Positions 1 to 64,000 of a stretch of 64,000 bases of DNA are shown here, piece by piece. Position 1 is the first letter of the stretch, and each line of letters begins with the position of its first letter. Under the pieces are notes generated by a model. The model ran no database searches. It saw only the letters and a program-made list of their open reading frames with translations, and was not told the origin of the DNA. This DNA comes from a bacterium (GTDB lineage Bacteria > SAR324 > NAC60-12): NCBI GenBank assembly GCA_965205865.1, contig CBDBHR010000030.1, positions 128,001 through 192,000 of the forward strand, read 5' to 3'. Both the position numbers and the translations under genes were made by a program.

Positions 1-1
1 G

Positions 2-91
2 GTGAGCAAGAAAATGCAAGAAGTGGTGGACGAATACCGGATGAAAATCATCAATGGTGAAATTATGGTAAAAGATCCCACTGCCCAATAA
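2..91 (+). CDS. 3' end of BMP-family (nucleoside) ABC substrate-binding lipoprotein, partial
   Basis: Frame 2 reads VSKKMQEVVDEYRMKIINGEIMVKDPTAQ*. KIINGEI.V resembles BMP/PnrA C-termini, and it lies directly upstream of a nucleoside ABC ATPase. Confidence 0.7.
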   Translation: MSKKMQEVVDEYRMKIINGEIMVKDPTAQ

Positions 92-111
92 GTAAGAAGG
101 AACCATAAGAT

Positions 112-135
112 ATAGGGAGGAGCGCTCCTCCCTAT
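112..135 (+). terminator. Perfect 24-bp palindrome/stem-loop after the binding-protein gene (terminator or mRNA-stabilising hairpin)
   Basis: ATAGGGAGGAGCGCTCCTCCCTAT is its own reverse complement and is followed by TCTTT. Confidence 0.65.
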
Positions 136-183
136 TCTTTGAATGACAGGCTGAGGTAGAGCGCTGTCATTGCGGAGGAATCC

Positions 184-1701
184 ATGTATGCCGTCGAGAT
201 GAAATCCATTAGCAAGAATTTTGGAGAAGTGAAGGCCAACGATGCCGTGGATTTGCAAATCAAAGCAGGGCAAATCCATGCCATCGTTGGCGAAAATGGC
301 GCCGGGAAGACCACCATTATGGAAATTCTCTATGGTTTTTATCAAGCGGATTCCGGTGAAATCATTATATTTGGCAAGTCCGTCCGGATAGAAAATTCGC
401 ACAAAGCGATCGATTTGGGCATCGGTATGGTCCATCAACATTTCATGCTCATTCCGCCATTGACGGTCACCGAAAATATTATTTTGGGCATGGAGCCGAT
501 TCGGCGTGGCGGAATCCTGAAAATGCAGGAGGCGGTGGAAAAAATCGAAGAAATTTCTAAAGAGTATGGACTGCAAATTGATCCTTCAGCTGTTGTGGAA
601 ACACTGCCGGTGGGGATACAGCAGCGGGTAGAAATTCTAAAAGCCCTCTACCGTGGCGCGGAGATCCTGATTCTGGATGAACCCACATCCGTCCTCACCC
701 CGTTGGAAGTACGCAGTTTTTTCCAAATCCTAGGCCGCTTGGTGGAGCAGGGAAAAACCATCATTATCATTACTCATAAATTGAATGAGGTGCTGGAAAT
801 TTCCAGTGAGGTGACCGTGATGCGTGGTGGAAAAAAGGTAGGGCATTTGGCTACCAAAGACGCAACCCTGGAATCTTTGGCTACTATGATGGTAGGACGA
901 GACGTGTTACTGAAGGTTGACAAGCATCCTGCTAATCCCGGGGAGGCGCTCCTGCGGGTGGAGAATGCCTCGATTCAGGTGGAGGGCCAAGCGAAGTTAA
1001 AGAATGTTTCATTTGAAGTGCGGGCAGGAGAAGTACTTGGAATTGCGGGAGTGGAGGGCAATGGTCAGACAGAGATCGTTGAAATCCTTACAGGTCTGCG
1101 AACAGTGGATTCCGGCAAAGTTTTGTATCGAGAGCTAGCGATCACCAATGCTTCCGCGAGGCGGATCAAAGAGCACAAAATCGGCCATATTCCAGCAGAT
1201 CGAAAAGCGCGTGGCTACGTGCCCAATTATAGCAATGCGCAAAATTTGATCCTCGGTTTTCACTACCGGTCCCCATGTTGTCGTCAAAACGGATTTTTTG
1301 ATTTTGTCGCCATTGAAAACAATGCCCGGCGTTTGATCGAAGAATACAATATTCAGCCTCCCTTTAGCGAATTGCCCACCAATAAGTTATCGGGAGGCAA
1401 TCAGCAGAAATTGATTGTGGCCCGCGAATTCAACCAGCATCCCGAGTTGTTGATTGTTTCCCAACTCACCCGAGGGGTGGATATTGGCGCAATTGAGTTC
1501 ATCCATCAGAAAATCTTGGATTTGAGGGAGCAGGGAAAGGCGGTTTTGCTGATTTCTGCGGAGCTGGAAGAAATCCGTTCCTTATCAGACCGTGCAGTGG
1601 TTTTTTATGAAGGAGAAATTACCGGTGAAATCGATCTGGAACATTTTGACGAAAAAGCAATCGGCTTGATGATGACCGGACAAATGAAAAAGGTCGCATA
1701 A
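184..1701 (+). CDS. Nucleoside/sugar ABC transporter ATP-binding protein (NupA/YufO-like, tandem ABC domains)
   Basis: Walker [16 protein letters not shown], second-domain LSGGNQQK and TRGVDIGA motifs. Confidence 0.93.
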
Positions 1702-1757
1702 GCAAATTTCCGTTTTGAAAACTGCCCCAGTTATAAATAGTCCCTGGCTCCGCAAAT

Positions 1758-2801
1758 ATGTTTCAAAAATACGAAGTGATCACACTACCGTTACTGGCGG
1801 TACTGGCGTCTTTGATTGCGGGGGCTGTACTGATTCTGTCGGTGGGAGAAAACCCACTGGAGGCCTACTGGTTTTTTCTTCAAAACTCATTTTTTTCCGT
1901 CAGCGGTATTGGCTACACCTTGTTCTATGCCACCCCATTGATTTTCACCGGACTGGCGGTTGCATTTGGTTTTCACTGCGGCTTGTTCAACATCGGAGGA
2001 GAAGGGCAACTGCACATGGGCGCCATGATGCTCGCCTTGGTGGCAATCTGGCTGAATGGAGTGTCGGCATGGATCCTGATCCCGGTCTGCTTTCTAACGA
2101 CTTTCCTCGCCGGAGGCGTCTGGGGTGGGATTCCAGGCTATTTGAAAGCCAAATTCGGGGGGCATGAAGTGATCAATACCATCATGATGAATTTCATTGC
2201 CTTCGGTCTGACAAATTACCTGGTGGTCGGTCCCTTCCACCGTAAAGGGACGCAGGTTTTGGAAACCGAGTTTATCCCGGAAGCGGCGAGAATCCCGAGA
2301 CTGCACGACTGGATTTCCAGGGTTCCGGAATCGTTACCGCTGAATTTGGGATTTTTGGTAGCACTGGTGACGTGCGTGTTTGTTTATTTATTGTTGTGGA
2401 AAACCAAATGGGGGTATGAGATTCGGGCTGTGGGCGCCAGTATTTCGGTTGCGGAATATGCTGGCATTCCTGTGAAACGGAATATGATTCTGGCCATGTT
2501 TCTTTCGGGAGGGTTTGCCGGATTAGTGGGGGTGCATGAAGTGATGGGGTATCGATATACTTACCATGACAGTTTCTCCAATGGCGCCGGATTTATCGGC
2601 ATTGCGGTGGCTTTGCTGGGGCGCAACCACCCAGTCGGAATTATTCTCGCCTCGTTGCTTTTTGGCGCCCTCAGTCGGGGAGGGTTGTTTCTTGATATGC
2701 AGTTTGAAAGCCTGTCCCGGGATTTTGTCATGGTACTGCAAGGCGTAATTGTCCTTTTCGTTGCCATGGATCAGTTGTTTAAAAAATTATTCCGCTTGTA
2801 A
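1758..2801 (+). CDS. Nucleoside ABC transporter permease (NupB/YufP-like)
   Basis: GLFNIGGEGQ, HEVINTIMMN and GFIGIAVALLGRNHP motifs; multi-TM. Confidence 0.92.
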   Translation: MFQKYEVITLPLLAVLASLIAGAVLILSVGENPLEAYWFFLQNSFFSVSGIGYTLFYATPLIFTGLAVAFGFHCGLFNIGGEGQLHMGAMMLALVAIWLNGVSAWILIPVCFLTTFLAGGVWGGIPGYLKAKFGGHEVINTIMMNFIAFGLTNYLVVGPFHRKGTQVLETEFIPEAARIPRLHDWISRVPESLPLNLGFLVALVTCVFVYLLLWKTKWGYEIRAVGASISVAEYAGIPVKRNMILAMFLSGGFAGLVGVHEVMGYRYTYHDSFSNGAGFIGIAVALLGRNHPVGIILASLLFGALSRGGLFLDMQFESLSRDFVMVLQGVIVLFVAMDQLFKKLFRL

Positions 2802-2816
2802 GCGTGCAGGGACTTC

Positions 2817-4049
2817 ATGAAGAAAGAGACCACATCGGAACTTCGGGAAATCATCAAACAACTTCCTAAAACCGACCTCCATGTCCATCTGGACGGTTCG
2901 ATCCGTCTGGAAACCCTGATTGAAATTTCAAAAAGGGAAAACCTCGATCTTCCTAGTTATACGGTAGAGGGTCTGGAAGAGATTCTTTTCAAATCGCACT
3001 ATGAGAGCTTAGAGGAATACCTGTCCACGTTTGCCTATTCATGCGCTGTGATGCAAAAACCGGAATATTTAGAGCAGATTGCCTATGAATTCGCCCGTGA
3101 CAATCAAAATGAAGGGGTGCGGTATGTGGAGGTTCGCTTTGCGCCGCAATTGCTGATCAATCAAAACCAAAATATGGAGACGGTGCTGGAACATGTCAAT
3201 AAAGGGTTGTTGAAAGCACAGCAGAAATTCAATCAGCGACCTGATGTGCGCTGCGGGCAGACACCTCCTTTTTACTATGGCCTGATTGCTTGCGCGATGA
3301 GAAATTTTGGTCCGGTTTCAACGTACTATAAGACGATGATTGATTTACTGGCACACTCCGAGATGCTTGAAATCCGTAAACTGGCGTCCATGGAATTGGC
3401 CAAGGCGGTGGTACGGATTCGGGATGAGCAGGGAATTCCAATTGTTGGATTTGATCTGGCAGGAGCCGAAGCGGGGTATCCGGCAAAAGATCATTGGGAA
3501 GCTTATCAATATGCGCATGAATCCTTCATGCACAAAACAGTGCACGCGGGTGAAGCCTACGGCCCGGAATCCATCTTTCAGGCCATCACGGAGTTGCACG
3601 CCGACCGGATCGGACATGGTTATTATCTCTTTGATGCCTCAAAGATCAAAGATCCACGCATCGCAGACAAAGAACAATACATTTCGGATTTATGCCAATA
3701 TATTGCCGACCGGCGGATTTCCATTGAAGTTTGTCTCACCAGTAACTTGCAAACCAATCCGGCGATCAAGAGAGTGGAAAATCATAATTTCCGTAAAATG
3801 CTGGAATACAACTTGAGTACCACTCTTTGTACAGACAATCGCACGGTCAGTAAAACCTCGGTTACGAATGAGATATGCCTGGCTATGAAAGGATTCGGTT
3901 TGAAAAACCGGTCCTTGAAGAATTGCATCACTTATGGTTTCAAACGAAGTTTTTTCCCTGAAAGTTATACGGAGAAACGCCAATACGTGCGTCGATGCAT
4001 CGACTATTATGAACAATTAACCGAGGGGATTCTTGATTTGGAATCTTGA
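2817..4049 (+). CDS. add: Adenosine deaminase family protein
   Basis: LPKTDLHVHLDGS, YVEVRFAP, TVHAGE, RIGHG, EVCLTSN and TDN motifs. Confidence 0.9.
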   Translation: MKKETTSELREIIKQLPKTDLHVHLDGSIRLETLIEISKRENLDLPSYTVEGLEEILFKSHYESLEEYLSTFAYSCAVMQKPEYLEQIAYEFARDNQNEGVRYVEVRFAPQLLINQNQNMETVLEHVNKGLLKAQQKFNQRPDVRCGQTPPFYYGLIACAMRNFGPVSTYYKTMIDLLAHSEMLEIRKLASMELAKAVVRIRDEQGIPIVGFDLAGAEAGYPAKDHWEAYQYAHESFMHKTVHAGEAYGPESIFQAITELHADRIGHGYYLFDASKIKDPRIADKEQYISDLCQYIADRRISIEVCLTSNLQTNPAIKRVENHNFRKMLEYNLSTTLCTDNRTVSKTSVTNEICLAMKGFGLKNRSLKNCITYGFKRSFFPESYTEKRQYVRRCIDYYEQLTEGILDLES

Positions 4050-4981
4050 AAGGTATGTGGGAAATATTCGACTTGGAATTAATCAGTTCCGGAGTGCGGC
4101 TTTCGACTCCGTTGATTTTAGCAGCTTTGGGCGGGATGTTTTCGGAACGCTCGGGAGTTGTCAATATTGCCTTGGATGGGATCATGATTTTCGGGGCATT
4201 TGCTGCCGCCTCGGTTGCTTATGAGCTGGGAAACCCGTGGATGGGGCTGCTCGCGGCAGTGATTGTCGGAGGATTGATCGCGCATGTCCATGGGGTGGCC
4301 AGTATCCGCTATCAGGCCGATCAAATCGTCAGTGGAACCGCCATTAACCTGCTGGCCATCGGAGTGCCGGCTATGTTGGCCAACGCCTTATATGGCTCGA
4401 CCAGCATTACCCCCAATTTAGTATTGCCCTTACCGGTAATAGAACTTCCCTTGATTTCAAAAATCCCGGTATTGAACGTGCTTGTGGGGAAATATTCTTT
4501 TCTGGTGTACTTTGCATTTCTGATGGTACCGCTTTCTTGGTTTGTCTTGTTCAAGACCAGTTTTGGTTTGCGCTTGCGTTCTGTGGGAGAAAACCCCGAT
4601 GCCGCGAATACGGCTGGAGTGAACGTCTATTTGATGCGATTCTATGGAGTGTGGCTCAGTGGTATGCTGGCCGGGTTGGGCGGTGCCTTTCTCTCCATTG
4701 CGCATGGTAGTGCCTTTGTGCGCAATATCTCGGCAGGACGAGGATTCATTGCCCTGGCTGCTTTGATTTTCGGAAGATATAACCCCAAATTGACCTTAGT
4801 GGGTTGTCTCTTGTTCGGCATTGCCGATGCGTTCCAAATCCGGGTTCAGGGCGCCGTTGATATTCCCGTACAGTTTATTCAGATATTCCCTTATGTATTG
4901 ACGATGGTCGTTTTAGCCGGTCTGATTGGAAAGGCAAAGGTTCCGGCAGCCGATGGCATTCCTTATACGCAATCCAAATAA
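4046..4981 (+). CDS. Nucleoside ABC transporter permease (NupC/YufQ-like)
   Basis: SERSGVVNIALDG, GLRLRSVGENP and GRGFIALAALIFG motifs. Confidence 0.92.
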   Translation: MKGMWEIFDLELISSGVRLSTPLILAALGGMFSERSGVVNIALDGIMIFGAFAAASVAYELGNPWMGLLAAVIVGGLIAHVHGVASIRYQADQIVSGTAINLLAIGVPAMLANALYGSTSITPNLVLPLPVIELPLISKIPVLNVLVGKYSFLVYFAFLMVPLSWFVLFKTSFGLRLRSVGENPDAANTAGVNVYLMRFYGVWLSGMLAGLGGAFLSIAHGSAFVRNISAGRGFIALAALIFGRYNPKLTLVGCLLFGIADAFQIRVQGAVDIPVQFIQIFPYVLTMVVLAGLIGKAKVPAADGIPYTQSK

Positions 4982-4988
4982 GAGAGAC

Positions 4989-5618
4989 GTGCAGCTTCTA
5001 AAAAGTGTTCCGAGCCTTTTCTTGTTGTGCCTGGTTTCTTACGGGGGAAGCTTGCAGGCTCAGACAGAATCTCCACAGCCAAGTGCTGAAAAACAATCCC
5101 ATAGAAACGGAGATAAAGCGTCCGAAGTCAATTTATCCGAAATAAACTGGGATGAGGAAGAGACTGAAGAAACCGAGTCAACCTCTGTCAGCGACTTGCA
5201 AAACATTAACTGGGATGAAGAAGATGCAGAGGATTCAGCCATCGGAGAGGCGGAATCCGACTCAGAAAGCGGAACATCGACTTCCAGCTTGCAAAGTATA
5301 AATTGGGATGATGAAGATAGTGATGACGAATCGGCAGACTTCATTCATCCCCCTGAAAGCCGGGAAGCGAGTGAGGAATTGTCAGAAGGAGAAATCATGC
5401 TCATTCACTGGAGCGGAAGTATCCTTTTTTTGCTTTACATCTCTATGAGTTTAGGGAGCGGTTACTTTCTCAGAAATTCGAAATTGTCGGAGCGTTTTCC
5501 ACCGGATATTTTGATCATATTGCATACCCTCTGGCCTCTGGAATGGGCCATGCTACCTTTTTTCAGAAAAAGAAAAGGCGTTGAAGAAAGATTTGCGCCA
5601 TCGAGGCAGGAAGATTGA
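4989..5618 (+). CDS. Hypothetical exported/membrane protein with acidic INWD(E/D)E repeats
   Basis: Likely GTG start at 4989; signal-peptide-like N-terminus, three L..INWD(E/D)E repeats, C-terminal hydrophobic segments; abuts the next gene. Confidence 0.7.
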   Translation: MQLLKSVPSLFLLCLVSYGGSLQAQTESPQPSAEKQSHRNGDKASEVNLSEINWDEEETEETESTSVSDLQNINWDEEDAEDSAIGEAESDSESGTSTSSLQSINWDDEDSDDESADFIHPPESREASEELSEGEIMLIHWSGSILFLLYISMSLGSGYFLRNSKLSERFPPDILIILHTLWPLEWAMLPFFRKRKGVEERFAPSRQED

Positions 5619-6209
5619 ATGAGAGCGGAACGATTGAAAGAACAACTGGCGTTTCTTGTAGAAATTGATAAGCTGAAAGGAATTGTGAGACGGACACATT
5701 TGCTGGAAACGCCACGTTTGGAAAACTCGGCGGAACATAGCTGGCACATTGCGATGATGGCGCTTTTGCTCAGTGAACATGCAGAGGAAGAAATCAACCA
5801 GCTTCGGGTCCTCAAAATGCTGCTGATTCATGACATCGTGGAAATCGATGCCGGGGACACATTTTGTTATGATCAAGAAGGCGCCATGGATAAAGAGCGT
5901 CGTGAAATAGATGCGGCAGTCCGGCTTTTCGGATTGCTGCCAAGCGACCAAGGAAATGAATTGAGAGCCCTTTGGGACGAATTCGAAGCCCAAGAAACTG
6001 CTGAGGCAAAATTCGCCGGAGCAATGGACCGTCTGATGCCATTGTTGCACAACTACCATAGTCAGGGAAAAGGGTGGAGAGAGCATGCAATAACCCGATC
6101 GCAGGTCGTAGAGCGAAATAAGCATATTCAAGCCGGTTCAGCAGAGCTCTGGCAATATGCGAGTGAAATCATCGAAAAATCCGTGGAAAAAGGGTATTTG
6201 GCTCCTTGA
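5619..6209 (+). CDS. HD-domain phosphohydrolase (HDDC2/YfbR-like 5'-deoxynucleotidase family)
   Basis: ENSAEHSWH, IHDIVEIDAGD and DRLMPL motifs. Confidence 0.88.
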   Translation: MRAERLKEQLAFLVEIDKLKGIVRRTHLLETPRLENSAEHSWHIAMMALLLSEHAEEEINQLRVLKMLLIHDIVEIDAGDTFCYDQEGAMDKERREIDAAVRLFGLLPSDQGNELRALWDEFEAQETAEAKFAGAMDRLMPLLHNYHSQGKGWREHAITRSQVVERNKHIQAGSAELWQYASEIIEKSVEKGYLAP

Positions 6210-6270
6210 AAGGCATGCGGATTTGCGAGGGATGTTTCATTTTATGAACCAATCAATGAAAGAGGTTGCT

Positions 6271-7854
6271 ATGAAAAAAATAATTTATTTTTCAGTGCTG
6301 CTCATTTTTGTACTGGTTGGCAAGGGAGTTTATCCCTATCAGGAAGGAAAAACTTATAAGCTAACACTTTTGCATACCAATGATCATCACGGCAGATTTT
6401 GGAAAAATCAAAACAATGAATATGGCTTGGCGGCACGAAAGACACTGATTGATCGTATCCGAAAAGAAGTCATTAGGGCTGATGGTTATGTGCTGCTTTT
6501 ATCAGGAGGAGATATCAACACGGGGGTTCCGGAGTCGGATTTGCAAGATGCCGAACCTGATTTCAAAGGGATGCGAATGCTCAGATATGACGCCATGGCC
6601 GTGGGCAATCACGAATTTGACAACCCCCTGGATGTGTTGCGTCAGCAAGAAAAGTGGGCCGCATTCCCTTTTTTGTCTGCCAATATTTTTCAAGAAGGAA
6701 CCGAGAATACTCTTTTTCGGAGCCATGTTACCTATTCTTATGATGGCATGAAAATAACCATTGTTGGATTCACAACAGAAGATACGCGAATTATAGGGAA
6801 TCCCGAATTTATAGGTGGTATTGAGTTTCGTTCACCGCTGGAAGTGGCGCAAACCCTGATCCCCAAACTGCGAAAGCAAACCAATATCCTGATTGCGGTG
6901 ACACATTTGGGACATTACCAAAATGCGAAATATGGTAGCAATGCTCCTGGCGACGTCACACTTGCCAGGTCTGTCGACGGCATCGATATCATTGTCGGGG
7001 GTCATTCTCAAAATCCCCTCTTTGAACCAGACATCCAAAATGGAACGATAATCGTGCAAGCTCATGAATGGGGAAAGTACGTGGGAAGGATGGATCTGAC
7101 ATTCCTTGACGACCAATTGACGATGAAAAGTTTCCGCTTGATTCCAGTGAATTTAACCAAGCAAGTCAAAGATGAGAAAACCGGGGAAGACAGGCGGGTT
7201 TTTCAGGAACAAGAAATTCCGGAAAATGAAGAAATGCTGACTTTCCTGAAGCCCTTTCAGGAAATCGGGAATAAAGAATTGGAACGTGTCGTAGGCCAGA
7301 GCAATGGCGTATTTGTAGGAGAAAGAACGATTGTGCGAAACAATGAAACCAATCTGGGAAATTTAATCGCCATTGCTCAAATGGAAAAAACAAATGCGGA
7401 TCTGGCAGTGATGAACTCAGGCGGGATCCGGGAAAATCTTCCTGCAGGGGACATCACCTATAAGGATGTATTGATTGCGCAGCCTTTTGCCAATACGATC
7501 TGCACAGTCACTTTTAATGGTGATGAATTGAAAGACTATCTCCAAGCGGTTGTCAACAAAAAGAAAGGCTCCGGTGCCTTTGCGCAGTTCACCAATGTGG
7601 AGTTACGTATGAATGGAGAGACCCTGATTAGCGCAATTGTGGCAGGAGAACCGGTGTCGGCCGATAAAACATACAAACTGGCGATCAACAGCTTCATTGC
7701 TGCTGGTGGTGATGGGTATCCGGTAGTAAAAGCACATCCCGATTTTGTCGACACTGGCTATGTGGATGCGGATTTATTACGAGAGTACATTGTAAAAAAT
7801 TCTCCTTTGCAAGTCGAAGCTTTTGCTCCCACCCATGATGTGATTCAGGAATGA
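6271..7854 (+). CDS. ushA: Bifunctional UDP-sugar hydrolase/5'-nucleotidase
   Basis: HTNDHHG, GGDINTGVPESD, GNHEFD, GGHSQ and NSGGIR motifs; signal peptide; AGAGG RBS before ATG 6271. Confidence 0.92.
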   Translation: MKKIIYFSVLLIFVLVGKGVYPYQEGKTYKLTLLHTNDHHGRFWKNQNNEYGLAARKTLIDRIRKEVIRADGYVLLLSGGDINTGVPESDLQDAEPDFKGMRMLRYDAMAVGNHEFDNPLDVLRQQEKWAAFPFLSANIFQEGTENTLFRSHVTYSYDGMKITIVGFTTEDTRIIGNPEFIGGIEFRSPLEVAQTLIPKLRKQTNILIAVTHLGHYQNAKYGSNAPGDVTLARSVDGIDIIVGGHSQNPLFEPDIQNGTIIVQAHEWGKYVGRMDLTFLDDQLTMKSFRLIPVNLTKQVKDEKTGEDRRVFQEQEIPENEEMLTFLKPFQEIGNKELERVVGQSNGVFVGERTIVRNNETNLGNLIAIAQMEKTNADLAVMNSGGIRENLPAGDITYKDVLIAQPFANTICTVTFNGDELKDYLQAVVNKKKGSGAFAQFTNVELRMNGETLISAIVAGEPVSADKTYKLAINSFIAAGGDGYPVVKAHPDFVDTGYVDADLLREYIVKNSPLQVEAFAPTHDVIQE

Positions 7855-7930
7855 GATTCCACAGTCATGAAAACCCTATGAATTTGGAGTGGCCACTCCG
7901 GGCCACTTCTTCCCACTCGAAAAATCCTTC

Positions 7931-9016
7931 ATGCTTTTATCGACCCGTGAAGAATCCCGCGATCTGATTCCAGTCCTTGGTCAGGTACGAAATCTGGTTT
8001 TTGATCTCAACAGCTTGCCGGCGATTCGTTCGAAAGAGGAACTGGAATCCCTCAAGCAAATTTTCCTGGTATTGATTGAACGAGATTTCCATTTGACTGT
8101 CGTTTGGGAGGAATCCGATTATCCTGTGGAGTGGAGAAATCACAATGAATTGACAGTGATCCGTATTCCCCGTGATGACGCTATCTCGATATTCGAAAAT
8201 CCGATTCTTCTTTCCACAAAGTATTTCTGGATTACTGAAAATCCGGCCATTCAGCAACAACTGGCAGAACAGGATTGCTTATTTGCATATGGTAACCTCA
8301 CTGCTCAACAGATACCTGGCATCCATTATGAATATTTGAGGGATTTGCTGGAGCTTTTCAATCCAAGCCAGCATACCGCAAAGCTGTTGAGTGAAATGAT
8401 TGTCGACTTGAAATCCCCAGCCCCTCGACAACCATTGATTATAGGCATTGGTGGGCCAGATGAATGTGGGCATGCGTACTTCATTGAAGCACTGCTCGAG
8501 GCATTGGAAAAACAAGATATTCTGGTAGAAGGTCTGGATTTGACTGAATTGATTTCCACAGAGTTCCATACCCGGAAGTACTGGCGTTCTGATGAGATCG
8601 AGCAATGGATGATGAACGAGTGTCTACTTCCATTTTCAGAAGGACATCGTATTTTCATGGAAAACCCGCCCGAGTTTATGAAACCCTATGAAACCAATGT
8701 CTACCCCTTCTTTCTGGCCCCGGAAATGGTCCTGGTTGTTTGGGGTACCGCTCTATTTTTACCACGGCTCCAGCAAATCATGGATACTGGGATTTTATTG
8801 GAAGTGTCGCCGAAAGCAGCAACTGCCAGACTATTTGGCCTTGACGAACGGGAAAATTTTGATCCGGATTTCGTTCGTAAATATGAGAAGAATGACGGGC
8901 GCCTTTATGAGGATTATCTGCAAAAATATAAAGTAAGGGACTGGGTGGAGCAGCGGGTGGATTTTGATAATTTCCACGCATTCCAACTGAAAAGCCAGGG
9001 GGCTCAAAGGTTATGA
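7931..9016 (+). CDS. Hypothetical protein with degenerate HAD-like N-terminus and degenerate uridine-kinase-like P-loop domain
   Basis: NLVFDLNS resembles HAD motif I; LIIGIGGPDECGHA resembles kinase IGIxGxxxxGKT but lacks the Lys. Confidence 0.55.
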   Translation: MLLSTREESRDLIPVLGQVRNLVFDLNSLPAIRSKEELESLKQIFLVLIERDFHLTVVWEESDYPVEWRNHNELTVIRIPRDDAISIFENPILLSTKYFWITENPAIQQQLAEQDCLFAYGNLTAQQIPGIHYEYLRDLLELFNPSQHTAKLLSEMIVDLKSPAPRQPLIIGIGGPDECGHAYFIEALLEALEKQDILVEGLDLTELISTEFHTRKYWRSDEIEQWMMNECLLPFSEGHRIFMENPPEFMKPYETNVYPFFLAPEMVLVVWGTALFLPRLQQIMDTGILLEVSPKAATARLFGLDERENFDPDFVRKYEKNDGRLYEDYLQKYKVRDWVEQRVDFDNFHAFQLKSQGAQRL

Positions 9017-9471
9017 AAACGGCGCATGTCCGCTTCCAGAATTTTTTCCTCTTCGGGGCTCAGTGGAAGGTCTTCCTGCAGTTCATTCTCTTGTTTTTTT
9101 GCCCACTGCCGGCTTTTATGAAATAAGAAAACAAGCCCAGCCGCCATTGCCAATCCCGGCAAGAACCACAGCAGCAAGTTAAAACCCTGCCTCGGTGGAC
9201 TGCGCAGAATCCATTCGCCATAACGTTCAACAAAATACGCGCGAATTTCGTCATCCGTGGCGCCGGATTGCAACATATCTTTGATTTTATTGCGAATCTG
9301 TACGGAAAAACCTGCTTCCGAATCCTTCACGGACAATCCCTGACAAGTGGGACATCGGAATTGATTGAACAAATCCTTGAGACGCGATTCCATTTCAGTC
9401 TCGGAAAGTGCTCCTGCCCCAGTGGCAAAGAGCATCAGAATTGCCGCCAGTAATGTGAAAAATCGAGTCAT
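9004..9471 (-). CDS. ccmH: Cytochrome c biogenesis protein CcmH/CycL
   Basis: RCPTCQG, FVERYGEWIL..PP, C-terminal TM helix. Confidence 0.92.
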   Translation of the reverse strand: MTRFFTLLAAILMLFATGAGALSETEMESRLKDLFNQFRCPTCQGLSVKDSEAGFSVQIRNKIKDMLQSGATDDEIRAYFVERYGEWILRSPPRQGFNLLLWFLPGLAMAAGLVFLFHKSRQWAKKQENELQEDLPLSPEEEKILEADMRRFHNL

Positions 9472-9496
9472 GCGCTTACCAATGATTTGAAATAAT

Positions 9497-10051
9497 TCAA
9501 TTTTCCGGAGTGGACGATTCCAACAACGCCTGTACTTGTCGGGTCATTACTTCCTCGGTCACTCCTCCGACCTGTTTGTAGTGGACGATTCCCCGAGCGT
9601 CGATAAAAAATGTTTCCGGTACCCCATAGATGCCATAATCCAGCGCAATGCCGCCTTTCTCATCATCCAGGGCCAGAAAATATTGCTTGCCAAAGCGCTG
9701 GGCAAATGCCTGAGCCTGCAACAATTTGTCCTGAATGGCAATGCCCAGGACGTAAATCCGGTTTTGCTGTTTTTCGTAATGTTGATGATAGGCTTCCAGA
9801 ATGCCGGCCTCGGTTCGACATTCGAGGCACCAGGAAGCCCAAAAATTGAGCACCACCGGTTTTCCCTTGAGATCACTGAGCTGCAGGGAAGCGCTGCCAT
9901 CCATGGCTACCACTTTAAAATCAGGAGCAAGCTTTCCGATCAAGGGAGAAGGCACATGTTTGGGATTGGATGTCAATCCAAAAGCCAATAAGCCAATAAA
10001 ACCAAGGACTACCACAATCACGCACCAGAATTTCAGAGATTTCAATAGCAT
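9497..10051 (-). CDS. ccmG: Thiol-disulfide oxidoreductase CcmG/DsbE (TlpA family)
   Basis: NFWASWCLEC, YGVPETFFID, SPLIGK.AP; lies between ccmF and ccmH. Confidence 0.88.
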   Translation of the reverse strand: MLLKSLKFWCVIVVVLGFIGLLAFGLTSNPKHVPSPLIGKLAPDFKVVAMDGSASLQLSDLKGKPVVLNFWASWCLECRTEAGILEAYHQHYEKQQNRIYVLGIAIQDKLLQAQAFAQRFGKQYFLALDDEKGGIALDYGIYGVPETFFIDARGIVHYKQVGGVTEEVMTRQVQALLESSTPEN

Positions 10052-10075
10052 ACGGCAATACAGGAATCGATTAAT

Positions 10076-12073
10076 CTATACAGACCGGTTTGATTCGGAG
10101 ATATATTGAGTGCTGAGGGCGTCCTGCCGCACTTTCAGGGATTTGGGACGATACGTCATCGAAATAGCCACTCCCAATGTAAATAGCGGTAGAGACATCC
10201 AGGCCCACCCTACCAGCGGATTGATCCGTACTTTGAGCACTGCTATTTGCGTATCTGGGTCATCGCTGTGCACAACCAAGTACAAGTCTTCCCAAAAGCT
10301 ACGCCGGATGGCCACTTCCGTGAGGGGATCCGGTTGAGTCGGATAAAAGCTCTTTGCAGGTTTCATGACTTTCAGCAATTGGCCGTTTCGATAAACTTCA
10401 ATTACGGCTGCCCGATGGGTGGCATTGCGGACTTGGAATTCTTCCATCCCCCGGAAAACGAGTTGGTAACCTCCTACAGTTTCGGATCGATTCAATTCCA
10501 TTGAGATATCTTTTTCAATGTCATAAAAACGGCCGGCAAATCCGATGAACATCAACACCACTCCAAGATGGATTGTCAAACCTCCGTAACGCCGGGAGTT
10601 GCGCATGATGACATAAAAAAAAGCGGTCCCAATATTTACTGATAACTGCCGGGCTTTGAGTTGGGTGGCTTTGTACAATTCAAACACAATGGTCATTGTA
10701 ACAAAAAGTGCAATCCAAATAATCAAGAACGCCTGCCATTCCCGGGAGATCAGAAAGGCAAGCCCCAAAGTGCCAGCCGTGGCCAACAACATGGGAATCT
10801 GGAAGTTTTTCCGTAAACTCGCGAAGCTGGTTCGTCTCCAGGCAATCAAGGTGCCGATTCCCATCAAAAAGAACAATAGATAGCCCATTGGCGCGGTCAC
10901 AGTATTGAAGAAGGGCGCTTGAATAGAAAGTTTAGTTCCCCGGACGGCTTCTGCTAAAAGAGGAAACGTCGTACCCAATAGTACGGTAAAGGCAATTCCT
11001 ACAAAAAGGATGTTTTGAGCCAGGAAGGTGTTTTCTCGGCATAGCAAGGATTCGAGTCGGTGGTCTGATTCCAAAACACGTATGCGCTTGAAAAGTAAGA
11101 CCATGGCAATCAGCAGCACAAAAGCCAAAAATGCCAGGAAAAAAGGGCCGATCTCGGATTGAGTGAAGGAATGCACGGAGTTAACTACTCCGGAACGGGT
11201 GAGAAAAGTGCCCAGGATGCTCAAGCCGAAGGTTATGATGATCAGCACGACATTCCAGATTTTGAGCATATTCCGTTTTTCCTGTACCATCACTGAATGA
11301 AGAAAAGCGGTCCCTGTGAGCCATGGCATCAAAGCGGCATTTTCCACCGGATCCCATGCCCAATAGCCTCCCCAGCCCAATTCTTCATATGCCCATTGTC
11401 CACCTAAAATCAATCCCAGAGAGAGAAAGTACCAGGAAAACAAAGTCCATCGCCGGGTGGTGACAATCCATTCGTTGTCCAGTTTTCCCCGCATCAATCC
11501 TGCAATGGCAAAAGCAAAAGGTACGCTGAAACCAATATATCCCAAATACAAGGAGGGAGGATGGGCGATCATGGCCAAGTGTTGTAGTAGGGGATTCAAG
11601 CCCCGCCCTTCCAAAGGATTCGTCGCTTGCGGCGCAAAGGGATTGGACCACACGACCAAGAGTGCCAGCAAAAAGACCATGATGAAATTGAGGACGGCAA
11701 TGACATAGGGGATGATCTGACGGTTGGTATGCTGGTAACGGAAGGCCACTATCATGGCAAATCCACTTTGTACAAAGGCCCAGAGCAGCAAAGATCCATC
11801 CATCCCGCCCCAAAAGGCCGTGACCTTATAAAAAAGGGGCATGTCGGTGCTCGAATTCTCCCAGACATAACTTATTCGGAAATCACTGCTCACAAAGGCA
11901 TGGATCAGCGCAATGCTGGCTGCAGCCAGCAAGAAAAAATTGAAAATCGTTGCATATTGGGCGGAGCGTATCAAATTCCAGTTGTTATGCCGCACTCCGA
12001 AATATGGAACGATGCTGCCGTATAAAGCAACTGCCAATGCAACCATCATTGTCATGTAACCGATATCCGCCAT
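10076..12073 (-). CDS. ccmF: Heme lyase CcmF
   Basis: WGGYWAWDPVEN (WWD motif), HPPSLYLGY, SVHSF. Confidence 0.96.
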   Translation of the reverse strand: MADIGYMTMMVALAVALYGSIVPYFGVRHNNWNLIRSAQYATIFNFFLLAAASIALIHAFVSSDFRISYVWENSSTDMPLFYKVTAFWGGMDGSLLLWAFVQSGFAMIVAFRYQHTNRQIIPYVIAVLNFIMVFLLALLVVWSNPFAPQATNPLEGRGLNPLLQHLAMIAHPPSLYLGYIGFSVPFAFAIAGLMRGKLDNEWIVTTRRWTLFSWYFLSLGLILGGQWAYEELGWGGYWAWDPVENAALMPWLTGTAFLHSVMVQEKRNMLKIWNVVLIIITFGLSILGTFLTRSGVVNSVHSFTQSEIGPFFLAFLAFVLLIAMVLLFKRIRVLESDHRLESLLCRENTFLAQNILFVGIAFTVLLGTTFPLLAEAVRGTKLSIQAPFFNTVTAPMGYLLFFLMGIGTLIAWRRTSFASLRKNFQIPMLLATAGTLGLAFLISREWQAFLIIWIALFVTMTIVFELYKATQLKARQLSVNIGTAFFYVIMRNSRRYGGLTIHLGVVLMFIGFAGRFYDIEKDISMELNRSETVGGYQLVFRGMEEFQVRNATHRAAVIEVYRNGQLLKVMKPAKSFYPTQPDPLTEVAIRRSFWEDLYLVVHSDDPDTQIAVLKVRINPLVGWAWMSLPLFTLGVAISMTYRPKSLKVRQDALSTQYISESNRSV

Positions 12074-12436
12074 ATCTATGAGACGTGATGAAGTTCAGTA
12101 AGGAAGTAGTATGCCTGATTAGTGCTTGAACTGAAACCCGCTCCCTCGATGTCAGCAAAGGGGAATATTGACAATATCCTCGTATTCCTGATTTTTCAAG
12201 AGAGGAAAGGGTTTTTGATCAGACACTGATTGGTTCCGGCATATGTTTTCGTCGAAAATCTAAAAATACTTCACTATCCGGGATTCCTCAAGTTATTTTG
12301 GCAAATTCTTCTCTTTTGCCAGATAGATTCCGGTACTGCGTAACTGAATAATTAAAGGAGTTGAACTTGTATCGTATCATTCGATGAAAAAAGCACGATG
12401 GGCAGCGAACGAATCCCGATGAGGAAACCAACGATT

Positions 12437-12508
12437 GGAGATCCATGTGTGGGAGAATCGAACGCATGGTTCGGAGGACAGGGAGGCAAGAGCCTTCCTG
12501 TCCCCCAT
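12437..12508 (+). mobile_element. Degenerate group II intron 3' end (domains V-VI remnant)
   Basis: GGAGATCCATGTGTGGGAGAATCGAACGCATGGTTCGGAGG aligns ungapped to the bacterial DV pattern. It is followed by a DVI-like stem GACAGGGAGG/CCTTCCTGTC and a terminal AT. No RT ORF nearby. Confidence 0.7.
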
Positions 12509-12607
12509 CAATAATAGAAAATCACAGGCTGCTGAATAAAAACAGTTTTTACTGAGACAGGCAGGGGGTGGTGGGTTTTATGTGAAACAAGTGGTGGAAA
12601 TGATTGA

Positions 12608-13372
12608 TCAGGGACGGCTGTTGGGTTTCAGGCTGATTTGCTGGGGCCGGGTGGAATGGGCGTTGACTCGGATGGGTGAATTGCCTTCATTGCGAATCAT
12701 GACCGCATCATTGATTTGAGGCGTTTTTAACGTTGCATATCGAATTCCCTGCATTTGAATATCTTGGTCATTGCCATTGTGTCGAACCAAAATGCGGACG
12801 GGCTGGGAAGAACTCATGCGGAAAAGGATCGACTTTTGATCGCTTTTATTGATGACGAACTCTGCCACTTGTCCAGGGGGAATCGTTTGTTCATGGTTCC
12901 ATTGCACTTGCTCTTGTGCTTGATTGAAGGAAATTTCGGCAATGGAGAATCGTTGCGATGAATCTTGTTGGGAAAGAAATAAGGGACCGAGTAGAAAGAA
13001 AATTATAAAACTTCCCAGAACCCCAATTGCCACCGGAAAGAGACGACTTTGCATGAGGGGTTTGAGAAAATAGATTTTATTGACAAGCCATCTCCGGGAG
13101 GAGACCAGGTAGGGTAGTGGTTCTCTTTCAGCAATCGCTTTCATGACTCCGGCATTGAAATGATTATCCAGTGTGTGGGAATCGAGGGATTGATGACAAG
13201 CACTAAGATCCAACTCAATGGCAGCCATTTCCTCCAATTGAGATTGACAATCCGGACAAGCAGTCGTGTGATGGTGGATCTGCCAGGTTTCTTTTTTACT
13301 GAGATCACCGTCCAAATGGCGGCTCATGAGGAATAATGCATCTTCGCAAGGGATAGTTTTTTGACGATTCAT
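12608..13372 (-). CDS. Zinc-finger (zf-HC2) membrane anti-sigma factor
   Basis: C..xLMSRHLDGDL...HTTACPDC (HxxxCxxC), one TM helix, periplasmic C-terminus; directly downstream of an ECF sigma gene. Confidence 0.85.
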   Translation of the reverse strand: MNRQKTIPCEDALFLMSRHLDGDLSKKETWQIHHHTTACPDCQSQLEEMAAIELDLSACHQSLDSHTLDNHFNAGVMKAIAEREPLPYLVSSRRWLVNKIYFLKPLMQSRLFPVAIGVLGSFIIFFLLGPLFLSQQDSSQRFSIAEISFNQAQEQVQWNHEQTIPPGQVAEFVINKSDQKSILFRMSSSQPVRILVRHNGNDQDIQMQGIRYATLKTPQINDAVMIRNEGNSPIRVNAHSTRPQQISLKPNSRP

Positions 13373-13451
13373 AAGAAATTGATTGGCGTTTTTCAAAATG
13401 ATCTTTGTTTGACAGGAGGGTCTCTGTTGCCAATTTGATCATTCTCAATGT

Positions 13452-14063
13452 TTAAGTACCATGTTTTTTAGAAATGTTCATTTTTTTCTTATTGAGTGAC
13501 TTTCGGAGTATCATCCTCGCGCGAAACAATTTGCTTTTCACGGTTCCGACAGGAATATCCTGCATATTTGCTACCTCGTCGTAAGACAATCCTTCCATGG
13601 AAACCGCGACCAGAACCTCTTTCAGATCCGGGTCAAGTTGATCTATCGCTTTTTTTAAAAGGGAAAGCCGCTGTTTTTTTTCGGCGTATTCCAAGGGAGT
13701 GTCTTCTGTGGATTGATAGTTTTCCAACATCTGGTCCGAAACCATCTTGGAACGCCGTTTTCCAGCTCGGTTGATGTCATTGATGACTTTATTGCGCGCG
13801 ATCCCCAACAGCCACGTCAAAAACTTGGCGTTGCCCTGAAAGGTTTCCAGATTTTGAAAGGCGGCGATGAATGTTTCCTGCGCCAGATCTTCTGCTTGGA
13901 CCGGATCATCGATGAACTTGAGAAGAAAGCGAAACACCTGATTCCGATAGCGAGTGACCAGAATATCAAACTGATGGCGATCGCCCTTTAAAATGTCCTC
14001 GATCAGTGTCTGCTCTCCTGGCACCAGCGCCGATTTTTGCTGGGACTTTAAAGTAATGAGCAT
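13452..14063 (-). CDS. ECF RNA polymerase sigma factor (RpoE/SigW-like)
   Basis: AEDLAQETF, FLTWLLGIARN, SYDEVA...VGTVKSKLFRAR; start uncertain (14063 or 14024). Confidence 0.92.
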   Translation of the reverse strand: MLITLKSQQKSALVPGEQTLIEDILKGDRHQFDILVTRYRNQVFRFLLKFIDDPVQAEDLAQETFIAAFQNLETFQGNAKFLTWLLGIARNKVINDINRAGKRRSKMVSDQMLENYQSTEDTPLEYAEKKQRLSLLKKAIDQLDPDLKEVLVAVSMEGLSYDEVANMQDIPVGTVKSKLFRARMILRKSLNKKKMNISKKHGT

Positions 14064-14065
14064 AC

Positions 14066-14091
14066 AGACAACGGATGAGGAAATTGGTTTA
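14066..14091 (-). promoter_or_regulatory. Possible ECF-type autoregulatory promoter
   Basis: Minus strand TAAACC-N16-GTCT resembles the AAC/GTC ECF elements; it fits only if the sigma gene starts at GTG 14024. Confidence 0.25.
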
Positions 14092-14254
14092 TTGTAAAAG
14101 ACTGTTTTCGAGTCCACGGTAGGATAGCTGTCAAATGCCATTTTGTCCATAATTTCTTTGTGGGAGAGGCATTGATTCCCGTGGGAAGTGAGCAAATTAA
14201 ACAGGCTTGATCCGATTACGAATCTCTCGGTTTTCATTAACGAACCAAGAAGCG

Positions 14255-16827
14255 TTATTTATCATTCAACGTACTCTTCAGGGCATCTGTAAATTCTTTT
14301 TCGTTCTCGGAATTATAGAATGGCATGCCGATCAAACGGAACTCCTTTTCTCCAAGAGTCAGCAGCTTGCAGTTAAACTCGGCAGTGATTTCTTTCAAGA
14401 AGGTTTCCTTCCACCGGTCATGTTCTTTCAGATGTTTGCCTTTGGGTTCAATGAAAAGTTGAAAAATAGAAAACTCGCCATCCTTCCGGCGCAGAAACAG
14501 GACAAAATCCGGTTGAAAGGCTTGCCCATCGTAAAAGTTGTAGATCGTGAAATGCCTCTCGTTGCGAATCAGATAGATTTCGTCGTACTCTTCCCGCATT
14601 TGTTGCATTTGCCTGTCCAGCATTCTCACAAAGGCCTTTTCTTCGCTGGTTCCGTAAACCGTGTTGAATGCAAACCAGTCTTTCTCTGAGACGAAATGCT
14701 TGAACTGCGCATCGTCCGCGGCGTGAGGGTTGTTGGCGTCGAACTTGAGGAGCTTGTCCTTGAAGACTGCCTTTACCCAGTGACGCTGAAAATCATTCGT
14801 CCCCTCGTATTCTGTAATTTGCTGGCGGATTTCGCTCTCGATTCGACTCAATAATCCCGTCAAGGCAGCAAATTTTTCGCGCGGTTCTTCTGCCAGGCGA
14901 TAGACATTACCCTGGAAGGTGATTTCAACCCACCCAGATAATCTTTGGAGACAATGAATTCGCGCATGGACTTCAGATTGGGAAAGTAGCGTTTGAGAGA
15001 CGCGAACGTAAAGAACGGATTGCGGGCAAGGGCAGTTTGCACGACGTTGCGCTCGACGTCTGCCACTTTCATATCATGGCGGTTTTCGTCTTTCACTACC
15101 ACGTTTTTGTCTTCGCTCTCGAGCACGGCCGTTGCCCCACCGTGACCTGTGGCGATGGTGTGGACATAGTTTCTGCGCGTCACGCCAAGATCCTGAAAAG
15201 ATCGGATACCATCGTAATTTTTCGCACGGCGATTGTTGCACCAGATCACGCCAGTTTTGTAGAAATCGCTTTGTTTGAACGGTTCTTTGAGTTTGAGTTC
15301 ACGAATCACTTCCCGTTCATCCATTACTCCTTCTTTTATCAGTGCTGCGCGAATTTCGGAAATGTAGTGTGAATCGTTGATACTGTGATAATGCAACTCT
15401 TCGATGACACGCATTTCGTTTTGCAGGTCTCCATCGAATTTACGGCGGAAACGGTCGTCACTCGCGCGCAAAACAAAGGGAAAATAACGCGCGCCACGCC
15501 CGATGAGTTGCGCTTCGGAGATCGTCGTCTTGCCAATTTTATTCTTCCCTGAATCCCGACCCTCGTAACAGCGTACGATATCGAACAGGTTCAGCACGTC
15601 CCAGCCTTCATTGAGTTTCTGCACGGCGAAAACGGCGCGGATGCGGTTGTCCCGGTCTTCAAGGGTATTGACCAGAATCTGGTGGTTTTCCTTCTCCTTT
15701 TCTTCGTTGACCGAGAGGCAATGGTCTTCCCGAAATTCCCGTTTCACACGCTCCACCAACTGCGCGTCGCCGATATGGTTGTCGTCAAAGAATTGAAACG
15801 CCCTCTGCACCAATGGGATGTCCGACTTGCGGATGTGAGCAACGTCTTCCGTGCTCAGCTCATCAACAAGGCGATGAAAATTGGCTTTGTTCTCTTTGGA
15901 TTGGTCAATCGTGCGCTGGGCCTTGAACAAAATAACGGGTTTGAGGTTGGTCTGATATTTTGCCGCCACCTCCTGTTTGTACTGGCTGAGAAGCAAGGCT
16001 TGCAGAATACGCTTGTTCAGGTCGAAGTCCGATTGCACGATGACGACGTCTTTTGAAAAACCGTCGTTGCGGAATTGGAGCAAGTCATAGCGAATGATGA
16101 CCTTGTTCCGATATTTTTCCACCATCGCGGGTGTTTCGTAGTCGTGCGTTGCGGTGAATTCCAACAGGAGGTTGTCCTCGTTCTGTCCGAAAATACGCTC
16201 GACGGTGTCCTCCCAACTCCCAAACATTTCTTTTTGGGACTTGGTCGTTACGTTGATGTGATGGGCTTCGTCGGCAATCAGCGCGATGCGGCGCTTGCGG
16301 AAGTCTGCAAAAGTGATGGCGTTTTCCTTCTCGGTTTTCAGATCAGAGTGTAGTTTTTGAATCGTTGTGAAACAGATGTTGATGTCGTCCTTGTTGACGC
16401 CTTCAAAGTGATCGACGGGCGAAATGCTAACACGGTGGTTATCGATGTGAATCTCTCGATGGAACAGGTATTTGATGCTGGCGGGGTTGAAAAAGTTTTC
16501 CTTTGTCTTTTCAATGATGTTGGTGGAATTGACGAAGAAGAGAAAATTGCGATAACCCTTTGCGTACAGGTAGAGAATCAACCCGGCCATAATCAGGGTC
16601 TTGCCGCTGCCGGTCGCCATGTTGAAGAGAAAATGCAGTGGCGACTCCTTACCCGGAAAGTCCTTTTCGAGACAATGAAAGAAGCGGGTAAAGGCGTCTT
16701 TCTGATAGGGGCGCAGTTCGAACTTGGGGTTCAGATTGTCAGTGAGATAGTTGGGAATTATTGTTTTTAATCCGCCGAATTTAGAAAAGGAATCTAGTTC
16801 TTCGAATAAAAACTTATCGGCCATCAC
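14255..16827 (-). pseudogene. res: Type III restriction endonuclease Res subunit, split by a 1-bp deletion near 14926
   Basis: ORF 14860..16827 has FNMATGSGKT, DEAHH, LNEGWDV and QLIGRGAR. ORF 14255..14863 has the PD-(D/E)xK nuclease FQPDF...IEPKG. Adding one G (TTG GAA ATC) joins them into 857 aa. Confidence 0.85.
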
Positions 16828-18769
16828 ATGTCTCTATGGAGTCTCCATAAAACACCCGGTTCAACGCTTTGTCTTCTTCGTTGACGGCAAAATCCTCATC
16901 CTCGATTTCCGAAAGGTTGACGTAGAGTTGGTTCTTATTCAGCAGTTCCGCGAGCAGCTTCTTTTGTTTGTTCAACCCGTTTTCTTCTTTGCCGATTTCA
17001 ATAAAATCATGGACCGTATCTTCTGGCAGTTTCGGGTTCACATACCAATTCAAAAAGGAATTTTCAGCGATGTCTCGCCAGAGGGACACAAGCTCTTCGG
17101 ATGATTGGGCGGCTTGGATTTTGTCCATGTAAGATTCATTGTATTGCATCAGTTCGCAATAGATAAAATCGCCGCCACCTTGCCAGTTGACGGATTTGGA
17201 GATGCCCCCGGTGTCGTATACAATATCCTTGAACAGCGTTTCGTCATTTTTAGCTCTGTTCCCGACGACTTTTTTTAGCCTTTCTAGCGTGATGGTCTCC
17301 ACATAATCCATCTGTTCAACCATCATCCATTGGCGGTTCATCTTGTGGGCAACGGCGGAAGTGGTGGCGGAACCTGCGAAGAAATCAAGAACGATGTCGC
17401 TTTCGTTGGAACCCATGTGAATGATGCGTTGAAGAAGACGTTCTGGTTTAGGAGATGAAAAGGGGTTTTCTGAGAACATACTTTTGATTTCATCTTTGGC
17501 CTCATGATTATGTCCCACCTCTTTATATCCCCAAATAGTAACTGGAGTAAGACCACCCATATCTCGTAAAAAAGTCTTTCTCTGAGGGACTTGATTTTTA
17601 CCTTCTCCTAACCATATCTCATCATTTGCTTCCATTCTTTTCATACTATCATCATTGAATCTTCGGTATGTTCCTGGAGGTGGCGACCAAGTCGAACCGT
17701 TTGCAAACGTATAGGATTTTATACTCGTACCACTTTTGGCATGTAGTGGGGTTGCTTTCCAAGGACCTTTAGGATGGTTATCTGGATTAGAGTAAGCATC
17801 ATCAACAACAGAAGTTCTAAGAAGTTTATTCAACTTCCACTTCTCTTTTTTCTTAACATACAGAATGATATGGTCATGGTTGTCCGAAAAGTATTTTGCA
17901 TCATTAGCTCTGGTATATTTTTTCTGCCAGACTACATTTGCCACAAAATTCTCCCTGCCAAAAACGTCATCACATAACACTTTCAAATAGTGTGCTTCGT
18001 CGTCATCGATATTGATCCAGATTGTCCCATCGTCCCGCAACAATTCCCTCGCCACTTCCAGCCGATTTTTCATAAACGTCAGCCAACTCGAATGGTTGAA
18101 GCTGTCGTTGTAACCGAACGAATCATTTCCCGTATTGTAGGGCGGATCAATATAAATCAGCTTCACCTTGCCCCGGAATTGATTTTTCAGCGTGTGCAAG
18201 GCCAGTAAATTGTTTCCCTTGATGATCAGATTTTCCCGTATCACACCGTTTTCGTCCCGCTTGATTTCCCTAACCTTTTCTTCGCCTTCGACTGTGTGAC
18301 GTTTCCAGTTTGTCAACACTTTCGGGTCAAACATGCGGTCAATCTCGTCATGCGCCAGCACCTCATTGAAGAAAATCTCCTTGCGTTTTTCCTCTTCTTT
18401 CGTCTGTCCACCCTCCAGCACGCAGTCTTTATAGGGCCAGACGAGGGACACCTCACCCCGTTCTCGTAGGAATTTACCGTCGATGTTCAAACCGATCTTA
18501 TTGCGAAAACGGGTGTATGAACTGGCGAGGAAATTTTTGTCGGAGATGTAGTCGATGAAGGTATTGAAATTGAAGACCCAGTGCCCTTCGATCTCATCAA
18601 AGAACTTTGCCTTGACGTCGATTTCACGGAGCAGCAGCCTGACTAGTTCGTGATCGATCTTCCATGCCCGGTCGATCACCGCCGCCTTGACCAATTCACC
18701 CTCCTCGTCAACGAAGCGAGGGTCAGTTTTAAGCAGTTCGATCAGTTTTTGGTAGAAGATGTTTTGCAT
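16814..18769 (-). CDS. mod: Type III R-M methyltransferase Mod (beta-class N6-adenine MTase)
   Basis: IKGNNL, KLIYIDPPY (motif IV) preceding DFFAGSATT (motif I) with a TRD between them; overlaps the res start; AAGGA RBS before ATG 18769. Confidence 0.92.
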   Translation of the reverse strand: MQNIFYQKLIELLKTDPRFVDEEGELVKAAVIDRAWKIDHELVRLLLREIDVKAKFFDEIEGHWVFNFNTFIDYISDKNFLASSYTRFRNKIGLNIDGKFLRERGEVSLVWPYKDCVLEGGQTKEEEKRKEIFFNEVLAHDEIDRMFDPKVLTNWKRHTVEGEEKVREIKRDENGVIRENLIIKGNNLLALHTLKNQFRGKVKLIYIDPPYNTGNDSFGYNDSFNHSSWLTFMKNRLEVARELLRDDGTIWINIDDDEAHYLKVLCDDVFGRENFVANVVWQKKYTRANDAKYFSDNHDHIILYVKKKEKWKLNKLLRTSVVDDAYSNPDNHPKGPWKATPLHAKSGTSIKSYTFANGSTWSPPPGTYRRFNDDSMKRMEANDEIWLGEGKNQVPQRKTFLRDMGGLTPVTIWGYKEVGHNHEAKDEIKSMFSENPFSSPKPERLLQRIIHMGSNESDIVLDFFAGSATTSAVAHKMNRQWMMVEQMDYVETITLERLKKVVGNRAKNDETLFKDIVYDTGGISKSVNWQGGGDFIYCELMQYNESYMDKIQAAQSSEELVSLWRDIAENSFLNWYVNPKLPEDTVHDFIEIGKEENGLNKQKKLLAELLNKNQLYVNLSEIEDEDFAVNEEDKALNRVFYGDSIETCDGR

Positions 18770-18878
18770 GTTGTCGTCCTTATCACTTGTTTTTGCCAGT
18801 TCAGCATTTCGTGTCACTTGCCTATAAGTGCGACGTGCATTTTAGAGAAATATGCGAGTGATTCCGGCAGTGGGCGGA

Positions 18879-19487
18879 TCAATTGACGATCGAGTGAATG
18901 GTTTCACAAAGGTTTTGAATATATTCTACGGCCTGCACGGAGTCATTGCGGAAAATTGGCCAACGGATTCCAATTCCGGAATAGCTCGGATCCAAGTCGG
19001 CCTCATGCGTAATTTTGTTTCGACGTTCCACTATAAGTTGAAGCCGGGTTTTTACGTCTTGCACCGTCAGGCCGAGTTGCGAAGCAACAGACGGCCACAA
19101 CTCAGACGAGGAAAAGAGCCGTACCGCATCCGCTATCTTGCCTGGGTGTTGGAATGCCAAGTACCCATGTTTCTCACGGATTTCCGTCTCAAACCAGTTA
19201 TTCGTGCTTGATCCTGCGAGTCCTGTCATAGCTGCACCAATAGTCACTTGAAAGCGCTGGAATGCGTCGGTCGGAAGGTGTTTCCCATGGTATACTTCTA
19301 ACATTCCAAAGCGCACTATTTCGTGGATGTAGTGGTCAAGAGAACTAACGGCCAATACAATTTGCGTGCGTAAAAGATCGCTCGCATCCAAGACGGGGGT
19401 GGTCAATTGATCGAGTGCCTCATACAATCCACCAATGGCGCGTACTCGTTCAATATTTTCACGAAATTGTTGAATCGTTGCGAGCAT
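18879..19487 (-). CDS. HEPN-domain protein (putative RNase effector)
   Basis: Predicted all-alpha, 202 aa; N-terminal LAVSSLDHYIHE helix and Rx4H motif RNKITH (RRNKITHEAD). Confidence 0.8.
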   Translation of the reverse strand: MLATIQQFRENIERVRAIGGLYEALDQLTTPVLDASDLLRTQIVLAVSSLDHYIHEIVRFGMLEVYHGKHLPTDAFQRFQVTIGAAMTGLAGSSTNNWFETEIREKHGYLAFQHPGKIADAVRLFSSSELWPSVASQLGLTVQDVKTRLQLIVERRNKITHEADLDPSYSGIGIRWPIFRNDSVQAVEYIQNLCETIHSIVN

Positions 19488-20541
19488 GATCGATGAGCTT
19501 TATTATTTTATCCGCACCGTCGGCGTACAAATCCCGAAACCGATGCATGGATTCCCTAGTTGTTTCAAGCACTACCCCTGTTTGTTCAAGTTGCTCGTCA
19601 TTTAAGCCAAAAACCGGCGCTTGGTGTTTTTGTGAAAGAGCAATCAGACTATTGAAGTCTGACATCTGAATGAGCGGTTGTCCTATTTGCAAGTTAACCT
19701 CTTCGTATACCCGACCTGGAAGTAACATATTATTTTCATTTAAAACAGGAATGAGCTTTGTCTTTATTCCTTTCTCTATTTCCTTGACCCACTCCTGGAA
19801 TGCGGCAGAAGGAAAATTTCCCTCTCGCAATCGATACTTCTGAACAATCGTTCCGAGAAACTTGGGGTTCTTATCAGGGAAAGGGTAACTTGCGTTCTTT
19901 AAAACAGGTAATGATTGTGCTTGTTTTGCCCAAGCTGACCACTTGGGCAACACGGATGCAAGGCTATTCGTTGCCATTACTGAGAAATAGTCCAGAGTCA
20001 TTGGTACGATAAAATAGTCACTCGTCATTATCAAATTTTGGTTTATCGGACTCAAGCTCGGATTCATATCCACCAGAATGAAATCAGCGTTGTACTTTTC
20101 AGCAGTCAGAGAAAAGAGGTGGTGCAGGGCTCCGGGCAAATTCTGGAGAGTCACCAGTGAGCCGGAAAGTTCCTGAGCAATACCCAAGATGACTTCGTAT
20201 TCAGCGAGACCAATGTGACCTGGTAAAAGGTGCATGTCAGGCTGGCCGTTGATTGATTCACAGACCACAGGTTCAATAGCCACTGGTCGAGATTCAAAAG
20301 CTGGTGAAAGACCGTCCCGGATGTTTCGCACTTCATCCGAAACATAAATTGATTTAAAATCCTCATTAAAATCCTCGAATCCCTTAAATCCGAGGACCAT
20401 GCCCGTGAGGTTACACTGGGGGTCGCAGTCGGCGATGATAACCCTCTTCCCCTTGTTTGCCAGCATCCAGCCGAGGTTGAAGGTGGTTGTTGTCTTGCCG
20501 ACACCACCCTTATGATTGAAAAGTGAAATTTGTTTCACCAT
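19459..20541 (-). CDS. ParA/Soj-family (SIMIBI) ATPase, long non-partitioning type
   Basis: FNHKGGVGKTT, DCDPQCNLT, ILVDMNPS; AAGGAG RBS before ATG 20541; stop overlaps the HEPN gene by 29 bp; no parB. Confidence 0.88.
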   Translation of the reverse strand: MVKQISLFNHKGGVGKTTTTFNLGWMLANKGKRVIIADCDPQCNLTGMVLGFKGFEDFNEDFKSIYVSDEVRNIRDGLSPAFESRPVAIEPVVCESINGQPDMHLLPGHIGLAEYEVILGIAQELSGSLVTLQNLPGALHHLFSLTAEKYNADFILVDMNPSLSPINQNLIMTSDYFIVPMTLDYFSVMATNSLASVLPKWSAWAKQAQSLPVLKNASYPFPDKNPKFLGTIVQKYRLREGNFPSAAFQEWVKEIEKGIKTKLIPVLNENNMLLPGRVYEEVNLQIGQPLIQMSDFNSLIALSQKHQAPVFGLNDEQLEQTGVVLETTRESMHRFRDLYADGADKIIKLIDHARNDSTIS

Positions 20542-20664
20542 TTGATCAACTCCTTTCAAGTTACTTTAACAACTTGATGGTTAAAAATGTATGCATCGTA
20601 ATTGTGGGGGATGTGTTTTGAGCAAGTTAATCAGTTTCTCATTGAGTTTTATACATGTTGGGTC

Positions 20665-21575
20665 CTATTTCATCTCCTCATCAGCTCTCGCCAATAAAAG
20701 AATGTTTGAGGCAGTCAAGTGAAGCGCGTAGGCGGTTAAGGATTCCGGAACAGAGACTATTCCGGTTCCCTGTCCGTGCCCCGACTTTTGATTACGAATC
20801 GTGGGAACGCCAGCCTCCAACGTGCTCCTCAGACCCGTGAAATGCGACTCCATGAAGACTGGAATCAACTTGTACTGGTATACAATGTCAATCAGATACC
20901 TGGCGGAATCTTTATTACCGTATTTCCATCCTCTTTTTTTACAAATCGTTTTGAGACAACTCTCGAATGCTTTGAGGCAGTCGTTCAGGCACTCTTTATA
21001 CTTCTCGCTCGATAGTGCCCGTGCGCGCTTAAAAATTCCGTATTCGCTCCTTTGTACATCGGTGCGGAAAGCACACTCAATGCGGGCTTTATCACTTCAG
21101 AGTGGATCAACTGGGAATCCACCCTGATGATTTGGCCGGATTCGTACTGGAACCCCACGCCTTGTTCATGGAACCGGAAATTCAATTCATCAATCGCATT
21201 GTCAAATATTAGTCTATCTCTTTCTTGGAGGTTGTCATTTAGAAATTGGAATGAAAGTTCAATGACATCAATTACTTCTTCGACTTCCTTTGTTTGCAGA
21301 AAGAAGTTGGCGACTGACTCGAAGTCTGAATCATGGGGTTTGCCAAGCGTGAAGACACCGTATTCACGGCACAAGGCTTTGTGGATGAACACAAATTCGT
21401 GAGCATTGCTGTCGGGACCCCAATTGGGATTATAGTAGAGTTCCCCGAAAGCATCCTCCAAGATCTGGACAACTTGAACCCGTAATTGGTTGGGAATGGA
21501 CTCGTATTGGTACACGTCGGGAACTTCACCCCGACTTCGTTTCTGGCGTTTTGAGAAAAGGTCAGTGACCGGCAT
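20665..21575 (-). pseudogene. AbiJ-like abortive infection protein (STM4504/CBY_0614-like, C-terminal HEPN), frameshifted near 21007
   Basis: N-terminus FSKRQ...PDVYQY..IP..LRVQ. After HYR a 1-bp deletion switches frame; the other frame continues EKYKECLNDCLKAFES...TIRNQKSGHGQG (HEPN-like R..H). Restored length 303 aa. Confidence 0.75.
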
Positions 21576-21668
21576 ATTACACTCTTCCCCCGCGATTTTT
21601 ATATCGTTGTACTTGAATCTAGGTATGAAAGCCTTGACCTGTATTTATACCACTTCCCCCTCCTCATT

Positions 21669-22808
21669 TCAAGGCATTGGGGATCGGAAACGGCCGGTGC
21701 AGATTTGCTGGAACAGATTTTGAAAGAGGCAGCGCGCTTCTTTTGCATTGTATTTGAATTGCAGATCGAGATCCGCCATTCGAGTCACGATTTGTTCCAA
21801 TTCTTGCAGAGTGAAGGAGCGTGCTTGAGCCATCAAGCGTTTGCCCAGGAAGGGATGGATCTTGAGTTTGGGCAGGATCACAGAGGGGGGGAGATCTTGC
21901 TGTTGGAAGTAATGGATGCTCAATAACCTGCGAAATTGCTGGGAGACCAGGACAAACAAACCGACATGCCCCGAGGGGGTTTCCAGTAAGATTTGATCCA
22001 GTGTTTCCAGAGCCCCCACCAGATCTTTATGAGAGAGTGAGTGGGTGATGCGAAAAATAGAGAAGGACTTGGCGCCCCGCACGTGTTCGAGCAGTGTTTC
22101 CTCATTCAAGAGTAGCGCATTTTTGCGAGGATGATCCCCTTCGACAGACTGTAAAGACAACAGGGAGAGTTTTTCTAATTCCTGGTCCAGGATGTTGAGA
22201 TCAATGCCAAGCAATTCTATGAGCAATCGGGCAAGCTGTGGCGTTATCGAGATTTGTTTCTGCCGACCTCGGGCGATGATCCAGGCAATGGGTTTATCGT
22301 CGTCATAGGCCATAAATTTTTGGATACTGCCCCGGAGCTTTATGGTCTTCAGCAGAGGGGAACTGAGATCCTGCTCGCGCGTGGCCACCGCAGTCAGGAT
22401 GAAAAAACAGGAATCCGGAGGTGTGGTAAGGTACTTCAGCAGTGTATGAAACAAACGGTTGCCGGACAGCGTGGTCGGCTGAGTGATGACGGAATCCACA
22501 ACCTCGCGTTGGCGTTTCGCCGGACTGTTTTGTTTTCCCCGAGGCTGTTTCAGTTTTTCCAAATGATCCAAACGAATTATCTTGCGATCCGACAAAAAAG
22601 GCAGCGTGTCACAACTCAAGCAAAAGTCGTCCACTTTTTCATTTGCGCCTTCACTGTCGTCCTTGAGCAGTTCCGTGACGTCAAACCGTTGCAATGTGAA
22701 TTCCACATCGCGGTCCTCCAGAAGGGTCTGAATCAGCGTGGCCGCAGATTCGTCGATCTGCAATTGCTGATTGCCATAAAGCAATTGAATTGGTTTTGGA
22801 GTCGTCAT
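21669..22808 (-). CDS. holA: DNA polymerase III delta subunit
   Basis: LLYG, TLPFLSDRK.I, LDQELEKL, HPF...and DLQFK C-terminal pattern. Confidence 0.85.
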   Translation of the reverse strand: MTTPKPIQLLYGNQQLQIDESAATLIQTLLEDRDVEFTLQRFDVTELLKDDSEGANEKVDDFCLSCDTLPFLSDRKIIRLDHLEKLKQPRGKQNSPAKRQREVVDSVITQPTTLSGNRLFHTLLKYLTTPPDSCFFILTAVATREQDLSSPLLKTIKLRGSIQKFMAYDDDKPIAWIIARGRQKQISITPQLARLLIELLGIDLNILDQELEKLSLLSLQSVEGDHPRKNALLLNEETLLEHVRGAKSFSIFRITHSLSHKDLVGALETLDQILLETPSGHVGLFVLVSQQFRRLLSIHYFQQQDLPPSVILPKLKIHPFLGKRLMAQARSFTLQELEQIVTRMADLDLQFKYNAKEARCLFQNLFQQICTGRFRSPMP

Positions 22809-25120
22809 GCGGAAGGCGGAGAGGTAAAGAATTTAAAGAAGGTCTGCACCAAATTTCTCACTTCTTCTGCCGAAGAAGCTTGCAGCGCGGATTTTGCCAG
22901 TTCTTCCGCTTCGGCAAGCGTGATATAGGAGAGCCGTTCTTTGACGACTGGTATCAGGGATGCGGTCATGCTCAGATAGCGCAGACCCATGCCAATCAGA
23001 ATGATGCATCCGTCCGGATCTGATGCCATTTCTCCACACAATTCGATTGGTTTATTGTGCTTGTTGGCGCATTCGATTAAATGTTTGATGAGATTGAGCA
23101 CTGAAGGGTGCAAGGGGTCATACAAATGGGCAACACGGGGATTGTTGCGGTCCACCGCCAGCACATATTGGGTCAAGTCATTGCTACCAATCGCAAGAAA
23201 GTTGATTTCAGAAATGAAGGCTTCACACATCACCACCGCAGCCGGGACTTCAAACATCATGCCTATTGGGATGTTCGGTGTTTCGATGCCCTCCTTTTGC
23301 AACTCCTGTCTGCATTCCTGAAAAATGTCACTGGCGAACCGGATTTCGTTGAGATGACTGATCATGGGAAAGATCAAAAAAATGTTTTTTCGACCCTTGG
23401 CATCGTTTTTTCTTTGCGATGCAGCAATGAGAATGGCTTTGACCTGTCTTTTCAGCAGTTCGGGATTTTCTATCTGCTGGCGGATGGCCCGATTTCCCAT
23501 AAATGGATTTCCCTCCTGGCTCAGACCCATATAAGGCGCTGATTTGTCCGCACCTATGTCCAAAGTACGGAATACGACTGACTGATGGCTTTCCACACTT
23601 TCAATGATTTTGGAATAGACCGCCACTTGCTCTTCAACGCTGGGGTAGTGATCCAGGGACAAAAAAAAGATTTCAGAACGATACAATCCAATGCCTTCTG
23701 CTCCATAATGAGGAATCGTACTGGTTTCACTGAGCAAGCCGATATTGGCCAGGACATGAATGCGGACCCCATCGACCGTTTGACAACTTTTCTCCCGATA
23801 CTCATCCAGGTGGTTTAGATATTCCTCTTGTTGCGATAACATTTTTTGAAATTCAGTATAGACTTCTTCGCCAGGATTGTTGATCAAATAGCCATGCTCT
23901 CCGTCCACTGCCAGAATATCTCCCTCATGAATTTCTTCAATTTCTTCATCGGTGATACAAACCGCGGGAATAAAACGAGATCTTGCCAATATCGCTGCAT
24001 GAGAGGCAGCTCCACCGGCGGAAGTGACAATCCCTTTAATTGTTTCGGAGTCGAATTGCGCCACATCTCCAGGTAACAATTGTTTGCTGACCAATATTCC
24101 TTCCTGCTGGGAGAATGAGATGCGACCATATCCCAAATGACGAAGGAGCCGATATCCCATGTCCTTCAAATCGACTCCGCGTTCACGCAAATAAGGATCG
24201 TTAATGGTTTCAAATGCTCGGAAATATTCTTCAATCACTTGATATATAGCCCATGCAGCCGACGTCCCTTTTCGAATATATCGAATGATTTTATTCTGAA
24301 ATCCATGATCTTCCAAAAACATGAGATGCGCGTGGAATATAGCCGCTTCTTCCGCACCCAGATATTGAGACACTTTGTCAATGAGTTCCAGTGTTTCGGT
24401 GGTGGTCTTTTCCAGAACCCGATGGAATATCTCCAACTCTTTTTCCGAGCTGTGATCTATTGTTTTTTCCGGTTCATCCAGAGCATGCTCCTGCACCAAA
24501 ACGGCTTTTCCCAAAGCAACACCAGGCGCAACCGGCGTTCCCGTGATGCGCATACTTTTTTTACCAAGAGGTGGGATGGTTAGTGAAGATTTATCGAGAT
24601 GTTCGATCAATAAAGCTTTGGAAATGACCCCCGCAATTTGAGAGGCAATCGTCACCAATATGTGTTCTTCCTCTTGTGTAAAATCACGGCTTTCCCGGGT
24701 GTGCAGACCAATCACCCCGAAGGCTTTACGGTGTTCGATCAGGGGAACTCCCAGAAAAGAGTGATACAAATCTTCATTAGTTTGAGGAAAGTGTTTGAAA
24801 CGGGGGTGGCTTTTCATCTCGGCAACCTGGACTGGTGTAGAGGTTTCCAGAACCAGTCCAACCAGTCCTTCGGAAGGGGACATTTTGACTTGGCCGACAG
24901 CCTCCTGATTGAGACCGTGAGTTGCGCGGAGGGTTAATTTGTTTTCATTGCCATCATAAACATAAATGGTGCAAGCATCCACATTGATCCGCTCTGCAAC
25001 CATTTTTGCCGTATGAAACAATGTTTCTTCAGCATCGTGGGATGATGTGATGACATGACTGATGTCAGCCAGCGTTTGTAGAGCCGATGTCTTTTCAGTG
25101 GAGAGGAAGTCATCTCGCAT
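22805..25120 (-). CDS. ptsP: GAF-domain PEP-protein phosphotransferase EI(Ntr)
   Basis: N-terminal GAF (SFLGVPLI), SHAAILAR phospho-His, GLYRSE, RTLDIGADK, IGSNDLTQY, CGEMA; AGGAG RBS. Confidence 0.92.
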   Translation of the reverse strand: MRDDFLSTEKTSALQTLADISHVITSSHDAEETLFHTAKMVAERINVDACTIYVYDGNENKLTLRATHGLNQEAVGQVKMSPSEGLVGLVLETSTPVQVAEMKSHPRFKHFPQTNEDLYHSFLGVPLIEHRKAFGVIGLHTRESRDFTQEEEHILVTIASQIAGVISKALLIEHLDKSSLTIPPLGKKSMRITGTPVAPGVALGKAVLVQEHALDEPEKTIDHSSEKELEIFHRVLEKTTTETLELIDKVSQYLGAEEAAIFHAHLMFLEDHGFQNKIIRYIRKGTSAAWAIYQVIEEYFRAFETINDPYLRERGVDLKDMGYRLLRHLGYGRISFSQQEGILVSKQLLPGDVAQFDSETIKGIVTSAGGAASHAAILARSRFIPAVCITDEEIEEIHEGDILAVDGEHGYLINNPGEEVYTEFQKMLSQQEEYLNHLDEYREKSCQTVDGVRIHVLANIGLLSETSTIPHYGAEGIGLYRSEIFFLSLDHYPSVEEQVAVYSKIIESVESHQSVVFRTLDIGADKSAPYMGLSQEGNPFMGNRAIRQQIENPELLKRQVKAILIAASQRKNDAKGRKNIFLIFPMISHLNEIRFASDIFQECRQELQKEGIETPNIPIGMMFEVPAAVVMCEAFISEINFLAIGSNDLTQYVLAVDRNNPRVAHLYDPLHPSVLNLIKHLIECANKHNKPIELCGEMASDPDGCIILIGMGLRYLSMTASLIPVVKERLSYITLAEAEELAKSALQASSAEEVRNLVQTFFKFFTSPPSA

Positions 25121-25155
25121 TCCTCTCCTTTCCCTGCGAACTGCCTTTGCAGCAT

Positions 25156-25506
<351 letters not shown>

Positions 25507-25602
25507 TTATTTGATGGTTTTTGCCTAATCCGGCCTGACTCTCCCCACCACTCCTGAAAAGAGACCCGGAGGGACGGGGTATGAACCAAATGTTGCTTCA
25601 TC

Positions 25603-25618
25603 AGCAAAGAGCATGCCA
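25603..25618 (-). promoter_or_regulatory. Sigma54 (-24/-12) promoter of glnB
   Basis: Minus strand TGGCAT-GCTCT-TTGCT matches TGGCAC-N5-TTGCW, about 110 bp upstream of glnB. Confidence 0.8.
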
Positions 25619-25835
25619 GAGAAATTTGCTGGTGCCAGCTCTTTTATTTTCTGGGATGCAGAGCCATTATACTTTCAGCTTGTTACTCGACTTTGACGGG
25701 AATTGCTCAAAAACAGGCTTTTTTCGAGAATAAGATTAAAAAACAGACGTTCCCGGATTGGGTCTGATTACGGCTGCCTCTCCCATCCATGATTCTCTTC
25801 ACGATAACCATGGTCGCGCTTGATAGGAATATAAA

Positions 25836-26906
25836 TTATCTGGTTTTAGAGCAGTTGTAAAGTCTTATGAATCGTTTCAAGAGCTTGGTTGAGGAATAAT
25901 TTCCAATCAAGTCGAAGGATTGAAAATGACCTCCATAGGACTCTACAAGCTTTTTTTCTTCGGCAATCCGTTTTTTCTCAAAACTTCCACCTTTGATATG
26001 CAACTGAGGTTTGATTTGAGTAAGAGAGGAAAGAGGAGTCTCTCCCGAAAACGGGACGACATAGTCCACGCATCGCAAAGCAGCCAGGGCTTGCATTCTT
26101 TCCTGTTGTTTGAATATAGGACGTTGTGGTCCTTTTTGGGCCATGATTGATTGGTCATCATTGACCAGCACCAATAACACACCTCCCCATGCTTTAGCTT
26201 GCTGCAGGTAGCGCAAGTGGCCAAGATGGAGGATATCAAAGCTGCCATTGGTGGTGATCAGGAATTCCTGCAGTTCGTGTTGCTCATCGACAAACGCGGA
26301 TAGCTCTTCCGGAACGAGAATGGGCATTGGAATTGTTTCGTCCAGGTAAGGGGAGAATTCTTCAGATTGAATGATGGAAGGATAAGAAATTTGCAATTTT
26401 TCTGCGATCCTGGAAAATGCATATTCTGTGGCGTTCACTTCACCGACCGGGACTTCAATGTGTTCGACAGGTACATCATCGGAATTCCCGGAAGGAGTTT
26501 GGACAAAGGCCGTACGGCAATGCGATGTTTCCATTTGTGGAGAGGTGAATTTCAGGAACTTATCGGGTTTAAAAATCTTCAGAAAATTGTCCACGCCACC
26601 GGACAGGCATACAACGGCATCAACATGTCGAGTACCCAAAAGCATTTCTGCTCTTTCCTGGAATTGGCATAAGGGGCGATGTTTGCCATATTTGTTCTGC
26701 ATGAATGCATCCGCAAATAAACCGACAATCAAAAAATCGCATCGCGTTTTGGCAGCATGAAGCGGGATGTGATGGGCAGCTTGGAACAGATCAAACTCTC
26801 CGGTGAGGAATCCGTTGGTGCCGGAAGGGGGTTTTTTTTGCAGATGAGCCACTAAGGCGTGAGGGGTTTCAAAAAAATGTGAGAGAGACATGCTGTATAG
26901 AGACAT
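25836..26906 (-). CDS. Tandem cytidylyltransferase-like protein (RfaE/HldE domain II-like)
   Basis: C-terminal domain TNGSFDILHLGH...KGPQRPI...ERMQAL; N-terminal degenerate copy GEFDLFQAAH...GKHRPL...ERAEML. Confidence 0.8.
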   Translation of the reverse strand: MSLYSMSLSHFFETPHALVAHLQKKPPSGTNGFLTGEFDLFQAAHHIPLHAAKTRCDFLIVGLFADAFMQNKYGKHRPLCQFQERAEMLLGTRHVDAVVCLSGGVDNFLKIFKPDKFLKFTSPQMETSHCRTAFVQTPSGNSDDVPVEHIEVPVGEVNATEYAFSRIAEKLQISYPSIIQSEEFSPYLDETIPMPILVPEELSAFVDEQHELQEFLITTNGSFDILHLGHLRYLQQAKAWGGVLLVLVNDDQSIMAQKGPQRPIFKQQERMQALAALRCVDYVVPFSGETPLSSLTQIKPQLHIKGGSFEKKRIAEEKKLVESYGGHFQSFDLIGNYSSTKLLKRFIRLYNCSKTR

Positions 26907-27205
26907 TAAGAGCTTCGAAGAAATGATCCTTTCAGATGAGAAAGATCACGGATGAAAATGGCTCCTGTCATTGGGTTGTCCGAAAATAATTGTTTTTGTA
27001 TCTCTTTTATTAAAAATTTTGACATGAACGGAAAAAATTTGCCAAACAAATTGTCTGCAAGAGACAGGTAAATTATTGGCATTTGGAAATGAATTCCCTC
27101 CAAATGGCATTCATCGTTCTGTCTTTTTTCACTAAAAATGTTATACTTGGAAAAAATTTAATTCACACTGAAGGCATAGATGCTTTGCGGTTTTCATGGA
27201 ATAAA

Positions 27206-29935
27206 ATGAAAATTCATTGGATGACCTTTTTAATAGGCAGCCTGCTTTTGAGCAACTGCACTCAACACCCGAATCCTATTCCAAGTAAATCCTCACCGTC
27301 CTCCCTCTCAACCCTCGACCGACTCTCTGAAGATGAACGCTTAAAAATTGCGATCCGTATCAATCCTCAGCATTGGCTGGGATATTATCGGCTTTCGCAG
27401 CACTACCAAGAGCATCAGCAATGGGAAGAAGCATTGAAGAGCCTCTTCCAAGCTCAGGAAGCGACGATTGCGCTCAGCCGTCCGCCTTCAAAAGTGATAT
27501 TGCGAGAATTGGGTAATTTATATCAACTGCTAGGTCAGGATGAGAAAGCACTGGCCCATTACAATCAAGCCATTGCGCAACTTCCTGCGGTTGCTGGTGA
27601 AAATGCGGAATTGTACTTAGACCGAGGGAAATTGTTTTTGAAGCTAAAACGTTTTCCTCGAGCGGAAGCCGACTTTAATAACGCTCTTGCCCAGGATCCA
27701 AAATCTTTTGAAACCAATTTGCTACTTGCATTCTCGAAAATCCAACGGCAAGAACTGAATCAGGCTTTGGAATTTCTGGTCAAAGCTGCCGGTATCGATC
27801 CAAACTATGCGGAGGTCTGGCGCCAAATCAGTTTGATCCGGGAACGTCTGGGGGAATATACGCTTGCTGTCGAAGCCATGCGCAAAGCTGTGGAATTGAA
27901 TCCGGACAATTTTGAATTTTTGAAATCCTACGCGTTCCTCCTTGAAGAACATGGAGATACTTCCGAATTGGAGTTGGTTTTCCAAGCAATGTTGCACTTG
28001 TTTCCTGAAAATGCCTGGGTGCATGCTCATTATGGTAACTTGGCTTTTCATCTGCAGCAATATGCTCTGGGAACAAAGCGCCTCAAACAAGCTATCGAGT
28101 TACGTCACGATTATGCATGGGCTTATTTTCGTCTGGGTGCTCTTAATGCCGAGCAACAACAATGGGATCAAGCGGCTGGCTTCTTCCAGGATGGATTAAA
28201 ATATGAAGCCCATAACCTGTGGGCCCGCAAACAATTGGGATTTTCCCTTGAATGGCAGGGGAGAAGCGAAGAGGCAATTGAGCATTACCAATATGTGATT
28301 GATCAAGACGTCAGAGAAGCGAGTGATGAAGTGATTTTTCGCCGCTTGGCGCAATTATATTGGTCGGAATTGCATTTTGAACAAGCCATTGAAATCCTGA
28401 AGAAAGGACGTCAGGATTTCCCCGAAAATCGTGAGTTGTCTTTGCAGTTGGCTCGTTTTTATGAAGCACTTCAACAGTTGGAACAAGCCAAAGAAATCTA
28501 TCTCGATATGATGGAGCATTTTTCCGACAACAGTGAATTATTGTCTCATTTGGGGTTTCTGGAAGAACAACTGGGCAATCTCAAACAAAGCGAGTTTTAT
28601 TATAAGAAAGCCTTGCGTATGGATCCGCAAATGTCAACGGTGCGACAGCAATTGATTCGATTGCAACTGCGTAGCGAAGAACGATCAGAAGCAGAACCAG
28701 AATTGCAGCGCTTTCTCAAAAACAACCCTACAGCCGAATGGGGCTATGCGCAATTGAGTTTGTTGAAATTACAGCAAAAAAAAGAAAAAGAATCGTTGAA
28801 GATCCTGAAAACCGGCCTGTTTCACAATCCTCAGTCTTCCCGGCTTTATGAAATTTTAGGCTTGACCTATGAGAAGCTCGGGGAATGGGGACAAGCCCTT
28901 GCCGCCTTCGAAAAGACCACGCGCCTCTCATCAGATTCTGCTTTTTTGTCGGCGCACCGGGGAGTGGTCTTGAGTGAACTTTCCCAGCAGCAGCAAGCCC
29001 GTAAAGCCCTTTTGAATGCCTTACTTCATTCAGATATGGAACTATCGACTTTCTACCACTACATGCTCCTTGAAAACACGAATTCTCAGCAAAAGTGGTT
29101 TGGCGCGGCACTTGATGAAATCCGTCCAGTGCTCAAGCAAATCCTTTTGCATCAAAACCGGGACCTTTTGCCCGTTATTGCATCAGCCCCTTTGGATCCA
29201 ACAACGGAGGAAATACTGAAAATTGTATGGCAATTGACAATGGGACAACGCAGGGAGGCAATGAAGCATGTAGAAACCCTTCTCGAAGAGTTAGATGAGT
29301 CTGAAAACTTGCCGCCTTGGGCTTTGTTTCAAATCGGCTACGTCTATGAACTCGATGACAATTATCGAGACGCAGAAAATTATTACCTGAGGGTGCAGCA
29401 GCAGATCCCGGAGTTTTCCTGGATACAAACCCGTTTGGCAAGAATTTTTGAAAAACAAGGCAATTTTGAGAAGAGCGTTGCTCATTATGCGGATTTTGTC
29501 CGCCATTTCGAGGAACCACTATGGGCGCTTTCCCGCTTGGCGTTTCACCTTAGAACTATTGGTCGGGACCAGGATTCGATTCGAATCTATCAGAAAATCC
29601 TTACCTTCAGACCGCAACATGCTGAAAGTTTGAATAACTTGGCATGGATTTATTTGACAACCGGAAACTTAAAGACGAGAAAGCTGGAACAAGCTCTCAG
29701 TTATGCCAGGCAGGCAGTGAATTTGCGGCCCTCTGAAGAGTATTTGGATACTCTGGCCGAGGCTTATTTTCAGTCCGGACAAATTGACATGGCCCTTGAT
29801 ACGATCAAGGAGGCTATTTTTAAAACCAATTCTCAAACTGGACAGTTTCAATACTTGATGCAGCAATATCGACGCTTTCGCAAAGGCGATTTACAATCAT
29901 TGCCGGATACGGATGTTTTAGATATTTCTCAATAA
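27206..29935 (+). CDS. Large TPR-repeat lipoprotein
   Basis: Lipobox LLSNC after ATG 27206; many TPR repeats; C-terminal LNNLAW...LDTLAEAYF. Confidence 0.85.
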   Translation: MKIHWMTFLIGSLLLSNCTQHPNPIPSKSSPSSLSTLDRLSEDERLKIAIRINPQHWLGYYRLSQHYQEHQQWEEALKSLFQAQEATIALSRPPSKVILRELGNLYQLLGQDEKALAHYNQAIAQLPAVAGENAELYLDRGKLFLKLKRFPRAEADFNNALAQDPKSFETNLLLAFSKIQRQELNQALEFLVKAAGIDPNYAEVWRQISLIRERLGEYTLAVEAMRKAVELNPDNFEFLKSYAFLLEEHGDTSELELVFQAMLHLFPENAWVHAHYGNLAFHLQQYALGTKRLKQAIELRHDYAWAYFRLGALNAEQQQWDQAAGFFQDGLKYEAHNLWARKQLGFSLEWQGRSEEAIEHYQYVIDQDVREASDEVIFRRLAQLYWSELHFEQAIEILKKGRQDFPENRELSLQLARFYEALQQLEQAKEIYLDMMEHFSDNSELLSHLGFLEEQLGNLKQSEFYYKKALRMDPQMSTVRQQLIRLQLRSEERSEAEPELQRFLKNNPTAEWGYAQLSLLKLQQKKEKESLKILKTGLFHNPQSSRLYEILGLTYEKLGEWGQALAAFEKTTRLSSDSAFLSAHRGVVLSELSQQQQARKALLNALLHSDMELSTFYHYMLLENTNSQQKWFGAALDEIRPVLKQILLHQNRDLLPVIASAPLDPTTEEILKIVWQLTMGQRREAMKHVETLLEELDESENLPPWALFQIGYVYELDDNYRDAENYYLRVQQQIPEFSWIQTRLARIFEKQGNFEKSVAHYADFVRHFEEPLWALSRLAFHLRTIGRDQDSIRIYQKILTFRPQHAESLNNLAWIYLTTGNLKTRKLEQALSYARQAVNLRPSEEYLDTLAEAYFQSGQIDMALDTIKEAIFKTNSQTGQFQYLMQQYRRFRKGDLQSLPDTDVLDISQ

Positions 29936-29972
29936 TAGGAGCGTTTTAAAACAATATATTGCATTTCCTCTA

Positions 29973-30001
29973 TTGACACCCTCCTCATCATCGATTACCA
30001 T
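29973..30001 (+). promoter_or_regulatory. Sigma70-type promoter
   Basis: TTGACA-N17-TACCAT upstream of ORF 30034. Confidence 0.6.
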
Positions 30002-30033
30002 GAAACACTCGTAAAATGACCTGATTCACTTGC

Positions 30034-30270
30034 ATGGGCAAGCAGTCTGCTTTCAACCTTTACTTGATGAAACTCCTCATGACAGAAGCACTGTCTGAAG
30101 ACGAAATGTTTAGACGGGAAGCTTTGCGTTGGTATCACGAAACTAATACTACGCCACAACGCCTGATTGCCGAAGAAACAATTGTGGAAGTTTACAAAAA
30201 AATCAAAGAATATGCGCAAAAAGACCCTCTGTTGAGAGAATACTATCAGGCTAATCATATGAAAATGTGA
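30034..30270 (+). CDS. Small hypothetical protein
   Basis: 78-aa ORF with protein-like composition just downstream of a good promoter. Confidence 0.55.
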   Translation: MGKQSAFNLYLMKLLMTEALSEDEMFRREALRWYHETNTTPQRLIAEETIVEVYKKIKEYAQKDPLLREYYQANHMKM

Positions 30271-30342
30271 CGCAGGTCTGCAAAGTGGAAAAGTGCAAAG
30301 CCCATACGACCGATAAATTATTATCACATAAACCAACAAATC

Positions 30343-30717
30343 ATGCTACTGACACCGGAAATGGAAGAGTTATTGCCCAAATTGGGGGTTACGATCCGTA
30401 AACACTATAAAGTTCTTAAAAGAGAATTTGAACAAATTGATGAAATTGAAAATTTGAATCCTGCTTCATTGCAATGGGCTTTTGACTATATTGAAAATAT
30501 GAAACCGATTTATGTTGAAGGGAAATATCTGGCCCTTTACAAAACTATGCTCTCTTTTTTACAGCTCACCTTGGCACAAAGATTGAGCACTATTTTTTCT
30601 CAAGCGGCTTTTCGCGATTTTGTATTTTGGTCTGACAAACTTTCTCAATTTAAAGAGAGAGAAAAATGGTGGTTTTACGCAAGCAACGTGATTTCTGAAG
30701 CAGGAAAAAATGAATGA
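30343..30717 (+). CDS. Hypothetical protein
   Basis: 124-aa ORF overlapping the phhB start by 8 bp. Confidence 0.65.
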   Translation: MLLTPEMEELLPKLGVTIRKHYKVLKREFEQIDEIENLNPASLQWAFDYIENMKPIYVEGKYLALYKTMLSFLQLTLAQRLSTIFSQAAFRDFVFWSDKLSQFKEREKWWFYASNVISEAGKNE

Positions 30718-31042
30718 ATTAGCCCAAAGACGATGTGTGCCCTGCAAGGGAGGAGTGCCTCCTTTAAAAGGTGAAGCACTGATGTCGGTTCACAAAAAAT
30801 TAGAAAACGGTTGGCAGGTTATTGAGGAACATCACTTGGAGAAGGAATTTGCCTTTAAAAATTTCCGACAAGCTCTGGATTTTACCAACAAGATAGGAGA
30901 AGTCGCAGAAACGGAGGGGCATCATCCCGATATTTACCTTGCATGGGGAAAAGTCAAAGTGTTAGTCTGGACCCATAAAATCAATGGCTTGACAGAAAGC
31001 GATTTTATTTATGCTGCTAAAACCGACCAATGCTACAGTTGA
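30710..31042 (+). CDS. phhB: Pterin-4-alpha-carbinolamine dehydratase
   Basis: CVPCKGG, F.FKNF, AETEGHHPDI, WTHKINGLTESDF. Confidence 0.92.
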   Translation: MNELAQRRCVPCKGGVPPLKGEALMSVHKKLENGWQVIEEHHLEKEFAFKNFRQALDFTNKIGEVAETEGHHPDIYLAWGKVKVLVWTHKINGLTESDFIYAAKTDQCYS

Positions 31043-31295
31043 CAAGGGCAGAAGTTATTGGTCAACAATTTTGCAGTAGACAAACACCTCGTTCGGGTAC
31101 GCCGTTGCGGGCGTATCACAATTTTCAATCCATGGAACGCAGATTCAATCACCCTTGGGACTTCGAGGGGGTCTTTCCTCTGGTTTCTGAAAACAGCAGT
31201 ACAGTGTAGGGAAATTTTTAAGTCTCTGCCTGCCAAAAGCAGCACAACCTTTTTCAAGTTCTTCTTAAAAAGAGAATCCTTCACTTTCTAAATGA

Positions 31296-33260
31296 ATGCG
31301 TCGTATGCAGGATTCCCGGAATTTTGTTATTGGCACCAGCGGCCATATTGATCATGGAAAAAGCACTCTTGTGCAGGCATTGAGTGGCACGGACCCTGAC
31401 AGACTTGCGGAGGAAAAAAGCCGGGGAATCACTATTGATCTGGGTTTTGCCCATTACCTTGATGAAAATGGAACTCGATTCTCCTTCATCGATGTGCCGG
31501 GTCATGAAAAATTTGTCCATAACATGCTTGCAGGAGCAGCTGGTATCGATGCGGTGCTTTTGGTCATTGCCGCGGATGATGGCGTCATGCCCCAAACCAG
31601 AGAACATTTGGATATTTGCAATTTGCTCAATATCCGTTCCGGATTAGTGGTTTTGACCCGATGTGACTTGGTGGAAGATCCCGAAATGATCGAATTGTGC
31701 AAAGAAGAAATCAAAGAATTGGTTGTAGAAACTTTTTTGGAAAACGCTCCCATCATCCCTGTTTCAGCCGTAACAGGTGAGGGATTGGGGTCCTTGCAAA
31801 CAGAGTTGGCGAATCTTTACCAGCAATTACGACCTCATGAGTCTGAAAAACCCTTTCGATTCATGGTGGATCGTTCTTTCACAATCAAAGGGTTTGGTAC
31901 AATAACCACCGGTACTTTGCAGGACGGACGGTTGAATTTGGGACAGATGAACAAAGAAGAGCTGATTTTGCAATTTCCTGCGGAAATTCCAATCCGCATT
32001 CGTGGATTTCAGGTACACGGCAAAACCGTGGAGCAAGTCTGGGCAGGACAAAGGGTGGCAATCAACATTGCCAATTTGAGAAAAGAAGAGATCCGACGAG
32101 GAGATCAATTGGCACAGTCCGATTCCTTACTCACCAGCTACATGTTAAATGTTGAGTTGCATGTTCTTAAAAGCGCTCCGTCGCCTTTGCTTCGTAGAGA
32201 TCGGGTTCGTGTTTATTTGGGAACTCGGGAAGTAATGGGACGGGTCAATCCCCTGGAAGAGGATAAAATCAAGCAAGGAGAGACGCGGTTGGTACAGCTA
32301 CGTCTTGAACAACCCGTCAGCAGCCGTTTTGGAGATCGTTTTATTATTCGCAACTATTCACCGATTTTTACCTTGGGAGGGGGGAGTATCATTGATCCGG
32401 CGCCTGGCAAGTCAAGACGCATTCGTGCAGAGTTGCGTGAGCGTCTGGAATCAATAAGAGGAAAGGACCCGCACTTGGCGGCCGAACAGGTGATATATTT
32501 GCAATCAACTCGGGGTCTGTTGTTGAAAGAATTTTCAGTGCGTCTTGGGCATTCAGAAAAACAAGCAGCTAAGATTTTGCAGGATTTGGCTTTTCTACAA
32601 AAAATTTTTTGCATTGATCCCGTCGACAAACGATTCCTACACACAGATCATGTGGACCGCATTGGTACATTTGTAAAGCGAGTGATTGAATTTTTTCATC
32701 AAAAATTTCCAGAACGACATGGCATGACAAAGGCAGAATTGTCTGGGAAATTATCCCCCTTGTTCCGTAGTGAAAAAGAAATCAGTCAACTCTTGAAATA
32801 TCTGGTGAAATCCAAAATCCTGGAAACCACCCATCGAAGTGGAGACGACAATTATTACCATCTTCCGGGACACCAAAAAAATCTTTCGAAAGACATCCGG
32901 AACTATCTGCAAAAATGCCTATCCTTAATTGAACAAGGAGGCTATCAACCTCTCAGACAAACACTGCTCTTGGAAAAATGTGGACTGGAAAAAAAGGAAG
33001 GAATTTCACTGCTCAAAATGGCCACTCATAATCAGCAGTTAGTACGGGTATCCGAAGACCTATACTATACCCCGCAGCGGCTGAATTCCGTAGAGACTCT
33101 AATCCGCCAAGTTTTTAAAAACCAGGAACAACTCACGGTGATTGAATTTAAGGAATTGCTGCAAATTAACCGAAAGTATGCCGTCGATTTACTCGAGTAT
33201 TTCGATACAAAACACCTCACCGCACGTATTGACAACCACAGAATCTTGCGTGCAATTTGA
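31296..33260 (+). CDS. selB: Selenocysteine-specific elongation factor
   Basis: [33 protein letters not shown]-terminal winged helix [12 protein letters not shown]. Confidence 0.95.
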
Positions 33261-33325
33261 GAATAAAAGTAGTAAAGGACATGCGCGAAGGACCATTTTT
33301 TCTCCTCTAACTGAAAGGCAATGCT

Positions 33326-33484
33326 ATGATTTCACAATTGATTCGTCCTCAATCCCAATTTATAATGAAAACCCTGTTCCAACGTGATTATGATACGATG
33401 ACTGGTGAGAACCAAAAGCTTGTCGATAAAATTGTTATCGCAGTGGATATTCTGGTAGTGATCGCACTGATCTGGTGGTTGTAA
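33326..33484 (+). CDS. Candidate small membrane protein (52 aa, below ORF-track cutoff)
   Basis: GAAAGG RBS; MISQLIRPQSQFIMKTLFQRDYDTMTGENQKLVDKIVIAVDILVVIALIWWL* ends in a hydrophobic helix. Confidence 0.45.
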   Translation: MISQLIRPQSQFIMKTLFQRDYDTMTGENQKLVDKIVIAVDILVVIALIWWL

Positions 33485-33603
33485 TCTTGACAGAAAATCA
33501 TTTGTCCCATCCGTCTTTCCGACAATCCGTCTGAAAAGGGTGACCATTGGAAAAAGAATTTTGGGAATAAAGATATATCAATTCAGAAATTTCATGAGTT
33601 AAG

Positions 33604-34644
33604 ATGGGTATCATATCATCCATATCGAATTACATTTCCCATGATATGGCAATTGATTTAGGGACAGCCAATATCTTGATTTATATCAAAGGAAAAGGGA
33701 TTGTTATCCGCGAGCCTTCAGTTGTTGCCGTGCAACGGGATTTGAAAGGCACGTACAAAGTTTTGGCAATAGGGCAAGAGGCCAAATCGATGCTGGGAAG
33801 GACACCGGGGAATATAACAGCAATCCGTCCAATTAAAGACGGCGTGATTTCGGATTTTGAAATCACTCAAGAGATGTTAAGGCATTTCATCAATCAAGTG
33901 CAAAAAAAAAATTCTTTTATTAGATTCAAACCTCGTATCACCATGGCGGTACCTTCTGGCATCACCCAGGTTGAAAGACGAGCCGTAAGGGAATCAGCTG
34001 AATCTGCCGGGGCCAAAGAAATTTTTTTGATTGAAGAAGCCATGGCAGCAGCAATTGGCGCAGGTTTGCCCGTCACCGAACCAACTGGGAATATGATTGT
34101 GGATATTGGAGGTGGAACCACTGAGATTGCCATGATTTCACTGGCAGGAATCGTCTACAGCGATTCAGCGCGAGTGGGAGGCGATTCAATGGATGAAGCT
34201 ATTGTTCAATTTATCAAAAAGAAATATAATTTGCTGGTTGGAGAAAGTAGCGCGGAAGAAATAAAAATCCATCTGGGTTCAGCATTTGAACCAAAGGAAC
34301 CCAAAAATCGAACAATAAAAGGGAGAGATCTAGTCTCGGGAACTCCCAAGACATTGATCTTGAACGATGCGGAGATTCGGGAGGCTTTGGCAGATATTTG
34401 CAGTGAAATTGTACAGATTGTACGTAATGCCCTGGAGCGTATTCCACCAGAGTTGGCTTCTGACATTATGGATAAAGGAATTGTTTTAGCAGGGGGCGGG
34501 TCGTTGTTGACCGGATTGGACATTTTGTTAAGAGAACAAACCGGGCTTCCTTTCTTTCATGCTGAAGACCCCCTTTCCTGTGTTGCTCTGGGAGCCGGAA
34601 AGGTATTGGATGAGATCAATTTGTTGTCATCCATTGCATTGTGA
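33604..34644 (+). CDS. mreB: Rod shape-determining protein MreB
   Basis: [33 protein letters not shown]. Confidence 0.97.
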
Positions 34645-34705
34645 GCTGAATCTATCTGGTTTTGCTGCTTCATGCCATTTTGCTCTCTGTTCCGGTCCTT
34701 GAGTC

Positions 34706-35551
34706 ATGTTTGATTTAATTAAGAAGCATCGACTACTGCTTGCCGTCGTTGTCACCATAATCGGAGTCCTAATCTATATATTTGGAGTGGGGAGCAACCA
34801 GAATAATTCAAATTTCCAAAACTTCACCCTAACCATCACTTATCCCATCCAGGTTCTAGTCCATGAATTCGTTTCTTACGCCAACGACCTGACAGAGTCT
34901 TATTTTTATCTTGTTCAACTGCATCAAGAAAATGAAGTGTTGAAACAACAGGTCGTTGCCTTGAAAGAGGAAGTGAATCGCTATATTGAAGAATCCATTC
35001 AGTATCATCGTCTAAAAATACAATTGGAATTTGCGGAGGAAAATCCGTTGAAGAAAATTTTTTCGGAAGTGATTGGAGAATCCATTGATAATTTTCATCA
35101 AACTCTGCAAATCAATCGTGGCTCCAATGATGGAATACAACGGAATTTTGCAGTTATTTTAAAGGAGGGAGTGGTGGGTCGTATTCAAACGGTGACGTGG
35201 TTTCAATCGACTGTCCAATTGATTTTGGACCGGCGGAGTCGCTTCCCCGCAATTCTGCAGCGCACAAGAGCAAAAGGCTTGGTATATGGAACCGGGAAGG
35301 GCCTGGAAATGAGAAGAATCCATCTACGGGCTGATGTCAAAGTCGGGGACCGAATTGTAACCAATGGATTGAGTGGATTATTTCCCAAAGGTATTCTGGT
35401 TGCTACGGTTACAGTCGTCAAATACGAAGATCACGAAATGTTTCAAACCGCAGAACTGACACCCGTTGTCGATTTTGACAAAATCGAGGGAGTCTTTGTC
35501 GTTCTTAAGGACAATTCTCTCTCGCATCAAACCTTATTTTCTGAAAAATGA
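34706..35551 (+). CDS. mreC: Rod shape-determining protein MreC
   Basis: N-terminal TM, coiled coil, GVVGRI, TNGLSGLFPKGI; follows mreB. Confidence 0.92.
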   Translation: MFDLIKKHRLLLAVVVTIIGVLIYIFGVGSNQNNSNFQNFTLTITYPIQVLVHEFVSYANDLTESYFYLVQLHQENEVLKQQVVALKEEVNRYIEESIQYHRLKIQLEFAEENPLKKIFSEVIGESIDNFHQTLQINRGSNDGIQRNFAVILKEGVVGRIQTVTWFQSTVQLILDRRSRFPAILQRTRAKGLVYGTGKGLEMRRIHLRADVKVGDRIVTNGLSGLFPKGILVATVTVVKYEDHEMFQTAELTPVVDFDKIEGVFVVLKDNSLSHQTLFSEK

Positions 35552-36069
35552 TCTATTTATACTGGGGAGTCGCGGGGCTACTTGCTCTTTGGCTGGAAAC
35601 CGGTTTCAGCAGCTATCTTCACATTGCAGGATTGAAAACCAATATCGTGTTGATTGTACTGCTCATCCTGATGTTACGATGGAAATCATCATATTTGTTG
35701 TTTTACGGATTGGTTTTGGGACTGATGACAGATGCGGTTTCTCATTCCATCATTGGGATCTACGGCCTTTCGTTTTTTTTGGTTTTGATCTTGGCACAAT
35801 GGATTAGTGACTGGTTTTATGAAAAAAATACAATTTCCACCGTCTTTTTTGTTGGATTACTATCTTTGATCGAAGGTGGGATCGCCTTAACCTGGTTCAA
35901 GATATTAGATTCAGATTTTTCCTGGAATCTTCTTTTTTTCCAGACAGTCACTTTTCTGGCAGTTATTCAAGGTTTGATTTCACCATTGTTTTTAGTGATG
36001 TTGATTCGCATGGAACGAATCCTTCATCTCGATCCTGAAGGTAAACCTTCCATTCCTTTTCGATGGTAA
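35548..36069 (+). CDS. mreD: Rod shape-determining protein MreD
   Basis: Hydrophobic 173 aa with GLMTD; lies between mreC and mrdA. Confidence 0.85.
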   Translation: MIYLYWGVAGLLALWLETGFSSYLHIAGLKTNIVLIVLLILMLRWKSSYLLFYGLVLGLMTDAVSHSIIGIYGLSFFLVLILAQWISDWFYEKNTISTVFFVGLLSLIEGGIALTWFKILDSDFSWNLLFFQTVTFLAVIQGLISPLFLVMLIRMERILHLDPEGKPSIPFRW

Positions 36070-36179
36070 ACCAATCCCAGAGGTTAAAAACTTCAAGACA
36101 AGTTCTCGTCAGTTGAGCGGACTGCAGGCACAAAGAACCAAGGGAGAGGGATTGCCTCGCTTCTGAAGTACGAAAGCTC

Positions 36180-38081
36180 ATGAAAAATTACTCTTTGGGA
36201 TCCGACGAACTCAAATTATTTCGCAGGCGTACAACCGTGATTGTCATGGTGATCGCCTTTATCTTTTCTTCGTTGGCCTCTCGATTATGGTATTTACAGA
36301 TTGTCAACGGAGAAAAGTATGCAGAATATTCTCAGGGAAATCGTATCCGTCTGGTACCACAAGCAGCCCCAAGGGGGATCATCTATGACCGCAATGGAAT
36401 TGCCCTGGCAGACAATCGTCCCGCTTATCATCTGCAACTGGTTAGGGAAGACACACTGGATTTGGAAAAAACTCTGCGCAATCTTTCAGATACCCTTGAT
36501 ATATCTTACGTCTACCTGTTGAAAAAAGTGGAGGACCACCGCCATCAAGCCCCATTCAGACCGGTAATACTAGATGAAGATTTGGAGTATAAAAAAGCGG
36601 TCATTGCTGAAACTTTTCAGGAAGACTTTCCCGGAGTCTCGATTGTGGTCCAATCTAAAAGATTCTATCCTCATGATAAAATCGCTGCCCATGTTTTAGG
36701 ATACGTGGGAATCCGCAATGAAGCGCAAGAAGAAGAAATGCCCAAAAACAAGCGAACCTCTGGGCGGATAGTGGGACAAGCCAGTATGGAGAAAATCCAC
36801 AATGACATTTTGATTGGAACTGATGGCGGCAAACAGGTGGAAGTGGACCATCTGGGACGGGAATTGAATGTGTTGAGTAAGCCGGTCAATCCCATTCCGG
36901 GTCATGATGTTTACCTGACAATTGATGCGCGTATCCAGGAACTCATCTATAGAAACATGCGTGGAAAAAGCGGGGCCGTGGTTGTCATGCGGCCCAAGAC
37001 CGGGGAGATTTTAGGCATGGGGAGTTTCCCTGGCTTCAATCCTAATCTGTTTTCAGACGGAATCAGTCGCAGGAACTGGAGTCGTTTGATTAAAAATCCC
37101 GACAATCCCTTGGAAAATAAAGCCATTCAAGGGACTTATCCCCCCGGGTCCACTTTTAAATTGGTGACCGCCTATGCCGGATTGGATCAAAACATCATTG
37201 ATCAACAATCCACTTATCTATGCAACGGATTTTACTATTTGAAGGGACGCAAAACACCTTTCAAGTGCTGGCGATATAATTTAGGAGGGCATGGAACAGT
37301 AGATTTACGCAAGGCAATTAAAGAATCGTGCAATGTTTACTTTTATCATGTCGCTGTCGAGGTGGGGATTGATCATCTGCATGAATATGGGCAACAATTT
37401 GGTTTTGGCAGAAAAACCGACATTCCGCTCCTTGTTGAAAAATCAGGTTTGATGCCGAGCTCCGCCTGGAAAAAGAAAACCTATGGAGAGCGCTGGTATC
37501 CCGGAGAAACTCCGCCGGTTGCAATTGGACAAGGATTTGTGACGGCCACACCGTTACAAGTCTTGAATTTTATAAACATCATTGCTAACCGTGGCATGGC
37601 TGTCCGACCTCGTTTGATCATGGAAAACGCTTCTCGGCAGCAAAATGCGCCTCAATACCAGCCGACAGGGTTGTCCAGCGAATATTTGGACCTCATTCGT
37701 GAAGGTTTGCTTGCAGCTGTGAATGAGCAACACGGAACGGCAAGGGTGATTCGTTCAAAATTCATGCAGTTGGCGGGAAAAACAGGAACCGCTCAAGTAG
37801 TGGGGCACAAGACCACGAAAAATTGGGAGGATGACAAAAAGAATCAAAAAAAATTCCGCAATCATGCCTGGTTTGTGGCATTTGGTCCTGCGGAAAATCC
37901 TGAGGTTTCTGTGGTTGTTTTAGTAGAGCATGGAGGGAAGGGTTCCCAAGCTGCCGGACCGATAGCCAAAAAAATATTGGACTATTATATCGAACATATT
38001 TATGAACCCGTCCAAGCTGCCGACAATCAACTGCATGCTCAAACATTTTTTGCGGATCGTCTGCAGGCAGCCTTTCAATAA
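36180..38081 (+). CDS. mrdA: Penicillin-binding protein 2
   Basis: PRGIIYDRNG, PPGSTFK (SxxK), SCN (SxN), KTG. Confidence 0.95.
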   Translation: MKNYSLGSDELKLFRRRTTVIVMVIAFIFSSLASRLWYLQIVNGEKYAEYSQGNRIRLVPQAAPRGIIYDRNGIALADNRPAYHLQLVREDTLDLEKTLRNLSDTLDISYVYLLKKVEDHRHQAPFRPVILDEDLEYKKAVIAETFQEDFPGVSIVVQSKRFYPHDKIAAHVLGYVGIRNEAQEEEMPKNKRTSGRIVGQASMEKIHNDILIGTDGGKQVEVDHLGRELNVLSKPVNPIPGHDVYLTIDARIQELIYRNMRGKSGAVVVMRPKTGEILGMGSFPGFNPNLFSDGISRRNWSRLIKNPDNPLENKAIQGTYPPGSTFKLVTAYAGLDQNIIDQQSTYLCNGFYYLKGRKTPFKCWRYNLGGHGTVDLRKAIKESCNVYFYHVAVEVGIDHLHEYGQQFGFGRKTDIPLLVEKSGLMPSSAWKKKTYGERWYPGETPPVAIGQGFVTATPLQVLNFINIIANRGMAVRPRLIMENASRQQNAPQYQPTGLSSEYLDLIREGLLAAVNEQHGTARVIRSKFMQLAGKTGTAQVVGHKTTKNWEDDKKNQKKFRNHAWFVAFGPAENPEVSVVVLVEHGGKGSQAAGPIAKKILDYYIEHIYEPVQAADNQLHAQTFFADRLQAAFQ

Positions 38082-38103
38082 AATCATTTGAATTCAAATT
38101 CAA

Positions 38104-38721
38104 TTGCCGACAACCATCCCCGCAATAATTCAAAAACGCCTCCTTTGTCTGGCATCTTCTTCTCCCAGACGGCACGAATTGCTCAAACGATTTGGTCTCG
38201 CATTTGATAGCTGTGACCCTGATATTGATGAAACACTACTGCGAGGAGAATCCGTACAGGCATATGGGTTGCGTATTGCTTACGAAAAGGCGGTCGTGGG
38301 AAGCTCATATTTTTCCGATTCGATTGTTGTCGCTGGAGATACTACTGTGTATCACAACCAGCAAGTTTTGGGTAAACCAGGAGATCCTCAGGATGCCTGT
38401 TCTATTTTGACCAGGTTGAGTGGACAGCGACATCAGGTGTATTCCGCATATGTTCTCCTGGACGCCCGGTCAGGAGTACACATCGAGGCCTCCCTATGCA
38501 CTGAAGTGCAATTCAAGCGGCTTCCTTCAAATTGGGTCCGCTGGTATGTTGGAACCGGAGAATCTCTGGACAAAGCCGGGGCATATTCCATTCAGGGGCT
38601 AGGAACAGTCATGGTCGAAAAGATTCAGGGCTCTTTTAACAACGTGGTTGGATTTCCAATCGAAGATATTTTTTGGCACTTCTTGGAACAAGGTTGGATT
38701 GAGTTATCGGAATCGACCTGA
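38104..38721 (+). CDS. maf: Maf-family nucleotide pyrophosphatase
   Basis: LASSSPRR.ELL, GDT, DKAGAYSIQG, NVVGFP. Confidence 0.92.
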   Translation: MPTTIPAIIQKRLLCLASSSPRRHELLKRFGLAFDSCDPDIDETLLRGESVQAYGLRIAYEKAVVGSSYFSDSIVVAGDTTVYHNQQVLGKPGDPQDACSILTRLSGQRHQVYSAYVLLDARSGVHIEASLCTEVQFKRLPSNWVRWYVGTGESLDKAGAYSIQGLGTVMVEKIQGSFNNVVGFPIEDIFWHFLEQGWIELSEST

Positions 38722-38766
38722 ATGTTCGGTCATATATTTTTATGATTTTTTGGAGACCTCGTCCTT

Positions 38767-39885
38767 ATGAAAACCCTTACTGTCCGGATCCCGGGACATG
38801 AATACGACATTCATATTGGCACCGGCATTTTTGAAACCCAACTCTTGCAGGCAGTGCAAAAGTTTGGCATGGAGTTGATTGTGGTGGTTACCAATACGAC
38901 ACTTCAGGCACAATATCCTTTTCTTATACAGCAATGTCTGGCTTCCCTGAATCTGTCCGTAGAGACTTGTATTGTGCCGGATGGAGAATACTATAAAACG
39001 TTGGAAACGCTAAATCGGATATATGATTTTCTGCTCGAAAAACGGGCTAATCGAAAAACGCTATTGATTGCCTTCGGAGGGGGTGTGGTCGGCGACATGG
39101 TTGGTTTTGCCGCAGCAACTTTCATGCGTGGCATTCCCTATATCCAGGTACCCACGACTCTGCTTTCTCAGGTGGACAGTAGCATCGGAGGAAAAACTGC
39201 CGTCAACCATCGGTTGGGAAAAAATACTATTGGCGCATTTAAACAGCCAATTTTTGTTTGTATGGAATTAGAATTTCTAAAATCGCTTCCTCCTCGTGAA
39301 CTGAAAGCCGGGTTTTTCGAGCTTCTCAAGCACGGGATTATTCACGATGCGGCCCTGTTTGATTTTCTTCAGCAGCATCCCCTTCTTTTGGACCCATTGG
39401 ACCTCTGTGTTATAGAACAAGCAATTGAAGCTTCATGCCTTGTAAAGGCCCGTGTTGTTCAGCATGACGAAAAAGAAACTGGTTTGAGAGCAACTTTAAA
39501 TTTTGGTCACACACTGGGACATTTGATTGAAACACATACAGGCTACACTGCGTATCTTCACGGGGAAGCCGTGGGTGTCGGAATGGTTTTCGCGGCTTTT
39601 GTTTCTGAGGAATTAGAATTTCTTCCACAATCTGATTTTCAGCAGATCATCGCTTCTTTGAAACCATACATAAACATTATACGATTGCCGCCACTCGATT
39701 TTTCCCATTTCCAAGAATTGATTCTGCATGATAAAAAATCATTCCGGCATACTATCAATTTCATCCTGGTCCGAAAAATCGGGGAGAGTTTTATCCACCA
39801 AAACATGACCCCTGAAATGCTTTGGCCTCTTTTTAAAAAGTTTATCCGTTTACATTCTTGGGCCTGTGAGGTGCGTTCTGAATAA
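38767..39885 (+). CDS. aroB: 3-dehydroquinate synthase
   Basis: GGGVVGD, PTTLLSQVDSSIGGK, LNFGHTLGH, HGEAV. Confidence 0.95.
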   Translation: MKTLTVRIPGHEYDIHIGTGIFETQLLQAVQKFGMELIVVVTNTTLQAQYPFLIQQCLASLNLSVETCIVPDGEYYKTLETLNRIYDFLLEKRANRKTLLIAFGGGVVGDMVGFAAATFMRGIPYIQVPTTLLSQVDSSIGGKTAVNHRLGKNTIGAFKQPIFVCMELEFLKSLPPRELKAGFFELLKHGIIHDAALFDFLQQHPLLLDPLDLCVIEQAIEASCLVKARVVQHDEKETGLRATLNFGHTLGHLIETHTGYTAYLHGEAVGVGMVFAAFVSEELEFLPQSDFQQIIASLKPYINIIRLPPLDFSHFQELILHDKKSFRHTINFILVRKIGESFIHQNMTPEMLWPLFKKFIRLHSWACEVRSE

Positions 39886-40564
39886 AGAAAATAAATTTTT
39901 TGAGGAGTCTCGTCCCACTTTATTGGATTCCAAGGGATATGGAATTTTCATCACTTTTGAAGGATTGGATGGCTGTGGAAAAACCACACAGCTCCACAAG
40001 GCAAGCCTGTGGTTTCGGGAACAGGGTTATTCCGTTTTGCATACGCGAGAGCCTGGGGGGACGATGGTGAGTGAGCACATCCGGTCCATCCTCCTCAATC
40101 CTGAAAATTCCAATCTAACTGTTCAAACAGAGCTTTTGCTTTACTTGGCTGCAAGGCTACAACACCTTCACGAGCTCATCCTTCCGGCAAAGGAAAAAGG
40201 GCAACTGGTTTTGTGTGACCGTTTCCATGATTCCACTGTCGCATATCAAGGGTTCGGCCGGCGATTGGATTTGAAAAGAATCCAAACCATAGTCCAGGAA
40301 TGGATTGAGCCCCATTATCCGACTCTGACGGTCCTCCTGAAAATCACCCCGCAAATAGCCATGTTGCGCATGAAGCAGCAGAGAGGTGGAAAAAGGAATC
40401 GTCTGGATAAGGAATCTATAAGTTTCTTTGAGAGGGTTGCTGAAGGATATGCCACTCTGGTCGAAAAAGCGCCGGAACGCTTTGTCCAGTTGGATGCTTC
40501 AGGATCCATTGAAAGTGTGCATCAGGCCGTGATTGCTGCCCTTTCAAAGCGTTTGAGGTTGTGA
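39866..40564 (+). CDS. tmk: Thymidylate kinase
   Basis: FEGLDGCGKTTQ, TREPGG, CDRF..STVAYQG; start uncertain. Confidence 0.94.
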   Translation: MRCVLNKENKFFEESRPTLLDSKGYGIFITFEGLDGCGKTTQLHKASLWFREQGYSVLHTREPGGTMVSEHIRSILLNPENSNLTVQTELLLYLAARLQHLHELILPAKEKGQLVLCDRFHDSTVAYQGFGRRLDLKRIQTIVQEWIEPHYPTLTVLLKITPQIAMLRMKQQRGGKRNRLDKESISFFERVAEGYATLVEKAPERFVQLDASGSIESVHQAVIAALSKRLRL

Positions 40565-40637
40565 GTGGGGGTATGCGTCATATTTCCGTCAAGTGTTCGC
40601 GACACCCCCTTTAAGACAACTCCTTTTTACAACGAGA

Positions 40638-41261
40638 ATGATGACTCGAGAAAATGTTCTAACAAATCAGATTATTGAGGAAACCGTTCTCTGTTCCACC
40701 AAGTGGATGGATTGCGTTGAAATTTCATACCGAGATGCTGCCGGAAAAAAACGTTCATGGGATTGTGTGCATCGTAAATCCCGCTCCGATGCTGTAGTGA
40801 TTGTTCCTCGTCTTGTACCATCTGGTCGGTATATTCTCATCAAGCAATTCAGACCTCCGGTGGGCGCGACTATTCTTGAATTTCCTGCAGGTCTCATCGA
40901 TGCGGGGGAAAGCCCGCAACAAACAGCTATCCGGGAGCTGAAGGAAGAAACCGGATATTCGGGTCAAGTGCTGGAAATCACTCCACGTTTACATACCTCT
41001 CCAGGCATGCTTTCGGAAGCTTGCTATTACGCATTTTTGGCAGTGGATGAAATGTCGGAAGTCAATCAGGCGCCCAGAGCGACACCGGAACCAGGTGAAT
41101 TCATCGAAGTGATAGTGAAAGCGCCGGAAGAGATCGTCACTTTCGTCTCAGAAGAAATTCAAGCGGGGTCTGCTGTTGATATAAAATTGTATACTTATTT
41201 CGGAGATTCCTTTTTTCCCCATTTCCCGACTTCTTCCGCAATCTATCAACGAAACCTTTAA
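40638..41261 (+). CDS. NUDIX hydrolase (ADP-ribose pyrophosphatase/NUDT5-like)
   Basis: QFRPP, EFPAGLID.GE....AIRELKEETGY Nudix box, SPG. Confidence 0.88.
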   Translation: MMTRENVLTNQIIEETVLCSTKWMDCVEISYRDAAGKKRSWDCVHRKSRSDAVVIVPRLVPSGRYILIKQFRPPVGATILEFPAGLIDAGESPQQTAIRELKEETGYSGQVLEITPRLHTSPGMLSEACYYAFLAVDEMSEVNQAPRATPEPGEFIEVIVKAPEEIVTFVSEEIQAGSAVDIKLYTYFGDSFFPHFPTSSAIYQRNL

Positions 41262-41333
41262 TTAACCTGAGTTCGAGATAAGAATTTAATAAATTCAATA
41301 TGTTATGGAATCTTCATATCTTAGAGAAACCTT

Positions 41334-41380
41334 GTCATTCCTGCGAAGCTTTTCCCCGCGAAAGCGGGGAGCAGGAATCC
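41334..41380. repeat. REP/dRS3-like palindromic element with nested hairpin
   Basis: GTCATTCCTGC...GCAGGAATCC outer arms enclosing TCCCCGC-GAAA-GCGGGGA. Confidence 0.6.
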
Positions 41381-42567
41381 GGATTGCCACCATTTGTCAG
41401 CACTTCCAGGAAGTGCCGAGTGGACACACAAAACTTTCTTCCCAGTCTGTGACCATGTCATGGAAGGATGTTACGATTCCGTCCCGATAAAGAGCAACGG
41501 GCGGTGGATCTCCCAGACGTCCATGTCCGCAATTGATCCAGAGCACTCCTTTGCTGCCAGTGATCTCAAAACGATCATCTTGAGCATAATGCCGAGTGGC
41601 GATTTCCAATTCGGGTGAGTAAACGATCTCGAGATTGCCTATACGATTGTCAGGAAAGCGAAAGGAAACAATGGACGGCGCGTCCAAAATGACTCCCTCA
41701 TCAGTTTCGGTACTGCCAATAAAAGCATGAACTTCCGCAGGGTTTCCCATGAAATGCCAAGTAAGTGCAAATTTATGATGCCCATCATCGAATAGAAGAT
41801 GCCCTCCGCCGGATTTAGCTTTTTGTTGCCGCCATGCCGTGGCTTCTTTGGGGACTTCCCAGGCAGTTTTACTGCGTCCGGGGTTACTTTTAATCCTGAT
41901 CGACAAAGGCGTTCCCACCACTCCTTTATCGATCAATTGTCTGGCTTTGATGACAGGGGATAGAAAACAAAATTTTCAAAAACTTTGAAAGCACGATCTG
42001 CCGCATCTGCCGCTGCGACTAATCGATCGGCTTCCGCCATCGTAACACACATCGGTTTCTGCAGTGAAACAACTTTCCCGGCATCGATTGCTTTCAGTGC
42101 CGCGTCTAAATGGAGATGATGAGGTAACAATATTTCCACCAGATCAACATCCGGACATGCTAAAAGATCCTCCATATCATCAGTGAGATAGATATCGTTG
42201 AGCCCCCAAGTGAGCGCGCAGCCTTTGGCTAAACTAGTGCTTGGCCGAAAAATACTCAAATTGTTGATATTAAATGACATTTCTTCAATTTCATAGGATG
42301 AAGATTTGTCTGATACAGTGTTCAGATGGCCAAAATCAGCAAAAAATGGGATTTTTGATGAGTTTCCCCAAAATCTTCGTTTCTTGAAAATATGTGAATA
42401 CCATTAAATATCATGTAGTTATCTAATTTTCGGCCAAGCACTAAGCTAAGCTCGCGGTCGCAAAGCGCGACAATGCGACTTTTAGGGTTTTGAAGGTATT
42501 CAATGGCATGAAGGTCCGATATCCGACCCGTTCCGATGAATCCCACACCTATTTCAGATGAATTCAT
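41335..42567 (-). pseudogene. Gfo/Idh/MocA-family oxidoreductase pseudogene
   Basis: GFIGTGRIS..H, EILLPHHLH, LQKPM, FENF, GGHLLFDDGHH. Interrupted by a MITE (42237-42441) and 1-bp deletions near 41957 and 41426; 3' end runs into the REP-like element. Confidence 0.85.
42237..42441. mobile_element. 205-bp MITE, copy 1 (inside the oxidoreductase gene)
   Basis: 15-bp TIRs GTGCTTGGCCGAAAA/TTTTCGGCCAAGCAC; flanks TAAACTA/TAAGCTA (7-bp TSD, 1 mismatch); removal restores ELSLAKG. Confidence 0.9.
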
Positions 42568-42829
42568 TTATAATGTCTCTGATCGTTTTTGCACTGAACG
42601 AGGAAAGAGGTTGGCAGGGTTTGAGATCATAACTTAATACTGAAAATGGATTCGATTTAATGTTGACATTGGAGTCATTATAAAATAAATTGAAAAATTA
42701 AGTGCAAACTAGATTAAGACTCTGGTTTCTGGTATAAATGAATTCGCACTGTCTCACTAATATTAATTCCTGAACTTTTCCTCAAGAAAAGTCAACAATA
42801 GAAATTTTGAATCAAATTAAACCTAAATA

Positions 42830-43034
42830 GTGCTTGGCCGAAAAATACTCAAATTGCTGATATTAAACGACATTTCTTCAATTTCACAGGATGAAGATTT
42901 GTTTGATACAGTGTTCAGATGGTCAAAATCAGCAAAAAATGGGATTTTTGATGAATTTCGCCAAAATCTTCGTTTCTTAAAAATAGGTGAATACCATTAA
43001 ATATCATGAAGTTATCTATTTTTCGGCCAAGCAC
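42830..43034. mobile_element. 205-bp MITE, copy 2 (intergenic)
   Basis: 18-bp perfect TIRs; perfect 6-bp TSD TAAATA; 11 substitutions and no indels versus copy 1. Confidence 0.9.
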
Positions 43035-43289
43035 TAAATAATCCTGCTATAACATGCTGTTTCAAAATGGGAATTAAACTTTGTTTTATATTTGGCTCAA
43101 GCGGGTCTTTAGTGGAGGGAGACTCGCTTCAGTCACATTACCGCATAATTTTCCTTGAGAATTCATGCGGTTTCTGCCAGAGAGTGTGAAATAAATGTCA
43201 TGCTCTTTGTTATTGCATTTGGATTGATGTTGCCTTGCTTGCATTCCGCAGGTGAGACTGTTTATTTAAATCATTTTAAGGAGATTGTT

Positions 43290-44654
43290 ATGAAAGTGTT
43301 AAAGCGATTTATCATTATTACCGTGGCAGTATTGTTGTCAGGTGGTTTCTGGGGGATCTCCTCAGTCAGTGCAGAAACGATAGAACTCAGTTTCTGGTCT
43401 CGCGCCGACCGTTCCGGCCCATTGCGGACGGGAAATATCGTGGCTGCGGCGGAACTGCTGAACAAACAGTACAAAGCAGCCGGTATTGATGCAACCATTG
43501 AACTGAAAGTTCATGAAAACAATGCCAAAGGTTACGATGATGATGCATTGGATTTGATGAAAGCCTTTGCTGTAGACAAAGCCCCGGATCTCTACGTGGC
43601 AGCCCACGAATGGGTCGGCGCGTTTGCTGACGCAGGCTATGCCATGAATCTGGAAGATCACATTGCAGCCTATCCGGAATATTACTCGGATATTATCCCG
43701 GCCTTATGGGGATCCACCCTCTTTATGGGAGAAAGACATGCCGTTCCTCAGGATTCCGAGGTGCGTATGTTCTTTTTTCGTAAAGATATGCTGCGGCAAA
43801 TTGGAAAATCCGAAGAATTCATCAATTCTCTCCCGGACAGGGTCAATTCCGGGGATTTCACGATGATGGATCTTTCCATGCTGAGCAAAGAAGTGGTCGA
43901 TGCCGGTGTTGCCAAATATGGCATTGTCCATCGCCCCAATACAGGACCGGATTTTCTCATGCCGATGGCATCATTTGGTTTTGAGGCCTCGGATCAAGCT
44001 TCCGGCAAATTGCAAGCATCTAAAAAAGCCTTGGAAGGATTTTTAGGCTGGATTGCTTGGAATGCTGAAAATGGGGTCACTCCCAGAAACAACACTTCCA
44101 TGTCCTGGGACACGATTAATCATGCCATGCCGGAAGGAGATGCCTTTATCAAGTTCCATGGGGTTTGGGACGTCGGCACTCAGATTAGATTCGGGGTTTC
44201 TGAGGATAGCGAAGCATCCTATACGAATACAGTCGGTTGGCTGAACTCACCGGCTGCTGAAAAAGGAGGATCTCCAAAAAATCTTTCCCACCCCATCGTG
44301 TATGTCGTCAACCCACAATCTGATAAAAAAGATCTGGCTGCCTTGTTGATCGCCATTGCCAGCCAGCCTTTTTTCAATACCCAGCATGCCGTTAGCACCA
44401 ACCACACCGCGATCAATTATGGGCAGGCCTCCATGCCTGAGTATCAAAAAGCGTGGGCCATCCGACGTGGCACCCCTATGCTGGAATACGCCACTTTCAT
44501 GCCCAATCACCCCTATATCGGCCAATTCAACGCGATCATCTATAAGGGGATCCAAGGAGTGGAGACCGGTCGTTTGGATGTTGAGGAAGCCGTCTCCTTC
44601 GTCTTGGAAGAGTTGGAAGCGGAATTGGCAGATGATGTAATGATAACTGATTGA
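43290..44654 (+). CDS. Carbohydrate ABC transporter substrate-binding protein
   Basis: AAGGAG RBS, signal peptide, APDL, VPQDSEVR.FFFRKD; heads a CUT1-type operon. Confidence 0.88.
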   Translation: MKVLKRFIIITVAVLLSGGFWGISSVSAETIELSFWSRADRSGPLRTGNIVAAAELLNKQYKAAGIDATIELKVHENNAKGYDDDALDLMKAFAVDKAPDLYVAAHEWVGAFADAGYAMNLEDHIAAYPEYYSDIIPALWGSTLFMGERHAVPQDSEVRMFFFRKDMLRQIGKSEEFINSLPDRVNSGDFTMMDLSMLSKEVVDAGVAKYGIVHRPNTGPDFLMPMASFGFEASDQASGKLQASKKALEGFLGWIAWNAENGVTPRNNTSMSWDTINHAMPEGDAFIKFHGVWDVGTQIRFGVSEDSEASYTNTVGWLNSPAAEKGGSPKNLSHPIVYVVNPQSDKKDLAALLIAIASQPFFNTQHAVSTNHTAINYGQASMPEYQKAWAIRRGTPMLEYATFMPNHPYIGQFNAIIYKGIQGVETGRLDVEEAVSFVLEELEAELADDVMITD

Positions 44655-44663
44655 TTCCCATGA

Positions 44664-44689
44664 CAGGAAAGAGGGTTTCCTCTTTCCTG
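44664..44689 (+). terminator. Stem-loop after the SBP gene
   Basis: CAGGAAAGAGG-GTTT-CCTCTTTCCTG, 11-bp perfect stem; no U-tract, so mRNA stabilisation is more likely than termination. Confidence 0.55.
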
Positions 44690-44719
44690 CTCCACTGTGA
44701 ATTCTGCTCAAGTTTGCTC

Positions 44720-45631
44720 ATGTCTGCTCCAAGTCAACAAAGACGGCAACAGATGAATTTCGTGATTTTTCTGGGGCCTGCCATTCTTTTATTATTTCTG
44801 TTCTTTGTTGCTCCTGTCATTGTCGATCTCGGTATCGCATTCACAGACATGGGCAGAACCCTTCAAGTTCGTGGATTTACGACCGCCAATTTTGAGCGCA
44901 TGGTCACCCGGGATGTCCGCTTGGTCCGTACGCTTGGCACCACCTTTCTCTATGTTCTCGGCACTCTGGCAATATTCAATGTGACATTTGGCCTGATCCT
45001 GGCCATAGTGACCACCAATATCGAAGAAAAAATGGGAGCATTTTTTCGTTCAATATGGCTTCTCCCTCGCATGAGCCCTTCAGTGGTTTACGCCTTGTTG
45101 TGGGTCTGGATTATTGATCCAACTGACCGCGGATTGCTCAATCAGATTTTTAAAAGTGTCGGTCTGGCAGAATACGATATGATGAATCAGGCGCCGTTGT
45201 TTTTGATCATTGTGGTCAATGGTTTTATTGGCGCATCCATGGGGATGATCATTTTCACTTCTTCCATCCGTTCCATCCCTCAACATTTATTCTATGCAGC
45301 AAAATCGGATGGTGCAGGTTTCTGGTCGACGATCCGATATGTCACCTTACCGGCAATCCGATGGCCACTCAGTTTTATCACGGTTTATCAAACCCTTTCC
45401 CTCTTGGTCAGCTTTGAATATATTTGGCTGGTCACCGATGGTGGTCCCTTTTATGACACCACCGTGTTTGCTCTCTATGTTTACAAACGGGCCTTTGAAA
45501 ACGGACAATATGCTTATGGGGCGGCATTGGCGCTGGTATTGGTGATTATCGGAATTCTGGCTTCTTTGTTGATGTGGCGCTTTATGGATATGAAACGAAT
45601 GCTGCAAGATCCCCGTATCGAGGTGCACTGA
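44720..45631 (+). CDS. Carbohydrate ABC transporter permease
   Basis: EAA-like loop IPQHLFYAAKSDGAGFW...TLP, TDGGP; start uncertain. Confidence 0.88.
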   Translation: MSAPSQQRRQQMNFVIFLGPAILLLFLFFVAPVIVDLGIAFTDMGRTLQVRGFTTANFERMVTRDVRLVRTLGTTFLYVLGTLAIFNVTFGLILAIVTTNIEEKMGAFFRSIWLLPRMSPSVVYALLWVWIIDPTDRGLLNQIFKSVGLAEYDMMNQAPLFLIIVVNGFIGASMGMIIFTSSIRSIPQHLFYAAKSDGAGFWSTIRYVTLPAIRWPLSFITVYQTLSLLVSFEYIWLVTDGGPFYDTTVFALYVYKRAFENGQYAYGAALALVLVIIGILASLLMWRFMDMKRMLQDPRIEVH

Positions 45632-45632
45632 T

Positions 45633-46715
45633 ATGAATCGTCTCGTCTCGTCTGCTACTGCAGTGGATCAGGAATATTGGAATCTCCAGGCTAAAAAATC
45701 GAAATGGGCGAGGAGGAGTCAGCAAACCTTGCTGATTGGTTTTCTGATTTTGGTCACCACTCCTGTTTTATTGCCTTATTTCTGGCTTTTTACAATTTCC
45801 TTTTCTGCAAAAACTGGGGGTGTGGAAAGTTTTGTCCTTTGGCGCGCTTGTGCGATTTTATTACCGACAGTCTTTCTGGCAGGCAGCGTACGCATCTTTA
45901 TCAACATAAGACGTCGTCGCATTGATGCTTATGTTCTCATCACCTTAGCGGCCGTGATTGCTTTGATATACTACATCGGACCTTTTTTGCATTTAGGAAA
46001 TTTCCGCTTCCTCTGGAATCCCAACATTGTGGAGGAAATGCGAGGCAAAGCTGGTGCCGGAGGGGCCCAGTTTCCCTGGGTCTGGACTGCCTTCAGCAAC
46101 AGCTTGATTTTTGCAACGGTGCAATCCGTAATCGTACTTTATGTTTCGACTTGCGCTGGATATTACATCTCCCGTTTTTCTTTTCCGGGAAGGACCTCCT
46201 TTTTACAATCATTGCTGGTCTTACACGCATTTCCGGCAATGACCTTGGTGATCCCCATTTTCATGATCATGTATTGGGTTGGCCTGTTGGATACGCTCAC
46301 CGGGGTCATATTAGTTGCAGTGACTTTGGAACTGCCGTTTTCGATTTTTCTGATGAAAGGATTTTTCGATGGCGTGCCTTGGGACATTGAAATGTCCGCT
46401 ATCGTCGATGGGGCTTCCCGCAGGCAGGCGTTCTTCAGGGTGGTGCTTCCCCAGGTTAAAGCCGGGATGCTGGCCATTGGCATTTTTGCCTTCATCAGGG
46501 GATGGGAAGAGTACGTCTTTGTACGTACTCTTTTATTTGAAAAGTCTAACTGGATGATGAGTTTGTACTTGTTTTGGGTCTCGGACGATATCGGGGGTGT
46601 CGACTATGGTATTGTTGCGGCAGTGGGGGTCTTTTATGTACTGCCCAGTATTATGCTATTCCTGTTTTTTCAAAAATATATTGTCCAACTCAACATTGGG
46701 GGTGTGAAGGGTTAG
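45633..46715 (+). CDS. Carbohydrate ABC transporter permease
   Basis: FFDGVPWDIEMSAIVDGASR...VVLP, FIRGWEEY. Confidence 0.88.
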   Translation: MNRLVSSATAVDQEYWNLQAKKSKWARRSQQTLLIGFLILVTTPVLLPYFWLFTISFSAKTGGVESFVLWRACAILLPTVFLAGSVRIFINIRRRRIDAYVLITLAAVIALIYYIGPFLHLGNFRFLWNPNIVEEMRGKAGAGGAQFPWVWTAFSNSLIFATVQSVIVLYVSTCAGYYISRFSFPGRTSFLQSLLVLHAFPAMTLVIPIFMIMYWVGLLDTLTGVILVAVTLELPFSIFLMKGFFDGVPWDIEMSAIVDGASRRQAFFRVVLPQVKAGMLAIGIFAFIRGWEEYVFVRTLLFEKSNWMMSLYLFWVSDDIGGVDYGIVAAVGVFYVLPSIMLFLFFQKYIVQLNIGGVKG

Positions 46716-46718
46716 GCC

Positions 46719-47786
46719 ATGGCCAATATCGAATTACGAAACATTACGAAAGCGTGGGGCGATGTGGTGGCGCTGGAACCCCTCAACCTTAGCGTGGATG
46801 ATGGTGAATTTGTTGCGGTACTCGGTCCCTCCGGGTGTGGCAAATCCACCACATTGTTTATTCTGGCAGGGATTTATGCTCCCACCCGAGGAGACGTTCT
46901 CTTTGATGGACAAAAAGTGAATGAAGTGGAAGCCAAGGATCGCAACATCGGGATTGTTTTTCAATCCTACGCGCTTTATCCGCATATGGATGTGCGTGAA
47001 AATATTCAGTTCCCTTTGAAATTTAAAAATATTGAGAAAACGGAGGCGAAGCGATTGGTCGGAGAGTCTGCGAAATTGGTGCATATAGAAGAGTTACTGA
47101 ATCGTAGACCCAGCCAACTTTCAGGAGGACAGCAGCAACGGGTTGCGCTAGCGCGTGCTTTGGTCAAAGAACCCCAATTATTGCTGTTGGACGAACCTTT
47201 GTCAAACCTGGATGCGATTCTGCGCATGACAATGCGCTCCGAAATCAAATCTCTGCAACAGCGTTTGGGAATCACAACGATACTGGTGACTCATGATCAG
47301 TTGGAAGCGATGACTATGGCAGATCGCATCGTTTGTATGAGTCGCGGTAGAATCGAACAGATAGGCTCCCCCAAAGATCTGTATGACAACCCCTCCAGTT
47401 TGTTTGTTGCTAATTTTATCGGAACTCCCCCGATCAATCTTCTGCAAGGTAAAGCATCACAATCAAAATTAGCAATTGATGATTTTGTCATCACACTCAA
47501 TCAAGCATTTGAAGGCCTATTGACCTTGGGTATCCGTCCCGAAAACATCCGTTTCACTGAACAAGGCATCAAAGCAAAAGTGAAACAGTTGGAAACGATG
47601 GGGAGGGAAACTCTTTATTTTTTGGAAAGTACCTTGGGAGAATTGAGGGTGCTGATTCCGGAAAGTTTGCCCCAATGGAAACAAGGAAATGAACTTTGTT
47701 TTCAGTTTGACGGCGACTCCTGCCGCTTCTTTGATACAGAATCTCAACAATTGATCAGAGATTTACATCTAGTCTCAATTGAGTGA
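46719..47786 (+). CDS. Carbohydrate ABC transporter ATPase (MalK-like)
   Basis: GPSGCGKST, FQSYALYPH, LSGGQQQR, LLDEPLSNLD. Confidence 0.93.
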   Translation: MANIELRNITKAWGDVVALEPLNLSVDDGEFVAVLGPSGCGKSTTLFILAGIYAPTRGDVLFDGQKVNEVEAKDRNIGIVFQSYALYPHMDVRENIQFPLKFKNIEKTEAKRLVGESAKLVHIEELLNRRPSQLSGGQQQRVALARALVKEPQLLLLDEPLSNLDAILRMTMRSEIKSLQQRLGITTILVTHDQLEAMTMADRIVCMSRGRIEQIGSPKDLYDNPSSLFVANFIGTPPINLLQGKASQSKLAIDDFVITLNQAFEGLLTLGIRPENIRFTEQGIKAKVKQLETMGRETLYFLESTLGELRVLIPESLPQWKQGNELCFQFDGDSCRFFDTESQQLIRDLHLVSIE

Positions 47787-47823
47787 ACTAAGACTCGTTT
47801 TTGTAACAAGAACAGGCACGTCT

Positions 47824-48828
47824 ATGGCTTTTTCTGAAGTCTTTGGTCAAGATGTCGCCATTGACTATTTGAAGAAATCCATCCAACATCAACAATTGCC
47901 TCCGGCTTTTTTGTTTGCAGGCGCCCACCATATCGGTAAGCAAAAGACCTTGCTGGCCCTGGCCCAAACACTCAATTGTCTGCAAGCAGGAGTTCCCGTC
48001 GGTGGAGTAAATGCCTGTGGCCATTGTAACACTTGTCAGCAGATTGCGCATCAAAGTTTTCCTGATTTTTCCATTATCGAACCTGCCGGACAATTCCTCA
48101 GAATCGATCAAATCAAAGAGGCGCTTAAATGGCTGGAGTTGCGTTCTGCGGCGGGAACCTATCGTGTTTTGGGATTGGTTGAAGCGGAAAAAATGAATAA
48201 AGAATCGGCCAATGCTTTTCTCAAAACCCTGGAAGAGCCACCTCCCCAAACCGTGATTGTCCTTCTCGCCGAACATCCACAGCAGCTTTTAGAAACCATT
48301 GTTTCTCGTTGCCGTTTAATCCGTTTTCGGCTGTTGAAAAAAAAACACATCCTGGAGATTTTGCATAGGTACGAGTCTCTGACAGAAGATCAGATTCTAT
48401 TTCTTTCCCGTTTTGCCATGGGCCGGGTGCGTCCTGATTGGGTAGCTAAGGTAGAATTGCTACAAGATATGAGAGAGACCGTGATTGCCTTATTGAGTAC
48501 TCTTTCTGTAGAATGGATGGAAGAAATCTTTAACACCCTTGAAAAATGGAGTGCTGCTAAAGAAAAAGATTGGAGCTACATGCTTGATTTTTTAGAGTTT
48601 TGGTTTCGGGATTTAGAATGGCTCGCTCATGGCTTGCAAGAAGAACATTTATTCAATCAGGACCGGCCGGAGCAACTTCGGCACTGTTTGCAGCGTTTTT
48701 CCTTGTCAAATATCAGGTTCGCTTATAATCAAGTGGTGCTTACAAGGCAACGAATCATGCTGAACGCCCATGTCTCCTTAGCATTGGAGGCGCTATGGAT
48801 CTACTTCAAAAGAAATTTGACCAAATGA
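47824..48828 (+). CDS. holB: DNA polymerase III delta' subunit
   Basis: CGHCNTC zinc motif, SANAFLKTLEEPP, TIVSRC. Confidence 0.92.
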   Translation: MAFSEVFGQDVAIDYLKKSIQHQQLPPAFLFAGAHHIGKQKTLLALAQTLNCLQAGVPVGGVNACGHCNTCQQIAHQSFPDFSIIEPAGQFLRIDQIKEALKWLELRSAAGTYRVLGLVEAEKMNKESANAFLKTLEEPPPQTVIVLLAEHPQQLLETIVSRCRLIRFRLLKKKHILEILHRYESLTEDQILFLSRFAMGRVRPDWVAKVELLQDMRETVIALLSTLSVEWMEEIFNTLEKWSAAKEKDWSYMLDFLEFWFRDLEWLAHGLQEEHLFNQDRPEQLRHCLQRFSLSNIRFAYNQVVLTRQRIMLNAHVSLALEALWIYFKRNLTK

Positions 48829-48885
48829 AAGTCACTCACCTGAACAGATGAGCTTCGCTTTCATTTCTATTTTCAGCAATTAAAA

Positions 48886-51153
48886 ATGGTCAGTTTGTCT
48901 CAACAGCAAACGCAATTGCATAGTGACGCCAATGCGGAAATCACCCTGATAGGGTCCGTAGAAAGGATCGTGTACATACAGCCGGAAACCGGGTTTATGA
49001 TTGCCAGCTTTTTACCAGAAAACATGCAGGAGCTCATCACCATCAAAGGTACGGTCTTCAATGTGGGAGAAAAATCCATTATCGAGGTAAAAGGAAAGTG
49101 GGAGGTGCATAAAATATACGGCAAACAACTGGTAGTCCACGAATTTGCTCCGATTTTACCCAAATCACCTCGTGGCATTGAACGTTACCTCATTTCAGAT
49201 ATTCCGGGAATCGGCAAGAAAACAGCAAGCCGGATTGTGACGAAATTTGGAGAAGAGACATTTCGGGTGATCGACGAATCCCCCCGGGATTTGCTCAAAA
49301 TTCCCCAATTCAACAAAAAGCAACTCAAGCAACTTTTAGAGGTTTGGGAAGAAAAAAAGGGGGAACGGGATATCCTGACCTTTCTTCATGAAATTGGCAG
49401 TTCTTCTGCTCAAGCCCTCAAAATTTTGCAGCATTTTGGCCTGAATGCAATTCCATTGTTGAAAAACAACCCTTACCAACTCACGGAGATTCACGGCATT
49501 GGGTTTCAGATTGCAGATCAGATTGCCCGCAATCTTGGTTTTGACGTCAATTCTCAGCAGCGGGCCATTGCAGGAACTTTATATGTCCTGAGCCAGCTTT
49601 CCCTCCAAGGGCATACCTGTTACCCACGAGAATTGCTCATTGATAAAACTTCTGAAGATTTGGGAATTGAAAAAAATATTGTCATCGAGGCTGTTCGGCA
49701 ATTACTCAAAGATCGCCTGCTCAAAATCAAGAAGATGAGAGTGTTTGCTCAAGACCCTGTTTCTCGAGAAGTAGTTGCCCATCCCAGATTGTATCATGCC
49801 GAACGGCGTATTGCGGAAGATCTTTCCCGTGTTCTGAAAAATGAAGCATATACAAAGTTTGATCATCCCCAATCTTTGATTGCAAGTGTGGGAAAAAAGC
49901 TGGGCATCATGTTGGACCCTGTACAACTGCAAGCCGTACAGGCAGCTTTGGCACACAAAGTTTTAATCATTACCGGAGGACCCGGAACTGGAAAAACTAC
50001 CATCATCCGTTTCATTTTAGAACTCGTTCGCAAGCATATTCCTCATGTATCGCTGGCAGCGCCAACAGGAAGAGCTGCCAAACGAATGGCAGAGACCAAT
50101 CATCGCCCCGCCTCCACGATTCACCGGCTTTTGGGAGCTTCACGACAGGGATTTGAATATGATCGAGAAAATCCGATAGAAAGCGAGTTGGTGATTATCG
50201 ACGAAATATCCATGGTTGATACGCTTTTGATGGCCTCATTATTAGATGCCGTTCGCTCAGAAGCGCGGTTGATCTTTGTGGGAGACGTGGATCAACTTCC
50301 TTCGGTCGGACCCGGGGCTGTGCTGTTGAATCTAATTCTTTCCAAAATCATTCCGGTTGTTCGTCTTGAAAAAATTTTCAGGCAGGCCGCCGATAGTTTG
50401 ATTACAATCAATGCGCACCACGTTCGCCGAGGAATTTATCCCATCCTTCATGCGGACCACACATCACAGCCCACTGTTTCCAATGCCAAGTCCCGAGACT
50501 TGCTGGATTTTTACTTTATTCGGGAAAAAGACCCCCATAAAGTTGTGGAAAAAATCATCACCATGGTCACGGAACGGATACCCAAACGATTTACATTTGA
50601 TCCAAAAACTGAAATACAAGTTCTCACTCCAATGCACCGGGGGATTACCGGTTCCATTCACCTCAATCAACAATTGCAGAAAACCATGAATCATTCCACC
50701 ATTTCTTTGACATACAAGGAGCAAGTCTTCAAGGTGGGAGATAAGGTCATTCAACAGCAAAATGACTATGAAAAAGAAGTATTCAATGGAGATGTGGGTC
50801 TCATCATTGATTGCGATCCCCGGTCGAAACAGTTACTGGTGCGCTTCGATTCCCAAGAAATACCGTATGAGAGCGAAGAGTTGGACCAACTCAATCTTGC
50901 CTATGCTATTTCCGTTCATAAATCTCAAGGCAGTGAATATCCGGCGGTGGTTTTACCCTTGACCACTCATCACTATGTGATGCTGCAAAGGAATTTGCTC
51001 TACACAGCCATGACCCGGGGCAAGCAGCTTGTGGTGATCATAGGGATGGAAAATGCTATGCAACTGGCAGTGGACAATGCCAGCCCCGCTTTGCGATATA
51101 CATTACTTCAAGCAGAATTCAGTGAGGTGTGGCAGGAATTGAGCTTGCTGTAA
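48886..51153 (+). CDS. recD2: RecD2-like SF1B helicase
   Basis: N-terminal OB/HhH (GIGKKTA), GGPGTGKTT, APTGRAA, GDVDQLPSVGPG, HKSQGSEY. Confidence 0.92.
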   Translation: MVSLSQQQTQLHSDANAEITLIGSVERIVYIQPETGFMIASFLPENMQELITIKGTVFNVGEKSIIEVKGKWEVHKIYGKQLVVHEFAPILPKSPRGIERYLISDIPGIGKKTASRIVTKFGEETFRVIDESPRDLLKIPQFNKKQLKQLLEVWEEKKGERDILTFLHEIGSSSAQALKILQHFGLNAIPLLKNNPYQLTEIHGIGFQIADQIARNLGFDVNSQQRAIAGTLYVLSQLSLQGHTCYPRELLIDKTSEDLGIEKNIVIEAVRQLLKDRLLKIKKMRVFAQDPVSREVVAHPRLYHAERRIAEDLSRVLKNEAYTKFDHPQSLIASVGKKLGIMLDPVQLQAVQAALAHKVLIITGGPGTGKTTIIRFILELVRKHIPHVSLAAPTGRAAKRMAETNHRPASTIHRLLGASRQGFEYDRENPIESELVIIDEISMVDTLLMASLLDAVRSEARLIFVGDVDQLPSVGPGAVLLNLILSKIIPVVRLEKIFRQAADSLITINAHHVRRGIYPILHADHTSQPTVSNAKSRDLLDFYFIREKDPHKVVEKIITMVTERIPKRFTFDPKTEIQVLTPMHRGITGSIHLNQQLQKTMNHSTISLTYKEQVFKVGDKVIQQQNDYEKEVFNGDVGLIIDCDPRSKQLLVRFDSQEIPYESEELDQLNLAYAISVHKSQGSEYPAVVLPLTTHHYVMLQRNLLYTAMTRGKQLVVIIGMENAMQLAVDNASPALRYTLLQAEFSEVWQELSLL

Positions 51154-51228
51154 CAAGAAAAAAGCATTGAATGTCAAGAAAAAGTATAATCCCGCAATGC
51201 CTCGGTCTGGCAGAGCCTGAGAGGTGCC

Positions 51229-52239
51229 ATGGAAAACATCATGAAAACCATGATCTTGGAAAAAGCCGGTTCGCCGCTTCAATTGCGCGAATCCGATATT
51301 CCCCATCCTGCTCCGGATCAGGTCTTGATTCGGGTCGGGGCATGTGGCATTTGCCGTACCGATTTACATATATATGAAGGAGATCTCAAAGAGGCCAAGC
51401 TTCCTCTCGTTTTGGGGCACGAAATTGTCGGAACAATCGTAGAAGTGGGTGTAAACGTCAAAACCCTCTCAAAAGGTGAACGTATTGGGGTGCCATGGTT
51501 GGGGAACTCTTGTGAAAAATGCGTACATTGCCGCTCGGGAATGGAAAATCTATGTGATCACGCTGTTTTTACAGGGTATCACATCGACGGAGGATATGCA
51601 GAGTACGCCTTGGCGGATTCCCGCTATTGTTTTTCCATCCCACGATTGTACTCAGACGAGGCGGCAGCGCCATTATTTTGCGCAGGGTTGATTGGCTATC
51701 GTGCTCTCCGCATGGCTGGAGAGGTAGAGAAAGTGGGACTATACGGATTCGGGGCAGCTGCTCACATCATTACTCAAGTCGCTTGTTATCAAAAAAGAAC
51801 CGTCTATGCTTTCACTCGTCCTGGCGACGACAAAGGTCAGGCGTTTGCCAAAGAATTTGGAGCATCCTGGGCGGGTGGCTCTGATATATTGCCACCTGAA
51901 TTGCTTGATGCGGCCATTATTTTTGCACCGGTGGGCGCCTTGGTTCCACAAGCACTGCGCGCCGTGAGAAAAGGAGGGATCGTAGTTTGCGCCGGTATTC
52001 ACATGAGCGATATTCCCTCCTTTCCCTATGACTTGCTTTGGGGGGAGCGTACGATTTGTTCGGTCGCCAATCTGACCCGGCAGGATGGTATTGATTTTTT
52101 TCAAATAGCTCCCAAAATTCCGATCCGGACAGAAGTGGAAACTTTCACCCTGGAGCAGGCGACTGAAGCCTTGGAAAAATTGCGAAACGGGCAAATCCAA
52201 GGTGCCGCGGTTCTGGTCATGGATCCTCATTCTATGTAA
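51229..52239 (+). CDS. Zinc-dependent alcohol dehydrogenase family protein
   Basis: CGICRTD, GHE, C..C..C...C structural zinc site, GFGAAAH. Confidence 0.9.
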   Translation: MENIMKTMILEKAGSPLQLRESDIPHPAPDQVLIRVGACGICRTDLHIYEGDLKEAKLPLVLGHEIVGTIVEVGVNVKTLSKGERIGVPWLGNSCEKCVHCRSGMENLCDHAVFTGYHIDGGYAEYALADSRYCFSIPRLYSDEAAAPLFCAGLIGYRALRMAGEVEKVGLYGFGAAAHIITQVACYQKRTVYAFTRPGDDKGQAFAKEFGASWAGGSDILPPELLDAAIIFAPVGALVPQALRAVRKGGIVVCAGIHMSDIPSFPYDLLWGERTICSVANLTRQDGIDFFQIAPKIPIRTEVETFTLEQATEALEKLRNGQIQGAAVLVMDPHSM

Positions 52240-52377
52240 GAAACCACCCCTTGAATACAGCGTTGCCTTTCTCTCGGTTTCAATGTAAAAATTGAAACAA
52301 ACAGCGAGTGCCGCCGATTGTCAGGTCCTGTGTCGACCCTGGGGGACTGCCCGTTTTGATTTCAGAGGAGAAAAATA

Positions 52378-53619
52378 ATGCTCAATCCTGATGATGCAAA
52401 AAGAATAGTTTTAGAACACACTTCCTTGAAGACTCCTCTGTCGATGGGGTTGGAGGAATGTTTGGGTTTAATCCTTGCAGAAGATATCCAAGCAACCTCG
52501 TCTGTCCCTGCCTTTGACAATTCAGCCATGGACGGCTACGCCATGAGAACCGGAGATTTGGCTCATGCCAGTGAAATTTCTCCGGTACCCTTGAGAAAAA
52601 TTGATTTTATTGCTGCTGGAGATCATGGACTGCAACCTCTGCGACGGGGAGAGTGTTTCCAGATTGCCACTGGAGCAAAACTTCCGCCTGGAGCAGATAC
52701 AATAGTGATGAAAGAGCAAGTACGCATGGACGCGGATCGGATTTGGTTCACGCGTGCTCCTCAAAAAAGTCAGCATGTTCGTTTCAAAGGGGAAGATATT
52801 CCGGAAGGACAAATAGTACTTTCCCAAGGAGAGAGGATTGGTCCGTCACAGATCACTTTACTTGCTGCTTTCGGATATTCACGGGTATTGGTCCAACCCC
52901 CTCTGCAAGTTGTCGTTATTACAACAGGCAGCGAATTGATCGATGTGGACCAGCCTCTAGAGCCCGGAAAAATTCATGACGTGAACAGTTATATGCTCGC
53001 TGCTCTGGCTCGAGAAGAGCTATGTTTTGTGCACCGGGTCGGAATTGTGAAGGATGATCCGCGATTGATCTATGAAGTCGTCAATATTAACATCCAGGCA
53101 GACTTGATCCTCATTACAGGAGGCGTCTCTATGGGAGAACGGGATTTTGTCAAGGAAGCGCTCAAAGAAATCGGAACGGAGGAAATCTTTTGGAAAGTAC
53201 GCATTAAGCCAGGAAAACCTTTCTATTTTGCAGTCCGCCGACGCGGAAAAAGCGAAAAAACACTCGTTTTCGGCATGCCAGGAAATCCTGCTGCCGGTTA
53301 TGTCGTCTTTGAAGAATACACTCGCCCGTCCATCCGTAAGGCAATGGGACGTCGCCTGTTGGAAAACCCCCTTGTTTCTGCAACGCTGGATTTGGATATC
53401 ACGGAACAATCAGACCGCAGACAGTATATTCGAGCAAACTTGAGGAAAGATCATAATCAGTTTCATGTGGCGCCTTTGCCTGCGCAGGGATCCCATAGCC
53501 TTAGTTCTCTGGCCGGCGCAAATGCTCTGATTGTTGTTCCGGAAAACGAGGAAGTGCTTCCCAAAGGTTCCTCCGTGACAGTGCGCCCCTTGGTCCCTAT
53601 GTTGGGAATGGAAATATGA
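52378..53619 (+). CDS. moeA: Molybdopterin molybdenumtransferase
   Basis: FDNSAMDGYA, TGSEL, TGGVSMG, KPGKP, PGNP. Confidence 0.94.
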   Translation: MLNPDDAKRIVLEHTSLKTPLSMGLEECLGLILAEDIQATSSVPAFDNSAMDGYAMRTGDLAHASEISPVPLRKIDFIAAGDHGLQPLRRGECFQIATGAKLPPGADTIVMKEQVRMDADRIWFTRAPQKSQHVRFKGEDIPEGQIVLSQGERIGPSQITLLAAFGYSRVLVQPPLQVVVITTGSELIDVDQPLEPGKIHDVNSYMLAALAREELCFVHRVGIVKDDPRLIYEVVNINIQADLILITGGVSMGERDFVKEALKEIGTEEIFWKVRIKPGKPFYFAVRRRGKSEKTLVFGMPGNPAAGYVVFEEYTRPSIRKAMGRRLLENPLVSATLDLDITEQSDRRQYIRANLRKDHNQFHVAPLPAQGSHSLSSLAGANALIVVPENEEVLPKGSSVTVRPLVPMLGMEI

Positions 53620-54077
53620 CGCGATTCAGCCATCTCTCAGACGCCAATCTGCCAAAAATGGTGGATGTCTCAGCAAAGTCCGTTACGGAGCGGAGAGCCA
53701 TTGCAGTATCTCGTGTACGCCTTGGCGCGGAATTGGGTCGGATGCTGCAGGAAACCGGCAGTACTAAAAAAGGACCGGTTTTCCAAACAGCTGTCGTTGC
53801 AGGGATCCAGGCAGCTAAACGGACTTCCGAGTTGATTCCCATGTGCCACCAGTTGCCGCTTTCGAGTATCAAAATCAATATCTCCGTACATGGCGAGCAT
53901 GCCCTCATTGAAGCAGTGGTCAAAACAGCAGCAGTCACTGGAGTTGAAATGGAAGCCCTCACCGCTGCTTCTGTTACGGCTCTCACTTTGTATGACATGT
54001 GTAAATCGGTTTCTAAAAGCATGGTCATTGAAGCGACTTATTTGGTTGAAAAAACCGGGGGCAAGTCCGACCTTTAG
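53616..54077 (+). CDS. moaC: Cyclic pyranopterin monophosphate synthase
   Basis: MVDVSAK, LIPMCHQL, TGVEMEALT, YDMCK, KTGGKS. Confidence 0.95.
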   Translation: MTRFSHLSDANLPKMVDVSAKSVTERRAIAVSRVRLGAELGRMLQETGSTKKGPVFQTAVVAGIQAAKRTSELIPMCHQLPLSSIKINISVHGEHALIEAVVKTAAVTGVEMEALTAASVTALTLYDMCKSVSKSMVIEATYLVEKTGGKSDL

Positions 54078-54145
54078 ATCAGAGCGCCGCTGCCCGAACA
54101 CCCATTGAGCGAGGGGTCCATATTCCATGACATTCAGAAACAACC

Positions 54146-54847
54146 ATGAGCGAATTTTTGCAATTCACAGCAATGGAACAGGAGGCGTTATGGCTCTCAT
54201 TGAAAGTAGCATTCTGGTGTGTGGTAGCCAGCATAATACCTGGTCTCGCATGCAGCTGGGTGCTGGTACGTTGCCAATTTTATGGTAAAATTTTGATGGA
54301 AGTGGCGATTCATTTACCACTGGTGATGCCGCCCACCGCGACGGGATATGCGCTTCTCATACTTTTTGGAAAAAGAGGCATTCTCGGTCAGTGGCTGGAT
54401 AGCTTTTTTGGGATCAGCTTTTCTTTTTCTTGGAAGGGAGCGGTATTGGCTTCAATAGTGGTATCGTTTCCATTGCTGGTCCGTGCCTTGAGGATTTCAA
54501 TGGAAACCGTGGATAAGGGATTGGAAGATGTCGCCAAAACCCTTGGCGCAAACTCATTAAGAGTTTTCCTTACAGTCACGCTTCCCTTGATAGTTCCTGG
54601 GATTGTGAGTGGCATGCTGCTGACTTTTGCTCGCAGCCTGGGTGAATTTGGAGCAACGATCACCTTTGTCTCGAGTATCCGGGGAGAAACCATGACGTTG
54701 CCTCTAGCAATGTTCAATTTGCTTCAGCAACCTGACACCGAAAATGAGACCCTGCGCTTATTCCTGCTTTCAGTCCTTCTTTCCTTAGCGGCCCTGGCAG
54801 CCAGTGAGTATATGAATCGCTACATCAGGAAAATCCAAGAAACTTGA
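54146..54847 (+). CDS. modB: Molybdate ABC transporter permease
   Basis: LPLVMPP, FARSLGEFGAT, TLPL. Confidence 0.92.
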   Translation: MSEFLQFTAMEQEALWLSLKVAFWCVVASIIPGLACSWVLVRCQFYGKILMEVAIHLPLVMPPTATGYALLILFGKRGILGQWLDSFFGISFSFSWKGAVLASIVVSFPLLVRALRISMETVDKGLEDVAKTLGANSLRVFLTVTLPLIVPGIVSGMLLTFARSLGEFGATITFVSSIRGETMTLPLAMFNLLQQPDTENETLRLFLLSVLLSLAALAASEYMNRYIRKIQET

Positions 54848-54908
54848 AGACTCAACGCTCCAAATCGATTTCTCCGCTTCAACAGATATTTTTCTAAGAA
54901 TCCGTTTT

Positions 54909-56588
54909 TTATTTGAAGCCATACACTTCCAGATACCGGATCAAGCGATTGTTTTTGAGGATTTCGATCTCTCCCCATTGGAGGAACTCCCGTTGAAAAC
55001 GATCTTCAGCCAGCACGAGAACACGATCACAGCTTTGTATTCTGCATAAAATAACTCCCTGTTTGTCTCGTATATCTTCGAGGCGACTCCATTGATTTCG
55101 TTCTGGTTTTTCCAAACTATGAGGAGGAGGATGGTTTGGCAGAAAAAAGGAAACTGCGCTGCTCAACTGGTATTCTTCCGAAACAATAAAATCTACCGGA
55201 TAGGCCCCCTTCTTTTTCAGCAATGCCTTTAACTGATCGCCGGTCTCTTTCCAGGCTAACATGGGGATTATGCGATCATAATGCGGATGTGCTGCGATCT
55301 TCAGAATGCGTTCTTGATACTTCTCCAATTCCTCATTGGTTAGAACTTTCCGCAGACGGTTGAGAAAGGCATCTCTCTTTAAGGGAGTCGCATTTTTTAA
55401 AGTTTGCAATTTTTCAGTAATGTCTTGTGAAAATCCAAAGCGGGCGAAAGGGCGGTAGTCTTTGAACTGATATTGTGGAAATTCGATCAAGGGGGTTTTC
55501 ACATGCCAAAACACAAACAGCAAAATTACCAAGTTGAGCAAAAATCCCCCTCCTACCATGAGTTTGATGCTTCCGGATGATCGAGAAAATGAGTTTCCGC
55601 CGGGTACGTGATGAAGCTCCCATGCTTGGGACAAAGTTTTTCCTGACAACATCATGATCCCCAGATAGCTGACATTGACCCAGTGCGGGTCGGCAATAAC
55701 TCCTCGAAAACTCGCAAGGGAAAAGAAAAGCAAAGGGACTGCCGAAAGAACTACGATGATTGATTCGGGCTGTTTTGACTCGCTTGTCCACCCTGGAAGA
55801 AGCTTCTGTCGTTTCCGCCAAATCTGGTAGATACTCCAGCATGACCAAACGATCGAGAAGAGAAGCAGGTGACCTATGGTAAATAAGATGAAACTTTTTC
55901 CGGATGGTATCGCAGAAAGACCTCGACCGAATTGGAAGCGAAAGGAAATCCAGTCATTTTGAAAGTTCCAGACTAAAACTGGAATGAAAATCAGCAACGA
56001 AAGGAAGCCAGCAAAATATATCCAAGGATTTTTTAGATGATGGCGTTGATCCTTAAAGAGAAGCAGATGGAGCAATGCGCCGATATAAAATAAGATTGTG
56101 ACGTATTTGGAGAGTGCGCCCAAACCTGCGGTGATGCCAATCAAAATCAACCATCGGATTGCATGGGTTTTGTGGAAACGACAAAGAAAATAAAGATTGA
56201 ACAGCCAGAAAATGAGAAAGGGTTGGTCAATGTGCAAAAAAACGGACCCTATTAAAAAATATGGAGTGGACTCCAGCAAAATCAAATAAAAAACCGCCGT
56301 TCGCACTCCAAAAAGCCGGTAACAAATCCCATAACTCAATGCCAGAATCAGAAGATTGTAAAATTGAGCTGCGAACTCCAGTGCGGTTTCCGAATTTCCT
56401 GCAAACGTAGTGAAGAGTCGAATGGCCCAGGCCACCATCGGTGGGTGCTCATAGTAGGAAAGTGATAAATGCCGAGACCACACCCAATGATCCAGCATAT
56501 CCGGATGGGGAGTGATAAGATTATTGAGCAGGGAAAATAAAATCAGATGGCCGATCAGAATTACGATCGCTGTTGCGTGAATCCGCAT
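54909..56588 (-). CDS. ArnT/GT39-like membrane glycosyltransferase
   Basis: WSRHLSLSYYEHPP, LSKY, WN..NDWISF; multi-TM. Confidence 0.82.
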   Translation of the reverse strand: MRIHATAIVILIGHLILFSLLNNLITPHPDMLDHWVWSRHLSLSYYEHPPMVAWAIRLFTTFAGNSETALEFAAQFYNLLILALSYGICYRLFGVRTAVFYLILLESTPYFLIGSVFLHIDQPFLIFWLFNLYFLCRFHKTHAIRWLILIGITAGLGALSKYVTILFYIGALLHLLLFKDQRHHLKNPWIYFAGFLSLLIFIPVLVWNFQNDWISFRFQFGRGLSAIPSGKSFILFTIGHLLLFSIVWSCWSIYQIWRKRQKLLPGWTSESKQPESIIVVLSAVPLLFFSLASFRGVIADPHWVNVSYLGIMMLSGKTLSQAWELHHVPGGNSFSRSSGSIKLMVGGGFLLNLVILLFVFWHVKTPLIEFPQYQFKDYRPFARFGFSQDITEKLQTLKNATPLKRDAFLNRLRKVLTNEELEKYQERILKIAAHPHYDRIIPMLAWKETGDQLKALLKKKGAYPVDFIVSEEYQLSSAVSFFLPNHPPPHSLEKPERNQWSRLEDIRDKQGVILCRIQSCDRVLVLAEDRFQREFLQWGEIEILKNNRLIRYLEVYGFK

Positions 56589-56600
56589 GAACAGGCAGGC

Positions 56601-57308
56601 TTAAAAGTAGTCGGGCAACTGTGAAGCAACATCGATTTCGTGGGAAGTACCATCTGATAAACGATAGCTTAAAGTGCGCGCATCAATCCAGGTAAGTTTG
56701 AGCGAAGCTTGGGTGTCCTGGATGACTTCACTTAATTTTATCGGCTCAATCTCACTTCTTTTCAGGACATGAATACGGAAATAATAAATGCGCTGCTCCA
56801 ACTCGACATCATCTTTTGAGATGACTTCTGAACGTTCAATATGATAATAAGCGATATGAGAGTGAGAAGGGGTCAAACCGGTTGCAGTTCTCAAATGAGA
56901 TGTGAGGCCGATAAGATCTTTTTGATAAATCCGGAAAATTTTTCGATTCCCTGGCATCCGGACTTCGTAAAATTCATTATCCACTCTTTTGATATTTGAT
57001 TTTTTTTCTTCCGAAAAGTCATAGACGTCCAGGGCAAGGACCTGTTGATGATCTGTATACAAATAAACCAAACTTCGAGTTTCCGGAATTTCATAGAACT
57101 TCAGGATTTGACGATCAGGAAAGGAAATCAATAGTTTGTTTTTGTAATAAAGCGAGTTCCCCAAACGGTTTTCCGGAAAAATCTGGTAGTCACCTAAATA
57201 AAGCACTCCTCTATGCTCAATATCCTGCTGAAATGTTTCTACAGCCGTTGTTTGCCAGGAAAACAAGAGTGTCAGATAAAAAAATCCGCTGCCGATCCAA
57301 AATTTCAT
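56601..57308 (-). CDS. Hypothetical exported protein
   Basis: 235-aa ORF with signal peptide, operonic between Pal-like and ArnT-like genes. Confidence 0.7.
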   Translation of the reverse strand: MKFWIGSGFFYLTLLFSWQTTAVETFQQDIEHRGVLYLGDYQIFPENRLGNSLYYKNKLLISFPDRQILKFYEIPETRSLVYLYTDHQQVLALDVYDFSEEKKSNIKRVDNEFYEVRMPGNRKIFRIYQKDLIGLTSHLRTATGLTPSHSHIAYYHIERSEVISKDDVELEQRIYYFRIHVLKRSEIEPIKLSEVIQDTQASLKLTWIDARTLSYRLSDGTSHEIDVASQLPDYF

Positions 57309-57426
57309 AGGTCTTTCATTGTTTTTACTAATTTTCTTGAAAATATTTTGTCAGCGCAAGATGAGTGCGCTCTATCACTCCCGATATTCTTCTCTCTCTT
57401 TGCGGTATCAGGAAAGGATTAGAATC

Positions 57427-58875
57427 TTAATACCTGACAAACTCGACACGTCTGTTTTTTTCAAAGCATTGCTCGTCCTTGCAATCGATCATGGCTGGAC
57501 GCTCTTCTCCGAAGCTTATAATAGAAAACCGTTTGGGATTAGCCCCCATTGCCATCAGAAATTTGAGGACCGAATAGCCACGCCGTTCTCCCAGAGCCAA
57601 ATTGTATTCGTTTGTACCTCTGTCATCGGCATGGGCTTCCAATTGAATTTTCACATGGGGATGTTTTTTGATCCATTCCATGTTTTCCATAAGGGCTACT
57701 TTGAAACGGTTCCGGATGCGGCTTTTGTCGAATTCAAAAAAAATCACATGCAACTCAAATATTACTTCCGCCATCGGCTCCGTACGCGCGGCTTCAACCA
57801 TCGCCTCTTCTTGGGCTTTTAGTTGTTGAGCTCTTGCTGACAGTTGTTGAGCCCTTTCAGTTTGTTGTTGCTCTTTTTCCAGTTGTTGTTGGGTTCTTTC
57901 GGCCATCTGTTGATCCATTTCTTGCTGTTGTCGCGCTTTTTCGACTAGCTGTTGCTCTTTTTCCAGTTGTTGTTGAGTTCTTTCGGCCATCTGTTGATCC
58001 ATTTCTTGCTGTTGTCGCGCTTTTTCGGCTAGCTGTTGCTCTTTTTCCAGTTGTTGTTGGGTTCTTTCGACCATCTGTTGATCCATTTCTTGCTGTTGTC
58101 GCGCTTTTTCGGCTTGTTGTTGCTCTTTTTCCAGTTGTTGTTGGGTTCTTTCGACCATCTGTTGATCCATTTCTTGCTGTTGTCGCGCTTTTTCGGCTAG
58201 CTGTTGCTCTTTTTCCATTTGTTGTCGCGCTTTTTCGGCTAGCTGTTGCTCCCTTTCCTGTTGTTGTCGCGCTCTTTCTACTTGTTGCTGCTCCCTTTCC
58301 TGTTGTTGCCGCAACAGTTCTATCTTTTCTTGAACCCTTTCCCGTTGTTGTCGCGCTTTTTCGGCTTGTTGTTGCTCTCTGTCTTTTTGTTGTTGGAAGC
58401 TCACTATGGATTCCTTCTGCGAATCTTCGATTTTAGAAGAAGTTTGCTCTTTAGTCTCTTCGGAATGCAATGTGACTTGATCACCTCTTGTTTGAGAAAC
58501 GGATGAATCGGCGGACGCTGCTCGAGAGGTTGCTAATGAATCAGACTTGGATCGAGAGCCCTCTGAAGTGCTGGATTCCACGGCAGTGGCTTCGGTATCA
58601 GCTTTCTTTGTTCCTGAAGAATCCGTTGAACTATGCGACGATTTTTCGTTTGCATCTTTGCCGGGGGTTTCACCCCGGCCCGCTCTTTCTTGCCCTTCTT
58701 TTGTTTCATCAACGATCTTCGTTTGCTCTGAACGTTTTGTCGTTTGTTTCTCTTCGAGCGGTTTTGGAGTAAACATTGCCGTGAGGGTTTCACACCCCAT
58801 CAAGAAGAGTGAGAATCCCAATATCATTAAAATAATCAAACATTTATTTTTTATATTGCATCTCATAAACGACAC
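57427..58875 (-). CDS. Elongated Pal/OmpA-family peptidoglycan-binding lipoprotein
   Basis: Lipobox LMGC; C-terminal FEFDKS, HADDRGTNEYNLALGERR, SFGEERP, NRRVEF; central Q/E-rich repeats. Confidence 0.88.
   Translation of the reverse strand: MSFMRCNIKNKCLIILMILGFSLFLMGCETLTAMFTPKPLEEKQTTKRSEQTKIVDETKEGQERAGRGETPGKDANEKSSHSSTDSSGTKKADTEATAVESSTSEGSRSKSDSLATSRAASADSSVSQTRGDQVTLHSEETKEQTSSKIEDSQKESIVSFQQQKDREQQQAEKARQQRERVQEKIELLRQQQEREQQQVERARQQQEREQQLAEKARQQMEKEQQLAEKARQQQEMDQQMVERTQQQLEKEQQQAEKARQQQEMDQQMVERTQQQLEKEQQLAEKARQQQEMDQQMAERTQQQLEKEQQLVEKARQQQEMDQQMAERTQQQLEKEQQQTERAQQLSARAQQLKAQEEAMVEAARTEPMAEVIFELHVIFFEFDKSRIRNRFKVALMENMEWIKKHPHVKIQLEAHADDRGTNEYNLALGERRGYSVLKFLMAMGANPKRFSIISFGEERPAMIDCKDEQCFEKNRRVEFVRY
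57860..58395 (-). repeat. Coding tandem repeat: 42-bp units, with four 84-bp higher-order copies
   Basis: EMDQQM(V/A)ERTQQQLEKEQQ x4 with (L/Q)(A/V)EKARQQQ linkers, plus 14-aa variants; approximate bounds. Confidence 0.9.
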
Positions 58876-58886
58876 CAGCCATAGAG

Positions 58887-60284
58887 TTAATGGACCGGAC
58901 GGATTTGAATAGAATCCACACGCCCGGTTTCTACCCGCATGTCAGAAATGATGACCATTTGATCACCTTTTTGTACAATGTGGCGTTCTTTGAGTTCGTT
59001 GAAAGCATTCCCAATGGTTTGTTCCGGATCTTCGAACTCGATCAGGAAGGGATGGATTCCCCGAAAGAGGGTCATTAAGCGATACGTTTTGACATTATTA
59101 GTGAAAGCATAAGTAGGGAAACCGTATGTCCGGCAATTCGCCACGCATTCGGCAGTATTGCCGCTTTTTGTGATAACCAGGAGTCCTTTACATTTGAGCT
59201 GTCTGGTCAACTGTTCCGCCGATCGCGCAATTTGCTGTTTCTTGGAAGTGACGTTGAGTTCCCGGCGGGCAAAGAGAACACTTGGGAATGTTTCTGTTTT
59301 TTTAGCCATTTTGACCAGGTATTCTATGCATTTTAGAGGATAATTCCCGACGGATGTCTCACCGGACAACAAGAGAGCATCCGCGTCTTCGAAAACCGCA
59401 TTGGCTACGTCTGTCGCTTCGGCTCTTGTAGGAATGGGATTATCGATCATGGATTCCAACAAGTGTGTGGCCACGATAAATCGCTTACCATAACGTCCAC
59501 ACAAATAAGCAATGCGGCGTTGAATGTGAGGCAAATCTTCCAAGTCGACCTCCACTCCCAAATCTCCACGAGCTACCATGACTCCATCGGCTTCTTTCAG
59601 AATCTCTTCAAGACTTTCCACACCTTCTTGATTTTCGATTTTGGCAATAATCTGCAACTTCATGGATTTTTTTCCCAACAGTTCCTTCAATTCACGGATA
59701 TTTTTCGCTTTTCGAACAAAGGAGAGGGCGATGAAATCCACACCATTTGCAATGCCAAACAAAATATCTTCTTTGTCTTTCGAGGTAATTGCAGGAAGAT
59801 TTACAGGGACTCCTGGTAAATTGACATGTCGTCTTCCTTTGATATGTCCTCCATCAAGTACCCGACACTTCAATGAAGTTTCCTGCTTTTCCAGAACTTT
59901 CAGATTGATCAACCCGTTGTCGATCATGAGCCGGTCTCCGATATCCAAAGTATGGATCAAATCGGGATATCCGATAAATAGCGACTCTCGAGTCGGATCT
60001 TCTTCAGCTTCCACGGAAACTTCAATGATGTTCCCCTTTTCCAATTTAAAATCGGAATGACCTGTGCGAATTTCCGGTCCCTTCGTGTCCAGAAGTAAGC
60101 CAATAGGGAATTCGATCTTACGGTTGAGCTCATGAATATGGTTTATGGTCTTTGCATGGGATGAGTGATCACCATGAGACATATTGAAACGCGCAATGTT
60201 CATCCCGGCATTGTACATCTGATGTAGCATTTCATAAGATTCACTGACAGGACCAATTGTGCAAATAATTTTGGTGTTGATCAT
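58887..60284 (-). CDS. pyk: Pyruvate kinase
   Basis: TKIICTIGP, RFNMSHG, DTKGPEIR, AKIE, MVARGDLG, LSGET. Confidence 0.96.
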   Translation of the reverse strand: MINTKIICTIGPVSESYEMLHQMYNAGMNIARFNMSHGDHSSHAKTINHIHELNRKIEFPIGLLLDTKGPEIRTGHSDFKLEKGNIIEVSVEAEEDPTRESLFIGYPDLIHTLDIGDRLMIDNGLINLKVLEKQETSLKCRVLDGGHIKGRRHVNLPGVPVNLPAITSKDKEDILFGIANGVDFIALSFVRKAKNIRELKELLGKKSMKLQIIAKIENQEGVESLEEILKEADGVMVARGDLGVEVDLEDLPHIQRRIAYLCGRYGKRFIVATHLLESMIDNPIPTRAEATDVANAVFEDADALLLSGETSVGNYPLKCIEYLVKMAKKTETFPSVLFARRELNVTSKKQQIARSAEQLTRQLKCKGLLVITKSGNTAECVANCRTYGFPTYAFTNNVKTYRLMTLFRGIHPFLIEFEDPEQTIGNAFNELKERHIVQKGDQMVIISDMRVETGRVDSIQIRPVH

Positions 60285-60324
60285 AATTTAGTAAAGGAAA
60301 AAAACTCCGAATTTGAGAAAAAAA

Positions 60325-60876
60325 TTATTTCTTTTTCGCATAAAGGAGACGATTCACCAGCCTGGGAAAAATCAAGGCATGCAGCGTCCCAACGCCTCTT
60401 TGTAGTTGATTCCAATGGTTGATCTCAGCCGACACATGCGCCAGAGCACCGGTAGGTAAAAGCAAACCGCCATCAATGGCATTGAAGCAAAGCAGGGAAA
60501 TGAACTCCTCCAATACCGGATTGTGACCGACGACTACAACAGCGACATTTTTCTGGGGAATCTCCTTTAAAATCTCGATTAAAGTTGTGCTCGAAGCACC
60601 ATAGATTCCTGAATTGGTGATCACTTCCAAGTCAGCCTGGTAATCTTTCGAGGAGGAAAATTTCTTGAAGGACTCGGCAGTCATTTCCGCAGTATCCATA
60701 GCTCGTTTGGCAGTAGAAGTAAGAATCAGTGTAGGTGGATTTTCAAAAGCCGCAAGCGCCTGTCCCATCAGAGGAGCCGCTTTTACTCCTCGAGGCGACA
60801 GTGGACGGTCATGATCGGCCATTGAGATATTCCGCCAGGACGATTTTGCGTGCCGTAAAACATAAAGAGTCTTCAT
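60325..60876 (-). CDS. sixA: SixA-like phosphohistidine phosphatase
   Basis: LRHAKS, DHDRPL, RA..TA, VGHNP. Confidence 0.85.
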   Translation of the reverse strand: MKTLYVLRHAKSSWRNISMADHDRPLSPRGVKAAPLMGQALAAFENPPTLILTSTAKRAMDTAEMTAESFKKFSSSKDYQADLEVITNSGIYGASSTTLIEILKEIPQKNVAVVVVGHNPVLEEFISLLCFNAIDGGLLLPTGALAHVSAEINHWNQLQRGVGTLHALIFPRLVNRLLYAKKK

Positions 60877-60931
60877 GAATATTCCGTAGTCCCAAGTGGA
60901 CGGCTGAATGAAGTCAAAATTCAGGATCTGA

Positions 60932-61285
60932 TTATTCGGGTGACGCGTCCGTTTGTTCCAGGGTTTTCTGTGGTAAATCATCCACGGTTTTCTGCTCTTC
61001 AGCACCTTCCGAAATAGCACTAGGAGCTTGAATGTTTCGAACGACGGAATCAGCCGCTTTTTCTGAAGATAAATAAGCCAGGGTGAGAGAAATCACCATA
61101 AAAATGGCGCCCAAAACCGCTGTGACTTTGCTAATTCCCGACATGCTTCCGCGTACCGAATTGGCCTGACCGACACTTCCAAAAGCAGCGCCCAACTCAG
61201 CACCTCTTCCTCCTTGCAGCAAAACAATGAATACAAGAGCTAAGGCTACAACGACTTGAAAAAAAATGAGTATTCCAAATATCAT
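60932..61285 (-). CDS. secG: Preprotein translocase subunit SecG
   Basis: IVLLQ.GRGAELGAAFG; two TM helices; follows tpiA. Confidence 0.9.
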   Translation of the reverse strand: MIFGILIFFQVVVALALVFIVLLQGGRGAELGAAFGSVGQANSVRGSMSGISKVTAVLGAIFMVISLTLAYLSSEKAADSVVRNIQAPSAISEGAEEQKTVDDLPQKTLEQTDASPE

Positions 61286-61307
61286 ATTATTCCTTCCAAT
61301 TTTCTGA

Positions 61308-62126
61308 TTATGTCATGGACGATTGAATGATTTGGCTGAAATCTTCTGGTTTAAGACTGGCACCTCCCACCAGACTGCCATTAATTTCGGGCTGTTGTAG
61401 CAAAATGCTGGCATTTTTCGCATTCACGCTGCCTCCATAAAGGAGAGGAATCGCTTTGGCCGTCTCTTCAGTTGTCAATTCCTTCAAACTCTTTCGAATC
61501 ACAGTATGCATCTCGTTTGCTTGTTCAGCCGACGCCGTCTTGCCGGTGCCGATAGCCCATATAGGTTCGTAAGCAATCATGCACTGGCGCAGTTGAGTCA
61601 GTGGAATGCCGTCGATAATCCGCACCAATTGCCCAATGACCGTTTTTTCATGCAGATTTTTTTCACGCTGCTCCAAACTTTCTCCTATACAAATCACGGG
61701 ACGAATTTCATGTTCCATCAGGATTCTTGCTTTCTGTCGGATGAGAATATCGCTTTCTTCAAAATAAATACGTCGCTCCGAGTGTCCGATAATGCAGAAA
61801 CTGACACCACACTCCCGGAGCATTCCTGCCGAAATTTCTCCGGTGAAAGCTCCTGCAAGATGGGTGTGTACATTTTGAGCCCCAATCCCTATTTCTGCTT
61901 TTGCATTTGTTGCTTCGGCACAACACTCTTTCAACGAGCGGAGATATGGAAAAGGCGGGCAAATGACAACTTGGGGGCTGGTTGGATTAGACGTGGAAGA
62001 TGTCGATTGTTGGCATTGTCTTACTACCTTGAATGATTCTCGTATCCTCGAGATGATCTTTACCATAGCTTCGATCAGAGCCTCGTTGCCATTCATTTTC
62101 CAGTTGCCAACGATAAACTTTCTCAT
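61308..62126 (-). CDS. tpiA: Triosephosphate isomerase
   Basis: GNWKMN, GHSERR, AYEPIWAIGTG, YGGSV, LVGGAS. Confidence 0.96.
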   Translation of the reverse strand: MRKFIVGNWKMNGNEALIEAMVKIISRIRESFKVVRQCQQSTSSTSNPTSPQVVICPPFPYLRSLKECCAEATNAKAEIGIGAQNVHTHLAGAFTGEISAGMLRECGVSFCIIGHSERRIYFEESDILIRQKARILMEHEIRPVICIGESLEQREKNLHEKTVIGQLVRIIDGIPLTQLRQCMIAYEPIWAIGTGKTASAEQANEMHTVIRKSLKELTTEETAKAIPLLYGGSVNAKNASILLQQPEINGSLVGGASLKPEDFSQIIQSSMT

Positions 62127-62383
62127 GGCATTCTTTCTGATTTCAAGAAACAATTATCACATTGATTAACAATTAAAGATGATACAGGAAAGTTTAAAAG
62201 TCAATTCAATACAAGTATGTGAAAGATGAGAATCTTGGGCTTACCAATGCTGCATTTGGACAGTACCCGCCAAATTGACGAGGAGGAGAATGGCTTTTCT
62301 TTTTTTACTTGAATTGCAGGGCAATCTTTGAAATTTTAACCCATTGTTCCCATATCTTGCAAAACCTTTACAGGACGAGAAAA

Positions 62384-62656
62384 ATGGCTACGCCATCGTT
62401 GGAAAAGTACCGGAAAAAAATTGATGCGTTTGACAAAGAACTGATTAAGTTATTGAATCAACGGGCACAATTAAACCTGGAAATTGGAAAAATAAAAAAA
62501 CAGGTAAAACAGGATGTCTATGCTCCGGAGAGAGAGCAACAAATTTTTGAAAATCTATCCCAGCAGAATACAGGCCCCCTTTCCAATGAAGCCCTTCATC
62601 ATATTTTTCAGGAAATTCTCAAGGAAATGAAAAAAGTCCAACGAGAGATGAGTTGA
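62384..62656 (+). CDS. Monofunctional chorismate mutase (AroQ, type II)
   Basis: LEKYRKKID..D..LI.LLNQR...IG..K...VYAPERE. Confidence 0.85.
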   Translation: MATPSLEKYRKKIDAFDKELIKLLNQRAQLNLEIGKIKKQVKQDVYAPEREQQIFENLSQQNTGPLSNEALHHIFQEILKEMKKVQREMS

Positions 62657-62744
62657 TGTTCTCAATATTGACCGCAAGCAGAAAGAATTGTTGAATAGAT
62701 ATTGTCAATGATACCAAAAAAGTCGACTCTTTTTGGAGAAAGAC

Positions 62745-63626
62745 ATGTCGGATACGGACAAAAAAACAAACAGTTTGCTTGGAATTCATGCTGCGGTTCT
62801 GCTTTTTGGATTCGCAGGGTTATTCGGAAAATTTCTCAGTTTGACACCCCTGATGATTGTTTGGGGTCGGACCTTTTTTGCTTCTATAGTTTTATACCTC
62901 GTCCTGCGATTTTTTAACTATTCTCGCACCTTTTCTTGCAAATTCGACAAAGCTATGCTGGCCCTGATGGGGGTCATTTTAGCACTGCATTGGATCACCT
63001 TTTTCCATTCAATCCAGTTGTCCACGGTTGCGATTGGCTTGTTGACTTTTGCCACCTTTCCTGTCTTTATCACCTTCATGGAACCTTATTTTTTCAATGA
63101 GAAGATTCAGGGATTTGGTATTGCCACTACAATATTTGTAGTGGCAGGCGTGTTATTGATGGTGCCGGCATTCGATTTCAGCAACCAACAAACGAAAGGA
63201 ACCTGTTGGGGAATCATGTCCGGATTTCTCTTTGCCGTACTTTCACTGTTGAACAGAAAATATGTGAAGCGCTATCCCCCCTTGATGATTGCTTATTACC
63301 AGAACCTGTTTGCCATGCTGGTTCTTGTGCCAATTGTTATGTTTGCAGACTGGAATCTGCAGTTCGGTGATTTTTTATTGTTGGCGATACTAGGAGTTTT
63401 TTGCACAGCAGGCGCTCATGTTCTTTTCATACGGGGATTGATCCATGTCAAAGCTCATTTGGCCAGTATTCTTGCCTGCCTGGAACCAGTCTATGGCGTG
63501 GTTTTGGCATTCGTGCTGCTTGGTGAAGCGCCAACATGGAAAACCCTTTTAGGAGGTGCTATCATTTTATTGACCACGGTATTTGCCTCCTTGCTCACGC
63601 ATTTACATGCAGTGGACAGAAAATGA
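62745..63626 (+). CDS. EamA/DMT-family transporter
   Basis: About 10 TM helices, duplicated EamA pattern, LEPV...LLGE. Confidence 0.88.
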   Translation: MSDTDKKTNSLLGIHAAVLLFGFAGLFGKFLSLTPLMIVWGRTFFASIVLYLVLRFFNYSRTFSCKFDKAMLALMGVILALHWITFFHSIQLSTVAIGLLTFATFPVFITFMEPYFFNEKIQGFGIATTIFVVAGVLLMVPAFDFSNQQTKGTCWGIMSGFLFAVLSLLNRKYVKRYPPLMIAYYQNLFAMLVLVPIVMFADWNLQFGDFLLLAILGVFCTAGAHVLFIRGLIHVKAHLASILACLEPVYGVVLAFVLLGEAPTWKTLLGGAIILLTTVFASLLTHLHAVDRK

Positions 63627-63733
63627 AAGAACTGTATTTTCAAAAAGGCAAGTAAATGAATGTTTACAGCCCCGTAAAAAATAGTTAGATAAGGAAGACA
63701 CGTCATTATTAACCTCATTCGGACGTTACAATC

Positions 63734-64000
63734 ATGTTCACAAGCTCTCGAATTCTTCAATTGCAGAGACTTTGCACGGCTGCTGAAATGATGGAAATGG
63801 AGCGCCATGCAATTCAGGAAGTGGGCATATCCGGACTGATCTTAATGGAAAATGCGGCACGGTGTGTGGCCGACTGGGTAGAAGAGCACTGTCTTCAGAA
63901 AAATGAGGAAGCAAAAATTGTGGTATGTTGCGGAAAAGGCAATAATGGCGGTGATGGATTTGCGATTGCCCGTTTATTAAAAAACCGCAACTACAACGTC
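63734..64000 (+). CDS. nnrE: NAD(P)H-hydrate epimerase (YjeF N-terminal), partial
   Basis: LMENAAR...VCCGKGNNGGDGFAIARLL; open to the window end. Confidence 0.88.
   Translation, partial: MFTSSRILQLQRLCTAAEMMEMERHAIQEVGISGLILMENAARCVADWVEEHCLQKNEEAKIVVCCGKGNNGGDGFAIARLLKNRNYNV

Follow-up and report, generated by a model that had tools for sequence, protein, structure and literature searches.

HEPN RNases often serve as effectors of abortive infection, and how they are silenced and triggered is known for only a few of them. In the HepT-MntA system (type VII toxin-antitoxin, TA), the gene directly upstream of that for a small HEPN RNase (Rx4-6H motif) encodes its neutraliser, a minimal nucleotidyltransferase (MNT). 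PrrC consists of an ABC-type ATPase fused to a nuclease, and its gene is embedded in a Type I restriction-modification (R-M) operon. PrrC and RloC are NTPase-controlled HEPN-type RNases encoded beside R-M genes and provide a second line of defence, as discussed by Anantharaman et al. (2013; PMC3710099).

The pairing of a HEPN protein with a ParA-type ATPase has been predicted twice. Anantharaman et al. (PMC3710099) predicted a ParA/Soj-HEPN dyad as a TA system in which a ParA/Soj-like gene adjoins the HEPN gene, in the position of MNT in MNT-HEPN modules, and the HEPN protein is proposed to be the RNase toxin. The dyad described there involves the MAE_18760 HEPN family; for the RiboL-PSP-HEPN family the table of that paper gives "fused to endoRNase L-PSP; operon with ParB". 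ParA-effector systems, in which a ParA gene is joined by a single, variable effector gene, were later defined computationally by Li, Burroughs and Aravind (bioRxiv 10.64898/2026.10.19.760177, 22 Oct 2026), whose effector type (v) is a HEPN RNase. The preprint puts forward, as a proposal, that ParA sequesters invader DNA and that the effector is then released. It also cites HepS of a Salmonella prophage, a HEPN protein encoded by the third gene of ParA-HeH systems. An anti-plasmid preprint (Ishtar, 2026) concerns other HEPN proteins. Our literature search found no experimental paper on a ParA-HEPN pair, and the control of a HEPN protein by a ParA-type dimerisation ATPase is predicted, with no test of it found in the literature.

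Here we describe a ParA-HEPN pair that is an added member of this kind, predicted so far by computation only (2013, 2026), and that is most likely an ATPase-switched HEPN RNase module of abortive infection or addiction. It lies in an island within the window, the whole 64-kb stretch of DNA that was analysed. The features are as follows.

14246 to 21668, no strand assigned: acquired island of five genes between an ECF-type sigma factor gene and holA (7,423 bp)
20665 to 21575, minus strand: AbiJ_NTD4 + DUF7014 gene (STM4504/CBY_0614 family), frameshifted near 20990-21010
19459 to 20541, minus strand: ParA/Soj-type (SIMIBI) ATPase with an extended C-terminal region (360 aa)
19459 to 19487, minus strand: overlap of the ParA 3' end and the HEPN 5' end (29 nt)
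18879 to 19487, minus strand: HEPN-domain protein (predicted RNase) of the RiboL-PSP-HEPN family (202 aa)
16814 to 18817, minus strand: intact Type III R-M methyltransferase gene mod (PADLOC MTase_III, 4.3e-179)
14255 to 16827, minus strand: Type III restriction subunit gene res, in two open reading frames (PADLOC REase_III)

In a genome of the same genus (G001) the two flanks of the island are only 67 bp apart and the island is absent. No convincing terminal repeats were found at the island ends, and the 64-kb window contains no tRNA. The mod product matches the Pfam families N6_N4_Mtase and TypeIII_RM_meth, and its likely ATG start at about 18769 places the HEPN stop codon about 110 nt upstream. 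The res open reading frames 14860-16827 and 14255-14863 correspond to positions 26-638 and 721-862 of the REase_III profile, with a frame change near 14925-14935 on three-frame reading. Contigs of four sequencing runs have one extra base at 14925-14929, and the res homologue at a locus of a Poribacteria metagenome-assembled genome (MAG; locus L003) is a single open reading frame of 876 aa. The notion of a decaying island, drawn from frameshifts on both sides of the pair, was dropped for res because the other contigs lack the res frameshift. Upstream of ParA, the AbiJ-like open reading frame 20985-21575 matches AbiJ_NTD4 (4e-28) and positions 1-179 of 281 of NCBIfam NF046078 (7e-60); the C-terminal DUF7014 part of the gene is found in another frame at 20668-21078 (2.5e-37). 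Four sequencing runs have no indel at this frameshift site, and an X1 contig is identical over 20470-22000; the AbiJ-like gene appears to be broken. A consensus scan of 14000-22000 for promoters and terminators gave counts no higher than in shuffled sequences and is thus uninformative on operon structure. We would annotate 14246-21668 as an acquired defence islet with three systems, the AbiJ-like one broken.

The initial annotation of this DNA had described a 360-aa ParA with the motif KGGVGKTT overlapping by 29 nt a 202-aa HEPN protein with the motif RNKITH, with mod about 110 nt downstream in the same orientation and the pair between an AbiJ-like gene and mod/res. The open reading frames, motifs and placement of the pair were all borne out. 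The account of the neighbouring genes was right as to their placement and needed correction in two respects: res is read as two open reading frames, and the AbiJ-like gene is frameshifted.

The HEPN protein matches Pfam PF18735 (HEPN_RiboL-PSP) with an E-value of 5.7e-9 and 36.6 bits against a cut-off of 28.4; residues 11-201 align with profile positions 3-189 of 191. PF18735 is its sole Pfam match at E <= 0.01 and is present in all precomputed annotations of its close homologues. Neither the endoRNase L-PSP fusion nor the ParB given for RiboL-PSP-HEPN in the table of PMC3710099 is seen here. A weak search for longer or fused forms scored none, and the best 150 relatives are almost all about 200 aa long. 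The motif RRNKITHE contains the Rx4H signature (R156-N-K-I-T-H161, following R155), with a conservation of at least 97% for R155, R156, N157, H161 and E162 among 72 sequences. With the predicted model (pLDDT 83, pTM 0.80) as query, VIA-align places HEPN or HEPN-like structures at nine of its ten top ranks (Z 10.1-8.4 over about 120 residues), with the qualification that Z-scores below about 13, including values of about 10, are not decisive for helical bundles. These matches include 1ufb (Z 10.1), 2hsb (9.9) and HepT 5yep (9.5); the AbiA C-terminal domain (8.1), AbiV (7.1) and HepS (9oik, 5.9) are also matched. A Foldseek search of the model against the PDB returned nothing at E <= 0.001, and the family profile had no meaningful match among PDB sequences, including the solved HEPN chains. 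The assignment to HEPN made in the initial annotation is supported by PF18735 above its cut-off, by the invariant Rx4H motif and, less decisively, by the HEPN-like predicted fold. The protein is a predicted RNase, an activity read from the motif alone.

Translation of the ATPase open reading frame (19459-20559) could begin at a TTG, giving 366 aa, or at the ATG at 20541, giving 360 aa, and alignment of homologues supports the ATG. Pfam matches are to AAA_31 (6e-29) and CbiA (2.6e-15), which are CbiA/ParA-type families. The sequence KGGVGKTT can be read directly, and K11, G12, G13, V14, K16, T17, T18, D38, D40 and D158, as well as N9 and Q42, are at least 97% conserved among 72 sequences. They mark a deviant Walker A (with the signature lysine K11 and K16), a D38/D40/Q42 motif and the Walker B residue D158. 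By this alignment the protein retains all ParA/MinD catalytic motifs. Foldseek matches of the model to Soj and ParA structures range from 6e-12 to 1e-9 (3pg5, 6e-12; Soj 2bek, 7e-11; Helicobacter pylori Soj, 6e-10; ParA2, 7e-10), and the family profile identifies 3pg5 as the closest solved relative (1.1e-22; Soj, 2.9e-16). Both searches place the protein in the ParA/Soj fold, in agreement with the earlier call of a ParA-family ATPase.

The ATPase carries the sequence marks that the text of the preprint names for the ConB1 clade of ParA-effector systems: the Asn starting the Walker A, the Val inside it and the Gln two residues after DxD correspond to N9, V14 and Q42. The ConB1 systems likewise include a two-gene ParA + HEPN unit spread widely among prokaryotes. 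However, these systems are described as having rapidly evolving ParA C-terminal extensions, whereas the family here is strongly conserved. Conservation is lower in its C-terminal half than in the core (major-residue frequency 0.56-0.73 compared with 0.84-0.88), yet this half is not fast-evolving. Residues 105-137 are nearly invariant and form a low-confidence region in the monomer model.

Several observations support the two genes being a self-contained, obligate unit that is translationally coupled and lacks ParB. In 78 of 80 loci, drawn from many phyla, the gene immediately upstream of HEPN is ParA, and the other two loci end at a contig edge. Each protein has hundreds of close homologues, so that an association this regular is more than chance. 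The 29-nt overlap suggests that the two genes are translationally coupled; in 66 of 72 homologous loci the ParA gene runs past the HEPN ATG (an overlap of 17 nt in 36 and of 8 nt in 26), and 71 of the 72 HEPN genes begin with ATG. The proteins also co-diverge (Mantel r 0.74 between their distances, reached by 0 of 999 permutations), with mean pairwise identities across phyla of 0.62 for ParA and 0.52 for HEPN. There is no conserved third gene, since the 527 neighbours in homologous loci fall into 443 clusters. Matches to ParB families were absent from the island and from 243 neighbour representatives of homologous loci, as the initial annotation had stated for parB, and no parS-like repeat array was seen at the island. 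The pair thus lacks the adjacent ParB and parS repeats of a ParABS system.

The architecture invites comparison with HepT-MntA, in which the small Rx4-6H RNase also follows the gene of its neutraliser; besides 5yep, the HEPN model superposes on HepT 8xdj (Z 8.8) and 7ae2 (Z 8.6). The partner differs, being an AAA_31/ParA-type ATPase instead of an MNT, and no MNT-type nucleotidyltransferase family occurs among the matches of neighbours within two genes of homologous loci. AMPylation chemistry is not expected here because the partner is a ParA-type ATPase. The ParA-HeH systems, as presented in the preprint, are likewise antiphage loci that can encode a HEPN tRNA nuclease together with an ATPase of the ParA clade. 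There, however, the core is ParA + HeH and HEPN is an optional third gene, whereas here HEPN is the obligate partner and there is no conserved third gene.

Relatives of the pair are encoded in at least 443 genome stretches from many phyla and one archaeal MAG, and comprise 891 sequence clusters at E <= 1e-10. The pair was found in none of 40 related genomes. The taxa in which its relatives occur include many filamentous or aggregate-forming lineages, in agreement with a remark on multicellularity in the preprint (10.64898/2026.10.19.760177). More distant versions of the pair are carried by 13 Burkholderia plasmids and by a Pf-type filamentous Pseudomonas prophage. In the latter (Pf5 / Pf1-like prophage AY324828.1), a 343-aa ParA-like open reading frame that is 36% identical to that of the window overlaps by 8 nt a 175-aa open reading frame matching PF18735. 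This prophage-borne pair is 30-36% identical to the island pair; its HEPN frame is unannotated and has a shorter C-terminus, and the function of the Pf5 ParA-domain gene is given as unknown in PMC7379572. Two IMG/VR contigs contain a relative, and both proteins match PHROG families, the ATPase that of the "ParA-like partition protein" and the HEPN protein phrog_13503 (9.8e-35). The patchy distribution, the plasmid and prophage copies and the location in an acquired islet indicate that the pair is horizontally mobile.

Defence, TA and mobile-element genes are moderately over-represented among the neighbours of the pair's homologues, which upholds the link to defence proposed at the outset. Such genes make up 30 of 243 near neighbours compared with 7 of 150 genes at least 4.5 kb away (about three times; odds ratio 2.9, p = 0.012), where the flags are the analyst's own judgement from Pfam matches and the near and far sets were dereplicated differently. 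By these flags, the share of loci with any such gene within two genes is no more than roughly a quarter to a third, and the remaining loci, the majority, have housekeeping or unnamed surroundings. R-M genes are not enriched (9 of 243 near the pair, 3 of 150 at least 4.5 kb away; p = 0.55). Close homologues of the island's mod and res occur at one of the 80 loci, the Poribacteria locus, which links the same four genes (res, ParA, HEPN and mod) in an order that differs from the island and in which the HEPN-mod junction aligns unbroken at 71% nucleotide identity. One further locus has a 40%-identical mod 6 kb from the pair, and at another (L067) the pair is flanked by hsdS and a RhuM gene. Linkage to R-M is not general, and the Type III genes are common to the island and one Poribacteria locus only.

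We consider it fairly probable that the pair is a self-contained mobile conflict module, with the HEPN protein as RNase effector and the ParA-type ATPase as a nucleotide-dependent switch. ParA and HEPN would be made from one mRNA by coupled translation, and ParA would bind the HEPN protein. ATP-driven dimerisation of ParA, possibly on invading DNA as proposed in the preprint (10.64898/2026.10.19.760177), would then decide whether two HEPN protomers build a composite Rx4H site. The active RNase may cut tRNA, rRNA or mRNA and so stop growth, with the outcome that phage or plasmid spread is aborted or that cells losing the cassette are killed. In this genome the module is one tenant of the islet, having travelled with the adjacent Type III R-M system while being independent of it. 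Some observations fit this module less well. For immune genes, the conservation of both proteins is unusually high, most loci have housekeeping or unnamed surroundings, and the HEPN model has no Foldseek match at the threshold given above. Moreover, PADLOC-DB v2 has no model matching the HEPN protein, and its match to the ATPase (PDC-M28B) covers only 38 residues of the P-loop. With no PADLOC model and no experimental paper, the pair can still be called uncharacterised, as the initial annotation did, but the 2013 and 2026 predictions weaken its novelty.

The same pair could be a pure TA (addiction) module, in which the HEPN protein is a constitutively active toxin, ParA is an antitoxin acting by sequestration or phosphorylation, and the role is to stabilise islands, plasmids and prophages and not to sense invaders; this is possible, although on balance unlikely. 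The neutraliser-first order, the overlap and the two-gene autonomy suit TA logic, and the pair is found on conjugative plasmids and at the accessory end of a filamentous prophage, which are common sites of TA genes (parDE is described in Pf prophages; PMC7549136). It is also scattered among housekeeping genes like many TA loci, and a TA system is the explicit proposal of PMC3710099. That prediction, however, concerned the MAE_18760 HEPN family and not PF18735, an ATPase of 360 aa whose catalytic and dimerisation residues are all fully conserved would be costly as a mere plug, and there is no sign of a labile antitoxin. An addiction role is in any case compatible with a defence role. A different arrangement of the switch, whose parts we judge jointly and regard as distinctly improbable, would make ParA not an antitoxin but an assembly switch, both sensor and activator, whose ATP-dependent sandwich dimer on invading DNA joins two HEPN protomers that would be harmless alone. 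ParA residues 105-137 would be a docking or relay surface, and the module would move with the Type III R-M genes as a four-gene unit.

The initial annotation had raised the possibility that the pair guards the R-M enzyme, and the survey of loci speaks against this. Such a PrrC-like guardian would monitor the Type III enzyme and free the RNase upon phage inhibition of restriction. The proximity of the pair to mod on the same strand, the absence of a terminator between them in the consensus scan, the linkage of res, ParA, HEPN and mod in the Poribacteria MAG and the R-M neighbours at a few other loci such as L067 are all in its favour. It is nevertheless very unlikely given the lack of R-M enrichment, the single locus among 80 with close mod/res homologues and the majority of loci without an R-M gene within two genes. 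Additionally, the ATPase is a separate polypeptide of the ParA type beside Type III genes to which its link is not conserved, unlike the ABC-type N-domain fused in PrrC, which is tied to Type I. Least probable of all is a role outside conflict, such as ParA-positioned RNA processing or partition of plasmids and prophages, in which the HEPN protein would bind RNA or act as an adaptor in the place of ParB. High conservation across phyla, the many loci in housekeeping surroundings, the PHROG partition family and the carriage by plasmids and a prophage, which need maintenance, would suit such a role. Yet the distribution is patchy (0 of 40 relatives) and the pair arrived by insertion within an island; the invariant catalytic Rx4H points to an active nuclease; neither a centromere-binding protein nor a repeat array was seen; and chromosomal copies lie far from any replicon function.

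The family looks like a promising entry point to the control of HEPN RNases by ParA-type ATPases, as it is compact (two genes, about 1.7 kb) and widespread. The high conservation of the family helps structural work, and a distant relative is present in the Pf-type prophages of Pseudomonas, a well-studied laboratory system. Should the pair, in the less likely case, move with the Type III R-M genes as a four-gene unit, it would form a restriction-plus-suicide package in one transferable piece.

The HEPN and ParA-type ATPase genes are overlapping reading frames on the minus strand and belong to an insertion with the following features:

14246-21668, all genes on the minus strand: acquired islet of 7,423 bp with res, mod, HEPN, ParA and AbiJ-like genes, absent from the same-genus genome G001
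18879-19487, minus strand: HEPN open reading frame (ORF) of 202 aa
19459-20559, minus strand: ParA ORF, 366 aa long if begun at a TTG and 360 aa if begun at an ATG at 20541
20665-21575, minus strand: AbiJ_NTD4 and DUF7014 gene (STM4504/CBY_0614 family) recognized by profile matches, frameshifted near 20990-21010

The ATG at 20541 is favored as the ParA start by a Shine-Dalgarno-like AAGGAG upstream of it and by the homologues, whose N-termini read MVKQ or MAKQ. The two ORFs have 29 nt in common. In a Pfam scan the larger protein matches AAA_31 (6e-29) and CbiA/ParA-type families and the smaller one PF18735 HEPN_RiboL-PSP (5.7e-9; 36.6 bits, cut-off 28.4). The AbiJ_NTD4 gene (4e-28, Pfam scan) lies upstream of the pair; downstream, by PADLOC models, are a Type III mod (MTase_III, 4e-179) and res (REase_III, 4.6e-120 and 7e-22, split over two ORFs). 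The initial annotation described the pair and its neighbors accurately: the ORFs, the 29-nt overlap, the families and the absence of ParB were confirmed, and the KGGVGKTT and RNKITH motifs are both found in the window proteins.

Six residues in or near the HEPN motif (R155, R156, N157, H161, E162 and D164) show conservation of at least 97%, a level also reached by D37, R40, S48-D51, H55, R104, H107 and W131. The AlphaFold model of the HEPN protein is an eight-helix bundle (pLDDT 83, pTM 0.80). Foldseek against the PDB returned only weak rows, HEPN toxins among them (probability 0.5-0.8). An exhaustive VIA-align search placed 1ufb (Z 10.1), 2hsb (9.9) and HepT 5yep (9.5) at the top, followed by sacsin HEPN (8.8), HI0074 (8.8), an AMPylated HEPN toxin (8.8) and 7ae2 (8.6), and lower down the AbiA C-terminal domain (8.1), AbiV (7.1) and Csm6 (7.0). 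Z values of about 7-10 are not decisive for helical bundles, and the protein is accepted as HEPN because these matches stand together with the Pfam match and the motif. In the ParA protein the signature and P-loop lysines (K11, K16), D38/D40/Q42, the Walker B D158 and many more positions are conserved. Its closest structure is 3pg5 (Foldseek 6e-12; profile 1.1e-22), an uncharacterized 361-aa protein, followed by Soj and ParA proteins. 3pg5 is DIP2308 of Corynebacterium diphtheriae, a structural-genomics protein of the same length class as the ParA partner. Residues 110-129 of the ParA model (pLDDT 75.5, pTM 0.82) have pLDDT below 50, and the blocks at 101-140 are among the most conserved (major-residue frequency 0.85-0.86); this conserved segment, unfolded in the monomer model, is therefore a candidate interaction surface.

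The two genes travel as a unit. Among the 80 homologous loci kept for the gene-arrangement count, a ParA homologue lies immediately upstream of HEPN on the same strand in 78, and in the other two the contig starts 43-46 nt before the HEPN match. Full-length ParA matches are 48-81% identical; four loci at contig ends give partial matches, down to 34%. With eight loci excluded for truncation, 72 loci have both N-termini covered, and in 66 of these the ParA stop lies past the HEPN start codon. The overlap measures 17 nt in 36 loci, 8 nt in 26, 13 nt in two, and 29 nt and 1 nt in one each; the remainder of the 72 have gaps of 1-6 nt (three loci) or 80-855 nt (three loci). In a Poribacteria MAG chromosome (L003), a 385-nt gap replaces the usual overlap. 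Pairwise identities of the two proteins are correlated (Mantel r 0.74, reached by 0 of 999 permutations; one locus, L059, with HEPN cut to 52 aa, was excluded from the identity and Mantel analysis only), which indicates co-inheritance rather than contact, since shared descent alone could yield it. Neighbors within four genes (n = 527) fall into 443 clusters, none widely common, so the unit has no conserved third component.

The family is widespread. The HEPN protein has 446 matches in a 90%-clustered collection, the best 120 of which are at least 62% identical, and the best 120 ParA matches are 68-99% identical, with Brocadiaceae, Desulfobaccales and Cyanobium among the few named sources. In a HEPN profile search of a 50%-clustered library, the number of clusters was 1,502 at E <= 1e-3 and dropped to 891 at <= 1e-10 and to 253 at <= 1e-30; almost all measure about 200 aa. 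Contigs from one genome per species hold at least 443 stretches with a relative; among those listed are Poribacteria, Latescibacterota, Chloroflexota, Planctomycetota, Cyanobacteria, Acidobacteriota, Pseudomonadota and one Hadarchaeota MAG. The HEPN gene is single-copy in the window's own genome and was found in none of 40 relatives (one from its genus, 23 from its family and 16 from its order), some of which are incomplete genomes. Distant members (31-37% HEPN identity) occur on plasmids, 13 from Burkholderia, of which 12 belong to B. glumae, and one from Streptomyces; on NZ_CP021160.1 the gene directly next to that of a 'HEPN domain-containing protein' encodes an 'AAA family ATPase' with 41% identity to the window ParA. 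Phage carriage is represented by two IMG/VR contigs and a match to phrog_13503 (9.8e-35). In the Pseudomonas filamentous prophage AY324828.1, a 343-aa ParA-like ORF with 36% identity shares 8 nt with a 175-aa ORF that carries no annotation and matches PF18735 (locus L090, 5001-5528), at the accessory end beside the att site. The annotated ParA-like gene begins internally and has 317 aa; the full ORF takes in the Walker A motif. The available text of PMC7379572 describes a unique Pf5 gene with a ParA nucleotide-binding domain and unknown function.

The islet itself was acquired: in G001, the sole same-genus genome compared, matches to the window up to 14245 and from 21669 are only 67 bp apart, which makes 14246-21668 an insertion. 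One flank is the start of an ECF-type sigma factor gene, the other is the stop of holA; no terminal repeats, tRNA or integrase were found for it. Runs of four separate studies have contigs with the island and its flanks. Both res and the AbiJ-like gene look broken in the window's assembly. A frame change near 14925-14935 divides res into two ORFs, but all contigs covering the site in four public runs carry one additional base at 14925-14929 (in X3, X5 and X7 a full-depth C following 14925; in X1 three one-base variants that together account for the total depth), and the L003 homologue is a single ORF of 876 aa, so the frameshift is probably an assembly error or a rare or minor variant. The AbiJ-like break looks real, since no indel is listed at the site in the four runs and an X1 contig is identical there; the N-terminal part covers positions 1-179 of 281 of NF046078 and the DUF7014 part (2.5e-37) lies in a different frame.

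Within the HEPN gene, contigs from other samples show 16 differences in 130 nt at 19071-19201, 13 of them at third codon positions, and the remainder of the island is far less divergent between samples; the segment resembles a patch introduced by recombination and held under purifying selection. At the ParA/HEPN overlap (19448-19484), two long contigs join at 19448-19476 in X3 and X7, a contig ends at 19476-19484 in X1 and X5, and alternative letters occur at 19478-19483, close to contig ends, in all four runs. The pattern suggests an assembly-graph branch, reflecting a variant ParA C-terminus or a variant junction in the population.

The company of the homologues was surveyed by Pfam scan of the two nearest genes on each side (at least 100 aa, one representative per cluster, n = 243) against the author's own list of defense, restriction-modification (R-M), toxin-antitoxin (TA) and mobile-element families at E <= 1e-8. 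Thirty genes, from at least 22 of the 80 loci, were flagged, including:

L003: Type III mod/res and an IS
L006: Eco57I-type enzyme
L067: HsdM/HsdS and RhuM around the pair
L068: Cas1
L073: ApaLI endonuclease
L079: RhuM-Fic and Schlafen
other loci: PIN, MqsR and HicB genes, resolvases and transposases

Unflagged neighbors encode SufBD, MurB, GroEL, AlaRS, IleRS, citrate synthase and similar proteins, or have no Pfam match. Of 150 random control genes, taken from the same loci at a distance of at least 4.5 kb from the pair, seven carried a flag (odds ratio 2.9, p = 0.012, Fisher's test), a comparison in which the control set was not dereplicated in the same way and flags are the author's judgment; the control is conservative in that genes 4.5-8 kb away could belong to the same island. 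The association with conflict and mobile genes is thus real but moderate. At L067 (2924-8885), a Type I R-M locus, the pair is flanked by hsdM-hsdS on one side and a RhuM-family gene on the other, a place occupied in other genomes by PrrC-like genes. In L011 (4779-6224, a Syntrophus MAG) the second gene upstream of the pair encodes an RtcB RNA ligase; RtcB joins RNA ends of the type produced by HEPN RNases, and its presence, in one locus only, may be chance.

The initial annotation also suggested that the pair possibly guards the R-M enzyme. The same Type III genes accompany the pair in L003, whose res is 65% and 53% identical in amino acids to the window's two res ORFs, whose ParA gene is 77.5% identical in nucleotides, and whose alignment to the window is unbroken from HEPN across the spacer and over the initial 220 codons of mod (71%). 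There mod is interrupted by a transposase-bearing insertion with a DDE-transposase HTH gene (9351-11100), and the order is res-ParA-HEPN-mod versus ParA-HEPN-mod-res in the window; four shared genes in permuted order indicate that they moved together within this sub-lineage. Close homologues of this mod/res occur in no other of the 80 loci (in L023 a 40% identical mod lies about 6 kb from the pair), and R-M genes alone are not enriched nearby (9/243 near versus 3/150 far, p = 0.55). The pair has no general tie to R-M; the Type III linkage is co-transfer in one lineage rather than evidence of functional dependence, and guardianship is unsupported and improbable.

HEPN RNases function as dimers with Rx4-6H motifs facing, and ParA/MinD ATPases form ATP-sandwich dimers via the signature lysine. 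The pair is probably an ATPase-switched HEPN RNase module for abortive infection and/or addiction. Domain identity, intact catalytic residues, obligate coupling, mobility and a partial defense context are observed; the HEPN protein would act as an RNase, ParA would physically bind it, and the module would have a trigger, with the ATPase controlling the RNase by restraint or activation. The defense reading of the initial annotation is plausible and partly supported. The high degree to which both proteins are conserved between phyla (ParA 0.62 and HEPN 0.52 mean identity), and the many loci that have no defense neighbor, speak against a classical immune sensor. A pure TA module is a less likely but serious candidate. 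A housekeeping or partition role is very doubtful.

In the available text of PMC3710099, a ParA/Soj ATPase beside HEPN is proposed as an antitoxin acting via conformational change or phosphorylation, and a table ties the PF18735 family to L-PSP fusions and ParB. Li, Burroughs and Aravind (preprint, October 2026) describe two-gene 'ParA-effector systems' in the ConB1 clade, with HEPN among the effector types, and propose that ParA intercepts invader DNA and the effector is released upon failure; the clade's sequence marks given in the preprint text are all present and conserved in the window family. As a kind, the ParA-HEPN dyad has thus been predicted in publications of 2013 and 2026. Pairing of a PF18735-type HEPN with ParA is not spelled out in the available text of either source, and the preprint supplements may well list it. 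No experiments on a ParA-HEPN pair were found in the literature searched, where subscription journals are thinly covered, in agreement with the initial annotation. Small, widespread and conserved, with a distant relative in Pf-type prophages, the pair is an attractive experimental target.
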